Positions 1-64,000 of a DNA stretch of 64,000 nucleotides are shown in pieces (the stretch's first letter is position 1; each line of letters begins with the position of its first letter). The stretch lies in the NCBI GenBank assembly GCA_002189035.1, contig NEEC01000013.1, forward strand, positions 186,001 through 250,000, given 5' to 3'. Origin of the DNA: Utricularia gibba. Its lineage: Eukaryota; Plantae; Magnoliophyta. The notes beneath the pieces are model-generated. The model searched no databases. It was not told the DNA's origin and saw nothing but the letters and a program-made list of their open reading frames with translations. The translations under genes were made by a program, and so were the position numbers.

Positions 1-25
1 GTGGAATAACTTGATTGATACTCAG

Positions 26-449
26 GATGATATGACGATTGCCAAGGAAGAAATCTTCGGCCCAGTGATGTCTATATTGAAGTTCAAGTATGTCGATGAT
101 AGATGATTCACAGTGCTTTTAAACAACAATATCTCTGTAGCATCATGCGTTGCATTGTCGCCTTGACGTATGCAGGACGACAGAGGAAGTGATCAAGAGG
201 GCAAACAGTACAAAGTATGGGCTGGCAGCGGGAGTGATGACGAACGACCTGAACATCGCGAACACGGTGTCCCGGTCGATACGCGCAGGGACGGTGTGGA
301 TCAATTGCTACTTCGCGTTCGATAATGAGCTCCCCTTAGGAGGCTACAAAATGAGTGGGTTTGGGAGGGACCTCGGAATGGAATCCCTCAATGCCTATCT
401 CCAGACCAAGTCGGTTGCTACTCCTATATATGACTCGCCCTGGCTCTGA
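26..449 (+). CDS. ALDH2C4: Cytosolic aldehyde dehydrogenase family 2C, last two exons (26-87, 176-449); 5' part lies outside the window
   Basis: [20 protein letters not shown]|[20 protein letters not shown]...WINCY...[11 protein letters not shown]...[11 protein letters not shown] acceptor at 25, GT-AG intron 88-175. The C-terminal PIYxSPWL fits the plant ALDH2C/REF1 clade. Confidence 0.85.
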
Positions 450-2012
450 ATCCGCTTCACTGGTGAAATAATATCAGTGTGTGCGTACGTCAGTAACTCC
501 TTTTTTCGAGTGTTCCATGAAATAATGATAATAAAAATACTTTTAATGATGGCAACTGTTGCATTTAAATCCTTGGAAAAGCGACTTACTTTATACCTTG
601 CTGAACTTTATTTAAAAAAAATGGAAAAAGTTAGCACGCAATTAGAGTTCGGACCGGCGAGTTCCCTTTCCAATTCAAAATTTTAATTTTTTTATTCTAC
701 GGACCGTCAAACAATGATTTTTCAACAACTATAAAAAAATTCTATAGTGGTTGGAATACAACGCCTAACTTTTTTTTTTAAAAAAAGTTAAAAAATAGCC
801 AGCGGATTCCAATGGCAATTTCATTAGATTAGTAAAACAATTTTTATTTTTTTAAAAAATTTATAAATACTCTATAGATCTCATACAATTTTTTTTTTAC
901 TTTATTCTGAAAAAATCTTTTATTTTCTTCATAGATTTTCTTATTTTCTATACAACATTTATCTTCATTTTTATATTCATCATAATTACGTCAACATTAG
1001 CATTTGAAATTTCAATTTCACCTTCAATTTATGATTTTTGATCTAGAGATATTAGCAGAATTTGGATTGTTATGGTGAATAGTAACTTCTTTTCATTACA
1101 TTATCTACTAGTATCCTACTTTTATTTTTTATGAAATGAAAGTATCTTTTTCAAAATTCTTCTCATGATTTTCAAATGGATTTCACTATTACTTCTCTTT
1201 TAAAAAAATAAAGAAGATTTTACTTTCCATGAAAAACTTCAAAGTCTTCAAGGTTTTAGTCCATTCCATTATCCCGTAATGATAAAGTTTCTAGTTCTTA
1301 AGAAGTTGATTCTTCTTTATCTTTGAGTCATTTATACTATAAAAAATTAAATAATAAACAACAATTTCAATGTTAGTATAAAAAATAAAATTTCAGTTCT
1401 GAATAGATGTAAATCCTAGTACACATAAATTATAAGTTTGTAGTTATTTTAAGGTTGAATACAAGAAATTAGTGTTTATGGTGTAAATGTTTATGCATTC
1501 TTGACATCAAATACAATTTTAAGTTTTAGTTAAAACTAACAAGAACTCAATATAACTGCGAAAATAAAATAATGAGACAGTAAAGTTTTAATTTTCACTT
1601 ATCAAGCACAAAAATGTGATGTCATAGGGTGTTGAGGGTTGTATACTCAATCTTTGCTTCTAGACCTTCCAACATTCTAAGTAACTTGAGATAAAATAAG
1701 TCAACTCTAACAATCTCTTTGATTTTTCGATTTCAACTTCTCTAAGTGTCTAATGAAGTAGTTGGGTTGGTGAACCAACCCAATCAGACAGCCCAATTAT
1801 TGAGGACTTCAGATAAAAGGAGTGAACATGGTCGAAAAAAAGCAATTTTTTTTGGATTTTGGAAGAATAGCAGCATAGCAGTTGGTTCTTCAATGGGAGG
1901 CGATGTATAAGTATTCTGATTATTGTAGTAGATGTTGGTATTCTGTGTTGTTTTATATATTGTTGTATCAAAGAATTCAAGTGCTAGACAAATTTGACAT
2001 TCCTTCTCTTTT

Positions 2013-3421
2013 TGATAACACACAAATTTTCATGTTTTAGTATATGAAAAATCATAAATTTTTAATTATATTTAACTGTTTATTTTATATTTTTAAGTGT
2101 TTTTATTAATTTAAGAGAATGTAATTTTTGGAGTGATTAGTGGGCTAAATCAAGATTTAGCCCCCTCCCCTATATCTAACTCGATTTTGGAGTTTAGCAG
2201 CAACCCAAGAATTAAGAAAAAATCTGAATTTTGTGCAAGTCACCAGGGTGCAAGGGGTAATGAATAGGCTGTCACGGCGGTAGTTTGCAAGTCAGGGCCT
2301 GAAGAAAAAGATCTGTCAAAGAATGTACTTGACTTGGGCATTGGGAGGCGAGAGAAAAGATGAGGAGAGAGAGTCACAATAAGGGAGTTCACCCCAAAAT
2401 TTTCAGAGAGCACACCCGAGGGGTTTCTCCCCCAACCCAACTCGAACACGAAGGATACGAAAAAAGGAGGAAGGAAAGGAATTTTTCTGGAGAAGAACCT
2501 CCAGCTTGAAGGAAGAAGATCAAGACTCAGTTCAGCGCTACTGTTCCGGTCTAGGAACAGTAATAAACGGAAACCAGACTGTTTACTGCTTTATTTTAGC
2601 TTGTTGATGTTTTTAGTTTCTGCACCAAACTTCTGCACGATGTTCTCTATATATTCGTTGTTTTATGTTAATGCCATCACTTTTTACTTTCAAAGCATGA
2701 GTAACTAAACCCTAAGAGTGCCTTAAGGTGAAGCATGGTGGTGTGGGTCTAAGAGTCTTAATAAAATCGATCATTATTTCTTAACTCTTGTTTCTATCAA
2801 ACCATGGGTAGACCTAAGGAGGGGAACAAGTAGCTTCATAGGTTAGATACTTGATTTAGAGGTAGACCAATAAATCAAGACGGGAGCAGTAGGTGTAAGT
2901 CTGGGGTAGAACCAATAGAATCGGGTAGACCTAGTTCTATATGCTTTGCATGCGGGTAGACCTAATTGCAATGTGGGTTATGACATTGAGGACTAGCTTA
3001 AGCCAAAAATATGATGAATGGCCTAGGTAGACTTAGGTTATTTGAAGTTGTGAGTATAGGAACATGGTAGATTACATTAGGAATTTTGGCACCACACCAC
3101 GTGTAGATCCTTAAGGCACGTTAATTTTATTCTGAGTTAGAACCAGTACCTATTACCTTAGCGTTAAGACCTGATATTGTTTACTGATCCTGTTTTCCGA
3201 ACTTGTTTACCACTGTTGATCCGAGCTTAGACTAAGATTTCCTGTTATCCCGAATTATGCATTTACTAAAACACTTGACAAGCACCATCTCCTTGTGATC
3301 GACCCCGACATCCACTATAGAAGTTTTCTAAATTTGTATTTTGTGTAGACTAGGGCTTATAAATTTATTTGATACGGATTTCTATTTTTATTGCAACGAT
3401 ATTAGGAATTTCTGTTTATCA
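2013..3421 (+). mobile_element. Solo LTR (family A copy 1; Ty3/gypsy, Athila-like TGATA...TATCA termini) with 5-bp TSD
   Basis: Starts TGATAACAC, ends TTTATCA. CTTTT on both sides (2008-2012, 3422-3426). Clearly similar to 36600-37663 and 49717-51086. Confidence 0.9.
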
Positions 3422-3688
3422 CTTTTCAAACTATATCATTTGAGGCTAGAAAAAGGGCAGATGTCAATATGTGGCCACTTTTGATAACAATGCTTTAAAG
3501 CCCTTGGAAATAGGGTTGAGCAGATCATTTTAGGAATAGAAATACTAGTGGTATAGTAGAATCATTAGTGCCCAATACTTACAAGGTCTCAATTGAGGGT
3601 AGAACCAGATTCACTAGACTCACTTGAGCTAACTCAATTGATGTGAGTAGAAAATGAGTTGTGTACTCAAGCTTGATGATTAATGACA

Positions 3689-4500
3689 TAGACCGGCATT
3701 GTGAGTTTAGGTTAAAAAATGAAATTCCAGAGTTTCATGGAAGTTTTCCAACATAAGAATTTATGGATTGATTAGCCATAGTATAAAAGACCAAGTTTAA
3801 GAGTGTTCTAGAGGATTAGTAGCTCTTGTTGCTACTAGATTTCATGGACATGCTTGGTAACAAATACAATTTCCATAACTCATATGAGCAAACAAAATCC
3901 TAGTCTTGGGATAAGCATAAGAAGCACTTGAGGGCTACCTTTCTATCATACAATTATTAATAAATCCTAATTTAACAATAATTATGTTTGAAGCATGGGT
4001 CTGAATCCATAGAATAACATACCAAAGACTTTTATTAATTGCTAGTTTAGAATTGGTACCCCTCCAAGAAATTGAGGAACAACTTCTAGAATGTTATATG
4101 GCAAGCTTGAAACTTTTGCTGCAAAATGTTTTGAACATGCTGAGTCCTTTAATCATAGTACAAGCATACTAGAGAGCTATGATAGTGGATAAACAAGCTT
4201 TAGGAGGGTAGTTATACAATTATGGTCCATCTATAGGGATGTAGATTCTTGGTAAGGAAATTGTAATTTCTTTATGTATCAAATTCATAGGAGAGTCAAG
4301 CAATCATAAACTGATGGTAAATGTAAAATTTTATGCTTGTGAAGAGTTTTTTCATTAATGGTACTTGAAATTTTTATGTAGCGTAAGGGAGGTAAAGACA
4401 CGAAATGAGAATCCAAACCATGACACTCTTGAGGAAAATCGGAAGAGCTGGTGCAAACTATCCATATTGGCAACCTAATTAAAGGGAAGGGTATTGCTAA
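3689..4500 (+). pseudogene. Degenerate Ty3/gypsy gag remnant
   Basis: Translates with stops as RLKNEIPEFHGS..EFMD*LAIV..., VATRFHGHA, SWDKHKKHLRATFLSYNY, EEQLLECY, which resembles retrotransposon gag motifs. Confidence 0.6.
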
Positions 4501-6911
4501 TATCAACTATAGTAAATGAATTATTACAAAAACTTAAATTGGCTACTATGTGAAATAGGAGCAAAAGAATAGATCTTTGGATGGTAAATCAGCTCACAAG
4601 GACAAATTGGATTCACATAACTGATAAATTATATTGATTTTGATATAATTTATTGGCATATTTTACAAATTACTATAAATTAAGATATTTTATAAATGAA
4701 CATAGTAAATCACATAGCATATTTAATGCAATACGAATATTAATATTATTAAATATATTATTTTCTAATATCAAAACATATAAAATTAAAAATTATTAAA
4801 AATTTTATTGCTAGACACCACCAATGATTCGTATGAATGTCTAGAAAATGTATTCAAACAGTAACTAGTTGGTTCCGATTCTAGTTTCTGTTCGGTTCAA
4901 GGTTTCGAAATCCAATTTTGAACTTAGACCGAAACCTTGGTCCATGGCGAACCATGGTTTTGGTACTGACGATTCGGTGGAACTGTGCGATTCCGAACCG
5001 AAACTAAATGGCTTAAAACTGGTTGCACCTCTAGGTCTTTCTCTAAAATGGAAGAATATATCACTCCTAATACGATATGTTGTCTGGAAAATACGATGAA
5101 AAAAAGCAAGATCTTATTTTATTACCGATTCTTTTATAGGTATATATAAAGAAAAAAAAAGAAGGAAAGTACTCTAAGAAGACAGCAACCTCCTGAAGTT
5201 ACTACAATTATTGTGAATGTTATTCCATTCTTCACCACATTCAGTGCAAGTTCTTCTATGAGATGCAAACAACCTCGTTTTTTCCTATTTTTCTAGTTTC
5301 CACAGAATTTTACCTCTTAGCCACTTAATGTTATGAAAAATGCTATAAAGGCACGAAATAAACTCTTATTCCTTGTAACATTTGATGTGTAAGTCTTTGT
5401 TGTTATTGAAGTATTTGTGAGCATGGACTGTTCAAGTGCAAGGTCATTAGAATAACGTGTGGCAGCACACTCTTTTTTAAAGATGGAGAAGCAGTAGAGT
5501 GACAACCACATGGTTGGTTGAAGGATTGCACTCTTGTTACTCATGCTTCAGGAGTTGTTACTCATAATAGTTACCTTGAAACTCAAGCAACCATCTTCTT
5601 CCAAAACATGAACGTTGTGATGTAGTTGTTCTCAGGTCTCTCAAAGAAGTATTTGAGACTTGATACAACTCATTTGAGAGGAACCTTAGCCAGAAAGAGT
5701 CGCCACATGCAAGTGAGGTCTAGATCTTTGGGGACCTCCCCCCTATAATACATGAGGAGAGCTAGGATCCCATCTATCACCCATAAGGCAATGGGATAAG
5801 CTTGAGGGCTTAATCCCATGGGCACAAACTAGTTCTCTATTCCCCAATGGTTATGCACCTGCTTACAAGTATGATAAATAAAAAATGTTATGATGTTTAG
5901 AAATATTGGACTTTTTATATTAAATTAATTTATAAAACCTAATTCTTAATAAGTATAACCATGAACACAATTTACAAAAAACACATGATAGAATTGATCA
6001 AATCAAAATGTGAAAAAGATAATGGTGACATCTCAAGGTTCGAGGGATGAAATACTCAACACTACTTTTGTTCCAACCAAATATAAATCTTGTTTATCTT
6101 ATAAGAGATTTAAATCTACCTAATTCTTCTTTTATTCTTAATTTTTGAGCCCAAAGCAGAGGTGATGGATAAATGACTCCATTCTACTAGTGGTACAACT
6201 CTTGGGCAACCCTCACTTGACAACATCTCTTCTTCAAGCTTATACTCTTGCTTCTTATTGGCTGTTAGAGACCACTTAAATCTGTATTCAAGGAGATTCT
6301 GAAGATATTATATTGTGCATAGCAATGAACAACAAAAAAGGAAAACTACATTCCACATAAATGTAGAATAACAAGAGAATGTGTACATTATCAAAAATTG
6401 AATGCAACTAACAAGAAAAATTATTATCTCTTTCTTTAATAGAATAGATGCTTGTGAAACTACCAAAAAATATTCACTATTTTTGCTTTGATGGATATCT
6501 CAATTTTCATCAAATCCTCATGGTTAACCATGAAAACGTAGTTTTTGTGTGTACCCACCCTCGGGTATCATGCCCCCCGTACATGTGCAACGCAACCCTG
6601 CCCGATTACCACATCCCGTACGGGGTCAGGGTGATCTTATTTTAAATCATTATTATTCTTCCAAATAATTATTTCCCCGACAATCTTCTTCTCCATTTAT
6701 TCAAATAAATTGATATTCGATATGCATTTTGAAAAAGATGTGTATCTTCACACATGATTTATTTAAAAATATATGATTGCTTAACACATTTTTATCCTCA
6801 TTTTTATTTATCAAACAAAACATGATATTCAAAATATTAATTATTTAAACATAGTTTTTTATTTAATATTCTTATTAAAAAATTTTGTAATACTACATAG
6901 ATTACAGTAAT

Positions 6912-7532
6912 TGTGATCAAGATTGGAATCCCTCAACAGAGTTGTCCTTTTGGACCGAACATATTTAGATAGAACATATATAAATATCAAGTACACAAAC
7001 AATATGAATTTGATGAAGTTTGAAATCGGACAAGTTAATCGATTATTGAAAAAGGAACTAAAAGGTGACCTGACAAGTTGGTGGAAGTCGACAGATCGAT
7101 ATGTGTCAAGGTTTGAAAATGACGGTCGTTTTGGACAATCTAAAAAATAGCCAAATTACAACGATGTCAGGACAATCGACGGTTATCTAATATCAAGACC
7201 ACAGTATAGATGTCAGGCGCAAAAAGTAGCCGACATCTACATAATTCAGAATTCGGTCAGACTAACTTCTTCTATAAATACAACCTGAAGAAGAAAAGGT
7301 AAACGTTCAAGCCTTCTCACTTACATCTTTTCTCTACCTTCGTCTAGTGAAACCATTTTTTGGTGAGCTCCGACAGCTCTATGATTTTCATGTTTGCCGA
7401 CGGTTTCCACATTAAATTTCTATCAAACGCATAATATCACGCGAAACGTTGATATCTTGATCAGATCCGATGTGTTGGCTATACTCGTGATCCAAAAATC
7501 GATCTTCACCTTAGTGTCGTTTTTCGACCACA
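6912..7532 (+). mobile_element. Solo-LTR-like sequence related to the Tat/Retand LTR at 23511
   Basis: TGTGATCAA...TCGACCACA imperfect inverted ends, TATA box near 7273. 7350-7415 (GGTGAGCTCCGACAGCTC...CGGTTTCCAC) resembles 23863-23912. No matching TSD found. Confidence 0.55.
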
Positions 7533-8413
7533 ATAGAATAATATGAGAAAAAATTAAATTCAACATATTACTAATAATATTTAATTTTATATGTATTTAA
7601 TTATTTCAATTTCAAATCTCAATGCAAAATTATTTGTTCTAGTACCCACCCTTAGGTTGAACTGATCTTTAATTCGATTAAGATTTTTTTTAATTTTGTG
7701 TGCGATTATAGATAATGCTTAAATTATAAATCGATCTATTTTTTATCCTCTACGTCTAATATATTTCCTTCCTTTTTGTTAACCAAAACTCAAACTAATT
7801 TGAACCCATTTCGACCATTCAAACCATGGCACAAGTCAAACTTTCTGATGCCATGTTTAAATTAAAGATACTATGTGATGAAAGAATTGCACATAAAGTT
7901 CAAATACAAAAAAAAAAAAAAATATGAATCACATTCACAAAGATTGTACACAACTAATTTTTCCAAGCTCCTATGTGCGTACCAATGGGGAAGATGCATC
8001 ACAAAATGTTGATGACGAGATGTGAACTTTCCTTGAAGGGCTATGGTTCTCTCATGATGTTCCAAGGTATGTTAATGATAACTGAATAGGAAAGCCCCCC
8101 ATATGTGAGGGACTTGTCTAATGATTTCTAAAAGACAAATATGTGATTGTTAGAATTAAATTGGTGATATATCCATTTAATCGTATGAAATATTTTCCAA
8201 TGAATAGTGATCCACGAGATCAATTCCGAGACACTCATAATGATTTCTAAGAGTGTCAGGACCACCAAAAGAGCTAGCAGATCAAGGGCGAAGGCCCTTA
8301 GAGCAATTGACGATTACATATCAATAGGATCACAAGCAAGATCCTACCAAATGTAGAAAATAGATGATCTCATTCACAATCGGTTGGCTAGGGCTCCTCT
8401 AAAAATAGGAGCC

Positions 8414-9970
8414 CGTGACCACCCAGTTCTAGCCGAAAACTGGAACTCAGGGTGATACATTAACATTAAAATATGTAATTACATATGTAAACTAGATATA
8501 AGACTTTTTTCAAATACTTTTATCTAGTTCATGAATTCATAATGAAATAGATTCAAAACGAAAAGTATATTATACATACATATATCATACTCATATAAAT
8601 ATTGTAAATAGGCTACCCTACTATATACACATATCCACAGGACTTTAGAAAGCATGGTTGATCACTGGACCTTTGTTAGCTACCTTCATTTTCTAAATAA
8701 ATAAAAGAGTGGTCATGCTTTTGAGTTTTAAAACAAGTCAGATCAAGAAATAATATAACACATTGTGAGTCCCCATAACTATCATTTCTCACTTTTCATG
8801 GGCATATACAACATATCATATCATATCTTGCATAATTTTCATACTTTTTGGCCTTCCACTTATACATGGTGTCTCACATATTAGCCGTAGTGACCTTGGT
8901 ACAACCACGTTGCTGAAGATATGCGTCCATATCTCCTCTATTCTGTCCTAACTTGTTTATTATATAATACATAGAGATACATATTGTAATATCATCTTAA
9001 AGATAACAGGGATGGCTATTAATAAAAAGAATAATATTTTTGGGACTCAAAAATAGCTTTTTTAAAAAATAACATGAAATAACCTACTCCCTGTTAGAAT
9101 TTTCATGCAATGTAAAAGGTTTATGAGCATTGATGCAATCACATCTAAAGTAATGAAAATTAAACACCAACATCACATAGGCACATAAGTTTCTATAAAT
9201 CAATTTCAAAGATAAGTAAAGATTCAAAAGCAATCATGCCACTTACATTAATACCTTAGACTCTAAACCAACTCTAAAACTTTGTTCACCGAAGGTACTA
9301 TAACCTTTTGTTCCAACTTCTCCTTCTTGCCTTTGTAAAACTCAAAAATAATTGAAAGAACCTTACATTCCATCATATATATATTCTCATCTACATCTCA
9401 TACTTATTTTGCATGCAACATGTGGCACACATGCATGACTTACAAGTGGCACACATGCAACAGTAGAGATGGCACACATGCAAGAGTACATGTGGTGCAC
9501 ATGTAAGAGGACATGTGGCACACATGCAACAAGAGAGATGGCATACATACAAGATGACATGTGGCATGCACACAATGCTGGTCACTTGAATACGTTTGAT
9601 TGAATAGGCTAGTATGAAGTAGAATAAGTTAAAAATAAAGAGCAAAGTCCTTAAAGCTTAAATTCTCACAATCACCTCACCTTAATTCGAGTTTAGTCAC
9701 GAAACTCGATTAAAGTATCTATACCAACTGTGGAAACTCCACAAGTATTTGAGATTCAATCTTCTAGGTAACCTCTTATGTATTGTGATTAGACCATTGA
9801 ACCTTCACCATAGGAATCATCTTAGTCCTCGATTTCCTTTCTTGTCTATCAAGTATCTTGATTGGTGTTTTTATGAAGGATAGTTGAGGAAACAATACAC
9901 AACAATATGCTTGAATGATTACTTGTCTCAGAGATTTCAGGGGGCGGATTTCTATAAAAAAAACTCGCAA
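8414..9970 (-). mobile_element. Tekay/Del chromovirus 3' end: integrase C-terminus/chromodomain (9970-9740), PPT, 3' LTR (about 9670-8414)
   Basis: PIKILDRQERKSRTKMIPMVKVQWSNHNT*EVT matches the Tekay chromodomain. Purine tract AAGGTGAGGTGAT is followed by TGTGAG; the LTR ends ...GGGTGGTCACG. Confidence 0.6.
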
Positions 9971-9974
9971 GAAC

Positions 9975-10740
9975 TTATAGAAAGAACAAGGAAGAAAACT
10001 TAGGAATGAAGTCTAAATCTAAAGATTACCTTTTGTTTCTTAAGGATATTACTCCTAGCTAAGAGTAGCATGTGACAATTTTAACTTTTTGTTTGAACTT
10101 CTTTACATCAATTCTTGTTTGTTTCTTGATTATCAACTATGATATACACATAACATGGATGATATTTTAGATTTTAGTCTTATTTACCTTTAGCATTAGT
10201 AGCTAAGCACTTAAATGTACCTTGGGGGCCTAAGGGGGTTATAGTGTGCAAATCATTCTTTTAATCCTGTGAGCCATACATCACACCACTTTCTTAATAA
10301 ACCAAAATATATCAAGAAGGGGAGGTAGTGATATTTATCTTAGTAGCCCTAATTAAAAGTAGATCAAAGATTAGAGAAAAACAAGAATTTGTGTAGGGCT
10401 AGACCTTTGCTTATTAGATGCACGATTTGTGGTTTGTGTGAGGTTATTTTAGTGATAAACATGCAATCCCTAGAAGTCCCAAGACATCACCTTTATTAGT
10501 TTTAGATAAATATATGCTTCTACCTGTTTATTGTTTTTTTGCATATTATCGTCAAATTGCCTTAATCTTAACTTAGACTAATCTTTTAATTGTGACATCC
10601 ACTAAATACATTGATTTTACATAACAAGTACCAACTTCTTGAGTTTGACTCTAATCACTATGTTCAAAATTGTATTATGCTTGAATATGTATTAGGTTTA
10701 TAAATTTTATTTGACAAAAGAATTTGCTTACTTACGACAT
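9975..10740 (+). mobile_element. Degenerate, truncated family A LTR (copy 2)
   Basis: Shares TAGCTAAGCACTTA, GGGGAGGTAGTGA and GGTTATAAATTT.ATTTGA blocks with 28642-29806. Confidence 0.65.
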
Positions 10741-11899
10741 AAAGAAGCAAAATCTATGAAGTGGGAAAAGAGAAACATGATGATTGATGATTCTAAATAA
10801 GAGGATGAAGATGAACTTGATATTTTTTCTAATTTTTTTAACATACCAATAGATGTGGAAAGGTGTATAAGAGATTTTGATCACAATAATGTATGACTAA
10901 GATAGTATTTTTTAATTTAAATGTACTATGAAAAACAAGATTTGCAAAGTAGATATCGATGAGGGCAGTTATGACAATATTGTTTCTAAGAAATCTGTTA
11001 CCAAATATTGATAGAAAACTTATCATTAATGGAAATTAGTGCTTCTCCAAATGCAACGTAATTTAGATGATTTGTAACAAAATTCTTACATCCCTTCATG
11101 TTTGTGATTTCTAGATCTAACTCTCAAAGTTAGAGGATCCATCTAGTAGATGAAGTTTAGAATCTTTTTTGTTGAGAAGATATTGCAATGCCATATGGTT
11201 AGAGTTAATTATGACTTTTGCTCCAAGTACAATGGCTAAAAGTTACTTCTCCACTTAGATGCCTAATGAATAAGATGTGGTGCCTTCTCCACTTTTTGCT
11301 CTAAAACCATATCTACAACTTCATTACTTCTTATCACATATTAATTTAAATAACAAATTCCAATTAAGAGCTTGAATAATTGGAGGTTAGACAAGGCTCT
11401 CTTTTATAGTATTAAATACTTTGCTACAATCCTCATAAAAAAGTGAACTTAACATCTTTTTGCAACAATGCATATAAGGAAAATGAAATTTTCAAAAAAA
11501 TCTTGAATGAATTCTCCGTAAAACCTAGCATGCCCAAGAAAGGAGCAGATATCTTTAATATAAATAGGATAAGTCAATTTTTAAATTATCTAGACCTTCA
11601 CCTTATCCACTTCGATTCCTCTCTAGGAGACTTAACATTCCAAGATAATAACTCACTTAATCATAAAATGTCACGTTTCATAGTTAAGTACATGGTTAGA
11701 TACGATGCATCTTTTCAAAATAAAACATAAATTCTCTAAATGTTCCTCAAAACAATAAAGTTATGAAAACTACAATAATGTTCATCACATACTATGAAAA
11801 GTATTAATCATTCATCTTTGGAAGCTAGTTTGTGCATTGGATAGCTCAAAAGCATTTTATGATAAGCAAAAATTTATGGAAGGGCTTACCCCCTTAATG

Positions 11900-13950
11900 T
11901 CACCAAATTTCCAGGTTGTGTATCTTGCATGACATGTAATTTTTCACATTTACATAATAATCTTCACAATTATTTCTTTTGTCAATCACAACCTACTACA
12001 CACGTCATGGCTCATTAATAAGGTCCTATTCTTCTATTAGAAATCATAAAAAATTTTCTTTTGAAAAACTTACTCTCTTTTGATTTTAGATAGTCATACA
12101 ATATTTTTAAACATCTATCCATGTACGTATCCCCATTTATGAACTACATCCAATTGGACTAGAGAAAAGAAGGATGAAATATGCAACAATAAGGAGATTC
12201 TTCTGTTTTAGACTCCTAATTGAGTGAGTCTAAATTATATTTTAATATGAAGCTATCATAGAAAATTACTAAAAAAATGCACTCAACATCCATCATGAAC
12301 ACTAAAGTTAACTCTATGTAATTTTTGTATGGTGTTCAACTTTTCATACAAATGCTTATAACTTTTTATGGTTTCAATTATTGATGCCCAATGGCTTATA
12401 AAGTGCCCCTCTATTATACAATCATTAAACTTGATATTATCATCAAATTCCACTCGATAATGACCTCAATTTGAGTGATTGGGAGTCATCTTATGATATG
12501 TCATCAGAGGATAACCTTGTTGAAGGGTAGATCTAACAATTGAATCAAAGTTGGAGGATGGGATCAAGAGTTGCATGCACAAGAATGGGAGGTGGATAAA
12601 GTAGAGGATGAAATATATGGAGTGCGATCAGGCATACTAGATTTTCATATTCAAAAAGAGATACAAGCTGATAAACAACTTCATTACTTGTGTCCCCTAA
12701 CTCGTGTGGCATTCAAAAACATTGCTCATGATGTCCCTCATGGTCAAGGTAACTAGTCTCCCAAAAAATGGATGAAGCTCAAAGGCATTTTGTGAGTTGT
12801 CTACTTTTTTTTTTTTGTAATTCTGATAATCCTATTAAGCCAGTTCTCTCAATGTATATTTTTTTAGGCCATATGTTCAAGAATTTCTTATATTCGACTT
12901 CACCCAATTCAACATTGTTATACAATTATTGATGTTTATGTACATATTACTATCATATTCCTTATATTACACAACATAGAGTTGATTACAAGGCATTTTC
13001 TTAATGTGTACACTTGTCATGTGTTATTTTTTTGGGTATGCATCTTCATTCTAGTAATCTTAAATCATCGTTGATTGTTACTAACCACTTCATTCTTGAT
13101 CATAGAGCACTTGATGACTACTCCACTAAACTTGTACAAGACTCTCATCTTCAAAGACTTGAGAAATAAGGGGTGGTTCCTACATTTGATGTCCATAAAA
13201 GTCTATTTATTATGAACACAAGTTGCATACTAATCTTCTTATTATGATGCTTTTTTTTCTCTTACAAGAGGGAAATTAGATGTTTCCATATGAGTGAAAC
13301 CTCTTGGAAATCAATGACAATTTCCTAAATGTTGTTTATTAATTTTAAGATTTCTTATTTAAAATGATCACCACATAAGATTTTCCATCCTATGTGAAGC
13401 ACCACCACCACATGTTGAGTTGTTCACCATTGTACAATGATGTGTTTTCAAGCAATTGAGGCTATGGATACAGCCCATTGGAATGGGAAAGCTGATTGTG
13501 GTTAGCGTAGAGTGCTACAACTGAGCTTGCTCACCTTCATATTTTTACTAATTTAGTTTATGGAAACATCAAAGCATCAAGCATTCTCCTTCAACAAGAC
13601 AATGCAATTGTCTCTAACTTCAACCTAAACTTATTGGTTGCTTATGAGTTAATTTTGGAGAACCTTATCAGACCTGTCATATCCTCTGATAGACAAAAAT
13701 TCCACTATCATTGTTAAAAATAACTTCTCGTATCAAATAAATTTTATAAATCCAATTCAAATAGTAGCATTTCCTTGCATAAAATGTATTATAGAATCCC
13801 CTAATTTTAACCCACAATTTCTCAATTACATAACTTCAAATCACTTAAGTCTATCCAGTTTATTTGCTACACTTTCAGCTATAATATTATCCAGTTTCAC
13901 AACTTATTTCACGCATAGGTCTATCGATTTGTGAAATAAGTAGAACTAGT
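11900..13950 (-). pseudogene. Highly degenerate Ty3/gypsy pol remnant (RT/RNase H/integrase)
   Basis: Broken integrase-like (MRDIMSNVFECHTS; LYEKLNT...DG) and RNase H-like motifs on the minus strand, with many stops. Boundaries approximate. Confidence 0.55.
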
Positions 13951-14699
13951 TCTACCCAATAATAACACTTAATATGTTTTTCCAAACTTATTGATCTACT
14001 TTCAAATTGAGTTTTTATGTTGTGTTACTTGTTGCTCTACCCCTTAGGTCTAGTTGAAATATAGTGAAACAAATAGTAATTGTGTAAAAATTATGATTAA
14101 AATCAAAGATTCAACATACACAACCTTGTATACCCTAAGACATTTCCTGAATCTAACCAAGCATAATGAAAAGCAGAATTATTACTTCAAATTGAAAAGA
14201 GAAGCATTTTCATAGTCACAAATTCAAAAGTAGAATAATAAACATAAAACGAACACAAGGCATAAAGAAATTAAAGTTCAGTTTTAAATTCTCCTTCAAC
14301 TACTACTTTTGACTCAAAACAACAACATAGAAGTAGGTTTGGTATTGGAGAGCTCCAGGTAGAAATCTCCTTTACAATCACCTTCCTCCTCCCTCTTCTT
14401 TTTCTCATCTCGTTCTTCTTGAAAAAAAAACTATCCTTCCACAATTATGAAAAACTCTTGGATGCATTCTACAACTTTGAACAAGTTCAAAAGACATGCA
14501 AAGTATAGGATGAAATTCAGACAGCCTTTCAAGAAAAATTCCGTATGCAGATTGAATAGAAAGGAGCATACTTAGTGTCTGTACTACAAGCAAAAGAACC
14601 ATCTTTACTCAAATTGCTTCAACCATCTGGATAAGACCTGTAACTCCTACAACGAGATGGGTTAAATTGAAAGGATGTGCAAAAAAAGATATGAAAAAA

Positions 14700-17600
14700 A
14701 ATTGTATGGAAGGGAGATAACAAGAAAGAATAAAAATTTCTAACCTTAAGTTTTCTATGCTATTTTTCTAATGCTAAGGAAGTTATTGACATTTGCACAT
14801 TGCGCAAAGAAACCATACTCTCAACAATAAATGATCTTACAAACAACGAAATGTGACCTATAGATAATGGATGCATTAATCACTTAACCCATGAATTCAG
14901 TGCCTTTATAAGCTATAAGACATTAGTTGGAAAATCAATAAAAGTAACTGATGAAAGGCCGATAAGAGTGCATGGAATAGAAACCATATAGCTAGAAACA
15001 CGCAACTATACAATAAATATACAAAATGTGTACTATATACCAAAAGCCTCCCACAATCTTACCTCAAAAGGATTAGATGTCCTTTCCAATTAAGTTTTTG
15101 TCAGCATTTATTCACCATCCAAAAAACTTCTCCTTAAATTTAAAGGAGAGGGTAGAATTTTCTTGTTGGCTTTCAATCAAATGCAAATCTAATCAAAATA
15201 TGCCTTGCAGCTAAACATAAAGCTTTCCTATGGCATAAAAGATTTGGGCATGTCAACTTTTCATCACCCAACTTTGAAAGTCCAATATAGCAAAAGAGAT
15301 ACCGAAATTAATATAAGATCCTAAGGTATGTGAAATATATAAGATTTGTAACCTTTTGACAAAAGTATTTCGACTAGCTCTCATAAATTAGAACTAATTC
15401 ACAACGATATATGTAGTCCAATGAATATGATGACTTTTGCAGGTAACAAATATTTCTTAATTTTTGTATATGATTACATTAAATATTGTTCGGTGTTCAT
15501 CATTCGTAACATATCTAAAATAACGAATTGTTTCAAAGTTTTCAAAGCAATAGTTGTAAATCAAAGGAGACAAAAGATTTGCCAGACATTGATATTGAAT
15601 ACACACCCTATTTACTTATGGAAATATGTGAATAGGAAGGCATAATCCACTCATTTACAGCTCCCTATGTAGCCAAAAAATGGGGTAAGTAAAACAAGAA
15701 GCTGGACTATAGTAGAAATGGTCAGATGCTTGCTTGATGAAAAAAAAATTACCATTGATTTACTTGGGTGAAAATGTAAACATTGTTGTCTACATATTAA
15801 ATATATTACCTACTATTTGAGATGTGGCATGATGGGGTACCAGGTAAGAAACATATTTTCATTTTTGGATGTGTATGTTACATTCATGTCCTAAAAGAAA
15901 ATAAAAAAAAATTAGCCAAAAAAGCTCAAGTAGGTATTCATTTGAAATATAGCGATATAACTAAGGGATATAGAGTATTTGATTTATCAAATATGAAAAT
16001 AAGAATTAATAGATATGTAGCATTTGATGAGTTCAAAACATGGAATTCGAACTCAAGTCACGATGCAAAATCAAAGAACTAATATATTAAACATGTCCCC
16101 AAACCTTCTCACAACTAGAGAGATCAAAATTGAAATGGATCATTTGAAGCTAGAAAATATTGATGTACTAAGACTAAACCCAAACTCAAACCCAAATCTA
16201 AATGGAAAACCTGAATCAAATCATACTATTGAGAGCAGTGAAAAAATTGGAGTTAAAATGAACTATCAATAAGGCAAAAGTCAAACCCTTTTCAAGATGA
16301 GCAAAATGATGAGAGCAACTTATTGATAGAAACAATAGGGGTAATAGCTAAAATAGATAACTAGGTTGAAGAGCCCATTCAACAACTTGAAGTTGTGTAT
16401 CAAAGCCAACAAAATTTAGAATCAAGCAAAGCATACTAGAGAGAAGGTATAGCAACAAAGATTTTCCTATACAAGGAGAATATAAATTGTCAGACATTTA
16501 TTAGCAGTGTTTGATAGTCAAGGAACCAAAAACCTTATATCAAACATTACAACACTCTGATAGGATAGAAACAATGGAAAGAGAATTAGCCATGATAAAC
16601 AAGAATAACACATAGAAGTTAGTAGATAAGCTAGTCAACAAAAAAGTGATTAGAGTTGAGTTTTCTGAAGTAAATTAAACTTAGATGGAACTATTAACAA
16701 ATCGAAGGCAAGACTTGTGGCTAAAAGATATTTTCAAAGGGAAGAATCAACTATTATGAAATATTTGCACCTGGAGATTAGACATAATAAAGATGTTGAT
16801 TGTGTTTAGTTGTTTGCAAATATTAGAAGATTTACAATCTTGATGTCAAATTTGCATTTTTGAATGGAGAACTAAATAAGGAAATCCATATTTTACAACC
16901 ATCTAATTTTCTGAAAGAAGGAAATGGTATAGCAAAATCGGTACTCACTTTCAAGAACAAGGATTTAGAAGAAGCATGAATGACAGAACATTATATATGC
17001 TAGAAACATTCAATTCAAAAAGGATAATAATCTCACTGCATGTGGATGATATATTGATAATTTAAGATGATGATGAATCAATCAAGAAACATAAGGAAAG
17101 ATTTATGAATACATTTGAAATGTTGGATCATAGAGAAATGAGATATTTGTTGGGTATAGAAATTACACAAACCAAAGACTACATGTTTATGTCACAAACA
17201 AAGTACTCTATGTACTTATCTGATTGGACTGCAAGCCAACACTTGTAGAGCAGTTACAGGAAGAATGATTGCTGATCCTACCTTACCGTTACTAGACTAG
17301 ATATATTCTTTTCATAAAGTTTATTATCCAAATTCATGACCAAGTCACATCAGAATCACCTTGAGAGTGGTTTGAAATTTTAAAATATATTAGAAGCATG
17401 ATAAATTATGGTTTGCTCTTATGTAAAAATAGTGATTTTGATATCAGGTGTTATATCAATAGTTACTTTGTAAGAGAGACAACAAAGTTTTCAAATCAAC
17501 GAGTGGATATCTATTTATGATTGGTGACACAACCATATTATGGTGTAGCAAAAAGCAAGAAGTTATCGTACAATCCTCAGCATAAGTTGAATAGATGACA

Positions 17601-18390
17601 ACTGCAACAAAAAATCATGCAATTTGGATGAAAAAAATCCTATCATATTTAAAAGTTAAATTGATCAATCTTACATCACTCATAGTTGGCAATAAATCAA
17701 CGATCAATATGACTAATAACCCTATTCAATTTGGGAGGAGTAAGCATATACAAATTAGATTCCACATGATATGATATTCTGTCAAGAATTATCAGATAAG
17801 GCTTGAACACATACCTTCAAAATACCAAATCATTGATATTTTGACCAAGTTGATCTACCCAAAGCAATCCTACCATCTTCTAGTCCTAATGAGTGTAAGA
17901 GATAATGCCAATCTCTAAGAAGACTTGAGGTCAAAATTACCCCATCAAGGGGTGTATTGGTTGCTGATAAGTCAATTTTGGAGAACATTATCAAATCCAC
18001 CATGACCTCAAAGGTGTTGCTCAAGTAGTCCATGTGTAATGAAAAAGAATGAAGTAGTCATGGAAAAATCTGAATGGAAAATGTAAATAATATGAACTAA
18101 AAAGACTGAGGCTCTACAATGGAAGAAAGATTATATATGCATTTACAACTAAGTCCAAACAATTAAATAATGATAATAATGGTATTTAATAAGAATACCA
18201 TCTTATTAAATAATGATAACCTGCAAACTCAACATATATATGTACTTGTACCTAGTAAAGGCAACCTTTCTATAAATAAAAAAATGAAAATGAATGATTA
18301 GTGTGTATGAAAAATTAATTTAATTTAATTTAAAAAAATCCCTGAAGCAATCCTATTTAATGAGCTACAAACTTTTTTACCCAACTCACT
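14700..18390 (+). mobile_element. Degenerate Ty1/copia element (pol remnant plus probable 3' LTR from about 17952)
   Basis: LWHKRFGHVN (gag-pre-integrase), LELIHNDICSPM..NKYFLIF (integrase), RT block 16550-17300, RNase H WCSKKQEVIVQSS and DILTK, purine tract CAAGGGG before TGTATTGG. Confidence 0.8.
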
Positions 18391-18419
18391 CTTCTTGCAA
18401 TCCACCCCTCAAGGATACA

Positions 18420-18620
18420 TAAGTATATTGCCAATTGGGTTTTTAAAATGGAATCTTGATACTTCATTTTTTGAAGTTACAATTACAGTCAATGTTGCAG
18501 TTAGTGCTGTTATTATTAAAAATTCAATTTTTATATTTACTTGGTCGAAACTAGGGATATCTCAATCAGGGAAGATTATAAGAAAATCTTTTGTGACCCA
18601 ATATATCTCACAAGTCGCAC
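18420..18620 (+). pseudogene. Possible LINE RNase H fragment
   Basis: PIGFLKWNLDTSF...VIIKN resembles the PPxGxLKxNxDAS motif of plant LINE RNase H. Short and diverged. Confidence 0.4.
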
Positions 18621-18630
18621 TATCACAGGA

Positions 18631-19100
18631 GTGATGGTTTACCGAGCTCCTGAGGTGATTGAAACCCGGAAGGTTACCTTAAAATCCGATGTATACAGCT
18701 TGGGATTGGGAGTATTGATACTCGAACTCGTGACTGGTAAAGCACCCAATCAGACACGCCTAGGCGAGGAAGGGATCGATTAGCCTTGAGGCTAGATGGA
18801 TAGAGAGTGTCGTGAGGGAAGAATGGACTGCTCAAGTATTTGATGTGGAGCCGATGGGACACCATAATGTTGAAGAAGAGATGGTGCAGCTCCTCCATAT
18901 CTGCATGGCCTGTGTTGCCATGAGGAAATATTGTACCTGATCAAAGGCCAGACATGCCCCAGGATGATCAATGAAATAAACCGAGGAGATGTACTTGATT
19001 ACGCCAGTCTTCACACGATGCAGCGAAAGGTTGATCCGGCAGCCAGACGCCTCCTGCTAAGGCTTCTTTCTCCTCCATGATCATCAGTCCACTCGTCCAC
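18631..19100 (+). pseudogene. C-terminal fragment of an LRR-III receptor-like kinase (At2g26730-like), frameshifted
   Basis: [22 protein letters not shown]...[17 protein letters not shown], then across frames [39 protein letters not shown]. Has stops and frameshifts; no 5' part. Confidence 0.8.
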
Positions 19101-19397
19101 CAGCCTCCCTCCAAATGCATAAAATGGGTGTCCAGAACTTCACGCTAAAATATGACATTCTTTGTGTATCGTGTCATTCTTTGGTTTATTTTAATGTAGC
19201 ATTAGCAAGAGCTTACAATGTCGTCATCTGTTCAGAAGTTTGTTTGATCATAAACTGCGCTCAATGCTCCTGGGGTCATTCCTTAGGAATACGAGGGATC
19301 TACACTACACAAAACCCAGCATGCCGTCCCATGCTGTGCTTGAAGAACAATAGAACGCAGGAGCCACTTCACGTTTGTTCTGATAATAAGTTTTGAC

Positions 19398-21644
19398 TCA
19401 GAACCTTCGAAAATGGCCCCTCCGACTGTAGGCCCAAGCCAAGGCCGCAACCGTGGCTCCCCCAAGTGAGCCGACCCGGAAACCTGGCTATCCCCCTGCA
19501 ACAGAGGAGCTGATCAGAAGAGTGCGCCACGCAGTCTGTAAAACCTGGTAGGGCTGACTAGTTCCACCGCCAGAGTTTTTTAAACATGCGTTTAGGGAAT
19601 GATGGTGCATTGCAAGAAGAACAAGCACACGTCTTCAAAATAGCATTGATAAGAGAAGCAGGATACCTGAATGATTCGCAAAATATCTTTCCCGACGATG
19701 AAGATCCCCTGAGCACAGACGGAAGAATGACGAGTTGAAATAAAGAACCTTTTGAGCTGAAACTTGAATTGAAACAGTAGGTCGAGGTTGGACTTACAAG
19801 CAAAATGGCTGGAACTGGGATGAAGAAGTCAAAATAGAGCGTCTTTGTTGGAAATAGGAAAATGTCAAGCAGCATTATTGCGTTCACTGCTCCGCTTGCT
19901 CCCTGTAATCAAAAAATGTAAAGGATCATCCCGTCATACAGTGGTCAAACCTGCATTAAATGAAAGTAAACCGAAGGAGACAACCAAACAGAGAATTTCG
20001 GGGAGTGTAACCTGTGCATGCATATAGCATATGGGTTGCTCATGATAACCTTCGTGGCTAAATGAGTTTAACCAAAACGAAAAGAATGTAAATGGCAGAT
20101 CCTACTCGATGCACGCCTTTGGATAGTAACTCCGTATAAAGAATGTAAACCAAAATAAGGCCCCAAGGCAGAGATGAAATTTATGGAAGGATAATGAGGA
20201 TTTATCCATCTAGATGTTTTATACACGTGAGTATGAAGACTGAAAAAAACTGGCATTTTAACCAACGGAGACGATCATGAAATGCATGTGTGCGAGTAGA
20301 AGTGAAAAAATCAAAACAACATGAAGTGATTTTCTTACCAAGCCTGGAACTCTTGAATGGTCCACACCAAATGTTTGATTTCTCTGACCATATAGGAGAG
20401 ACAATCAACAGAAAGGAAGAAATGGAAATTCTGTTCAGCAAATAAAAGCAGAGTAACGTCTAAGCAGCATTTTCCCAGCTACAAGCCAGGGAAATGTATC
20501 TGCCATATCCGGAGACAAAATAAAAAAAGAAGGACGGATATGACATTTATGTGCAATTCGTCCTGACAAGAAAGGCATATCTGTTGCCAACCAATCACTG
20601 TAGAACATGATGTTATTTTTTGTTTCAGCAAAAGAGTAACTTACCTGAAATGATGGAGCTATAAAGGCATGATGCAGCAAATAAAATATAGAACCAGCAA
20701 GTGCCCCAGATAGGTACAACCTCAACAAATACCTAGGCCCAAATGAATTTCCAATCTGCTCAAATGAAAAATCAGATAATGAAGGGAAATGCAAACCCGT
20801 GTAATGAAATAAATTTCGCTGTATATGAAATAGCATATTCTTCTCAAAAGATAATCTTACACTCAATCCAAAAAAGTAGAGTCCAAGCATGTTGTATATA
20901 AGATGCCACATATCCATATGACTAAATGCAGATGTCAACAAAGTGTGTATCCGGCCACTTGTAAAATTGTTGACAGAAATCTGAGTCAAATCCAAACAAG
21001 ATATGCCAACATTAGAAAACATTATCCCGTGGTTTTCTGCATTACAACTTGATCTTTATAATGACTCACCGTGAAATTAGACATCATAAAACGTGGACTA
21101 GCAGCATTCCATAAAATAAACACAGCTGCATTCGCTGCTATCAATCCTATTACAACTCCCTCAGTTGTGAACCTTCCGACAAATGACCTGAAATATTTTG
21201 GATAAACAAATGTTGACAGGCTTTCGATGATCTACTCGAGATTAAAAAATAATCAGGAAAACAATGTATACGCTTTAAAATTTAAGAAAATAGAGTCGAA
21301 GTCCATTGAACATCCATAAATACTATATGAGAACGAACACAGAATAAGCGCATAATGTACCTGCCACCGTACAGATTGTTAAACGAGTGAAATCGTCTTC
21401 TTGCGTGAGCCCATAATGAAACACTGGTAGAAGATTTTCTTCCTCCATTTACAATGGCGTTTGAGAAAAACCTAGTCCACAACAAGGTTTGATTCTGGAA
21501 GATCACACCGCGAATCCTCCCTGAAACATCATTTGAACTGCCGAAACTGCGGGGAACGGCGAAATAACGAGAGGAAAACTGCTGAAGGAATGGGTCGGAT
21601 TTTGAAATTCTAGTGATCCACCTGAGCATCGCCTGCCTTTGCAT
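19398..21644 (-). CDS. RBL12: Mitochondrial rhomboid-like serine protease; exons 21644-21361, 21187-21070, 20980-20861, 20755-20645, 20383-20339, 19902-19798, 19708-19667, 19495-19398
   Basis: All seven introns are GT-AG and phase-consistent. Motifs TSAFSH, HLIYNM, GASGA (catalytic Ser), SAHLG (catalytic His); Arg/Ser-rich presequence. The last exon is 98 bp, one base short of the canonical frame. Confidence 0.88.
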
Positions 21645-22939
21645 CTTCAGAATTTGTGTTCAGGAAATTGCTCGCAGAATGAAACACGCTCACAGCGCCT
21701 GTAGTTGCAGCACTCCCAACCTAACACAGCCCAGGCCCAGCCCCTCTAAGCTTCCTCGGTTGGGATGAACCAGTACCCGCCACCGTACTGATTGTACTGA
21801 TATTTTTTTAGAAAAATTCTTAAATAATTATCGAAAGTTTCAATGAGTTCTGCGTGTTTAAAAATAGACCCCACTCTCAAATATTCAATTTTTAATCAGT
21901 AGATATTATAGTCGAAAAGTTCTTGCTACAGATTTTTAAAATTTTTGAGTTGTCTGTATTCATATTGAAAATTAAAAATACAACAATGCTGAATTGCAAA
22001 TCAAGAATGCTACTCACGTAAGAAAAAAACAAATTTATTAGGAAGAAGTTACAAATTGCGTGTCAACAAAGGAGAGGCATGTTCCAATAGGATTTTCTAG
22101 ATCCTGAGTTGGTGCAGAGGCATGCACGTTTTTGGGGACATAGATTATTGAATATTGCATTGTCTAAATATGTGGTACTAGATAACTTTGCTTCGGTGTT
22201 TGGAATGGATTTCTTCCTATCATGTCGCCAAATTTTCTTTTAACCTAATGATGAGTCTGGCCATTAATCCACAATGTAGGTAGAAGCCATCTCCAGACAC
22301 CTCGGACATTGGTAATATCAGTTTTAAGTATCTCATGCTATTATTTCCCAAGAGTTATTCATAATTCATTGTGACTTTTAAACGGTGAAAAACAAGTCAA
22401 CTATGGGAGAATTGGATAATTGTCTTTCTATTACATCTTGCTTTACTTGCTCACAGTGGTGATCCTTGGGAAGTGGAATTAGATGGGATCAAAGTCGACC
22501 ATAGTGAAAATCAAACTAGGAATAAATATGGAGCATTGCAACATTTGGAGTAGTACATGGAACAAGATTTCTAATGCTTGTAAAAGCAGTATTTGAAAGT
22601 CTTGGATCATCTGGGTGAATTCCACCCATACTAATGGTGATGAAGGGGGTCCCCATGAACTAGCTAAAATCAGAGTGACACATGAACATTAATCTCTCTA
22701 ATTTAGATTCTAGTCTTAGTTATGAGGAAGAAGATGACATGCTTCGACTCCACCAGTGCTTCCATCATAGGAACGATTTCCATCTTAAGGTTGATCACTA
22801 AGCATTGGGGTTTTCTTGAGTGAATTGCTGACTTTAAAAAATTCTTTCTTGAAAAGTCAAAATGGTAACTTGTTAGTTGAAAGGAGGAGCATTTGCTTGG
22901 TGGGAGAGACTATTGAGCTTGCTGATTCTTTCATTCCTT

Positions 22940-23510
22940 TGTTAGATTCGAGCATAAAGAATAAACATTGAGTACCCATAAACAAAGAGTTGTTTGACAA
23001 TCGTCAAAGTAGGTTGTCCACATTTACCCATACATTGGCTATTTAAATCCCCACCTTACACATGAATGGCAAATGCATAAAAGTCATTCTAATTTAACAA
23101 ATAGACAATATTAGAGTTTGTGTTCACTTTGCTTCCATCCAACTAACCCTCAACATTGCCTCTGTGAGTTGTTAGTGGAGGGACTTGATCTCTTGAGTTC
23201 TTCAAAGTCTTCCATCTTTATCAAACCAATCTTGCTTCACAATCATTCAAGCACCAGTCTTCCTACAGGCTTAGTGAAGATATGCACACTGCTTGGATGT
23301 ATCTACATGTTGCAACTAGATCCATTTAGTTTTCACAGCATCTCTCAAGGCATGTTACTTCACATTCATATGTTTGACCTTGCTGAATTGCACTAGATTC
23401 TTGGAGATAGATATAGCTGCTTTGTTATCAATTTATATCCTGATGGGCTAAGCTTGTGTAATTCCAATCTCATCAAGTAACTATCTCAATCAAAGACAAT
23501 GATTTGAGAC
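22940..23510 (-). mobile_element. Ty1/copia 3' end (RNase H C-terminal half plus 216-bp 3' LTR 23155-22940), host of the Retand insertion
   Basis: ..LR*LLDEIGITQ..IDNKAAISISKN.VQFSKVKH..DIFTK; LTR TGTTGAG...CTAACA. The frame continues at 34193. Confidence 0.75.
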
Positions 23511-24040
23511 TAATAAGGGAAAAATCGGCCAAGGGTAATCGGTTCCTAAAAGGCTGCCAAAAGAGATCCCGAGGGGATAACGCCAAACGACAGATCGACG
23601 TCTGTCAGAAATCTGACAGGTATGGCCATATGACACAGCCTGAAAAGCGGCCGAATTACGGCATAACAGGCGGCCGATATCTGAAAAGCGAGATCGTATA
23701 GCAAGAGCAGAAAGCAATCGATGTTTGCAGACACCAGAATTTGGTCAGAGTGAGCTCTTCTATAAATAGACGGAATTATGACAAGAAAGGGGTTGGACTC
23801 AAAAAAGATTTCTTCAAGTTGTATTCTCCTTTTCGCGACCTCCATCTAGTGAAACTCTTTTCCGGCGAGCTCCGGCAGCTCCGTGGTTTTTCTGCTCTCC
23901 GGCGGTTTCCACGTAAAAAATCCCTGCTCACTCTTATTTTAATCGTACCAATCGTGAAGAAGGTGACTAAGTGTGGCATTCCCGACTGCGCCTATCACCT
24001 AAAATCGACCTCTCACCGGATACCGATTTCACCCTTAACA
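23511..24040 (+). repeat. Retand 5' LTR (530 bp)
   Basis: TAATAAGGG (TG mutated to TA)...CCTTAACA; the first 206 bp align to 33983-34188; TATAAATA at about 23761. Confidence 0.9.
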
Positions 24041-24044
24041 TATT

Positions 24045-24062
24045 TGACACCCATCGTGGGGC
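24045..24062 (+). promoter_or_regulatory. Primer-binding site, tRNA-Lys type
   Basis: TGACACCCATCGTGGGGC vs TGGCGCCCACCGTGGGGC (complement of the plant tRNA-Lys 3' end as recalled); 3 transitions. Confidence 0.75.
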
Positions 24063-24118
24063 TATGTTCCACAGTCCTATTTGAGAAACCCACAAGAGCC
24101 ACTCGCTAATCACGAGTC

Positions 24119-27100
24119 ATGGCGGAAAATATCACAGCCACCGACCCGGCTCATGACGGAAGTGCTGACGCTCGAGATCCTGGCCTTATGATCACTAGCA
24201 GGGAGCAACTGAAGGCCCTGCTAACGGAAATCCTTACCGACCTCCGAGCACCTTCAGGTCTCAACTCCAACGCCCAGGAGAGAACACCCGAAACCACACC
24301 ACGAACGGGGAAGCAACCTCTTATTTCGGAGTACCCCCCAGATACGGAGACTGAATCCGAAACCGAGGAGGAAATGCTGCGGAGAAAGAGGTGCAACCAA
24401 GTCATGTATGAGCCAGGAACTGACAGGGAGAACATGACTAGCAAAATCTTGGAAGAAAGAGAAGAAGAGTTGAAAAGAGAGTTAGACCAGATCCGCGAAA
24501 GGAAAAGGTTTATCGACAAGCGGACGTTGGCAGGAAGAAGAGAGGATAGAGGCTTCAGGGACGTTTTTGATTAGAACGTATCCACTGGAAGAGGAGATGT
24601 TTTGGCCGATATTGCGTTGGCCTTGAAGAGTGGAGTTGAGGGAGCAGCTAGAACCACAACGCTGCGTTTTGACCCTTTCTCGGACAATTTAGTCGGAGAA
24701 GAGCCAGAGAGAGGATTCAGGGTACCTCATGGATTACCCACGTATGACGGAAAAGGGGACCCCATATCGCATGTAACCGACTTCGATATGAGGATGTCCA
24801 TAGTTCGACATTCAGAGGCCTTGAAGTGTAAGCTGTTTGCTTGCTCGCTCCAGAAAGGAGCGAAGACTTGGTTTAAACAGTTGGAACCATGCAGCGTGGC
24901 ATCTTATCGGGAATTAATACTGCTCTTCACTACCGATATGCTGTTAACATTGAAGCTCCACCTTCTAAGGCATCACTATACTCTATTCGGTATGACCACC
25001 GAAAAGAGAGCTTGCGAGGATTCATCGATCGATTCAACTGCTTGGCGCAGGATGTCCAATTGGATTTAAAAGAAAGGGTGGAAATAATGAAGCGGACATT
25101 AGGAACGTCGAAATTGGGACAGAGTCTATCGAAGTCCCCACCAAAGAATCTCGGAGAATTGCTAGGAAAAATCATGAAGTACATCCGAGTGGACGATGAC
25201 CTCAGGGCCGAGATGAAAAGCCGTGTGGAGATTCGTCCAGTTCCACAGCAGGACCCAACTTAACCGGGGGCCCAAGCCGAATAAGCGCCGTGAAGTATAT
25301 CAGGTCGAACCAACCTGATATACTTCACGAAACAGATGCCTACAACGAAATACACAAAACCACCGGGCATGATACTGCCCACTGCCGACTGATGAAGAGG
25401 ATGATCGAGCAATATCATGCTGGTGGGGGGATGAACAGCACGATACGGAACCCCGCATCAATGATAGACCGGAAAAGAGGACGTAACGAGCGAATGGGGA
25501 ACAAGGGGAACCGATATCCGAAATTCCCTCCAAAACCGGGGATGGCGAACTCGCGAGCCAACAGGGAACCAAATCTTGGAGAAGGACAAGACATACCGGA
25601 AAGTTCACGGAGTGCCCATCAAATGCAGGGTAGTCCCCCCTATATTCGAGAAATCTATATGATATCCGGAGGAACCGTGATGGATGTGTCCAGAAAGGAA
25701 AGGAAGAGATATTTGGATGAAGTTAGAAGAGGAGAAGTTTTCGAAATCGGAAATGGTCCGAATGAAAAAGCTGCTTGGGAAAAGGAAGAGATCAGCTTAT
25801 CCAACAGAGACGTCCCGGTTAGCCCAGCCGCGAGAGATGAACTCTTGGTGGTATCAGGAATATGTGGGAGCACCAAGGTAAGGAGGATTCTTATCGATCA
25901 AGGATCCTCGTGCAACATCATGAAGAAGGAAGTGGCCGAGTTACTGGCGTCATCTAACGAGGGAAATATTCGCCATGTGCGCATGGAGTTGTACGCATTA
26001 GACCAGCGGGCCGTGCAAACTATCGGGAAAATAACCCTGCCCGTAACATTTGGAGCGGCAGGGCGGAGCCGGACCGAGAGGTTGGAATTCTTAATTCTGG
26101 ATTCAGAGATCTCGTACAACATCATCCTCGGGCGGCCTGGCATCAACCAATTCGGTATGTTACCCTCCACTGTGCATTTGAAAATCAAATTCCCAACATC
26201 GAAGGGCGTTTGCACAATGGGTATCGACCAACCCACCGCCCGGTCCTGTTATGTATCTTCGTGTCGGGACCCCTGTGCGAAAAAGTCGAGAGTGATGATG
26301 GTAGAAAAGGAAACCCCTAGACAAGCAATGGAACCAATAGGGTACAAGTCGATGCAATTAATACCAGAAGATGCGTAGAAAGCCACCCGCATCGGTGCCA
26401 ATCTAGACGTTGGATTGGAGAAAAGGTTAGTTGAACTTTTGATGAAGAACACCGATATTTTTGCCTGGACTGCTGCGGATTTTGTAGGCATTGATCGATC
26501 CGTCGCCGAACATCACATTGATACCTACCCGGGGGCAAAACCGGTTCGGCAGAAGTAACGACATTTCTCAGAGGAAAAGTGCCGAATTATTAAAGAAAAA
26601 ACAAGAGAGCTCTTGGAAGCTAGTTATGTGAAGGAGATCCAGTACTCCGAATGGGTAGCCAACCCGGTCGTTGTCCCGAAGCCCGGGGGAAAATGGAGGA
26701 TCTGCATTGACTTCACCGACCTCAACATCTGTTGCGAAAGGGACCCTTATCCCTTGCCAAAGATTGAGAAGCTAGTGGACGCCATTGCCGAATCCCGATT
26801 TCTGAGCACCATGGATGCCTATTCGGGGTATCATCAAATTTTCGTGGCAGAGAAAGACCAACCGAAAACCACCTTCTACACTAAGGATGGAGTTTACTGC
26901 TACGTGGCAATGCCTTTCGGATTGAAGAATGCTGGGGTGACTTACCAGAGGTTGCTAAATAAAATATTCTCTTCTGAAATCGGTACCTCAATGGAGGTGT
27001 ATGTGGACGATATGATCGTGAAATCTATGAATGAAGAAGACCATTTAGCGTATTTGGATTCGTGTTTCTCTTTATGTCGGTCATACGGGTTAAAGCTCAA

Positions 27101-30100
27101 CCCATTGAAATGTTGCTTTGGGGTGCAAAGTGGAAAATTCCTGGGGTATTACGTATCGGAGAGAGGAATTGAGGCTGACCCCGAGAAGATTAAGGCAATA
27201 TGTGAAATGCAACCCCGAGGACAATCAAGGAATACCAGAGCCTCACGGGTAAATTGGCTGCCCTCAACCGTTTCATATCTCGGTCAGCCGATAAGTCGGC
27301 ATCCTTCTTCAAGGTCTTGCGAAAGGGAAGCGCTTTAGAATGGAACGAGGATTGCCGGATTGCTTTTGAGAAACTCAAGGAATATCTCTCATCACCCCCG
27401 CTTCTTGTGGCTCCGAAAGCAGGGGAGCCCTTAGGACTATATCTGTCTATATTGCCCGTTGCAGTCAGCACAGTCTTGACAACCATCTCGGCAGATAATC
27501 ACTTGCCGGTGTATTATGTAAGCAAGGTTTTGTTACCAGCCGAAACCCACTATACGGTGACAGAAAAATTCATCTTGGCTCTGAAGATCGCAGCCACCAA
27601 ATTGAGATCATATTTCCAAGATCGACACATTGTCGTATTCACCAATCAGCCTCTGAAGAACATCCTGTCTCGTCCGGAGATTTCTGGAAGGGTCGCCAAA
27701 TGGGCAGTTGAATTAAGGATAATAGATATTGAGTTTAGGTCGAGAACATTAATCAAGGCCCAACCTCTTGTTGATTTTGTGGTCGAAATGACCAGGCCTA
27801 TAGACCGTTTCATGGAAGCCAATGACCGATGGGCTATGTACGTTGATGGCTCAATATACAACGGCGCCAGAGGAGGAATAGACATTAAGACCCGAGAAGG
27901 AGAGCATATTTATATTACGGTGAAATTCTTATTCCCTGCCTCCAACAATGTGGCCGAATATGAAGCCCTGATTGAGGGAGTGAAAATTGCCAAGGAGCTG
28001 GGAGTGGCAGAACTCGACGTTTACTCCGATTCGCGACTTGTGCAAGGGTAGTTTTTGGGAGAATACAAAAACCATGACTCCCTCATAGCTCTGTACCGTG
28101 TCCAAGTGAAGGAATTGGCTAAAACCTTCAAGGAGTTCACCCTGTCGCATGTAGCACGTGAGAAAAACGGGTCCGCGGATAGCCTCGCCTGATTCGCAGC
28201 GGGGTTTCACAAGTTAAGGGAAGGAAGTGTGACAATTCGGCTGCGGAACCAACCTTCGGTGAGCTTACGAGCCATGAATCATATCACCCAGCAACCGGGA
28301 AACGATATCTCTTCACAACTGAGTCCCCTTGATGACTGGACGACGCCCTACATCCGGTATTTACAAAATGGGAAAACCCCATCTGATAAGCCACAAGCCC
28401 GACAGTTAGAGACTAGAGTTAAGAGGTATACGTTAGTGAATGGAATTCTCTATCGCAAATCCTTAGATGGACCCTTATTGAGGTGCATCGGGGCAAAGCA
28501 CTCTCAAGAACTCATAACCGATCTACATGAGGGTGAATGCGGCAGCCATATTGGAATACGATCCTTATGCCGGAAAGTTCTAAGGACCGGGTACTACTGG
28601 CCAACCATGAAGCAGGATATTACCGATATGGTGAAGAAGTGTGATAACACATATTTTTGAGTGGCTCAATGCATGGAATTTACTCATTTTATGTTACAAA
28701 AAATAAGCTTAATTGCCTATTTCTATATTTTTGCACATAAGTACCGTAGGAGTGCACTTTTAGTCTTAGTTGGGACTCATCTGCGATTTAGTCCAACAGT
28801 TCCTTTCGAGCAATGCAGCATGGGTCGCAACACAAATCCCAAGGAGCCGAGTATGAATAGTGTGGTGGCAGGAAAGGTGACAGAAGTCTGTAGAAGAGTA
28901 GACACAAAGTCCAAGGAGGTGAAAAAGGAAGATTTTGGACAAAAAGGGAGGAAAGGTGGAGAGAGAAGTAGATCTCTCTTTGGAGACTCAAGAAAAGTTT
29001 CTGGAGATTTTTCTGGAGGAAGAAGAAGGAGGGGATGACAAACCAGAAGAACACAGCTTCTCTTGAGAAATTATTTTCGTTCTTCATGTTTACTATTCCT
29101 AGCTAAGACTAGAGTTGGATTTCCTGTGTGAACGAAGTGTTTGTCCTACTTTTGCTTCATATTGCTCGTTGTTGTTTAGCATTTGTAGCCAAGATGTTGC
29201 TTAGTATCTGCTATGAAGATGTTTTACTTTCCATTACCATGAGTAGCTAAGCACTTAGAGGGGGATGCCTTGGGGTGAGAAGGGGAGAAATATGTTAATC
29301 CCTCCTTAGACCTAATAAATCATAAGTCACACTACTTCCTTAGCAAACCAGGATAGATCCAGGAGGGGGAGGTAGTGAAACCCAACTAACAACCCTAATT
29401 AGAGGTAGACCAAAGATTAGGGGGAAAAACAAGAATCCGGGTAGACCTAGATCTTGTGAGTTAGTTGAATGATTTTTGATTTATGTGAGCTTGTTTAGTG
29501 ATATGCATACATCCCCTAGGAGTCCCAAGGCATCACCCATTCCATTCCAGAAACTACCGAACTCTAGAACTTATTACTTTTCTTTACTGTATTTCGTTTT
29601 AGTTCTGCCTTAGTCCTAGCTAAGACCAATTTTACCAACGTGACATTGATTCCTTGCATTGATCTTCACATAGCAAGCACCTAGCTCCTTGTGTTCGACC
29701 CTAGTCCACTATGCTCATAATTGTTTTATGCTTGAATGTGTATTAGGTTATAAATTTATTTGATAGGAAAGTTTACATTTACGATGCGTGAATTTTCCGT
29801 TTATCAAAGTGCAAAGTGTGCCAATACCATGCAAGTATACCAAGAAAACCAATAAGCAAACTGACCTCTTTCCCACTCTCCTGCCCTTTCGACCGATGGG
29901 GGTGGACATAATGGGGCCTTTCCCCCACACCTTGGGTCAAAGGAAATTCATCATCGTGGGTGTCAAGTATTTTTCCAAGTGGGTAGAGGCTGAAGCTGTG
30001 GCAAAGATCTCGGAGGAGACCGTTATCCGGTTTCTGTGGAAAAACATCTTCATACGGTTCGGAATCCCTCGAGAGCTAGTGACTGATAACGGAACTCAAT

Positions 30101-30731
30101 TCGCCGGAGGAAAAATGGATGCATTCCTGGATAAGTATTCGGTCAAGCACAACTTCACCTTGGTATATCACCCACAAAGCAAAGGCCTCACAGAGGTAAC
30201 GAACCGAACGCTCCGACTCGGTATGAAGACTAAGCTCGAAGATTTTGGGGGGTCATGGGCAGATCGCTTAGATGAGGTATTGTGGTCATATCGCACTACC
30301 CTCGAACCACCACGGAAGAGTCCCCGTTCTTATTGGTTTACGGTTTAGAAGCCATATGCCCTATCGAACTGACCTTGAAGAGCTACCGGGTAGAGCATTA
30401 TAATGAAGAAGAGAATACTGAACTCCGAAAACTGGAATTGGAGCTGTTGGAAGAAAAGCGACAAAGCATCTATAGCCGACTAGGTGCTTATCAGAGAAGA
30501 ACAGAGAAAAGTTACAACAACTTGGTATCCCCAAGGGAATTCCATGAGGGAGATTTGGTGCTCCGAAGCGTCCAACCGCAAAGACACGTCGGGAAATTAG
30601 ACCGCAACTGGGAAGGCCCTTATCGGATTTCAAGGCTGATCGGAAAAGAAGCATATCGCCTGGAACAATTAGATGGCGTGGAACTCCCAAGGTCGTGGAA
30701 CGCATCGCATCTAAGGAAGTTCTGCGCCTAA
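24119..30731 (+). pseudogene. Retand gag-pol (gag, AP, RT, RH, aRH, INT) with stops/frameshifts, split by a solo LTR
   Basis: LPTYDGKGDP (gag), RRILIDQGSSCNI (protease), WRICIDFTDLN...YVDD (RT), YVDGS...NNVAEYEAL...SDS (aRH), H-H-C-C finger, GVDIMGPF...TDNGTQF...KLDRNWEGPY (integrase). Confidence 0.92.
28642..29806 (+). mobile_element. Solo LTR (family A-related, 1165 bp) inserted in the Retand integrase, TSD AAGTG
   Basis: TGATAACAC...TTTATCA; AAGTG at 28637-28641 and 29807-29811. Removing it restores MVKKCKVCQYH. Confidence 0.93.
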
Positions 30732-30833
30732 CCGACTCAATATCAATCTCTGTCATAGGATTCGGCATTCTCTTCCCCAAAGCACTCATGCACCTATAAA
30801 TTCCTCCGAAGTGGAGATGGGAAAACAAAACAC

Positions 30834-30958
30834 AAGCCCTGGCCGAATCGCGTAAGCCCAGGTAGACCATCAAAGATTTAAAGCCCTGGCCGAATCGCGT
30901 AAGCCCAGGCAGACCATCAAAGATTTAAAGCTCTGGCCAAGTAACATAAGCCCAGGCG
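30834..30958 (+). repeat. 47-bp tandem repeat, about 2.7 copies, in the Retand 3' region
   Basis: Units start at 30834, 30881 and 30928 (AAGCCCTGGCCGAATCGCGTAAGCCCAGG.AGACCATCAAAGATTTA). Confidence 0.9.
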
Positions 30959-31586
30959 AATCTCCTAAATCGGAGTCCCCTACGGGATACAGCAAATCGA
31001 CTCGGGGTCTCCCACGATATATATATGCGATCTACCAACCCAGGCGTCAATAGCAAGAATAAGCCCTGGTACGATTCGGGCACCGTTTTATGTAAACCGC
31101 ACGCGTAAGCCCCAAAAAGCCCTTAAGTATTCACCTTATTGTCGTAATCTCGAGGCGACAAGAGCACCCGAAGCAAATCCACCCATGTTCAAAACAATGG
31201 GGTATGGCCAGAAGAGGGCCCTTTCGGATTGGGGAAGTCGCTCAACCCATGAGGGGTTCCGACCTACTTCCCTAGCAGCGGTTCAGCTCGCATGAGGAAA
31301 CACTAAGGCAAACTAAAATCAAAAAGCCCAATCAAAGGGTTGGCGAGGAGGCATCCACCCCCAAATCACAAAAGCATAGGCGAATCTCCAAGTCTCCGTC
31401 ACCACAGCAAACCAACTCGAGGCTTCCCCCGAAATGTGAACGTCACCAAAGGCAAAAGTGATGCGCAAAAAACAGAGTAAATTAGAAGAAAACCCCGAAC
31501 CGGGAGACCAAAATTATCAAAAAAGCCCCACAGCAGGGGGAAAAACATCAAGTCAAAAACTACTAAAGTACATGAGGGATGGGGGA

Positions 31587-33510
31587 TTATCGGGAGGATT
31601 GGCAGAGGAACCGGTATGCCGAGTTGACAAAGTCATCCAGAAGACGCTGCCGAGATGCTTGTTGATCAAGTAATTCGGCCTCCAATGCTGAAATGCGGCC
31701 CCTGGCATGCTCTAACTCCGCTTCTGCCTCCTCAAATCGGACTTTGAAGCCCTCTCTTTCTGATTGAGCGTCGTCAACCGCCTTTCTCATTTCCTCGATC
31801 ACATTTCGCAGTTCTTCCTCCTGGCGGCTGCGTTTCCCTAAAACGGTTTTCAGCGAACTCCCCTCCTCCTCCAACAACTTTATCTGGGCGCTCTGAGCCA
31901 CAACTTGGGCCCGAAGCCGAGAGACTTCCTCCGATTGAGAGCCAAACTCTCTAACCATTCCCCACCCAAGAGTCAGAGCCTGAAAGAATATCCCTAGTCA
32001 AGGACCGACTTCTTAGAATTTAGAAGAGGAAACGAGATGCGTACCTGCCAGATCCCTTCAAGTACCGTCTCCGGCTGAACACCCGAGGTACTAGACATAG
32101 CTCCATCCAGGATTCCCCTTAGTTCAGCTGGAACTGAGGGTAGAGGAAGCACCGGGTTGTCCCTTACTTCTACGAGGGCAGAATCCCTCTGTAACTCGAT
32201 TGGAAGAGCCGATGTTGAAGCACCAGCCGAAAAGAATATTGCATCGGGAATAGGAGTATCGCTAAGATCGGGTGATGGAGGAAGTTTCTCTTTCCCTTTC
32301 CCGGCTGAAGGACGGGAAGTCAACTCCCAGGTCTCGGAGACTTCTACTACTTGATCTTCCCGCGAGGAAGGATCAGCGGCATCCAACTGAGCTCCAATCG
32401 TATCAGCCTGAAAGAAAAACCAAAAACAAAAAAAGTTATAATCGAGAATTCGCGGTAACTGTTAAATAGGAGACAGACTGGTGCAAGGGAGGGATCCTCG
32501 GGTTCCTGCACCCTCTGCATCTCGGCAGACCATCACCGAATCTTCCAGAGAGATTCTTCGAGCCATCTCTTTAGCTGAAAACAAAAGAAGGAAAAGCAAT
32601 AAGGCATAGTGCTGATTCTGAGACTCGGGAAAGCTGAACCCGACTACCTCTCTGCCTCTTTGAGGTTTGTGCGCAACTGCCTTAACCCTTTTCTTTTTCT
32701 TGGGGGCCCCGGTTTGAACGGGTGGGCAATCGGAGGTGAAGCCGGAACAAGAGGGAAGGATGAAGAGGGGCTAAGAGGAAGGCTCCTCGAATCGGTGCCG
32801 TCGAAAGGAATGATATCGGGCCAATGGAGGTCTCGGGAATGACCGATAATACCTGATCTTTTCAACGACTCACCCGAGAACATCAAGGCACAAGACTCAT
32901 GCCGAACTGAGCCCCGACTATGCCTCTCATAAAGGACTTCGCGAGATTCGGAAGAAGACCGATACGCACCCAAGATCTTGATCCTGAAAGGAGTTGGGGG
33001 ATCGACTGGGAAGTTCCACCGAGAACCCAAAGGGGAGCTATCCAAACGAAAGAAGACCACCAATCATGGTGGGTATCGGGGGCTTTAACAACAAAGTTGG
33101 GGTTATCTTCAAATCGGCAGAATTGAAAGTGAGATCGGCCATCCATTGGGGACTTAGCTTTACGAACGGCTATCTTGAAGAGATGACAGAAGTCTACTAG
33201 AGTCATAGCCGGATCCATACCGGCCGAATAGAAAAGGAAAGTGGTAAAGCAGAATATGGAATTCGGGGCAAGGCAGTAAATCGGAATTGCAAAAGTATAG
33301 AGAAAACAGACTATTAAAAGGTGAAGAGGGAAGCGTAAACCGCTTTCGAAATAGGCAAGTGGAATTGGGAGACTGAACGGAGGCAGGGGGTCCTTACCTA
33401 ACCCCCAAGGGATTTCAGTATCCCGAGCATGAGAAAGCTAGTACTCATTAGGGGCCGAGTACCGAATGCGAAGGGAGGGGATGTTTAGTTCACTAGATCT
33501 CCTACCCATT
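31587..33510 (-). pseudogene. Antisense accessory gene of the Retand element (Transposase_28-like N-terminus, basic NLS, coiled-coil C-terminus), probably 4 exons
   Basis: YFESGLRFPLH...LAPNS...FCHLF; predicted GT-AG introns 32647-32575, 32478-32408, 32044-31980; EK/EE-rich heptad tail 31958-31590. Start codon uncertain. Confidence 0.7.
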
Positions 33511-33982
33511 TTCAAAGAAGCCCAAAACCCTAGAACGAGGCAGGAGTCAGGAAGGGGAAGGACTTAGAACGACAAGGGAGACCCGTCAAAAATCCCAGAA
33601 GACCAAACAGAAAAGACGAAGAACCGAATGATACTTGGAAAATTGACGTTTTCTGACGGATATCGCGACGATCGAGCGGCGGACGAGTGTGACGGAGCAC
33701 GGAGGGCACAAAACTCTTGCAGGAAACAGAAAGGGCAAAGGAAAGAACTGACGCAAAGGGCGCTTATTTATACGGGAAAGGTGAGGGAGACGAAGCGTCG
33801 TGACGTTTGGGGTACCCAGAATGAGCGGGAAAAAACGTGGCATGCCAACGAGCCGACGCCTGGCAAAGAACGGCATGTGGCTTATTCGGGGGAAGCGGCA
33901 ACTCAAGAATCGGTATCGTAGTAGTTCTGATCCCCCGATTTACCCCGAAAAGGGCTAATATCGGCGAATCAGAGGGGCTGAA

Positions 33983-34192
33983 TGATAAGGGAAAAATCGG
34001 TCAAGGATAATCGGTTCCTAAAAGGCTGCCAAAAGAGATCCCGAGGGGATAACGCCAGACGACAGATCGACGTCTGTCAGAAATCTGACAGGTATGGCCA
34101 TATGACACACCCTGAAAAGCGGGCAAATTACGGCATAACAGGCGGCCGATATCTGAAAAACGAGATTGTATAGCAGGAGCAGAAAGCATCAT
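33983..34192 (+). repeat. Retand 3' LTR, truncated to about 210 bp
   Basis: TGATAAGGG follows the PPT; similarity to the 5' LTR stops at about 34190. Confidence 0.9.
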
Positions 34193-34700
34193 CTTATTTG
34201 TAGCTATGTATTCTACTTCCACGGTTGACTGCATAACAACATCTTATTTCTTGGTGCTCCACGTAAAGAATCTACCATTCAGTTCACAAATGAAACCAGA
34301 TGTACTCTTGGCATCTCTGTACCCACATAATCATTGTCAACAAACCTAACTAAAGAAATTAATGTAACAACATTAAGTCCAAGTAGATCCATAGAGAGCC
34401 AATGGTTTTTAGCTATTGATTTTATGCGTAAGTTAGATTAAATAGGGGGTTTTCTGGAAGTGGGCTTCTACTCTAACTTAAATTGATAAAACATTTCATC
34501 TGGTTTCTAAACCAAAAGCAAATAACAAAGTATATCAATTAGATGATGAAAACATTTGAACACGTTGAGCATTAAAAACATGAAACTAAAATAGTGTGCA
34601 TGTTCATAAAATAAATGCAAAAAATCAGATTTCTTGGAAAAGTAGATTGTTTGTTCAATTCTTCAATTCTTGTGTTCTCCTTGTCTTCTTCTTCTCAAGA
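34193..34700 (-). pseudogene. Ty1/copia RT end/RNase H start (continuation of 22940-23510)
   Basis: KSTSGFI...FTWSTKK*DVVMQSTVEVEYIATNK joins VSNHCL*LR*LLD at 23510. Confidence 0.75.
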
Positions 34701-34811
34701 AAAAGAAAAATTCTCTAGTCGGTTCATGGCTTGCACCAGGTGGATAATTTGAGTTTGCATACTTGTAATTCATCCATCCATGTCTTTTTGAGCGGCATCC
34801 ATCTTGGTGGT

Positions 34812-35319
34812 TAGGGGTTTAATCAAGCCGAGTCGAGCCGAGCTTTCGGTATGCTCGGCTCGACTCACCCACCTTCATATCGAGCTCGAGCTCAGATCGA
34901 GCCTGACAACCTGTGCTTGAGCTCGAGCTCAAGTAGGCTCAACGCTCTGCTCGAGCTTGAGGAGGCTCAAGTTATGGCTCCATTAATGCCCCTGCACACT
35001 CCGTTAGAGTTGTAATAGATGAGGGAATATAATGCATTAATTAATGCTGCAGATTCTATTCCAAAATTACTTTTTTATTATGAAAAAAATTATATAAATT
35101 AGGGATTTTTTACAAATCTCTAAATCTTTAATTACTTGGGCCAAGCCTTGAGCCATCGAGCCAAGCTCATGCTTGATCAAGCTCGACCCGATTAGGTATA
35201 TCGAGCTCGGTTGGTGGATCGAGCTCAGGCTTGTACTCATGCAAATCGAATTCGGGCCAAGCCTTTATCGAGCCAAGCTTTGGGCTGTTTGATTAAAGCC
35301 TGGCCCGATTACACCCCTA
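34812..35319. mobile_element. hAT-type MITE (508 bp), 8-bp TSD TTGGTGGT, inserted in the Athila gag
   Basis: TIRs TAGGGGTTTAATC / GATTACACCCCTA; TSD at 34804-34811 and 35320-35327; internal GAGCTCGAGC repeats. Removal rejoins the gag frame AEST-TKMDAA. Confidence 0.9.
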
Positions 35320-36599
35320 TTGGTGGTGCTCTCGGCAAAAGACTTCACCATGGATTCCAGATTATTATTTGGCTGATAAGGAACAAGAGGTTGGTCTAGA
35401 ACTCCAGTGATCTGTAAACGTTGAGGTGGAGTAGTGAGAGTTTTCTGAAGAACAACATAAGGGTTCCCTAGTAATGGAGCTTGACCAAGAAGCACTGGTT
35501 GTCTCCAACTGAAATCAGGGTGGTCTCTTCTCGGCATTTGGTAGTTTCTATAATTATATGCTCCTCCTTTGTTCTGGTAAAATGCATTCATCTCTTCTAC
35601 TGGCATCTCATGTATCATAGGTCCTAGATTAGAATGATGAGAAGTTGAAGATCCTTGATACCTTTGTTATTGTTGGAGAAGTTATTGGAAGCCAAGCTTC
35701 AAGATATCACTCATAGCAGCAAGTTGAGCTAAAACTTCAGAATTGTCCATTTCATGCACTGATTTTACAGGCTGAGGAATTCCTCCAAGTGCTCGATATG
35801 GGTGTTCATATTGGCTGGAAGTAGAATAAGAATTGACAGCCATTTGTTTTATCAATCTTCGGGCATCAGTGCTATGGCGGTTCTCTAGTAATGGCCCATT
35901 ACAAGCGACATCCATTTGTCCTCTGATCATGGGGGTCAGTCCTTCGTAAAAATGTTGCAAAATTTGACCTTCAATAAGTCCATGTTGTGGATAAGTGTTA
36001 CAGATCCGATTGAATATGTCATAATATTCCTGTAAATTCTCTCCTTCATTTTATACCATGTTGGATAAAGCTCTTCTTCCCGTTGAGGCTCTTCCTAGAG
36101 GTGTATATCGATCAAGAAACTTTTGAACTATTTGCTACCAAGTTGCAATTGAAGATGGTGGTAGTCCATACAACCACTCTAGGGCTCGCTCAGTGAGATT
36201 GAAAGGGAAGACCCACAACTTGACTTGGTTCTCCATTGCACCTTTTGGGTGCATGGATGCACAAGCCATGTGCAATTCTCTAAGATGACGATTTGAGTCA
36301 TCATTCTCTCTCCCAGCGAACTTAGGAAGTGTCTGGAATAGATATGGGCGAAGCTCAAAGTCCTCTTCCGCATCAAAGATGATACAAAGCGGTCGGTCAG
36401 CATAGTTGGCGGTAATTTGAGGATGATATTGCTCCTGCACTCCGTTAACTATGGGGACTCCAGTAGGTGGTTGAGCAATCATTTCTTCGTCAATAAATGA
36501 ATTGGAAGTTAATTCTCACTTTTTCACCAAAAATGTGCGCTCAATCTCCGGATCTAAGGGGCACAAGATTTCTCGGTATGATCTCAAGCTTCGGTGGCC

Positions 36600-37663
36600 C
36601 TTTAGTGGAGCTGAATGGACTGACTTTGGAAAATGAAAAAAAAAATGTGAAGATTATTTTGAAGAGGGGAGAAGGAAAAGAACACGACCAAACCCCAGGA
36701 GGGGGAAGGAGAACATGAAAGAATGATGATGAAGTCGATTTCTCCAGAAGGAAGATCAAAGACTTGAAAAACAACATCAAAGACCCAATTCAGCGCTACT
36801 GTTGCAGGTAGTGAACAGTAGTAGATCGTGAACAAAACACTCAACTTTATCTTTAGTATGTTGGATATTTCGTTACTTTGACTATTGTTTTACAATGTCT
36901 TTGCTATTTTATTTAATTTATCTTAATGATATCATGCTTCATCTTTCATATATGAGTAGCTAAAACCTAAGAGATGCCTTAAGGTAAAGCATGGTGGTGT
37001 GGATCTAGGGTTAATAATGAAATTTATGTTTGTTTCTTAGTTCTTGTTTCTATTATTCCACGGGTAGACCTAATGAGGAGAACAAGTAACTTCGTAACTA
37101 AGATGTTTGATTTAGAGGTAAACCAACAAATGAAGGCGGGAGCAGTAGGTATTAGCCTAGGGTAGAACCAATAGAAATGCGTAGACCTAGTTCTATATAC
37201 TTTGCATGCGGGTAGACCTAATTGCAATGTTGGTGATGATATTTGGGATTAACTTAGCCGAAAATATGATAAATGACCTGGGTAGACTTAGGTTGTTTGA
37301 AGTTGTGAGTATAGGAACATGGTAAATTAAATTAGGCATTTTAGCACCACACCATTTGCAGAGCTTTAAGGCATCTTCGCATTAGTCTGTGTTAAAACTA
37401 GTATCTGCTATCTTCAGCGTTGAAACTTGATCTTGTTTACTGAACTTGTTTACCATTGTTAGTGTGAGCTTAGACTAAGACCACTATTATTCAGAATTAT
37501 GTATGTGCTGAACTACATGGCAAGCACAAGTTCTTCGTGATCGACCCCGAAATCCACAATAAAATTTTTCTAAATTTGTATTTTGTGTAGACTAGGGCTT
37601 ATAAATTTTTTTGATAATGAAACTTCTATTTTTGCAACGACAATAGGAAATTTTTGTTTATCA
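36600..37663 (+). mobile_element. Family A LTR (copy 3), 5'-truncated, inside the Athila leader/gag start
   Basis: Collinear with 2500-3421 (TTCAGCGCTACTGTT, GGTAGACC motifs); ends TTTATCA at 37663. Left end approximate. Confidence 0.85.
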
Positions 37664-39094
37664 AAAAAATAGCAAAACGGAAACAAAAGAAAAACAAGAA
37701 GAAAGAAAGAAAAAGAAAAGAAAAGGAAAAACTATACGCAACACTAAACAAAAAAATAAACAACTCTCTAGCAACGTCGCCAAAAATTTATTGCATGTCG
37801 TTTCCTCAACAAATTTTAATTTATAAAAACGTAAAAAACAAAGGAGTGTACGTAGTATAAGTGTCGATCTCATGGAGTTAAGTTTTGCGAAATGTGTTGT
37901 GTAGAAAACTTTTACAAATTGTCACGGGTTTGTAAAAGAGGGTTTTTGAAATATAGATATTAAAGTTACAATGCAAGTGATGGACCTTGACTAAGGGTTG
38001 CAGTTCCTAGAAAACGAACTCTGTTTTCTCTTTTTGTCTATCCTTGCCTTGGCTCTCATTGATTCCTTCTGAATAGCTGATTATAGGAGCAAGGAATAGC
38101 CTACTCCCCCTCACACTCTGATTGACAAGGAGGCACAGAAACAGCCTCATGTGATTCCCCCTTGGACTATTGAGAAAACAAGAGTATTGTTGTCGATTGC
38201 CTTCAAAATCGAATTATGCGCGTGTGCCCTGCTATTGCCAATAACTAGTGACAGGTACGAGGTCATTACCTGTCCACTGTTGCGGTACCTTGGCCACAAA
38301 CAATTCGCTACTTTTCTTGAACGGATAGGGTTGGAGTTGGTGCTCTTCACCTTACTTTTCATCAAAATCTGCGAGGAGTGGTCTGCTACTCATGAACCAT
38401 GACTAGGAGTCGTTATAGAAAGATTGCAACAAAACGCATGAAGGTATGTAAAATCCGGAATGAATTCAGTGAAGAACCGAGTTTAATGCTCAAGACTTGG
38501 AAGGAAACTTCATCTACTTCCAGAAACCAAAAAGTTTTAGTTACAAAAGGGCATGAAAACAGAAAACAAAATAGAAAGCTAAGGTTCATCTACCTTAGAG
38601 TAGAGGAAGAACCAAAAGTTCTTGGTGCGAAAAGTAAAATGTCAAAAGTCGAAAAGTTCCAAAATAAGTGTTCCAAGTTGGTTTTTTCTCACTCCCCACA
38701 TGCATTAACTACTTCTGGTCCCCTTCTCTTCATTCTTTCTATCTTGCATGCATCACCAGCTTTCCCACACATGCAAATAAGCGCCTAATCATTACTGTAG
38801 ACTCTGACATGTCGTAAGTCAGAGGCCTTGACTAGTATCATTCTTTCGCCCACAATTGTTTCAAGTCATGTACAAAGCACGAAAAGTCAGAGTCTGGTCT
38901 CTTGCAAGCATCTTGCAACATTCCACACTGCCTCCTGACATATTTCAATCAGAGTGCACGAAAAAGATAAAGAAAATAAGATTTTTCTAAAGAAATAGAA
39001 TATTTATCAATATAAATACTAAATTGAATGACTTACCACTAGATTAATACATAATAATACATAATAAACAACTAGAAAATGACAATTAACAGAA

Positions 39095-39620
39095 TACATA
39101 CGTTGTCACTATCATAGCTACAATGACTCTGCATAATTTTGTCAGAATATTGAATATGGATGATGCACATTTTGAGAACAATATGACTGAATTTGATGAA
39201 CAGAATCCCATCAATGATTTTGATGATACTGCAGACTCCCAGATGGATGTTTTCTATGATCTAATCCGATTGAAAATGGAGGCTGCTTTTTGAATTCATT
39301 CAAGAATTATGATGTATTGCTTCATCATTAAAGAAATGTTTCCTCAACCACAATAGAAGTGCTGATATCACAATGGTTCCCGTAAAATGGGAGAAAGATG
39401 ACGTGAAGCCTAAACGTGTTGATGGGCATGCAGGTGATGACCGCTAGGGCTCTCATGGATGAACAGCAACATTCTTGGTGATTGGAAACTAAACACCCTA
39501 TAACTTTGTCTTTGTATTTATCATCAAACACTATCGATGTGAAAGGGAGACAACGGGAGGATATTCTCCATTTCCAGTTTCCATAATCCATTTTCAATTG
39601 GTGTAGATGTATAACCAACC
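39095..39620. pseudogene. PIF/Harbinger transposase fragments: N-terminal part on minus (39620-39310), C-terminal part on plus (39095-39293)
   Basis: Minus: PFTS...FRLH...STSIVVEE. Plus: IIATMTLHNFVR...DDAHFE...MDVFYDLIRLKM*. Confidence 0.5.
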
Positions 39621-40068
39621 TTTTATTCCATCCGATAGCTCAGGTTTCTAGCGAGACTATTACCAATTGTCTTCCTTTCAATTTTTTGATTTTTTTCATC
39701 GATAATTTTATCAAATCCTTTTCTAAACAATTCAAAATCTAATTATAACAATAATAAAATGTGGTGTTTTGAAACTTTTTTTATAAATAAAATTTGAATA
39801 TTACTTTCGATATTTGATAAAAAAATGAAATAAATTTTATGACTAAATATTGAAAATATTATAACACTGAATATCTTTATTTACAAAATCTGATTATATA
39901 AAAAACATATTAATAATATATGTTATTCATAATATTATATATGTTACTAAATTCATTTTTTGTTTACATTAACATTAAACATATTTTTAATTTTGAGAAA
40001 AAGATAAAAATTAATTCATTAAAATATATTTAAATGGAAATTTAAAAATTATGAATAAATTTAATTTT

Positions 40069-41592
40069 GGGGAAAAATACATTTTAATGCTAACGTTTCA
40101 AATATTGCTTATAATTAGATACACACGTTTTTTAAAATAGTTTTGTGGTATAAATGTTTTAGTTTTTATTCAAATTCAATACAAACGTTTCAAAATATAT
40201 TATTTTGGTATAAACTTTAAATATTATATTATTTTTAAAATATCCACGTTTTTTTAAAAAAAAATTTAAATACATACGTTGTTTAAAAAAGTTAAAAAAA
40301 CAATACAAACGTTTTTTTATACATTCTTTTTGATACATACGTTTATTGTAAACTATGATTTTAAACAAAATATATTAAAAATAATTAATATATTATAATA
40401 TATATTAAAAATTAATAAAAAACTAAAATTTATGTGTCTTTCAAATTGTCATATTTTCTAACTCATTAATTTTCGATTCAAATAAATTTTTTAATTAAAC
40501 CTTTATGTAGAATAAAATATGTATTTAGCGTAACTCTTAATTTAATTTACTTCATTATGTGAATTTGATCATTATATTATATTCATATTTATAAGTTTTT
40601 CAAAATTTACAACAATATCCGAAAACTTTTTCTAATAATTAAAAAATATCTAAATAATATATTAATATTATAAGTAATATAATTGTAAATATCTATTCCA
40701 ACATTTAATAATTTGAGTCCATCATAATAAATTTAGTGCATTTTCAGTTGATTAATCATTTTTTTATAAAATGATACATGACATTAATTAAATATTCCTA
40801 TTGATTTGGATAGAATGAAAACTAAATATTAGATAATTAAACATTTTTTGGAATCATTGAAATGTTTAAATATCATCTTATCCATCAAAGTAAACTAAAC
40901 GATAAGCATGCCAATCAAAAGAAACAACGATATAGCTATTGAACTAACCAGTTCATCCCCTCATGCTATACGTATTTGATTTCAGGGGAATCGCCGACGT
41001 CGACCCATCATCACATTTGGCAATGCACATGTTGGAACCAACTGTAATACATCATAACTCGTATACCAACTTCTTGTAAGCTACAAAATGACCAAAGTTA
41101 GTAATATTCCACCTATTATATTTAACAACTTTGAATGGTTAGAGGCTTACAAATGATGGATACTTAGAAGGAAAGAAAACTGATGATGCATTCTGCATGA
41201 GGAGCCTCACCGAATATAAAGCATATAACTCACATTCAATTGATTCAGTTTGTAGTAGAACCTATAAAAAGAATAACTTTAAAAATCAATTTGCTATAAG
41301 TGTTTGTACTATGTTATTTATTGAGGTTGTATTATGTGTACCTCAGGAAAGCAAATAGGTATAGAATCCAACTTATTAATATCGAAAGAAGGTGCCGCAT
41401 ACCCTAGCATGTATTTCAGACACCTATACAAGTAAAGTAGTGACTTAGTCATAGCTAATTTATTCATTAATGTAGTATAATAATTTCTAGTACCTATACA
41501 AATCTTATTCCACTGGACATAATGCATCTCCCGCACCCAAAAAATCTAACACAAGGATCATTCTATTGCAAGTATCTCCAAAGTTACAGCAT
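40069..41592 (-). mobile_element. MULE X': partial inverted copy of the terminal 1.5 kb of MULE X
   Basis: Starts GGGGAAAAATAC and aligns to the reverse complement of 47805-49264, including Ulp1 3' exons. About 5 differences in a 190-bp test block; more diverged in the TIR. Confidence 0.85.
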
Positions 41593-42307
41593 ATGTGATC
41601 CAAAATATTTAAAAAATGATATATTTGACGTGTAAAAAATTTGTTGCATGACATATTTGACCCATAAAAAATTTAGTTTTGATACTTTTGATCCATAAAA
41701 TATTATAATGGGGCATATTTGACCCAACGAAAAGTTATAAAAGTTTACAACAGAGTCCGTTTAACTCAATAAGTTTACTGTTGGTCCTATGCTTAGTGTT
41801 CAGTTGGTATATTCAACCCAATAATTTGGCATATTTGGCCCTTACAGTTCAATAAATTGACATTGTTGACCCTTAAGGTTCGTTAAATCCGCATATTTAA
41901 CCCATAAAGTGTGACAAAGTAACATAATTAATCCAATAAGTTTATCGAATTGGAATAAATAACCTATAAAGTTTTTCAAAATTTTAAACAAATTGAATAC
42001 TTTTTGAAATAAATATTGATCAATAAGTGCTCTATAAACATGGGCACAACAGTCAATCTAAATATCCATCGTGTCAACCCACTATGATTCGAACCCGTGA
42101 TGTCATTGCAAAGTGAACTTAAGATTATTATCAGCATTTTTATAAATTAAATTTATTTTAAACATGCGATAACATGACAGATGCAAGAATTACAAAAAAA
42201 ATATTTTTATAAACATATGATATATGTTTATTAAAATATAAATAATGTAAATATGCTATTTATTAAAACATATAATAAATATGAAAGTTTTTTAGTTTTT
42301 AATTTTC

Positions 42308-42646
42308 TTAGCATTCGATCCTTAGTTATACTTTGGATGGAGTGTGTATTTTTATTTTAATCATTTTAATTAGCATTCGATCCTTGATTATGATTCGAAT
42401 CTAGTGCATATTTTTTATTTTAATATTTTTATTAGCATTTAACCCTTAGGTATGATTTGGATCGAGCGTGTATTTATTATTGTAATATTTTTGTTAGCGT
42501 TCAATCCTTAGATATGATTCGGATCGAGCGTGTATTTATTATTATAATATTTTTATTAGCATTCAATCCTTAAATATGATTTGGATCGAGCATGTATTTA
42601 TTATTGTAATATTTTTATTAATATTCGATCCTTAGATATGATTCGG
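42308..42646. repeat. 62-bp tandem array, 5.5 copies
   Basis: Unit starts at 42308, 42370, 42432, 42494, 42556, 42618; core TTAGCATTCGATCCTTAGATATGATTCGGATCGAGCGTGTATT. Confidence 0.92.
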
Positions 42647-43456
42647 AGACAAGGTACCGATGATATCTCTCATCCTTACTTGACTTATGTTCACATGGGA
42701 TGGAAGCTCTGGGTCAAGGGATGGCCAAGGCAAGCAAGGGAAACCATGGAGGACAAAAGGCCACTCAAGGGGCCTTCGGGCAAACAGGGGCTGAAAAGCC
42801 AACCAAGGGAGAACCTTAGGGTTCAATCAAGGGGCATTGACCATAGAGGATCAAGGGAGGCTCTTAGGACTGCACAGAGTGCTACACGGATCACAGATTT
42901 CTCTTCTTACTTGTCATTGTGCATAGGATTATGTATTGTACCGTTCTAAACCCTTACTGGTCGTGTAGGTACCCATGGGAACAAGTCAGTAGACGGGCTA
43001 GGAGAGGCGGATGGCGAGGGTGGAGCGGCCGAGCATTGAAGTCATGGGCAAACAAGGGGTGGATTAGAGCGCAACATCGAACTCTCTTTACTTTCCTGTT
43101 TTCCTGCTCCTCTTCTTTCTTACTTGGACTAATACTTGCTAGTAATGAATAAAGGTCGGTTTTTGGTGCTACAACCTCTATGCCCAGGACCTCGCGCACA
43201 ACATGGCAAACAAGAAAGCGCACGCGGGCAAGGTGGTACCAGGCGCGTGCGTGCAGGACTTACGGCACGGGAAGCCCGCACGAGTGAAGTGTGCTGCTCA
43301 GTCTCGCTACCAGCTCGCACGCGGTAACGGCCACTTGACTAGGGTGTCTTGGCAGATCGTTACATGTGGCTGGTGCATGAGCATACGTGCATGGTTTCCC
43401 GTGTGGCCTTGTCGTGCTGCTGGGTGTGCATACGGGCATGGTTTACGCATAAATAA

Positions 43457-43760
43457 TGCACTCGATCCTCATGTTTTCTAAGGATTGAGTGCATCATTTT
43501 ATAATAAAAAATGCACTCTATCTTTAGAAATGTTAAGGTTCGAGTGCATTATTTTTATCAAAAATAAATAATGCACTTGGTCCTTATGTTTTCTAAGAAT
43601 CGAGTGCATCATTTTATATTAAAAATGCATTATATCTTTAGAAGTGATAAGGATCGAGTGCATTATTTTTATTAAAAATAAAAAATGCACTCGGTCCTTA
43701 TGTTTTCTAAAGATCAAGTGCATCATTTTATAATAAAAAATGCACTCCATCTTTAGAAAC
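43457..43760. repeat. Hairpin array: about 115-bp dimer of two 55/60-bp palindromic subunits, 5.5 subunits
   Basis: Subunits start at 43457, 43512, 43572, 43626, 43686, 43741; TGCACTCGATCC-N13-GGATCGAGTGCA consensus. Confidence 0.92.
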
Positions 43761-44058
43761 CACAACCCATGCCTGTATGCGATCCTCCACATGCGTAACC
43801 CACGCTCGTATGCCACCCTCTATGCCTGTGTGTTGCCCTTCTATATACTTGTGTTTATTTTTTTATTAGATATAACTAGAATGATTGTAATAAGTATTCA
43901 AATAAAGTAATCTTCAAAAAATACAGAAATCATAAGCATATTATGATTGCTCGTATGATGTTTGTTTAAAAATTTTAAAGAAACAAATATAATGCATAAA
44001 TAGTGTCAAAGACAAATAAAGAAGTCTACAATCTCATACCAACAAACAAGTTCAATGT

Positions 44059-45149
44059 CTACATTTTTTTGGAAGGTTTGCTTACCCAACCGCTCCTAGA
44101 TCGACGAGGAATCTCCATCAATTCTGCAAATTCACGAATATCTTCTTCAACAAACCAATCCTGTACCATCTATAGAAACATAATAGTACTTAGTACCTAC
44201 TAATAAAATAAACAATAAATTTTGAAAATTACTTACAAACAAAGGGTGTGTTTCAATAGTGTAAAGGTTGGGTGCTTGTTGGAGGAAAAGATACACATAG
44301 TATAATACATAAATCCCGCACTCAGTTGCACCCTTTTGTTTAGGGACCTATATGTTGATCAACGTTAAAATAAGGAAATAAATAATATTAACAACTTCAT
44401 ACTAACCTCTGGCCAAAAAATAGGCAACTGAAACTCCTTCACACAATCATCATCCCAACCATTCACTTTAAAACTAGAGTCCACTAATCTATAGATCATG
44501 CATAACAAAAATATTAATAGAGATTAAGAATAAAACACAATATAGCACAAGGTATTCAAACACACTACTTACTTTCGAAGGCTACTTGTTATATGAGTCG
44601 ACATGCTATGCATCGAATCCAAGACAAGGATACACCGTTGGTATTTCTCTCTAAGATTGCACAATATGGCAAGGGTGTAGTGACCACTACAAGATATAGA
44701 GACAATTCAAAGTAACACATATTCTAATGGCAAATGAGGAATATATATATATAAAAGCTTACTTCATGTTAATTGGCAAGAAGATGTAACGAGTGTTGCA
44801 TGGATTGTGCCTAACACACCACTTTTCAATCATTTCTAAGTCAAACTTTTTCTCCACGGCATGTTGCATCCATAGGTTGTGGATGAATGCAACATTCATT
44901 AGACAACCCGGTGGCTGCAATGCCACAATTTTCCTACAAATAAAAACAATGATCATGAACAAAATTCCAAAAAAATAGAATGTGTATTATATTGGATTCA
45001 TATCTATTGACTTACTCAATGATGTCATCTAGTGCATCATCCATCAACTCGCCATACAACCGTAGATGGGGAGCCTTACACCTTTGTTTATTTCTCGGAA
45101 CCGGTTGAAACTCAGAAGCATCCGAGTTGCTACTGACTTCCACCCGCAT
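44059..45149 (-). CDS. Ulp1/C48 SUMO-protease domain of MULE Y; exons 45149-45016, 44933-44763, 44686-44573, 44488-44407, 44347-44237, 44169-44059 (240 aa from the first Met)
   Basis: Phase-consistent GT-AG introns with no stops. YIFLPINMN-GHYTLAILCN, CILVLDSM, VPKQKGATECGIYVL, QAP, DWF give His/Asp/Cys plus the oxyanion Gln. Confidence 0.8.
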
Positions 45150-46154
45150 ATTCACGCAACCATTGAAGATGACTCATTTGTTGTTCATTTGACCATGTGG
45201 CATGTTGTACACCACACTTGTTGGGACCGTCTTCATAGATATTTCTTGATGCGGTTTAGTATTTCCTTTCTTCACTTCCACAGGGCTTTGGTGAGAAGTC
45301 TCACCAACTTCCTTATTGCCCATCGAACTACAATAATCAGCAATATCCATGTTGGCCGTACATGGTTCCAGTGGTATGAGTGTTTCATCCTCCTCCATTT
45401 GTTGAGCCCTATCCTCATTTAAGTCACCCTTTTTGCAATATTTTTTTCTTGTGGCCTTTTTTGTCACATGTAGAACATGATATCAGCCTACAAGTTACAT
45501 TCAATCGACTATAAATCCAAAATCAATCCATACAAAAAAGAGTGTGATGGACAAAACCTGGAGGATCTGCGCTTTTGTGAATTAGATGGACGGCCAGGTT
45601 TCCTACGCTTCTACTCAGGTGAAAGTAGCGGTAAGTCGGCCATACAAGGCCATTCTTCAGCTCCTGGAAGCTTGAACAAGTCACCATCATACATTTTTTG
45701 ATAGGCCATATGTGTATATCTATAGTCTGTGTATTTGACCAAAGTATCACCCTCCAAAATACAGCCGCATGTTTGTAAGGTATACCTAAACAAACAATAA
45801 ATAAAAATACAAAACACATAATAGAATACAAAATATTCATATTAAAAAATACAACAAATATAATATGAATTCTTCTAATAAAACTACCAATATAATACAA
45901 AATATTCATACTAAAAAATACAACAAATATAATATGAATTCTTCTAATTAAAGTACCAAATATACTAAAAAATACTAAACATATGCCATCAATTCTTATA
46001 ATAAGCCTAATGAAATATCCATACTAAAAAATACTACACATCTAACATCAATTCTTATAATAAACCTAACAATAAAATACAAAATATTCATAATCAAAAA
46101 TACTACACATGTAACATCAATTCTTATAATAAAACAAGAGAAATAAAATAAAAT

Positions 46155-49100
46155 AGGGCTACGTTTTGTTTCAATACAAACGTTTGAAAAAAAACATATA
46201 ATTCTATATTAACGTTTGTATAATGTGATTTTTGATACATACGTTGTCTAATTTTATAGATTTTACATACAAACGTTTTCAAAATTTTTTATTTTGAAAC
46301 TAATGTTTTGAAAAACAATATATCTTCAATACCAATGTTTTTTTGAAATTTTTTTTGATACATATGTTTGTAATTTATCTTTTAAATAAAAACACACCTT
46401 TTAACACCTATATTATGAGAACAAACGTTTACTAATGGGCTTTTATTTCAATACATATATTTAGCTGGCCCATTCCCAAATTGAGAAATGTAATATAATT
46501 AGAGATCAGTTATTGCTAGCCACCATGATGAAATCCTCTGATTTTTGTTAGCCATCCCGATCCATCACAAGCCACTCTGATTGTTGACCCGTCGTCCTTT
46601 TGACCCATCACGATCGTCCTTATTTAGTAGCTCATCGCTCTCTTGACTCTAAGTCGGTGTTCTCAAATTCTGGGTTTTATTGATGGTCATTTTAGATTCA
46701 TCTTCTTATATCATTCTTCTTTGAATCGTAAGTTTATTAGACAGATGTAGAAACGTATCGATTTAATTTGTTATAGCTTTTCAATTGTTTTGGTGCCACA
46801 GGTTCTAACCATGAGTGATTCGGATACTACGGAATCATACATTTATTCGGAGGAGGAGTTTCAATATGAATCTAGTGGGTTGCAACCTTCGTGCTCGTTC
46901 GATATTGAACCGATGTTTAAAATTGAGTGGAAGGAAGAATGCATACTTCAAGCACATGAGGCTGCCACTCAATACATTGAGTTATATGATCATGAGGATA
47001 AAGAAATGATATATTATAACTCGAAAAAAGCATGGAAATGATTAAATCTTAGGTAAATCTTATACTATTTTTTATATTAATAATAGTTAGGGGTTAATTT
47101 CTAATTATTTCTTTGAGTATCAATAATTTTTTCCATCTAATTTCTAGATGTGATTGGTATATGTTATGTTTATAATTATTATAAATTTTACTTATAATGC
47201 GTATGAGTTGGTTCCTATGTGTATTTATCTGGGGTTTCTATTTATTATTCATAAAAGTCTTTTTATTATGATGTAGGGAAGGAATATTATTTGGTAGCAA
47301 AATAGTAGCATGGGATGCCATCGTTGCTTATTGTATTCAGGAATGAATTCAGTGGAAATTTAAGAGAAATAACAACAGATACATCTGTGTTGTGTGTGAA
47401 GGGGGTCGGGACGAAAGTTATAGTTGGGGTGTAACCATCTCAGGTCCCCGTCTAGATCGAGATTGGCAAGTATCTAAGTATCATAGTGAGCACTATAGTT
47501 CATGTGACAGGGAGTTGACTGTAGTTCTTAGTGATTATGATTTTATAGAAGTGTTACGTTATATTAGAAGTGAGATTCCAGAAGAGCGACTGGACATTTT
47601 TAATTTCATTGACCCTCTATATTTCAATGAGTAGATTGGTAATGAGGAGAGAGTTCGTAGAATATTTCCCCATTGACCAGCCTTCCTTACTTGCCCATAC
47701 ATGGTTTGGCCTATTGTTTATCGGTAAGCTACACTTTGCTTTATATTTGAATATTATAGATAATATGTTTAACCTGTTATGTTCTACAACTAGAGATCAT
47801 TGGGTGGTGATGGTATGCTGTAACTTTGGAGATGCTCGCAATAGAATGATCTTGTCTTAGGTTCTTTGGGTGCAGGAGATGCATTATGTCCAGCGGAAGA
47901 AGATTTGTATAGGTACTAGAAATTATTATACTACATTAATGAATAAATTAGCTATGACTAAATCACTACTTTACTTGTGTAGGTGTCTGAAATACATGCT
48001 AGGGTATGCGGCACCTTCTTTCGATGTTAATGAGTTGGATTCTGTGCCTATTCGCTTTCCTTAGGTACACACAATGCAACCTCAATGAATAGCATAGTAC
48101 AAACACATATAGCAAATTGATTTTTAAAGTTATTCTTTTTATAGGTTCCACTACAAACTGGACCAACTGAATGTGGGTTATATGCTTTATATTCGGTGAG
48201 GCTCCTCATGCAAAATGCACCACCAGTTTTCTTTCCTTCTGAGTATCCATCATTTGGAAGCCTCTAACCATTCAAAATTGTTAAATACAATAAGTGGAAT
48301 ACTACTAACTTTGGTCATTTTGTAGCTTACAAGAAGTTGGTATACGAGTTATGATGTATTACAGTTCGCTCCAACATGTGGATTGCCAAATGTGATGATG
48401 GGTGGATGTCAGCGATTCCCCTAAAATCAAATACGTATAGCATGTGGGGATGAACTGGTTAGTTCAATAGCTATATCGTTGTTTCTTTTGATTGGCATGC
48501 TTATCGTTTAGTTTACTTTGATGGATAAGATGATATTTAAGCATTTCAATGATTCCAAAAAAATTTTAATTATCTAATATTTAGTTTTCATTCAATCCAA
48601 ATCAATAGGAATATTTAATTAATGTCATGTATCATTTTATAAAAAAGTGATTAATCAACTTAAAATGCACTAAGTTTATTATGATGGATTCAAATTATTA
48701 AATGTTGGAATAGATATTTACAATTATATTATTTATAATATTAATATATTATTTAGATATTTTTTAATTATTAGAAAAAGTTTTCGGATATTGTTGTAAA
48801 TTTTGAAAAACTTATAAATATGAATATAATATAATAATCAAATTCACATAATGAAGTAAATTAAATTAATAAGTTAGAAAACATGAAAATTTGAAATACA
48901 CATAAATTATATTTTTTTATTAATTTTTAATATATATTATAATAAATTAATTATTTTTAATATATTTTGTTCAAAATCATAATTTACAATAAACGCATGT
49001 ATCAAAAAGTATGTGTGAAAAAACATTTGTATTGCTTTTTAACTTTTTTAAACAACGTATGTATTTAAACAATGTTTTAAAAAACGTTGATATTTGAAAA

Positions 49101-49264
49101 ATAATATAATATTTAACGTTTGTACCAAAATGATATATTTTGAAACGTTTGTATTGAATTTAAATAAAAACTGAAACGTTTGTACCACAAAACTATTTTC
49201 GAAAACATATGCATCTAATTATAAGTAATCTTTGAAACGTTAGCATCAAAACGTATTTTTCCCC
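46155..49264 (+). mobile_element. Non-autonomous MULE X (3.1 kb) inserted in the SWIM-domain intron of Y; carries a MuDR DNA-binding-domain fragment joined to a decayed Ulp1
   Basis: Ends AGGG.TACGTTTTG / CAAAACGTATTTTTCCCC with AAACGTTT subterminal repeats. 9-bp AAATAAAAT on both sides (46146-46154, 49265-49273; AT-rich so weaker evidence). DHWVVMVCCN and VPLQTGPTECG motifs. Confidence 0.75.
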
Positions 49265-49716
49265 AAATAAAATATATACCTGTAATTTCCCATACCCTAC
49301 AATCACAGAAATGGTTGGTCAACCGGACAGTGTATTTTTTTGTTCCCTCCGACCACCCGTAATTACCTCGATCACCAACATCCATATGCCCCTTTCTTCC
49401 ATCTTCCAATGCTTGGCTTAGAATATTCTCAATTCTTAGACATAAATCTCCATGCCATCTTGATGCATCTCGACGACGCTTAACAAACCAATCACAAACC
49501 TTGTCGTTAATCCGTTCCAAAAGCTCGATTAGGTCCAACCTCCTAGCATCCTTGAGAGCTGAATTAAGGGACTCTGAGTTGTTGTTCGACAAAATGGCAC
49601 ACTTGTTGCCTCGATCAAAAAATGCTCGACACCATTGAAATGGTAGGATGCAAAATGGTTTGCATAAACCGTCCATATACTCGTATGCTTTGGGATTACA
49701 TTCCTTAAGTGCAAAA

Positions 49717-51086
49717 TGGTTATATTTATTATGGTTTACGTTAGATAAATGTGATTTTTCATGTTTTAGTGGTGTTTATGTTAATCTCATGTGATTATGT
49801 GAAAAGTAGACTAAATCCTTTGATTTAGTCCACAACTTTTGTTACTAATGTTTCAGTAAGTTCAGCAGGGAAATCACCCAAAAATCAGACTTGCAAGCGT
49901 GTGAAACAAGGGAAAAAGAGTGCAAAATCCGGAGAAGGACAAACAGTGCTGGTGGCCAAGAACAGTACAGGCCATCGCAGTCTGCAAGTTCAGGCCGGGA
50001 ACAGTGCTGGCGGCCAAGAACAGTACTGGCAGTCGGGAACAGTGCAATGGAGTGAAGCAAAAGGGAAAATTATTTCGAAAAGGAAAAAACAGCGAGGCAA
50101 AACACACGCAAGGGGGCTTCTTCCCCAACGGGAAAAACACCAACCAGAGCGGGGAAGGAAGGCCTTCATCCCCAAGAGCACCACCGGAGCCCAGTCCAAC
50201 GCTAGTGTTCCGAGCGGTGAACAGTAGCTAACGGGCAGAAGAACAATCTTTATCTACTTTCCGTTTTCTGAACATTTCAAGTTTCTGCATTTGACTTGTT
50301 TACAATGTTTCTGCCATTTTGGTCAACTTACATGAATGAAATCGTGTTTTATTTCCCAAGCATGAGTGGCTACAGCCTTAGGGATGACTTAAGGTGAAGT
50401 GGTGTGGTGTGTGCTTAGGGTTGATGAATAAATTTATGTGTATTGCTTAACTCTTGTTTCTAACAAACCATGGGTAGACCTAAGGAGGGAAACAAGTGGT
50501 TTTACAACTTAGATGCTTGGTTTAGAGGTAGACCAACAAACCAAGACGGGCGCAGTCGGTGTTAGTCCATGATGGAACCAGTAGAACCGGGTAGATCTAG
50601 TTCTATATGCCTTGCATGCGGGTAGACCTAATTGCAATGTTGGTTATGATATTAGGAATTAGGTTAACCAAAAATATGATGAATGACCTGGATAGACTTA
50701 GGTTATTTGAAGTTGTGAGTATAGGAAGATAGTAAATTAAGTTAGTAACCTTAGCATAACACCACCCGCAGATCCTTAAGACATCCTCGTATTATTCTAA
50801 GTTAGAACCAATACCTGTCACTTTAGCATTGAAACCTGATATTGCCTACTACCTTATTTACTGAACTTGTTTACCACTGTTAGTCCGAGCTTAGATTAAG
50901 ACCTACTGTTATCCGAAATTATGCATGTACTAAAACACTTAACAAGCACCAGCTCTTCGTGATCGACTCCGATATCCACTATACAAGTTTTCTAAATTTG
51001 TATTTTGTGTAGATTAGGGCTTATAAATTTATTTGATAACGAAATTTCTATTTTTGCAAGGACATTAGGAGAATTTCCGTTTATCA
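49717..51086 (+). mobile_element. Family A LTR (copy 4) inside mudrA, no TSD
   Basis: Collinear with 2013-3421 over its 3' two-thirds; ends TTTCCGTTTATCA at 51086. Left end approximate. Confidence 0.85.
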
Positions 51087-51836
51087 ACGCCTAAACTGAC
51101 TAGGCGTTGCAGGAGCTCTATCTGAAACTATGGTAAATGATTCTTGCGTCTCCTCCGAAATACCGTACTCTTCAGCAAGCAATTTCATGAACCAAGTCCA
51201 AGCCATCAAAGTTTCACCACCCACAACACCCCATGCAAGAGGGAAAACGCCATTATTCGGATCCGAGGCCGTCGCCACAAGCACTTTCCCATTCAATTTA
51301 CTCAATGTCTGCGTGCCATCAACTCCAATCACATTATGGCCGCATATACAGAATCAATCTTTACAAGCCTATAAATCAAGCAAATACTAAAAAAAATCAA
51401 ATATTATCACATAATCCATCAACTCGCCATACATAAATGCTAACTTATCATTACATAATTAATAAAATACATCTTTAACATACAATGTTCAACAATAAAC
51501 CAACCAAAAATATGTAAGAAAAAACACTACAAAAATAAAAACAAATCCACAAATATATAAAAAAATGCTTCAAAAATGCATACCTTAGGACAAAAATAAA
51601 CTCCTTCACATATTTTACTTTTCCCATCTTCACCACCATCTACCTCCAATATTGCCACGGTAGCACCTTCATTAGATACCCGATATTGTTCACAATAACT
51701 TTGTAGGTGCTCGAAATCATTCTTCATACTTCCCATCGCCATCTTCCTTGTATTTTCTTTTGCTCTCCTCACCTTGTGAGTAGACACCTCCACATGCCAA
51801 TCACGTTTTATATCCATAAGTAGATCCGCAACCTTT

Positions 51837-53285
51837 TGTTAGTGTATGTGTTCTAGAGACAATCAACTCATTGGCAAATCTTATCTTTTGATATTTAATT
51901 TGAATTGTGATCAAATTTATATCATTGATGAAATCCTCTACTTGATCTATGTGCTATAGAAATTATGATGAGATCATAATGTGAGATTCTTCAAGCAATC
52001 ATGATCAAGTTAAATCTCTCTGGCTAGAGTATTTGTGAAATGAGGATATCATAAATACGGATAAACTGGCACACATTGAGTTCCCTAAACAGTTTAGGCA
52101 ATGGTTCTCACAATTGATGTAATGAGATTACTAGAACCTATGTGTGGGTGTCGATTAGAGAATCGATTCACTGGATGACTCATCTTCGAGATGCTACTAT
52201 GGGAAGCTAACCAAGTGTAAATAGCAAGATCTCGAATATGACAGCCGTGCAAGTAAGCTTAGACTTGAGGTCAACAAAGTTATCTTGATCTTAAGCTCAC
52301 ATTTTCGCTCATTACTAATGGGAGCCTAACCATGGCTTGCCTAGTATGGATGAGTAGGGATGTGACTCCTTAAGGTTGGAGATAGTTGATTGATCAATAA
52401 AGGATTCATCACTCATGTTAGCAATGAGATCATATCTCAAGTAATTGCATCAAAGCCTAACAGTAAGTCCTGGGCCCAGGGTAATGACATTCAAATTCTT
52501 TGAGTAGGTCATTGATTGTTAGTGCTTGAATGCAATTATGAGTTCGATACATCAAAAAGACACACCCATGTTCTGGTACCGAATGAGATATAAGTATGAT
52601 GAAAGCTGTTCATTGCATGGTGGCTGGTCATGGAAATGCTCAATCAATTCACCTGATTATTCTTTAATCTTGGGGATCATGATATGTTGCTAGACATCAC
52701 TCATGATCGATAATGATGGATTTGATTAATTAAGAGTTAATTAATAAATCCATTATTACAGCCTTGATTGAGTAAGCCTATAGGGTTATACACAATAGTG
52801 GAGTCACTCATCGATATAAAATAGAATGACACAATTACATGAGATGTAATTGGTAAAGTGGATAATTTAAATAGAGAATTATTTTGAGATTAATATTGAT
52901 TAAACTCAAAATAAAAGATCTCATATAGATATGATTTGATATGTCACAAAATATATATCAAAAAAAATTTAGATCTTGAGATCTGCTCCAAGGTCTTCGT
53001 GCTCTCTGAGACTAATCCACAAGGAGATGTTTTTCTTTACTAGCACCTGAGGAATTTGACCAGCATTCAAGAGCCTTGAGAAGGTTATCGACGGAGTGCT
53101 CCACGTGTGGATACCATAGAGGCCGTCTGCTATTGGCGGTTGGTGAACAATGGAGTGATCTAAAAGGTATTTCAGAATCCCTTTGTCTAATGTATACCGT
53201 ATTCCAATATCTACGTTGGGGGTTTCTCAAAATTTTTAAAATTCCGCTGCTTTTGAGACATACAATGTCTACGAGAAACCCAACA
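51837..53285. mobile_element. Solo LTR, 1449 bp (copia Angela-like, tentative), TSD CCTTT/CCTTC, inside mudrA
   Basis: TGTTAG...CCAACA. Removal restores the MuDRA frame RPLMK-VADLLMDIKRDW. Confidence 0.8.
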
Positions 53286-55339
53286 CCTTCATCAATGGAC
53301 GATCAATGAGCCTATCCATGTACATCTTCCCAAGCCAACGCGTATTCATTGATTTGTTGTTCACATGTGGCCGACAATGGTCTCTATGTGGAGTAACTTC
53401 ATAAACACTCTAAGTCATCATCGGTGTTACCTTCACATACACCTTCCACGGGCATGTTACCCCTTCACTACCTCTACAACGAGCAATCAAACGACGCTTA
53501 TCATTCTTCTCAAACCAGAATTGGATTCCTTTCCGCACACAATATTCTTCTAGTGCATCTTTGGCCTTAGCTTTCGATTCAAAGATTATTCCTTCCCTAT
53601 AAATAAAACATAATTTAAATACTAAAAATAATAATAATACAACATAATCAAAACAAATTATATTTACACAAGTTCTTGTATTCGAACACTATCGCTTTCC
53701 ATTCTAATAATGTTCAAAGGCCCTTCACTTGTTTCATTTTGAGGAGCTTCCGATTGTATTCCTTCAGACATAGGAATTTCTAAAGCTTGCCCATAATCAT
53801 CATTCTCGATAGGGAATTGGTCATCAAGAATCTCGTAGTCTTTTTCCTCACTTCCATAATCAAATTCGAAGTCACTTTCATACTCCATGTGAGTATCTAT
53901 ATCTACAATTTCCAATTAGGAAATCAACAAAAAAAAAAGTAATGAGTACAATCTACACCTATTATTTTGATGAGACTAACAAGAAGAAAAGCAGAAGTCA
54001 CATGGAAAATCTGGGAAAACATGTATACAAAAAACATACAACTGTCTTGATAGCATAATAGAAAACATCACATAATCTAGTAGAAGAAATAGCACTAATC
54101 CATATAAAATTACATGTAAAGGGCACACATTTAATAACCCCATAGTGTGCAACATATTATGGAAGGACATATTATATATTAATCCACCTTGGTTAAAGGA
54201 TATTTTCCAGTTTTGCTCAAACTTTATCCACTGACCCAGCTGTGCTACCGCCAAGTTAGCATAAAAAACAGGACCCACTGCATAACATGCATGTCCAACT
54301 AGTCATCTGAAGCAAAACAATCTATATAGGCAGTTGTTTATTATCATATTTATCAACTGAAATGTTCAACAATAGCAACCAGGTGAATAAGAAGCAAATG
54401 CAACCAATTTTCCAGTTTTGCTCAACAGAATTGTTCAGCATCACTGATGCCAAGGAAAACCATCATTCACAAACCAACCGATTTTTTGCACAAAAGATCA
54501 ACAATAGCAACCAAGTGAATAAGAAGCAAATGCAATAATGCAAAGATTGGTATTATAAAGAAAAGGGGAATGGCTCCGCACTTATGCTGCTTTCTTGCTT
54601 GCCTCTACATCGGGAAAATTCTTGACGTTTGTTGTTTATTAGGGGCATCCCGAAAACAGAATGAAGCAAAAAAATTCACGAAAGCCATACCTTAAGAGCA
54701 ACTTCATGCCTTACTATTGTGTGGGAATCACTTCTCTCAATCTCTCATTAGTTTGACTTCACCCGTAAGTGGAGAAGAGACTCATCCCCAATTCAATTTA
54801 GGGTCAAATATCAAAAGTAAAATTTTTTAAATATTTTAATAATTAAATATATATTAATAAAATATTATTATTATGGAACCGGGTTCAATTATGTAAGTCA
54901 AATATGCCAAACTGGTAAATTATTTGGGTCAAATATGCCAAAATTTAAATTTTATCAGGTTAAATTTATCATTATTAAAAGTGTGTGTTATACAGTAACA
55001 AAAATCCATAGGTCAAATATGTCAATTTATCAAACTTATGTGTCAAATATGCCCATTCAAGAAACTTTATAGGTTCGTTATGCCCCGTTATGAAAATTTC
55101 TAGATCCGTTATATTCTAAACCCATAATTTTTAGGTCATATATGTAATTATCTCATTGAACATCATCTCTTGTTCTTGCTCTAGCAAAGGAGCATGTCTA
55201 TAGATTCTAGCACCTTTGTTAGCTTGAAATTTGCAGACTAATAATTGAAATAACTTTAACATAAAGTTGCACATTACAATCAAAATGTATTGTGTAATCA
55301 AACTTTAATCAAACCTTTAAATATTCTTTCCACCAAAAA

Positions 55340-55670
55340 TCAGTCACATTCATAGCACCATTGGGTTTAAACCCAATTGCAGTTTGTTCGATTAGCTTCA
55401 TCAAAATGTCCCAAGCTGCTTTCATCTTGTCCCACTTATTTTTCAGTTATGTTAGACTGTAACCTACGCTGGTTAGGTGGCTGAATTTGCTTACGATGTT
55501 TTCCCAACCAGTCTGATTAAAGTGGCTATTCGATCTATTGCATGTTCTAACCTCTTCAGAACAAACCCTTATGAAGATAGATGTATTTGCATCGTCCCAT
55601 TTGGTCGGCAATGAGGTGTCTTCATTATCCAAATATCCTGAAAAAAGATGAATAGAATAGATTAACATAG
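55340..55670 (-). pseudogene. Myb/SANT-like ORF1 of a PIF/Harbinger element
   Basis: KWDDANTSIFIRVCSEEV...HFNQTGWENIV..F......LKNKWDKMKAAW matches the Harbinger Myb/SANT-like pattern; contains a stop. Confidence 0.7.
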
Positions 55671-57233
55671 TAATCGTTTGTGAAGAGGTTGAGCTACCAT
55701 TTTATCAGTTACAGCAGCAACTTCAACAATATTAACAACTTTGGGAGATAAGTATTTGTTATTTAGAAATGAAAACAAAAAATCACCACTGGAAAACAAG
55801 AATAAATCAACATCAGAAAAGCAACTGAAACCTTAATGCATTCTTTAAATTGTGCAAACATCCAAATATCGCAAACCTTGTCAATTGTTCTTCTATCAAC
55901 TCTGTCGCTTCTGCTTGGAGTCTTATCTCTTGACCAAATCCAAGAAAAATGGCCCTAGGTCACGATTAGAAGCTGTGGATGTGTTTATTGTTGATAAAAT
56001 AGGAAATTAATTAAACAAATGAGGGTAAATGTGAATTAAATTTTTAGAAGCACTTCAGATTTTTTTGGAGCAAGTGAAGAGCTGCTCCAAAAAAAAACGT
56101 GGAGCAATTAGAAGTACTCTAAAAAAATTGCTCTAAAAAAATCAGAAGCATTATATGTTCTCATTTTAAATTTGCTCCTAGGTCACTTTTTATGAAGCGG
56201 AGCAGAAAAGACATATATTTAGTTTTATATTAGATTTGTTTGATATGTTTGGATAAGATTTTTTATCTAAATTTTATATATAAATATTTTAAATTTTCTG
56301 TAAATCTTTATTTCATTCTTTGACCTATTCTTAAGCTCAAATTCGTTCTCTCAAACCTATAAATTATTGGATTTTTATTTCTTTTTCAAATGGACCTAAA
56401 AATGGTCTAAAAATTCATAAAATATATTTTATTTCCAAAAAATTAAATTAATGTAAAATATGTAAAATCAATCAAAAATAATAAGAAAATAAAATATAAA
56501 ATAAGTAAAATCCACCCTCAATAGTTATGAAAAAACATGCTTTGAGGAAATACAAAATTACTTATGAAGTTAGGTTTTTATAAACCTATGTATGTATGTT
56601 TAGCTATAATTTTGGAAATCAAAAGTGTTTCTTTTATCACTTAAATTTAACACATATTTTTACTGAACTCAAGGTAATCAAAGTTCTATATTAATACCAA
56701 ACAATCTTTTAAGATTTGCGGTGTCATATTAAAAAGGTAATAACTAAAGATCAATTGATCAACCAAGTAAAAATATGATTGAATTTAGAAAAGAAAAAAA
56801 AAGATGTTTTGGTGAGTATGAAGTATTTTTTATATAGAAAAATTATATAAAAAATATCATGGTTTAACAAAATTACTTAATTGATCAATAAAAATTCTAT
56901 TTTCAGCTCTCTTATTTAAAAATTATTTGTAATGAATTCCTTATTATTTAAAAATCAGATAAAAAGAATCTCCAATGTTTTTAATTATGGTAAAATTTAT
57001 TTCTCAATATGAAATCCTAATTTTTTTTCTCTAATTTAATTTCTTACTAATACCGTCTTGCACACAAAACGAAATGGATTACATGCGTGGCAAGACTCTG
57101 GTTTTTCTCATACCAAAACAAATATGTAATAGGATGCATAGATTGATCATTGATTAAACATAAGACTCTAGTTTGCAGATGGTGAAACTGAAGGAGAAGA
57201 ACGTGCAACGGAACCTTTAGAAACAAGCTTGAA

Positions 57234-60200
57234 TCATTCACCCTCAGCTTTCCTCTTTTGCTTCTTCGAAGCAAATCTCATATCCTCCCCAGTGCTTTTG
57301 GCTGCAACATGGTTTTCCTTGTGCATAACATGAAGTTGTCAGTAAATACGTATGGAGTAAGAGACCTATGCTGAGGAGGATACCTTGGCTGTGGAAGTTG
57401 AGCAATGTATGGAGCCATTGGCTCTCTTCCCAAGATTGATTTTTACAGAGACTCTAGACTGCGATAAGTTAATACCAGATCTCTGCAGAGCTTGGGCGAT
57501 ATTATTCACTAACCTGTCCAATTCAAAATATGAAAAACAAGTAGAAGATTATGGGGGAGAATGGATGGATATAGATTTACGAATTTAGCTTTGAAGAGCA
57601 CCGTCCTTGACAAAAAGATATTGAAAAACAAGTTAAGCAGAAGGCATGGACTGAAATGAGCAGTTACCACTTCAGGTCTCACCCTTGGGAATAGATGCTT
57701 GAGATGCTCGCTGTGCCACTCTCGGTAGACTGTTGCCCTTGGTGGTCATTCATTTTCCGATCGACCATGGAGATCATATCTTCTGGTCCACTTGATCTCA
57801 TTTGCTGACTTTGCAATGGATTCCATTTCATGGTTTTGTCAGCATCGGAAGATGTGGCGGCTGCAACATAACTGAAGGCATTTATCGTTGTGGGGGATTC
57901 TGTTCCATTCAGTGCAGATGCAGGCACCAGTTGACCCCCTTCTTTAGTTTTGGCGGTTGTTAAATCCGAGTCACTGAGGTTCTGGCCGATGCTTGGGATA
58001 CCAGGGGATAGAACAGCTTTGTTCCCATCAAAGGTCATGGCAGGAGCCAGCACCGGCCCAGAATCTGTGTCAGCACCTTGCTTATTGGCAATATGATCAT
58101 TCTTCTGGTTTCACAAAGGCTACAAGTCATAAAAAGAGAGAGAATAAAGCAGTTATTCAGGTACACGAAACTGTAGCAATTTACCCATTGCATCATCTTT
58201 GCAGGCTCATGTTTCCATATATTATATGGGCTCTCATATCTATTTACTCTGTCTTGTAAGAACTGAATGTATTCAATAACCTGAGGGATTGTGCCGATTC
58301 AGATACCATGTTGAGCAGTACATTCCACAGCCTTGATGAAAAACAAACTATTAAGTATTGAACCCCACTCACCTCTAATAAGAAGGATGCCTTGTCTTTC
58401 TTTTGTTCACTGTTGGGAATGACCTCTCTGAGCTTCTGAAACCTGCGCGTAGAAGATACATCCTGAAAACTCAGGGTAACGGTGGATCCAGGATTGTGCA
58501 TCGTTCATGTGGCATACCGGTCGTTGATTTTACTCCTCCTGCGTTGCTCCGTGGCAGAGTGTTTTGAGCGGATTGTGTTGGACTTTTGATTTAGTGCCTT
58601 GTTTTCCAATTTCAATGATACACTTCCTGCTAGTTGAAGATTTTACGGTGGCAGTCATTACTGTAGATGAAGTGAGATCTGCAAATTGTAGTAAACTCAT
58701 CATACCTTTCAACGGAGAATGAGATGGTGTGTCGCTCTTGATTACCATGTCGTCCTCATCCTCTCCTTGGCTGCTCTTAGCTGCCGTTATAATTTCGATG
58801 AAGCTTTGTTTCTTCTTAGATGGTAGCGGACTGAAGAAATCAAATGTGAAATTGGTACATGAAAGTGTAAAACTCTGGAATGGTAAGCAAATGGAAGAAA
58901 CAAGTTACGGCAACGATGAGACTGAGCTGAGGGGTGCAATGGTATTCTTCTGCTTTGATGGTGACCATGAAGTCCTTTCCAAGACCGAAGATGTCCATTC
59001 CCCTCCAACCATATCCATCCCTGCTTGCACACTCCAAATATATCCGATATAAACATCTAGTTATAAACTTGGAATGACGATACGAACAGCAGGAGCAGTT
59101 CGAAAGCATAACAATTACACATACATGACTCAACAGAAGCTTAACAGAATGCTCGGAATTCCTGGAAACACTTACCATAGCTCTGCTTATAAGAGCTGAC
59201 ACAATTTTTGGAAACACAAACATATGAAAACTTCACCTGGCAAATTACTTCTACTGGTAGCAGCATTCTCCTTCCCTGTCTTTCCCTTTACAATGGCATA
59301 TTCATCCCATCGTCTGAAAATGCTTTCATCATTTTCATGAGCACTACTTGTCCGTGCAGCAAGCATCCCGTTTCTCTCGGTCTCCGAGACCCTTTGGCCA
59401 ATGTAGGAAATGTTGTATCCTCCTATTGCTCCGGGCAATAGGGGATCCATCGTTCCACATTCAGCGGGCCAGGGAGGACGGTTTCCGACAGCAGCCATTC
59501 CAGCAAAGTTGTCTTCTCTATCCGTGGGCCCAACTCGTTCCAATGGTTGTAAGAAATCATGAGTCACAACAAAGCTACCTAAATTTAAGAGAATAACTTC
59601 AAGCTCATTCTTAAAGCATTTATATCGTAAGTAAGCGTTCAAAATGAAACATGGATCAGGTATCCGTGAAACGCACACAACGAATACAATTCCCGGTGTT
59701 TCCATCCTATGATTTCAACAGAAATAAAATGTCTAAGGACAAAATATAAACCCCGTCTTCTGCAGAAAGAAGAAAACCAAAAGCTAGTGAAGTGACCCAA
59801 AAAAACAAGTATACTTCACTAAAAAAAAAAAAAGAATCTGGGAAACAAAAGGAAAACAGACAAAGCTCCAAAACAAGGCGGGACCAGATATATAATTACG
59901 AAAACACCCTCGCAGAAGACCTGCCACCTACCCCAGCTCTGAGCTTTTACCCCCCCTTGATTTGGGCAAAAGTCAGCCTACCGAGGAGCTTCGACGGGGC
60001 CACGACGACGGAGGAATGCTCAGATCTAACGTGCACCGATTATGACATGGGTCACAGACTGCGCCGCTCGTGGGCTGCCCACCACTCCGATTTTTTCCCC
60101 TCTTCCCAACCCAAAATCATGCAGTTTCACCCAACCCCACAACTGAATAACATACATAATATTATTCCCAAGTGTTCGTTTTTTCTTGTTTTTACTTTTT

Positions 60201-60728
60201 TCCCATCCACCTCGAGTCTTTACGCGACCCCCCACGCCTACAATTCTCACTGTATCGGGATCCTCAATGGTTCAGATGTCAGTGAATAGTAGTTGAGTCT
60301 CACAAAACGGAAAAAGAGGGGCGACTGAAACTCGCCTCCAGGATAATCAGTGCTATTGAAAAGAACCCCCAAAACAAACGATTTGAGATTTCTGAAAAAA
60401 CCAGTTACAACAAACGTGAAGGCAGTGCGAAGCACTCTAATGGGAAAAAGAGGATTTTGCATGCAAGACTGGGGAACAGAGGCGGAAATGCATGAACGCA
60501 ATAAAAAGATGTATTTAATTGCTACCTTGTGGAGGGGTAGGATCTTGATTGCTCGGAGACGACGCGTAGAGTGAGAGAAAATCATGGGTTGCTTTTCCAC
60601 CTACCGTGAACAATTTAAGAAAACTAATGTGAAACCGTTCTAATGATTAATCTGGGAAAACTTTGTAAGCTGGGCTGATTTTAATGTTCACCTTTAGTTT
60701 CTAGGGGTCTGGATTGAGGCAATTCCAT
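57234..60728 (-). CDS. BIM1: bHLH transcription factor BIM1-like, 525 aa; exons 60728-60692, 60600-60526, 59578-59237, 59020-58909, 58830-58706, 58626-58518, 58442-58373, 58280-58185, 58080-57683, 57513-57384, 57317-57234
   Basis: [103 protein letters not shown]. Ten GT-AG introns give an open frame of 1578 nt. Confidence 0.9.
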
Positions 60729-61875
60729 CTAAATCTCGTGCAATCCACTCAAATTCGCCGATGAATTCAGATCCAAGAACACCAGAAAATCAGCTGCTGG
60801 GCATTCCGAGCTAATTTCTCCGGAACTATTCGAGGCTCCTTTTCCAGAACCCACTAGGATTTCAGCTCATCCAAGAAACCCCATCTGAATTTTCCAAATC
60901 TTCTTCCCCTGAATTACCCATAATCCATCTGCATACTTATCGAAATAAATCAACAAAAAACGAGGAGAAGATTCATACCCTTCAGAGCCCGCTTAATATT
61001 CAGGAATCCACATCAGATTCTCAAAAGAAACCTGCCCTCAAAATAGTGTGTATCGCAGGAGTCGTTGAAATCATACGAAACCCAGAACGGAAGGAAGATA
61101 CGCGCCAGTGGAAAGTGGGGTGGAATAAAAAGTGTTTTGGGTGGATAAAAAAAAGAATGCAGTTTTTCTGTCTGAAATTTCTCTTCTCCCCCTCGGCAGA
61201 CGGCTCAGAGATCTTCTTCTTCTTCTTCTTCTAGTTCAAGAGTTTCTCACACGGTACAGATCACGCGTATGTATTTACAGAGAGATTCGGATCCTGGGGG
61301 GGGGCCGGGCGCGGGGAAGAGATTTTCTCCTTCTTCGTTTTCGTTTCTCCGAATAACAACCACCAGCCATTGTTGGGCGTCCATGTTTTTGTGGGTTGTC
61401 TGTTGCCGTTAAGTGCACAAACGGCGTTTGGGCGGTCGCCGTCGGATGACGTGGAGAAGACAATTATTATTTTATATACAAAAAGCATTATTTTCCCTTT
61501 TTTAATCTTATTTTATCACGATTAATGTTCCATTCGCAAATGTCGATTTCTAGGTGTGCACGCCGCGCCTAATAAATGATCCAACCACGAGATATGGGCA
61601 ATGCATCCTTTCCCGATATTACGATAATCAACATTTCCATATTGATTTTATTGCTTTAAATATAGAATTTAACATGAAATCATCCCATAATCCATAGTGC
61701 TGCCCTGGAGATTGGACTTTCTACATTTCATTGATGTGAATACGAGTTTAGGCTAATTCATTATGTGGCAAAGACCAGGCTGTGCTGAAAAAAGTGGCGC
61801 TGTTAAGAAGAAGAAAAACAAAAAAGAAAGAAAGAAAGAGGTGAAATTATTATCCTTGGATGAATATGATGGGCG

Positions 61876-62581
61876 CACGTGCGAAGGACATGGGGTAAAG
61901 GATTGCCTGGGGAACCGGGAAAGCAGCAGCTGAGCTGACGTGAAATTTGACTGTTGGGATGGTGCCCCTCACGTGACCCCTACCCATTTATCCGTTGACC
62001 CTAACATGCCTGCCCGCCTGCCTCCGATCAAATTTTCATTTTTTTTTTCCTTCCAATAAAAAAATCAAAATGATTTACCGAGAAATAATTCAACAGAATT
62101 TGTCCTTGGCGGCACGACATTATTTAATCAAATTAAGCATACAGTAATCTTAAGAGACAGAGAGTTCGTTAGTTATACAATAAATCTCCATAACAGCATA
62201 CGATTCGACGCCCTGGAAGTCATGATTGGAACAACACTTGGCTTCAACGTGGTGTAATGACGGCACCTTCTCTTCGGAGCACGACCCGAAATTACAAAAG
62301 GATCTTAAAATAAATGCAGGGAAAACATCAAGAATGAAACTATATTTGTAATTATGCATAGATAGAATAAAAATTCGGTTTCTCAAGAAGAAAAAACCGT
62401 CTTGATGTTGCATGCTTTTAGTTAAAAAAAAAATTTAAAGGAAAATTATGCATACATACGGCGCTTTTTGTAATGAAAGGGATGGGCACGTGGTGGGATC
62501 TCCGTGCGATGCGGTAAAACTCACGTGATCGAGGTGCCTAGCCTACTACCACTACCACCACCACGTTCCCCGAATCACGTG
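61876..62581. promoter_or_regulatory. Cluster of five G-boxes (CACGTG) upstream of BIM1
   Basis: CACGTG at 61876, 61970, 62487, 62522, 62576. TCP-like GGACCCAC at about 62607 and GTGGGCC at about 62658. Confidence 0.65.
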
Positions 62582-64000
62582 GCCAAACTGATATAATTTC
62601 GAGTGGGGACCCACCACGCGGCGCATATCCACTGCTACTCCCATTTTCAATGAGCCCGTGGGGCCGGCCCATGTTCGCCGTTCCCGTTCTTGTTTTCTAG
62701 ATTCCCGTGGGCGGGGTACTTTCGTCATTAGTCCAAAATCCATTCTTGGAGTAAATTCATATATTTGTAAAATATAATTGCAAAATTAATATAAATGAAA
62801 TATTTGAAAATATGTTTAGTTCATAAAATGAAATTAAGATAGAAAATATTTCGAATAAATTTTTTTTCTAATATTTCTTGAGTTTAATAACACCATCTTA
62901 AAACAAATCAAGTGATAGAGGTCGGAAATTGGTAAATGCCATATGAAAAAGGAAGGCTGCATAATTGAGCGGAGAAGAGATCATCAAATCGGTTCTTGCT
63001 AGACGAAATTGATTTTGGATCAGTAAATGAACTCTTACAATCGATAACATAAGCACATGCCTGTGGGAATGGGAGACGGACGATGTAAGGCCTCAGCCAT
63101 TTGAACAGAATTTGAAAAGTAACGATTTGCAGGAATTCAAAACAGACAGTGTTTATATGTTTAATTAGATTATACGTGTGATTGATATACCCACTAGGCA
63201 CATAAAGTAACTAACATCCGCAAAAATCAGTTGACTAAGCTTCTCTTATAAATAAGATAACGTTTGAAAAGAAAAGTATTTTACATTCTACACACTATTT
63301 GTAATTCTTTCTTTTTACTCCTTGCTGGAATCATTTATCTAATTAATCCCTCCAACTTTATAATTTTTTTATTTCGATGATTTTCATGCAAATTTTTTTT
63401 TATTTCTTTTACTACTTTATACCTTAATCGGAAGCGAAACCTAAACCATCAGATCACATATATAGTTCGGATTCATACCCGTACATCAGATCGACCTAGA
63501 ACACTGATTTGCTCCCACAACATCAAGTCTAATTTAAATGATAAAAACAGATGATGTAAATATTAGGTAGACACAATTTACTCTTAGTTAGAATTGCTAA
63601 AAGTTTTTGTATGTTGAATCAAGATTTACTTTCTAAAAAAAATTGATGGACTAATGACAGTGCTAAGTATTTGTTTGTTTACATAGCAAATGCAGAAATT
63701 TGTGATCTTACACTATTAAAAATGACATACATGTCTTTATGCCATTGCCCTCTAAACATCAAATTGAATGAAAATGTTATTACCTTAAAACACTTGAACT
63801 TATACATGAGAGGCTTTGGAATTTAATCATGGAAGTGAAGGAATTGAAATAAAGAGTTAATGACATTTCTATCATCAAATAATGTGCTAGTTATTTTATT
63901 TTATTTTAATTTTAGATTAATTTAGGTTAATTAGTTTGAGTGATTCAAATTTGGTCTTTCAAATTAGGAGCAGGTTATATGTTAGACATTTTTGCTTTAT

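Follow-up and report, generated by a model that had tools for sequence, protein, structure and literature searches.

Within the window, that is, the whole 64,000-nt stretch of DNA that was analysed, the minus strand between 44059 and ~53600 probably represents one member of a multi-copy family of MuDR-type Mutator-like elements that carry an Ulp1/C48 cysteine-protease domain ('C48-MULEs'); it is called element Y here. This copy is dead: it is broken and has been invaded by other elements. A mudrA-type transposase and a putative peptidase C48 domain lie within one array that runs from 53598 to 44059 and resembles a transcription unit (Table 1). MuDRA-like proteins matched it collinearly, starting in the N-terminal region and reaching as far as the CCHC knuckle (tblastn), and the MULE (DDE) domain reached 29.3 bits in Pfam against a cut-off of 27.6 (PF10551, 51087-51332). 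The two candidate subterminal regions share the motif GGGTCAAATATG/CATATTTGACCC and short, weak inverted matches (68-85% over 27-76 nt); no target-site duplication of the 9-11 bp expected of MuDR-type MULEs could be defined at them, and self-BLAST of the window yielded no second copy of the element.

Table 1. Features of element Y and of the elements nested in it, in window positions; slashes within sequences mark splice junctions.
Feature	Positions	Strand	Evidence
Candidate 5' subterminal region, weak	54811..55070		inverted matches with 41602-41929
Transposase N-terminal exon remnant	53275..53598	-	tblastn, MuDRA-like P0118 residues 349-454, E 5e-14
Transposase exon remnant, upstream of MULE domain	51596..51835	-	tblastn, P0068 residues 308-386, P0144 residues 27-93
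MULE (DDE) transposase domain exon	51117..51368	-	PF10551; tblastn, P0118 residues 538-618, 43% identity
Nested LTR-like repeat, 1.36 kb, in transposase coding region	~49725..51087		window repeats, depth jump
Transposase exon with first SWIM half at its end (CDCRVWEITG)	49270..49709	-	partial Pfam SWIM; tblastn, many MuDRA proteins
Nested MULE X, inside intron	46156..49264	+	10-bp duplication on both sides; sister contigs without X
Exon with second SWIM half, frame switch, TAG, GRP motif	45558..45785	-	sequence reading
70-nt intron, GT..AG	45488..45557	-	CCAG/GTTTTG ... TTGTAG/G
One exon: CCHC knuckle, 7-A run, 142-codon linker, putative C48 start	45016..45487	-	frames, stop counts, sister contigs
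Putative C48 exon U2 (KIVALQ...PINM)	44763..44933	-	canonical acceptor and donor
Putative C48 exon U3, candidate catalytic His (GHYTLAIL) and Asp (VLDSMHS)	44573..44686	-	splice sites, frame
Putative C48 exon U4	44407..44488	-	splice sites, frame
Putative C48 exon U5, oxyanion Gln and catalytic Cys (VPKQKGATECGIYVL)	44237..44347	-	PF02902, E 0.006
Last protease exon U6 and TAG stop	44059..44169	-	acceptor tatag/ATG; open until TAG at 44061-44059
Candidate 3' subterminal region, weak	41602..41929		inverted matches with 54811-55070

Two nested insertions interrupt this copy. MULE X has a 10-bp duplication on either side (AAATAAAATA, at 46146-46155 and 49265-49274) and is inserted 5 nt into the intron that follows the donor at 49270. 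It is private to this copy, as sister contigs from two DNA runs join 46145 to 49265. In agreement with the original prediction, MULE X sits inside an intron and MuDRA resumes at 45785 (G/IPYKHA). The transposase is further disrupted upstream by the 1.36-kb LTR-like insertion, which parts homologue residues 618 and 679 (tblastn); sister contigs diverge and depth jumps at 49725, and the portion 50290-51087 matches 2682-3421 and 36877-37664 at 79-83% identity. MULE X bears a C48-like exon of its own (48058-48255), and self-BLAST of the window placed a further partial copy of it at 40068-41593.

The exon that carries the first SWIM half ends in CDCRVWEIT plus the G at 49270, followed by GTATAT (G/GTATAT, 49270/49269). 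The next exon, just preceded by the acceptor tttag, aligns through its stop with the homologues P0118, P0143, P0057, P0151 and P0152. The intron splits the SWIM finger (CxCxnCxH), so its Pfam score (16.7 bits) falls under the cut-off of 19.6; where homologues have the third cysteine (GIPC[KR]HA), this copy has Tyr (GIPYKHA). The transposase switches frame within 45766-45754 and meets an in-frame TAG at 45613-45611. Splicing of the 70-nt intron keeps the frame, with AG/G encoding Arg (RRSSR/LISCSTCDKKGH); left unspliced, this segment contains a stop, and its length of 70 nt is not divisible by 3. The exon junctions and frame arithmetic proposed originally for the minus strand were confirmed at all coordinates on recomputation, and so were the 70-bp intron and the four predicted lesions, namely the frame switch, the TAG, the 7-A run at 45447-45441 and a TGA at 45176-45174.

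The knuckle, CSTCDKKGH, lies in a single exon. The 7-A run of this exon parts the CX2CX4H frame from the frame containing the fourth Cys, and only a 6-A run brings that Cys into frame; removal of one A places a Cys codon exactly four codons beyond the His and yields C-X2-C-X4-H-X4-C, a motif reported for MURA C-termini (PMC6305189). The 6-A frame extends from the knuckle on into the linker. The linker frame holds one stop in its 142 codons, the in-frame TGA, against 7 and 16 stops in the other two frames, and its openness exceeds chance (P of at most 1 stop = 0.00045, 20,000 shuffles). Ordinary MuDRA homologues end ~13 residues past the knuckle (P0118), and the extension in element Y is therefore an addition. 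The putative first C48 residues in the exon are YGELMDDALDDIIE, assigned by motif resemblance only; Pfam and other searches with this piece returned no match.

From this exon the frame continues across the junction GA/GTAAGT (45016/45015) to ttgtag/G (44934/44933), reading DDIIE/KIVALQ, and the protease part stays open for 248 codons across five canonical GT..AG introns of 59-84 nt. In Pfam scans run exon by exon over the protease part, the sole family match of exon U5 was PF02902 (profile positions 162-187, below the gathering score). This exon also contains the Gln...Cys active-site motif of Peptidase C48 (Q-x-n-D/E-C-G), and its top three PDB matches were SENP7, SENP7 and SENP5 (SENP7 E 0.021). 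Among the 100 clusters nearest to exon U2, 82 were Peptidase_C48 (Atlas features). The His and Asp motifs of exon U3 were spotted by eye in the expected C48 order; U3 alone gave no significant search match. Searched singly against PDB and Pfam, exons U1, U2, U3, U4 and U6 gave nothing meaningful because they are too short. The C48 assignment is putative, drawing on one exon-level match under the Pfam gathering score and on motifs. For the domains named originally, Pfam searches placed PF10551 above its cut-off; SWIM and PF02902 came out below theirs. An in-frame TAA at the donors was considered as a designed switch and rejected, given that any phase-2 exon ending in ..A/GTAAG reads AG-TAA when unspliced, as 3 of the 5 protease donors do.

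We compared this copy with contigs from public DNA runs, of which 123 to 1253 per run aligned to the stretch at 85-99% likeness. The element Y family is multi-copy, and C-to-T plus G-to-A changes made up 47% of contig differences (run X1). The states of the sister copies given here come from the best-supported differences in three independent DNA runs. Sister contigs were unbroken across 45005-45444, with continuous depth, and the arrangement of knuckle, linker and C48 start is common to the family. These results bear on the idea that an unrelated Ulp1-bearing fragment lies behind a transposase pseudogene and matches its frame by coincidence or through misassembly. The copy is indeed heavily rearranged by its two nested insertions, but the knuckle and the putative C48 start share one uninterrupted exon, many sister contigs from all three runs have the same arrangement, and the linker is open far past chance; we regard this explanation as wrong almost to a certainty and in practice already refuted.

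The sister contigs have GGA (Gly) in place of the TGA, so the TGA is not a C-to-T change, and the proposed decay from CGA has to be abandoned. The TGA was missing in all sister contigs of two runs and, by depth, in about two thirds of those in the third. Three of about 9 sister contigs had no extra A at 45441, which restores the fourth knuckle Cys, and about two thirds kept the 7-A run. Two of the four lesions are lacking in sister contigs, the TGA in most or all of them and the extra A in about a third.

We consider an ancestral in-frame transposase-protease reading plausible and somewhat favoured. The 6-A state would be ancestral, and with 6 A the whole stretch from transposase through linker to protease would form one reading frame. 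The protease of this family would be no separate downstream gene with an intergenic spacer of its own; one exon carries the C-terminal CCHC knuckle, an acidic linker and the apparent C48 start, and five short introns lie in the rest of the protease. Since the 6-A state makes one frame, the founders most likely made, at least as one isoform, a spliced mRNA for a putative transposase-linker-protease protein. A deSUMOylase-like protease of this kind may act where the transposase binds and aid transposition or counter silencing. The single transposase-protease protein of the original prediction holds in so far as knuckle, linker and putative C48 start occupy one exon and one frame with 6 A. No RNA run was listed for the stretch, and the one that was aligned, X10, gave nothing on the gene; its single contig fell only on the unrelated repeat at 49725-49800.

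The transposase and the protease could instead be two cistrons, continuous in frame only. The transposase would end after an incomplete knuckle, at the stop that its frame meets with 7 A (45424-45422, 9 codons past the knuckle His), and an ULP-like protein would start at a linker ATG, for example that at 45398 (MEEDETLIP...), as in KAONASHI-type MULEs. The 7-A state is the commoner one among sister contigs, several in-frame ATGs occur in the linker, no spanning RNA came from the RNA runs listed or from X10, and in reviews the C48 portion of MULEs figures as a second gene (PMC4948706, PMC13317346). However, only 8 codons separate the stop from the first ATG, too few to fit a polyadenylation site and a promoter, and the exon has just one AATAAA, at 45092, 330 nt beyond. 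Moreover, the fourth Cys falls at its canonical spacing only in the 6-A frame, and the linker frame is open backward through the knuckle. We therefore judge two cistrons unlikely, while giving them real weight.

The A run itself might act as a programmed switch, from which mostly transposase alone would be made and, through occasional transcriptional or translational slippage, a transposase-protease fusion. Such a switch would have a parallel in the orfAB fusion transposases of bacterial IS elements, which arise by programmed frameshifting. The family includes both states, 6 A and 7 A, and the shift point falls precisely where one functional part gives way to the other; against this, a change in homopolymer length is the commonest neutral mutation, the 7-A frame loses the fourth Cys of the knuckle, and seven A are few for RNA polymerase II to slip on appreciably. 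We think such a switch very improbable.

The fullest form of the in-frame reading goes further than the frame. In it, the founders would make one spliced mRNA for a transposase-CCHC-linker-Ulp1 protein and would alternate between transposase only and fusion, either by variation or slippage in A-run length or by leaving the first protease intron unspliced (in-frame TAA at the donor). The tethered protease would clear chromatin or repair factors of SUMO-like marks at the element ends. We hold this combined scheme to be a long shot; if true, it would amount to a device acting in cis against silencing or in aid of transposition, so far shown for no plant MULE. Ulp1-like proteases recur on DNA transposons of plants and animals, and a family that makes its protease as part of the transposase polypeptide would, if real, offer a clean test of cis action at transposase-bound DNA. 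Judging by this locus, a lineage-specific MULE family probably had such an arrangement.

Searches for relatives of the combined architecture were negative. The 153-residue SWIM exon had 927 matches in a representative library of 1.84 billion proteins, the best 37-38% identical, with no close relative among them. A motif scan for the combined architecture found the C48 motif in 0 of 262 MuDRA-like proteins; by Pfam there was no fusion in the 20 longest MuDRA-like matches, nor by precomputed Pfam in 120 relatives of P0118. Clusters in the Atlas were either SWIM/MULE or C48, with none combining them. A word-index protein search with the linker ORF and exon U2 gave no candidate within a length window that leaves out long fusions, and an exact-pattern scan of metagenome contigs found no sister copies.

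Protease-carrying Mutator elements are already known, and the element Y family joins them. C48-MULEs with an ULP downstream of the transposase and in the same orientation (PMC2528002, PMC4948706), Ulp1-bearing transposases (PMC2836005) and rice ULP-MULE models (PMC12903978) have all been published, and the claim that the fusion is novel therefore fails. Plant C48-MULEs, which comprise the grapevine MULE families, melon CUMULE and clades in rice and other eudicots, combine, like element Y, a MuDR-type transposase (MULE, SWIM, CCHC) with Ulp1/C48 in one element; in them, too, the ULP lies downstream in the same orientation, and their many copies are mostly decayed (PMC2528002, PMC4948706). The papers on them mostly describe an ULP region or second gene past the transposase ORF, and published work generally takes the ULP part of MULEs for a second gene (PMC4948706), whereas in element Y the knuckle and the putative C48 start share exon and frame.

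The KAONASHI (KI) MULEs and KIU genes of Arabidopsis VANDAL elements likewise have a MULE-borne peptidase C48 domain amplified with the element. KI-MULEs are defined as non-TIR elements with a separate ULP gene in reverse orientation to mudrA (PMC2528002); element Y falls outside this definition, with its putative protease in the same orientation and frame as the transposase. An anti-silencing role has been discussed for VANC/KIU proteins (PMC13317346, PMC6117577), and the speculative idea of an anti-silencing deSUMOylase in element Y echoes those proposals (PMC13317346). Ginger1, whose transposases end in an Ulp1 or OTU domain, and the Ulp1-bearing 'Mutator TPases' aligned in the same study unite a DNA transposase and Ulp1 in one spliced protein with 0-4 coding introns (PMC2836005). 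Ginger1 differs from element Y in superfamily and in host kingdom; its DDE transposase is Gypsy-integrase-like, and its hosts are animals (Hydra, Aplysia, aphid). Rice ULP gene models also join a MULE transposase domain and an ULP domain in one annotated plant protein (PMC12903978); these fusions are Oryza gene predictions, likened to element Y by domain content.

The gene of element Y, a degraded Mutator-like element, lies on the minus strand, and MuDRA-like proteins from a representative library match it collinearly from the N-terminal part to the CCHC knuckle. In the search of this library the Y transposase was at most 38% identical to any protein, which indicates that the family is lineage-specific. 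The best homologue, P0118 (940 residues), has its C-terminus 13 residues past the CCHC knuckle, so ordinary MuDRA proteins stop where the Y gene continues.

Features of the element Y gene (window coordinates)
Feature	Position	Strand	Basis
Transposase N-terminal part	53598-53275	-	MuDRA-like protein alignment
Transposase segment	51835-51596	-	MuDRA-like protein alignment
MULE domain	51368-51117	-	Protein alignment; PF10551 29.3 bits, cut-off 27.6
Transposase up to first half of SWIM finger	49709-49275	-	Protein alignment
Transposase segment after SWIM intron	45748-45557	-	Protein alignment
CCHC knuckle	45510-45442	-	Protein alignment
Protease exon U2	44933-44763	-	Border set base by base
Protease exon U3	44686-44573	-	Border set base by base
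Protease exon U4	44488-44407	-	Border set base by base
Protease exon U5	44347-44237	-	Border set base by base
Protease exon U6	44169 to TAG 44061-44059	-	Border set base by base

The SWIM exon ends in ...CDCRVWEIT plus a G at the donor G/GTATAT (49270/49269; the slash marks the junction), and the exon from 45785 begins G/IPYKHA. The third SWIM Cys is a Tyr in the window copy, while the homologues read GIPC[KR]HA. A frame switch is located within 45766-45754, and the frame that follows it matches the homologues across a TAG (45613-45611) as far as KPGRP...RRSS. The next intron, 70 nt long (45557-45488), is GT..AG and gives an in-frame junction from AG/G to LISCSTCDKKGH. On re-reading of the sequence all of the originally predicted coordinates for joints and lesions proved correct, and the four lesions to be repaired (the frame switch near 45760, the TAG, a run of seven A and a TGA at 45176-45174) are all present.

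The exon at 45487-45016 carries the joint between the two parts. With the seven A of the window copy the knuckle frame gives CSTCDKKGHKKKILQKG and then runs into a stop, whereas the neighbouring frame (...YCKKGDLNEDRAQQMEEDE...) spans 142 codons to the donor GA/GTAAGT with a single stop, the TGA; the remaining two frames of the linker contain 7 and 16 stops, and in 20,000 shuffles one stop or fewer came up with P = 0.00045. With six A, the fourth codon past the His is a Cys, completing the C-X2-C-X4-H-X4-C motif described at MURA C-termini (PMC6305189), and the same frame extends through the linker.

Publicly archived DNA runs from the source organism contain the Y stretch, and the 425, 123 and 1253 contigs placed on it at 85% likeness in three runs indicate a multi-copy family; self-comparison found no second copy within the 64-kb window. 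In run X1, C>T and G>A changes together account for 47% of the differences, a pattern that methylated repeats are expected to show. The states of sister copies were read from the best-supported differences only, and those at which most or all contigs differ were translated. Most or all sister contigs read +C at 45176, so that the TGA of the window copy is GGA (Gly) in them, not CGA, and the proposal that both stops arose by C-to-T change thus fails for the TGA. All sister contigs also read +C at 45440, which changes Tyr to Asp directly before the fourth knuckle Cys. One sister contig is continuous over 45005-45444 and the depth is without break, which makes the knuckle-linker-C48 exon a feature of the family; one contig carries different letters from 44935 to 44995, as expected within the intron after the linker exon.

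The A run (45447-45441), which sits exactly where the transposase knuckle meets the linker-protease frame, is of polymorphic length: one contig per run has one A fewer (~3/9), that is, 6 A in about one third of sister contigs and 7 A in about two thirds. The founder elements probably had six A and would have encoded, in a single spliced ORF, a DDE transposase, SWIM, CCHC, an acidic linker and a C48 protease. The main rival, that the 7-A stop at 45424-45422 closes the transposase and a linker-frame ATG (first at 45398) opens a separate protease ORF, agrees with seven A being the commoner state. However, that stop and ATG lie only 8 codons apart, the sole AATAAA of the exon is at 45092, and no frame but the 6-A one supplies the fourth knuckle Cys; we hold two ORFs to be possible but distinctly less probable. 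Slippage at the A run could in principle act as a switch, but this idea is unsupported and very improbable. The in-frame TAA at three protease donors was discarded as evidence for a switch, being a mere consequence of phase-2 exons ending before GTAAG.

The single spliced ORF would continue into the protease exons U2-U6. All five protease introns are GT..AG (59-84 nt; donors GTAAGT, GTAAGC or GTTAGT), and the spliced product, counted from just past the TGA, is open over 248 codons. By eye, the final residues of the linker exon, LRLYGELMDDALDDIIE, resemble the way in which a C48 domain usually begins; searches with this piece gave no match. In Pfam scans, run exon by exon, U5 (VPKQKGATECGIYVL) alone matched PF02902 (E 0.006), with no other family found, and its top three PDB matches were SENP7, SENP7 and SENP5. 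For U2, 82 of the 100 nearest clusters in Atlas features are Peptidase_C48. A candidate His (GHYTLAIL) and Asp (VLDSMHS) both lie in U3 in the expected order. The role of the protease in Y is inferred.

Element X, a nested MULE (46156-49264, plus strand), sits five bases inside the SWIM intron of Y, flanked on both sides by a 10-bp target-site duplication, AAATAAAATA. In two DNA runs the sister contigs pass from 46145 straight to 49265, which shows that no copy but that of the window carries X here. Its ends are GGGCTACGTTTTG.../...CAAAACGTATTTTTCCCC, and it has its own C48-like exon (VPLQTGPTECGLYALY, 48058-48255), 33% identical to that of Y. A partial second copy lies 5 kb off in the opposite orientation (40068-41593, minus strand; 90-95% identical), and by contig depth X is 2-4 times as abundant as Y. 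Adjoining the insertion site, five tandem units of ~69 bp (45762-46203), which align as 122-nt blocks 62-84% identical, fill the SWIM intron. The transposase coding region is also interrupted by a 1.36-kb LTR-like repeat (49725-51087) ending in ...TTTATCA. Its last 800 bp on the 3' side are found again at 2682-3421 and 36877-37664 (79-83% identity), and its end at 49725-49800 has a very high copy number (depth 1631 in run X5). A GC-rich block (42500-43500; 42-53% GC against 15-35% nearby) separates the protease stop from the candidate end of Y. It contains several ORFs of 60-120 codons that overlap one another, is followed at 43451-43765 by clustered inverted repeats of ~50-140 nt, and may represent a captured fragment or a further insertion.

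Among the listed runs that contain the Y stretch there was none of RNA, and the one RNA run aligned gave a single contig, on the unrelated repeat at 49725-49800, the sole part of the window matched. The one-frame transposase-protease of the original prediction is partly supported: an ancestral in-frame arrangement in the Y family is plausible, the fusion protein and its function being putative. The fused architecture was not common among the annotated relatives fetched: it occurred in 0/20 long matches (hmmscan), 0/120 relatives (precomputed Pfam) and 0/262 fetched relatives (motif scan).

The suggested novelty of the element was not borne out, since Ulp1-carrying MULEs, Ulp1-bearing transposases and rice MULE-ULP models are already published. 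MULEs with Ulp1/C48 domains are well described. In the Arabidopsis KAONASHI elements, in contrast to the arrangement proposed here, the domain belongs to a gene of its own that is reversed in orientation (PMC2528002, PMC6117577). Melon and rice, too, have MULEs that contain ULP; in several families of grapevine MULEs, ULP follows the transposase and may point either way (PMC2528002, section 10, Figure 3 legend), and clades of 'C48-MULE' type are spread over the angiosperms (PMC4948706, section 15). For VANC/KIU proteins an anti-silencing role is already under discussion (PMC13317346). Ginger1 has transposase and Ulp1 domain within one protein, 'Mutator TPases' carrying Ulp1 were aligned in the same paper (PMC2836005), and a report of 2026 describes fusions with MULE transposase domains among rice ULP gene models (PMC12903978).
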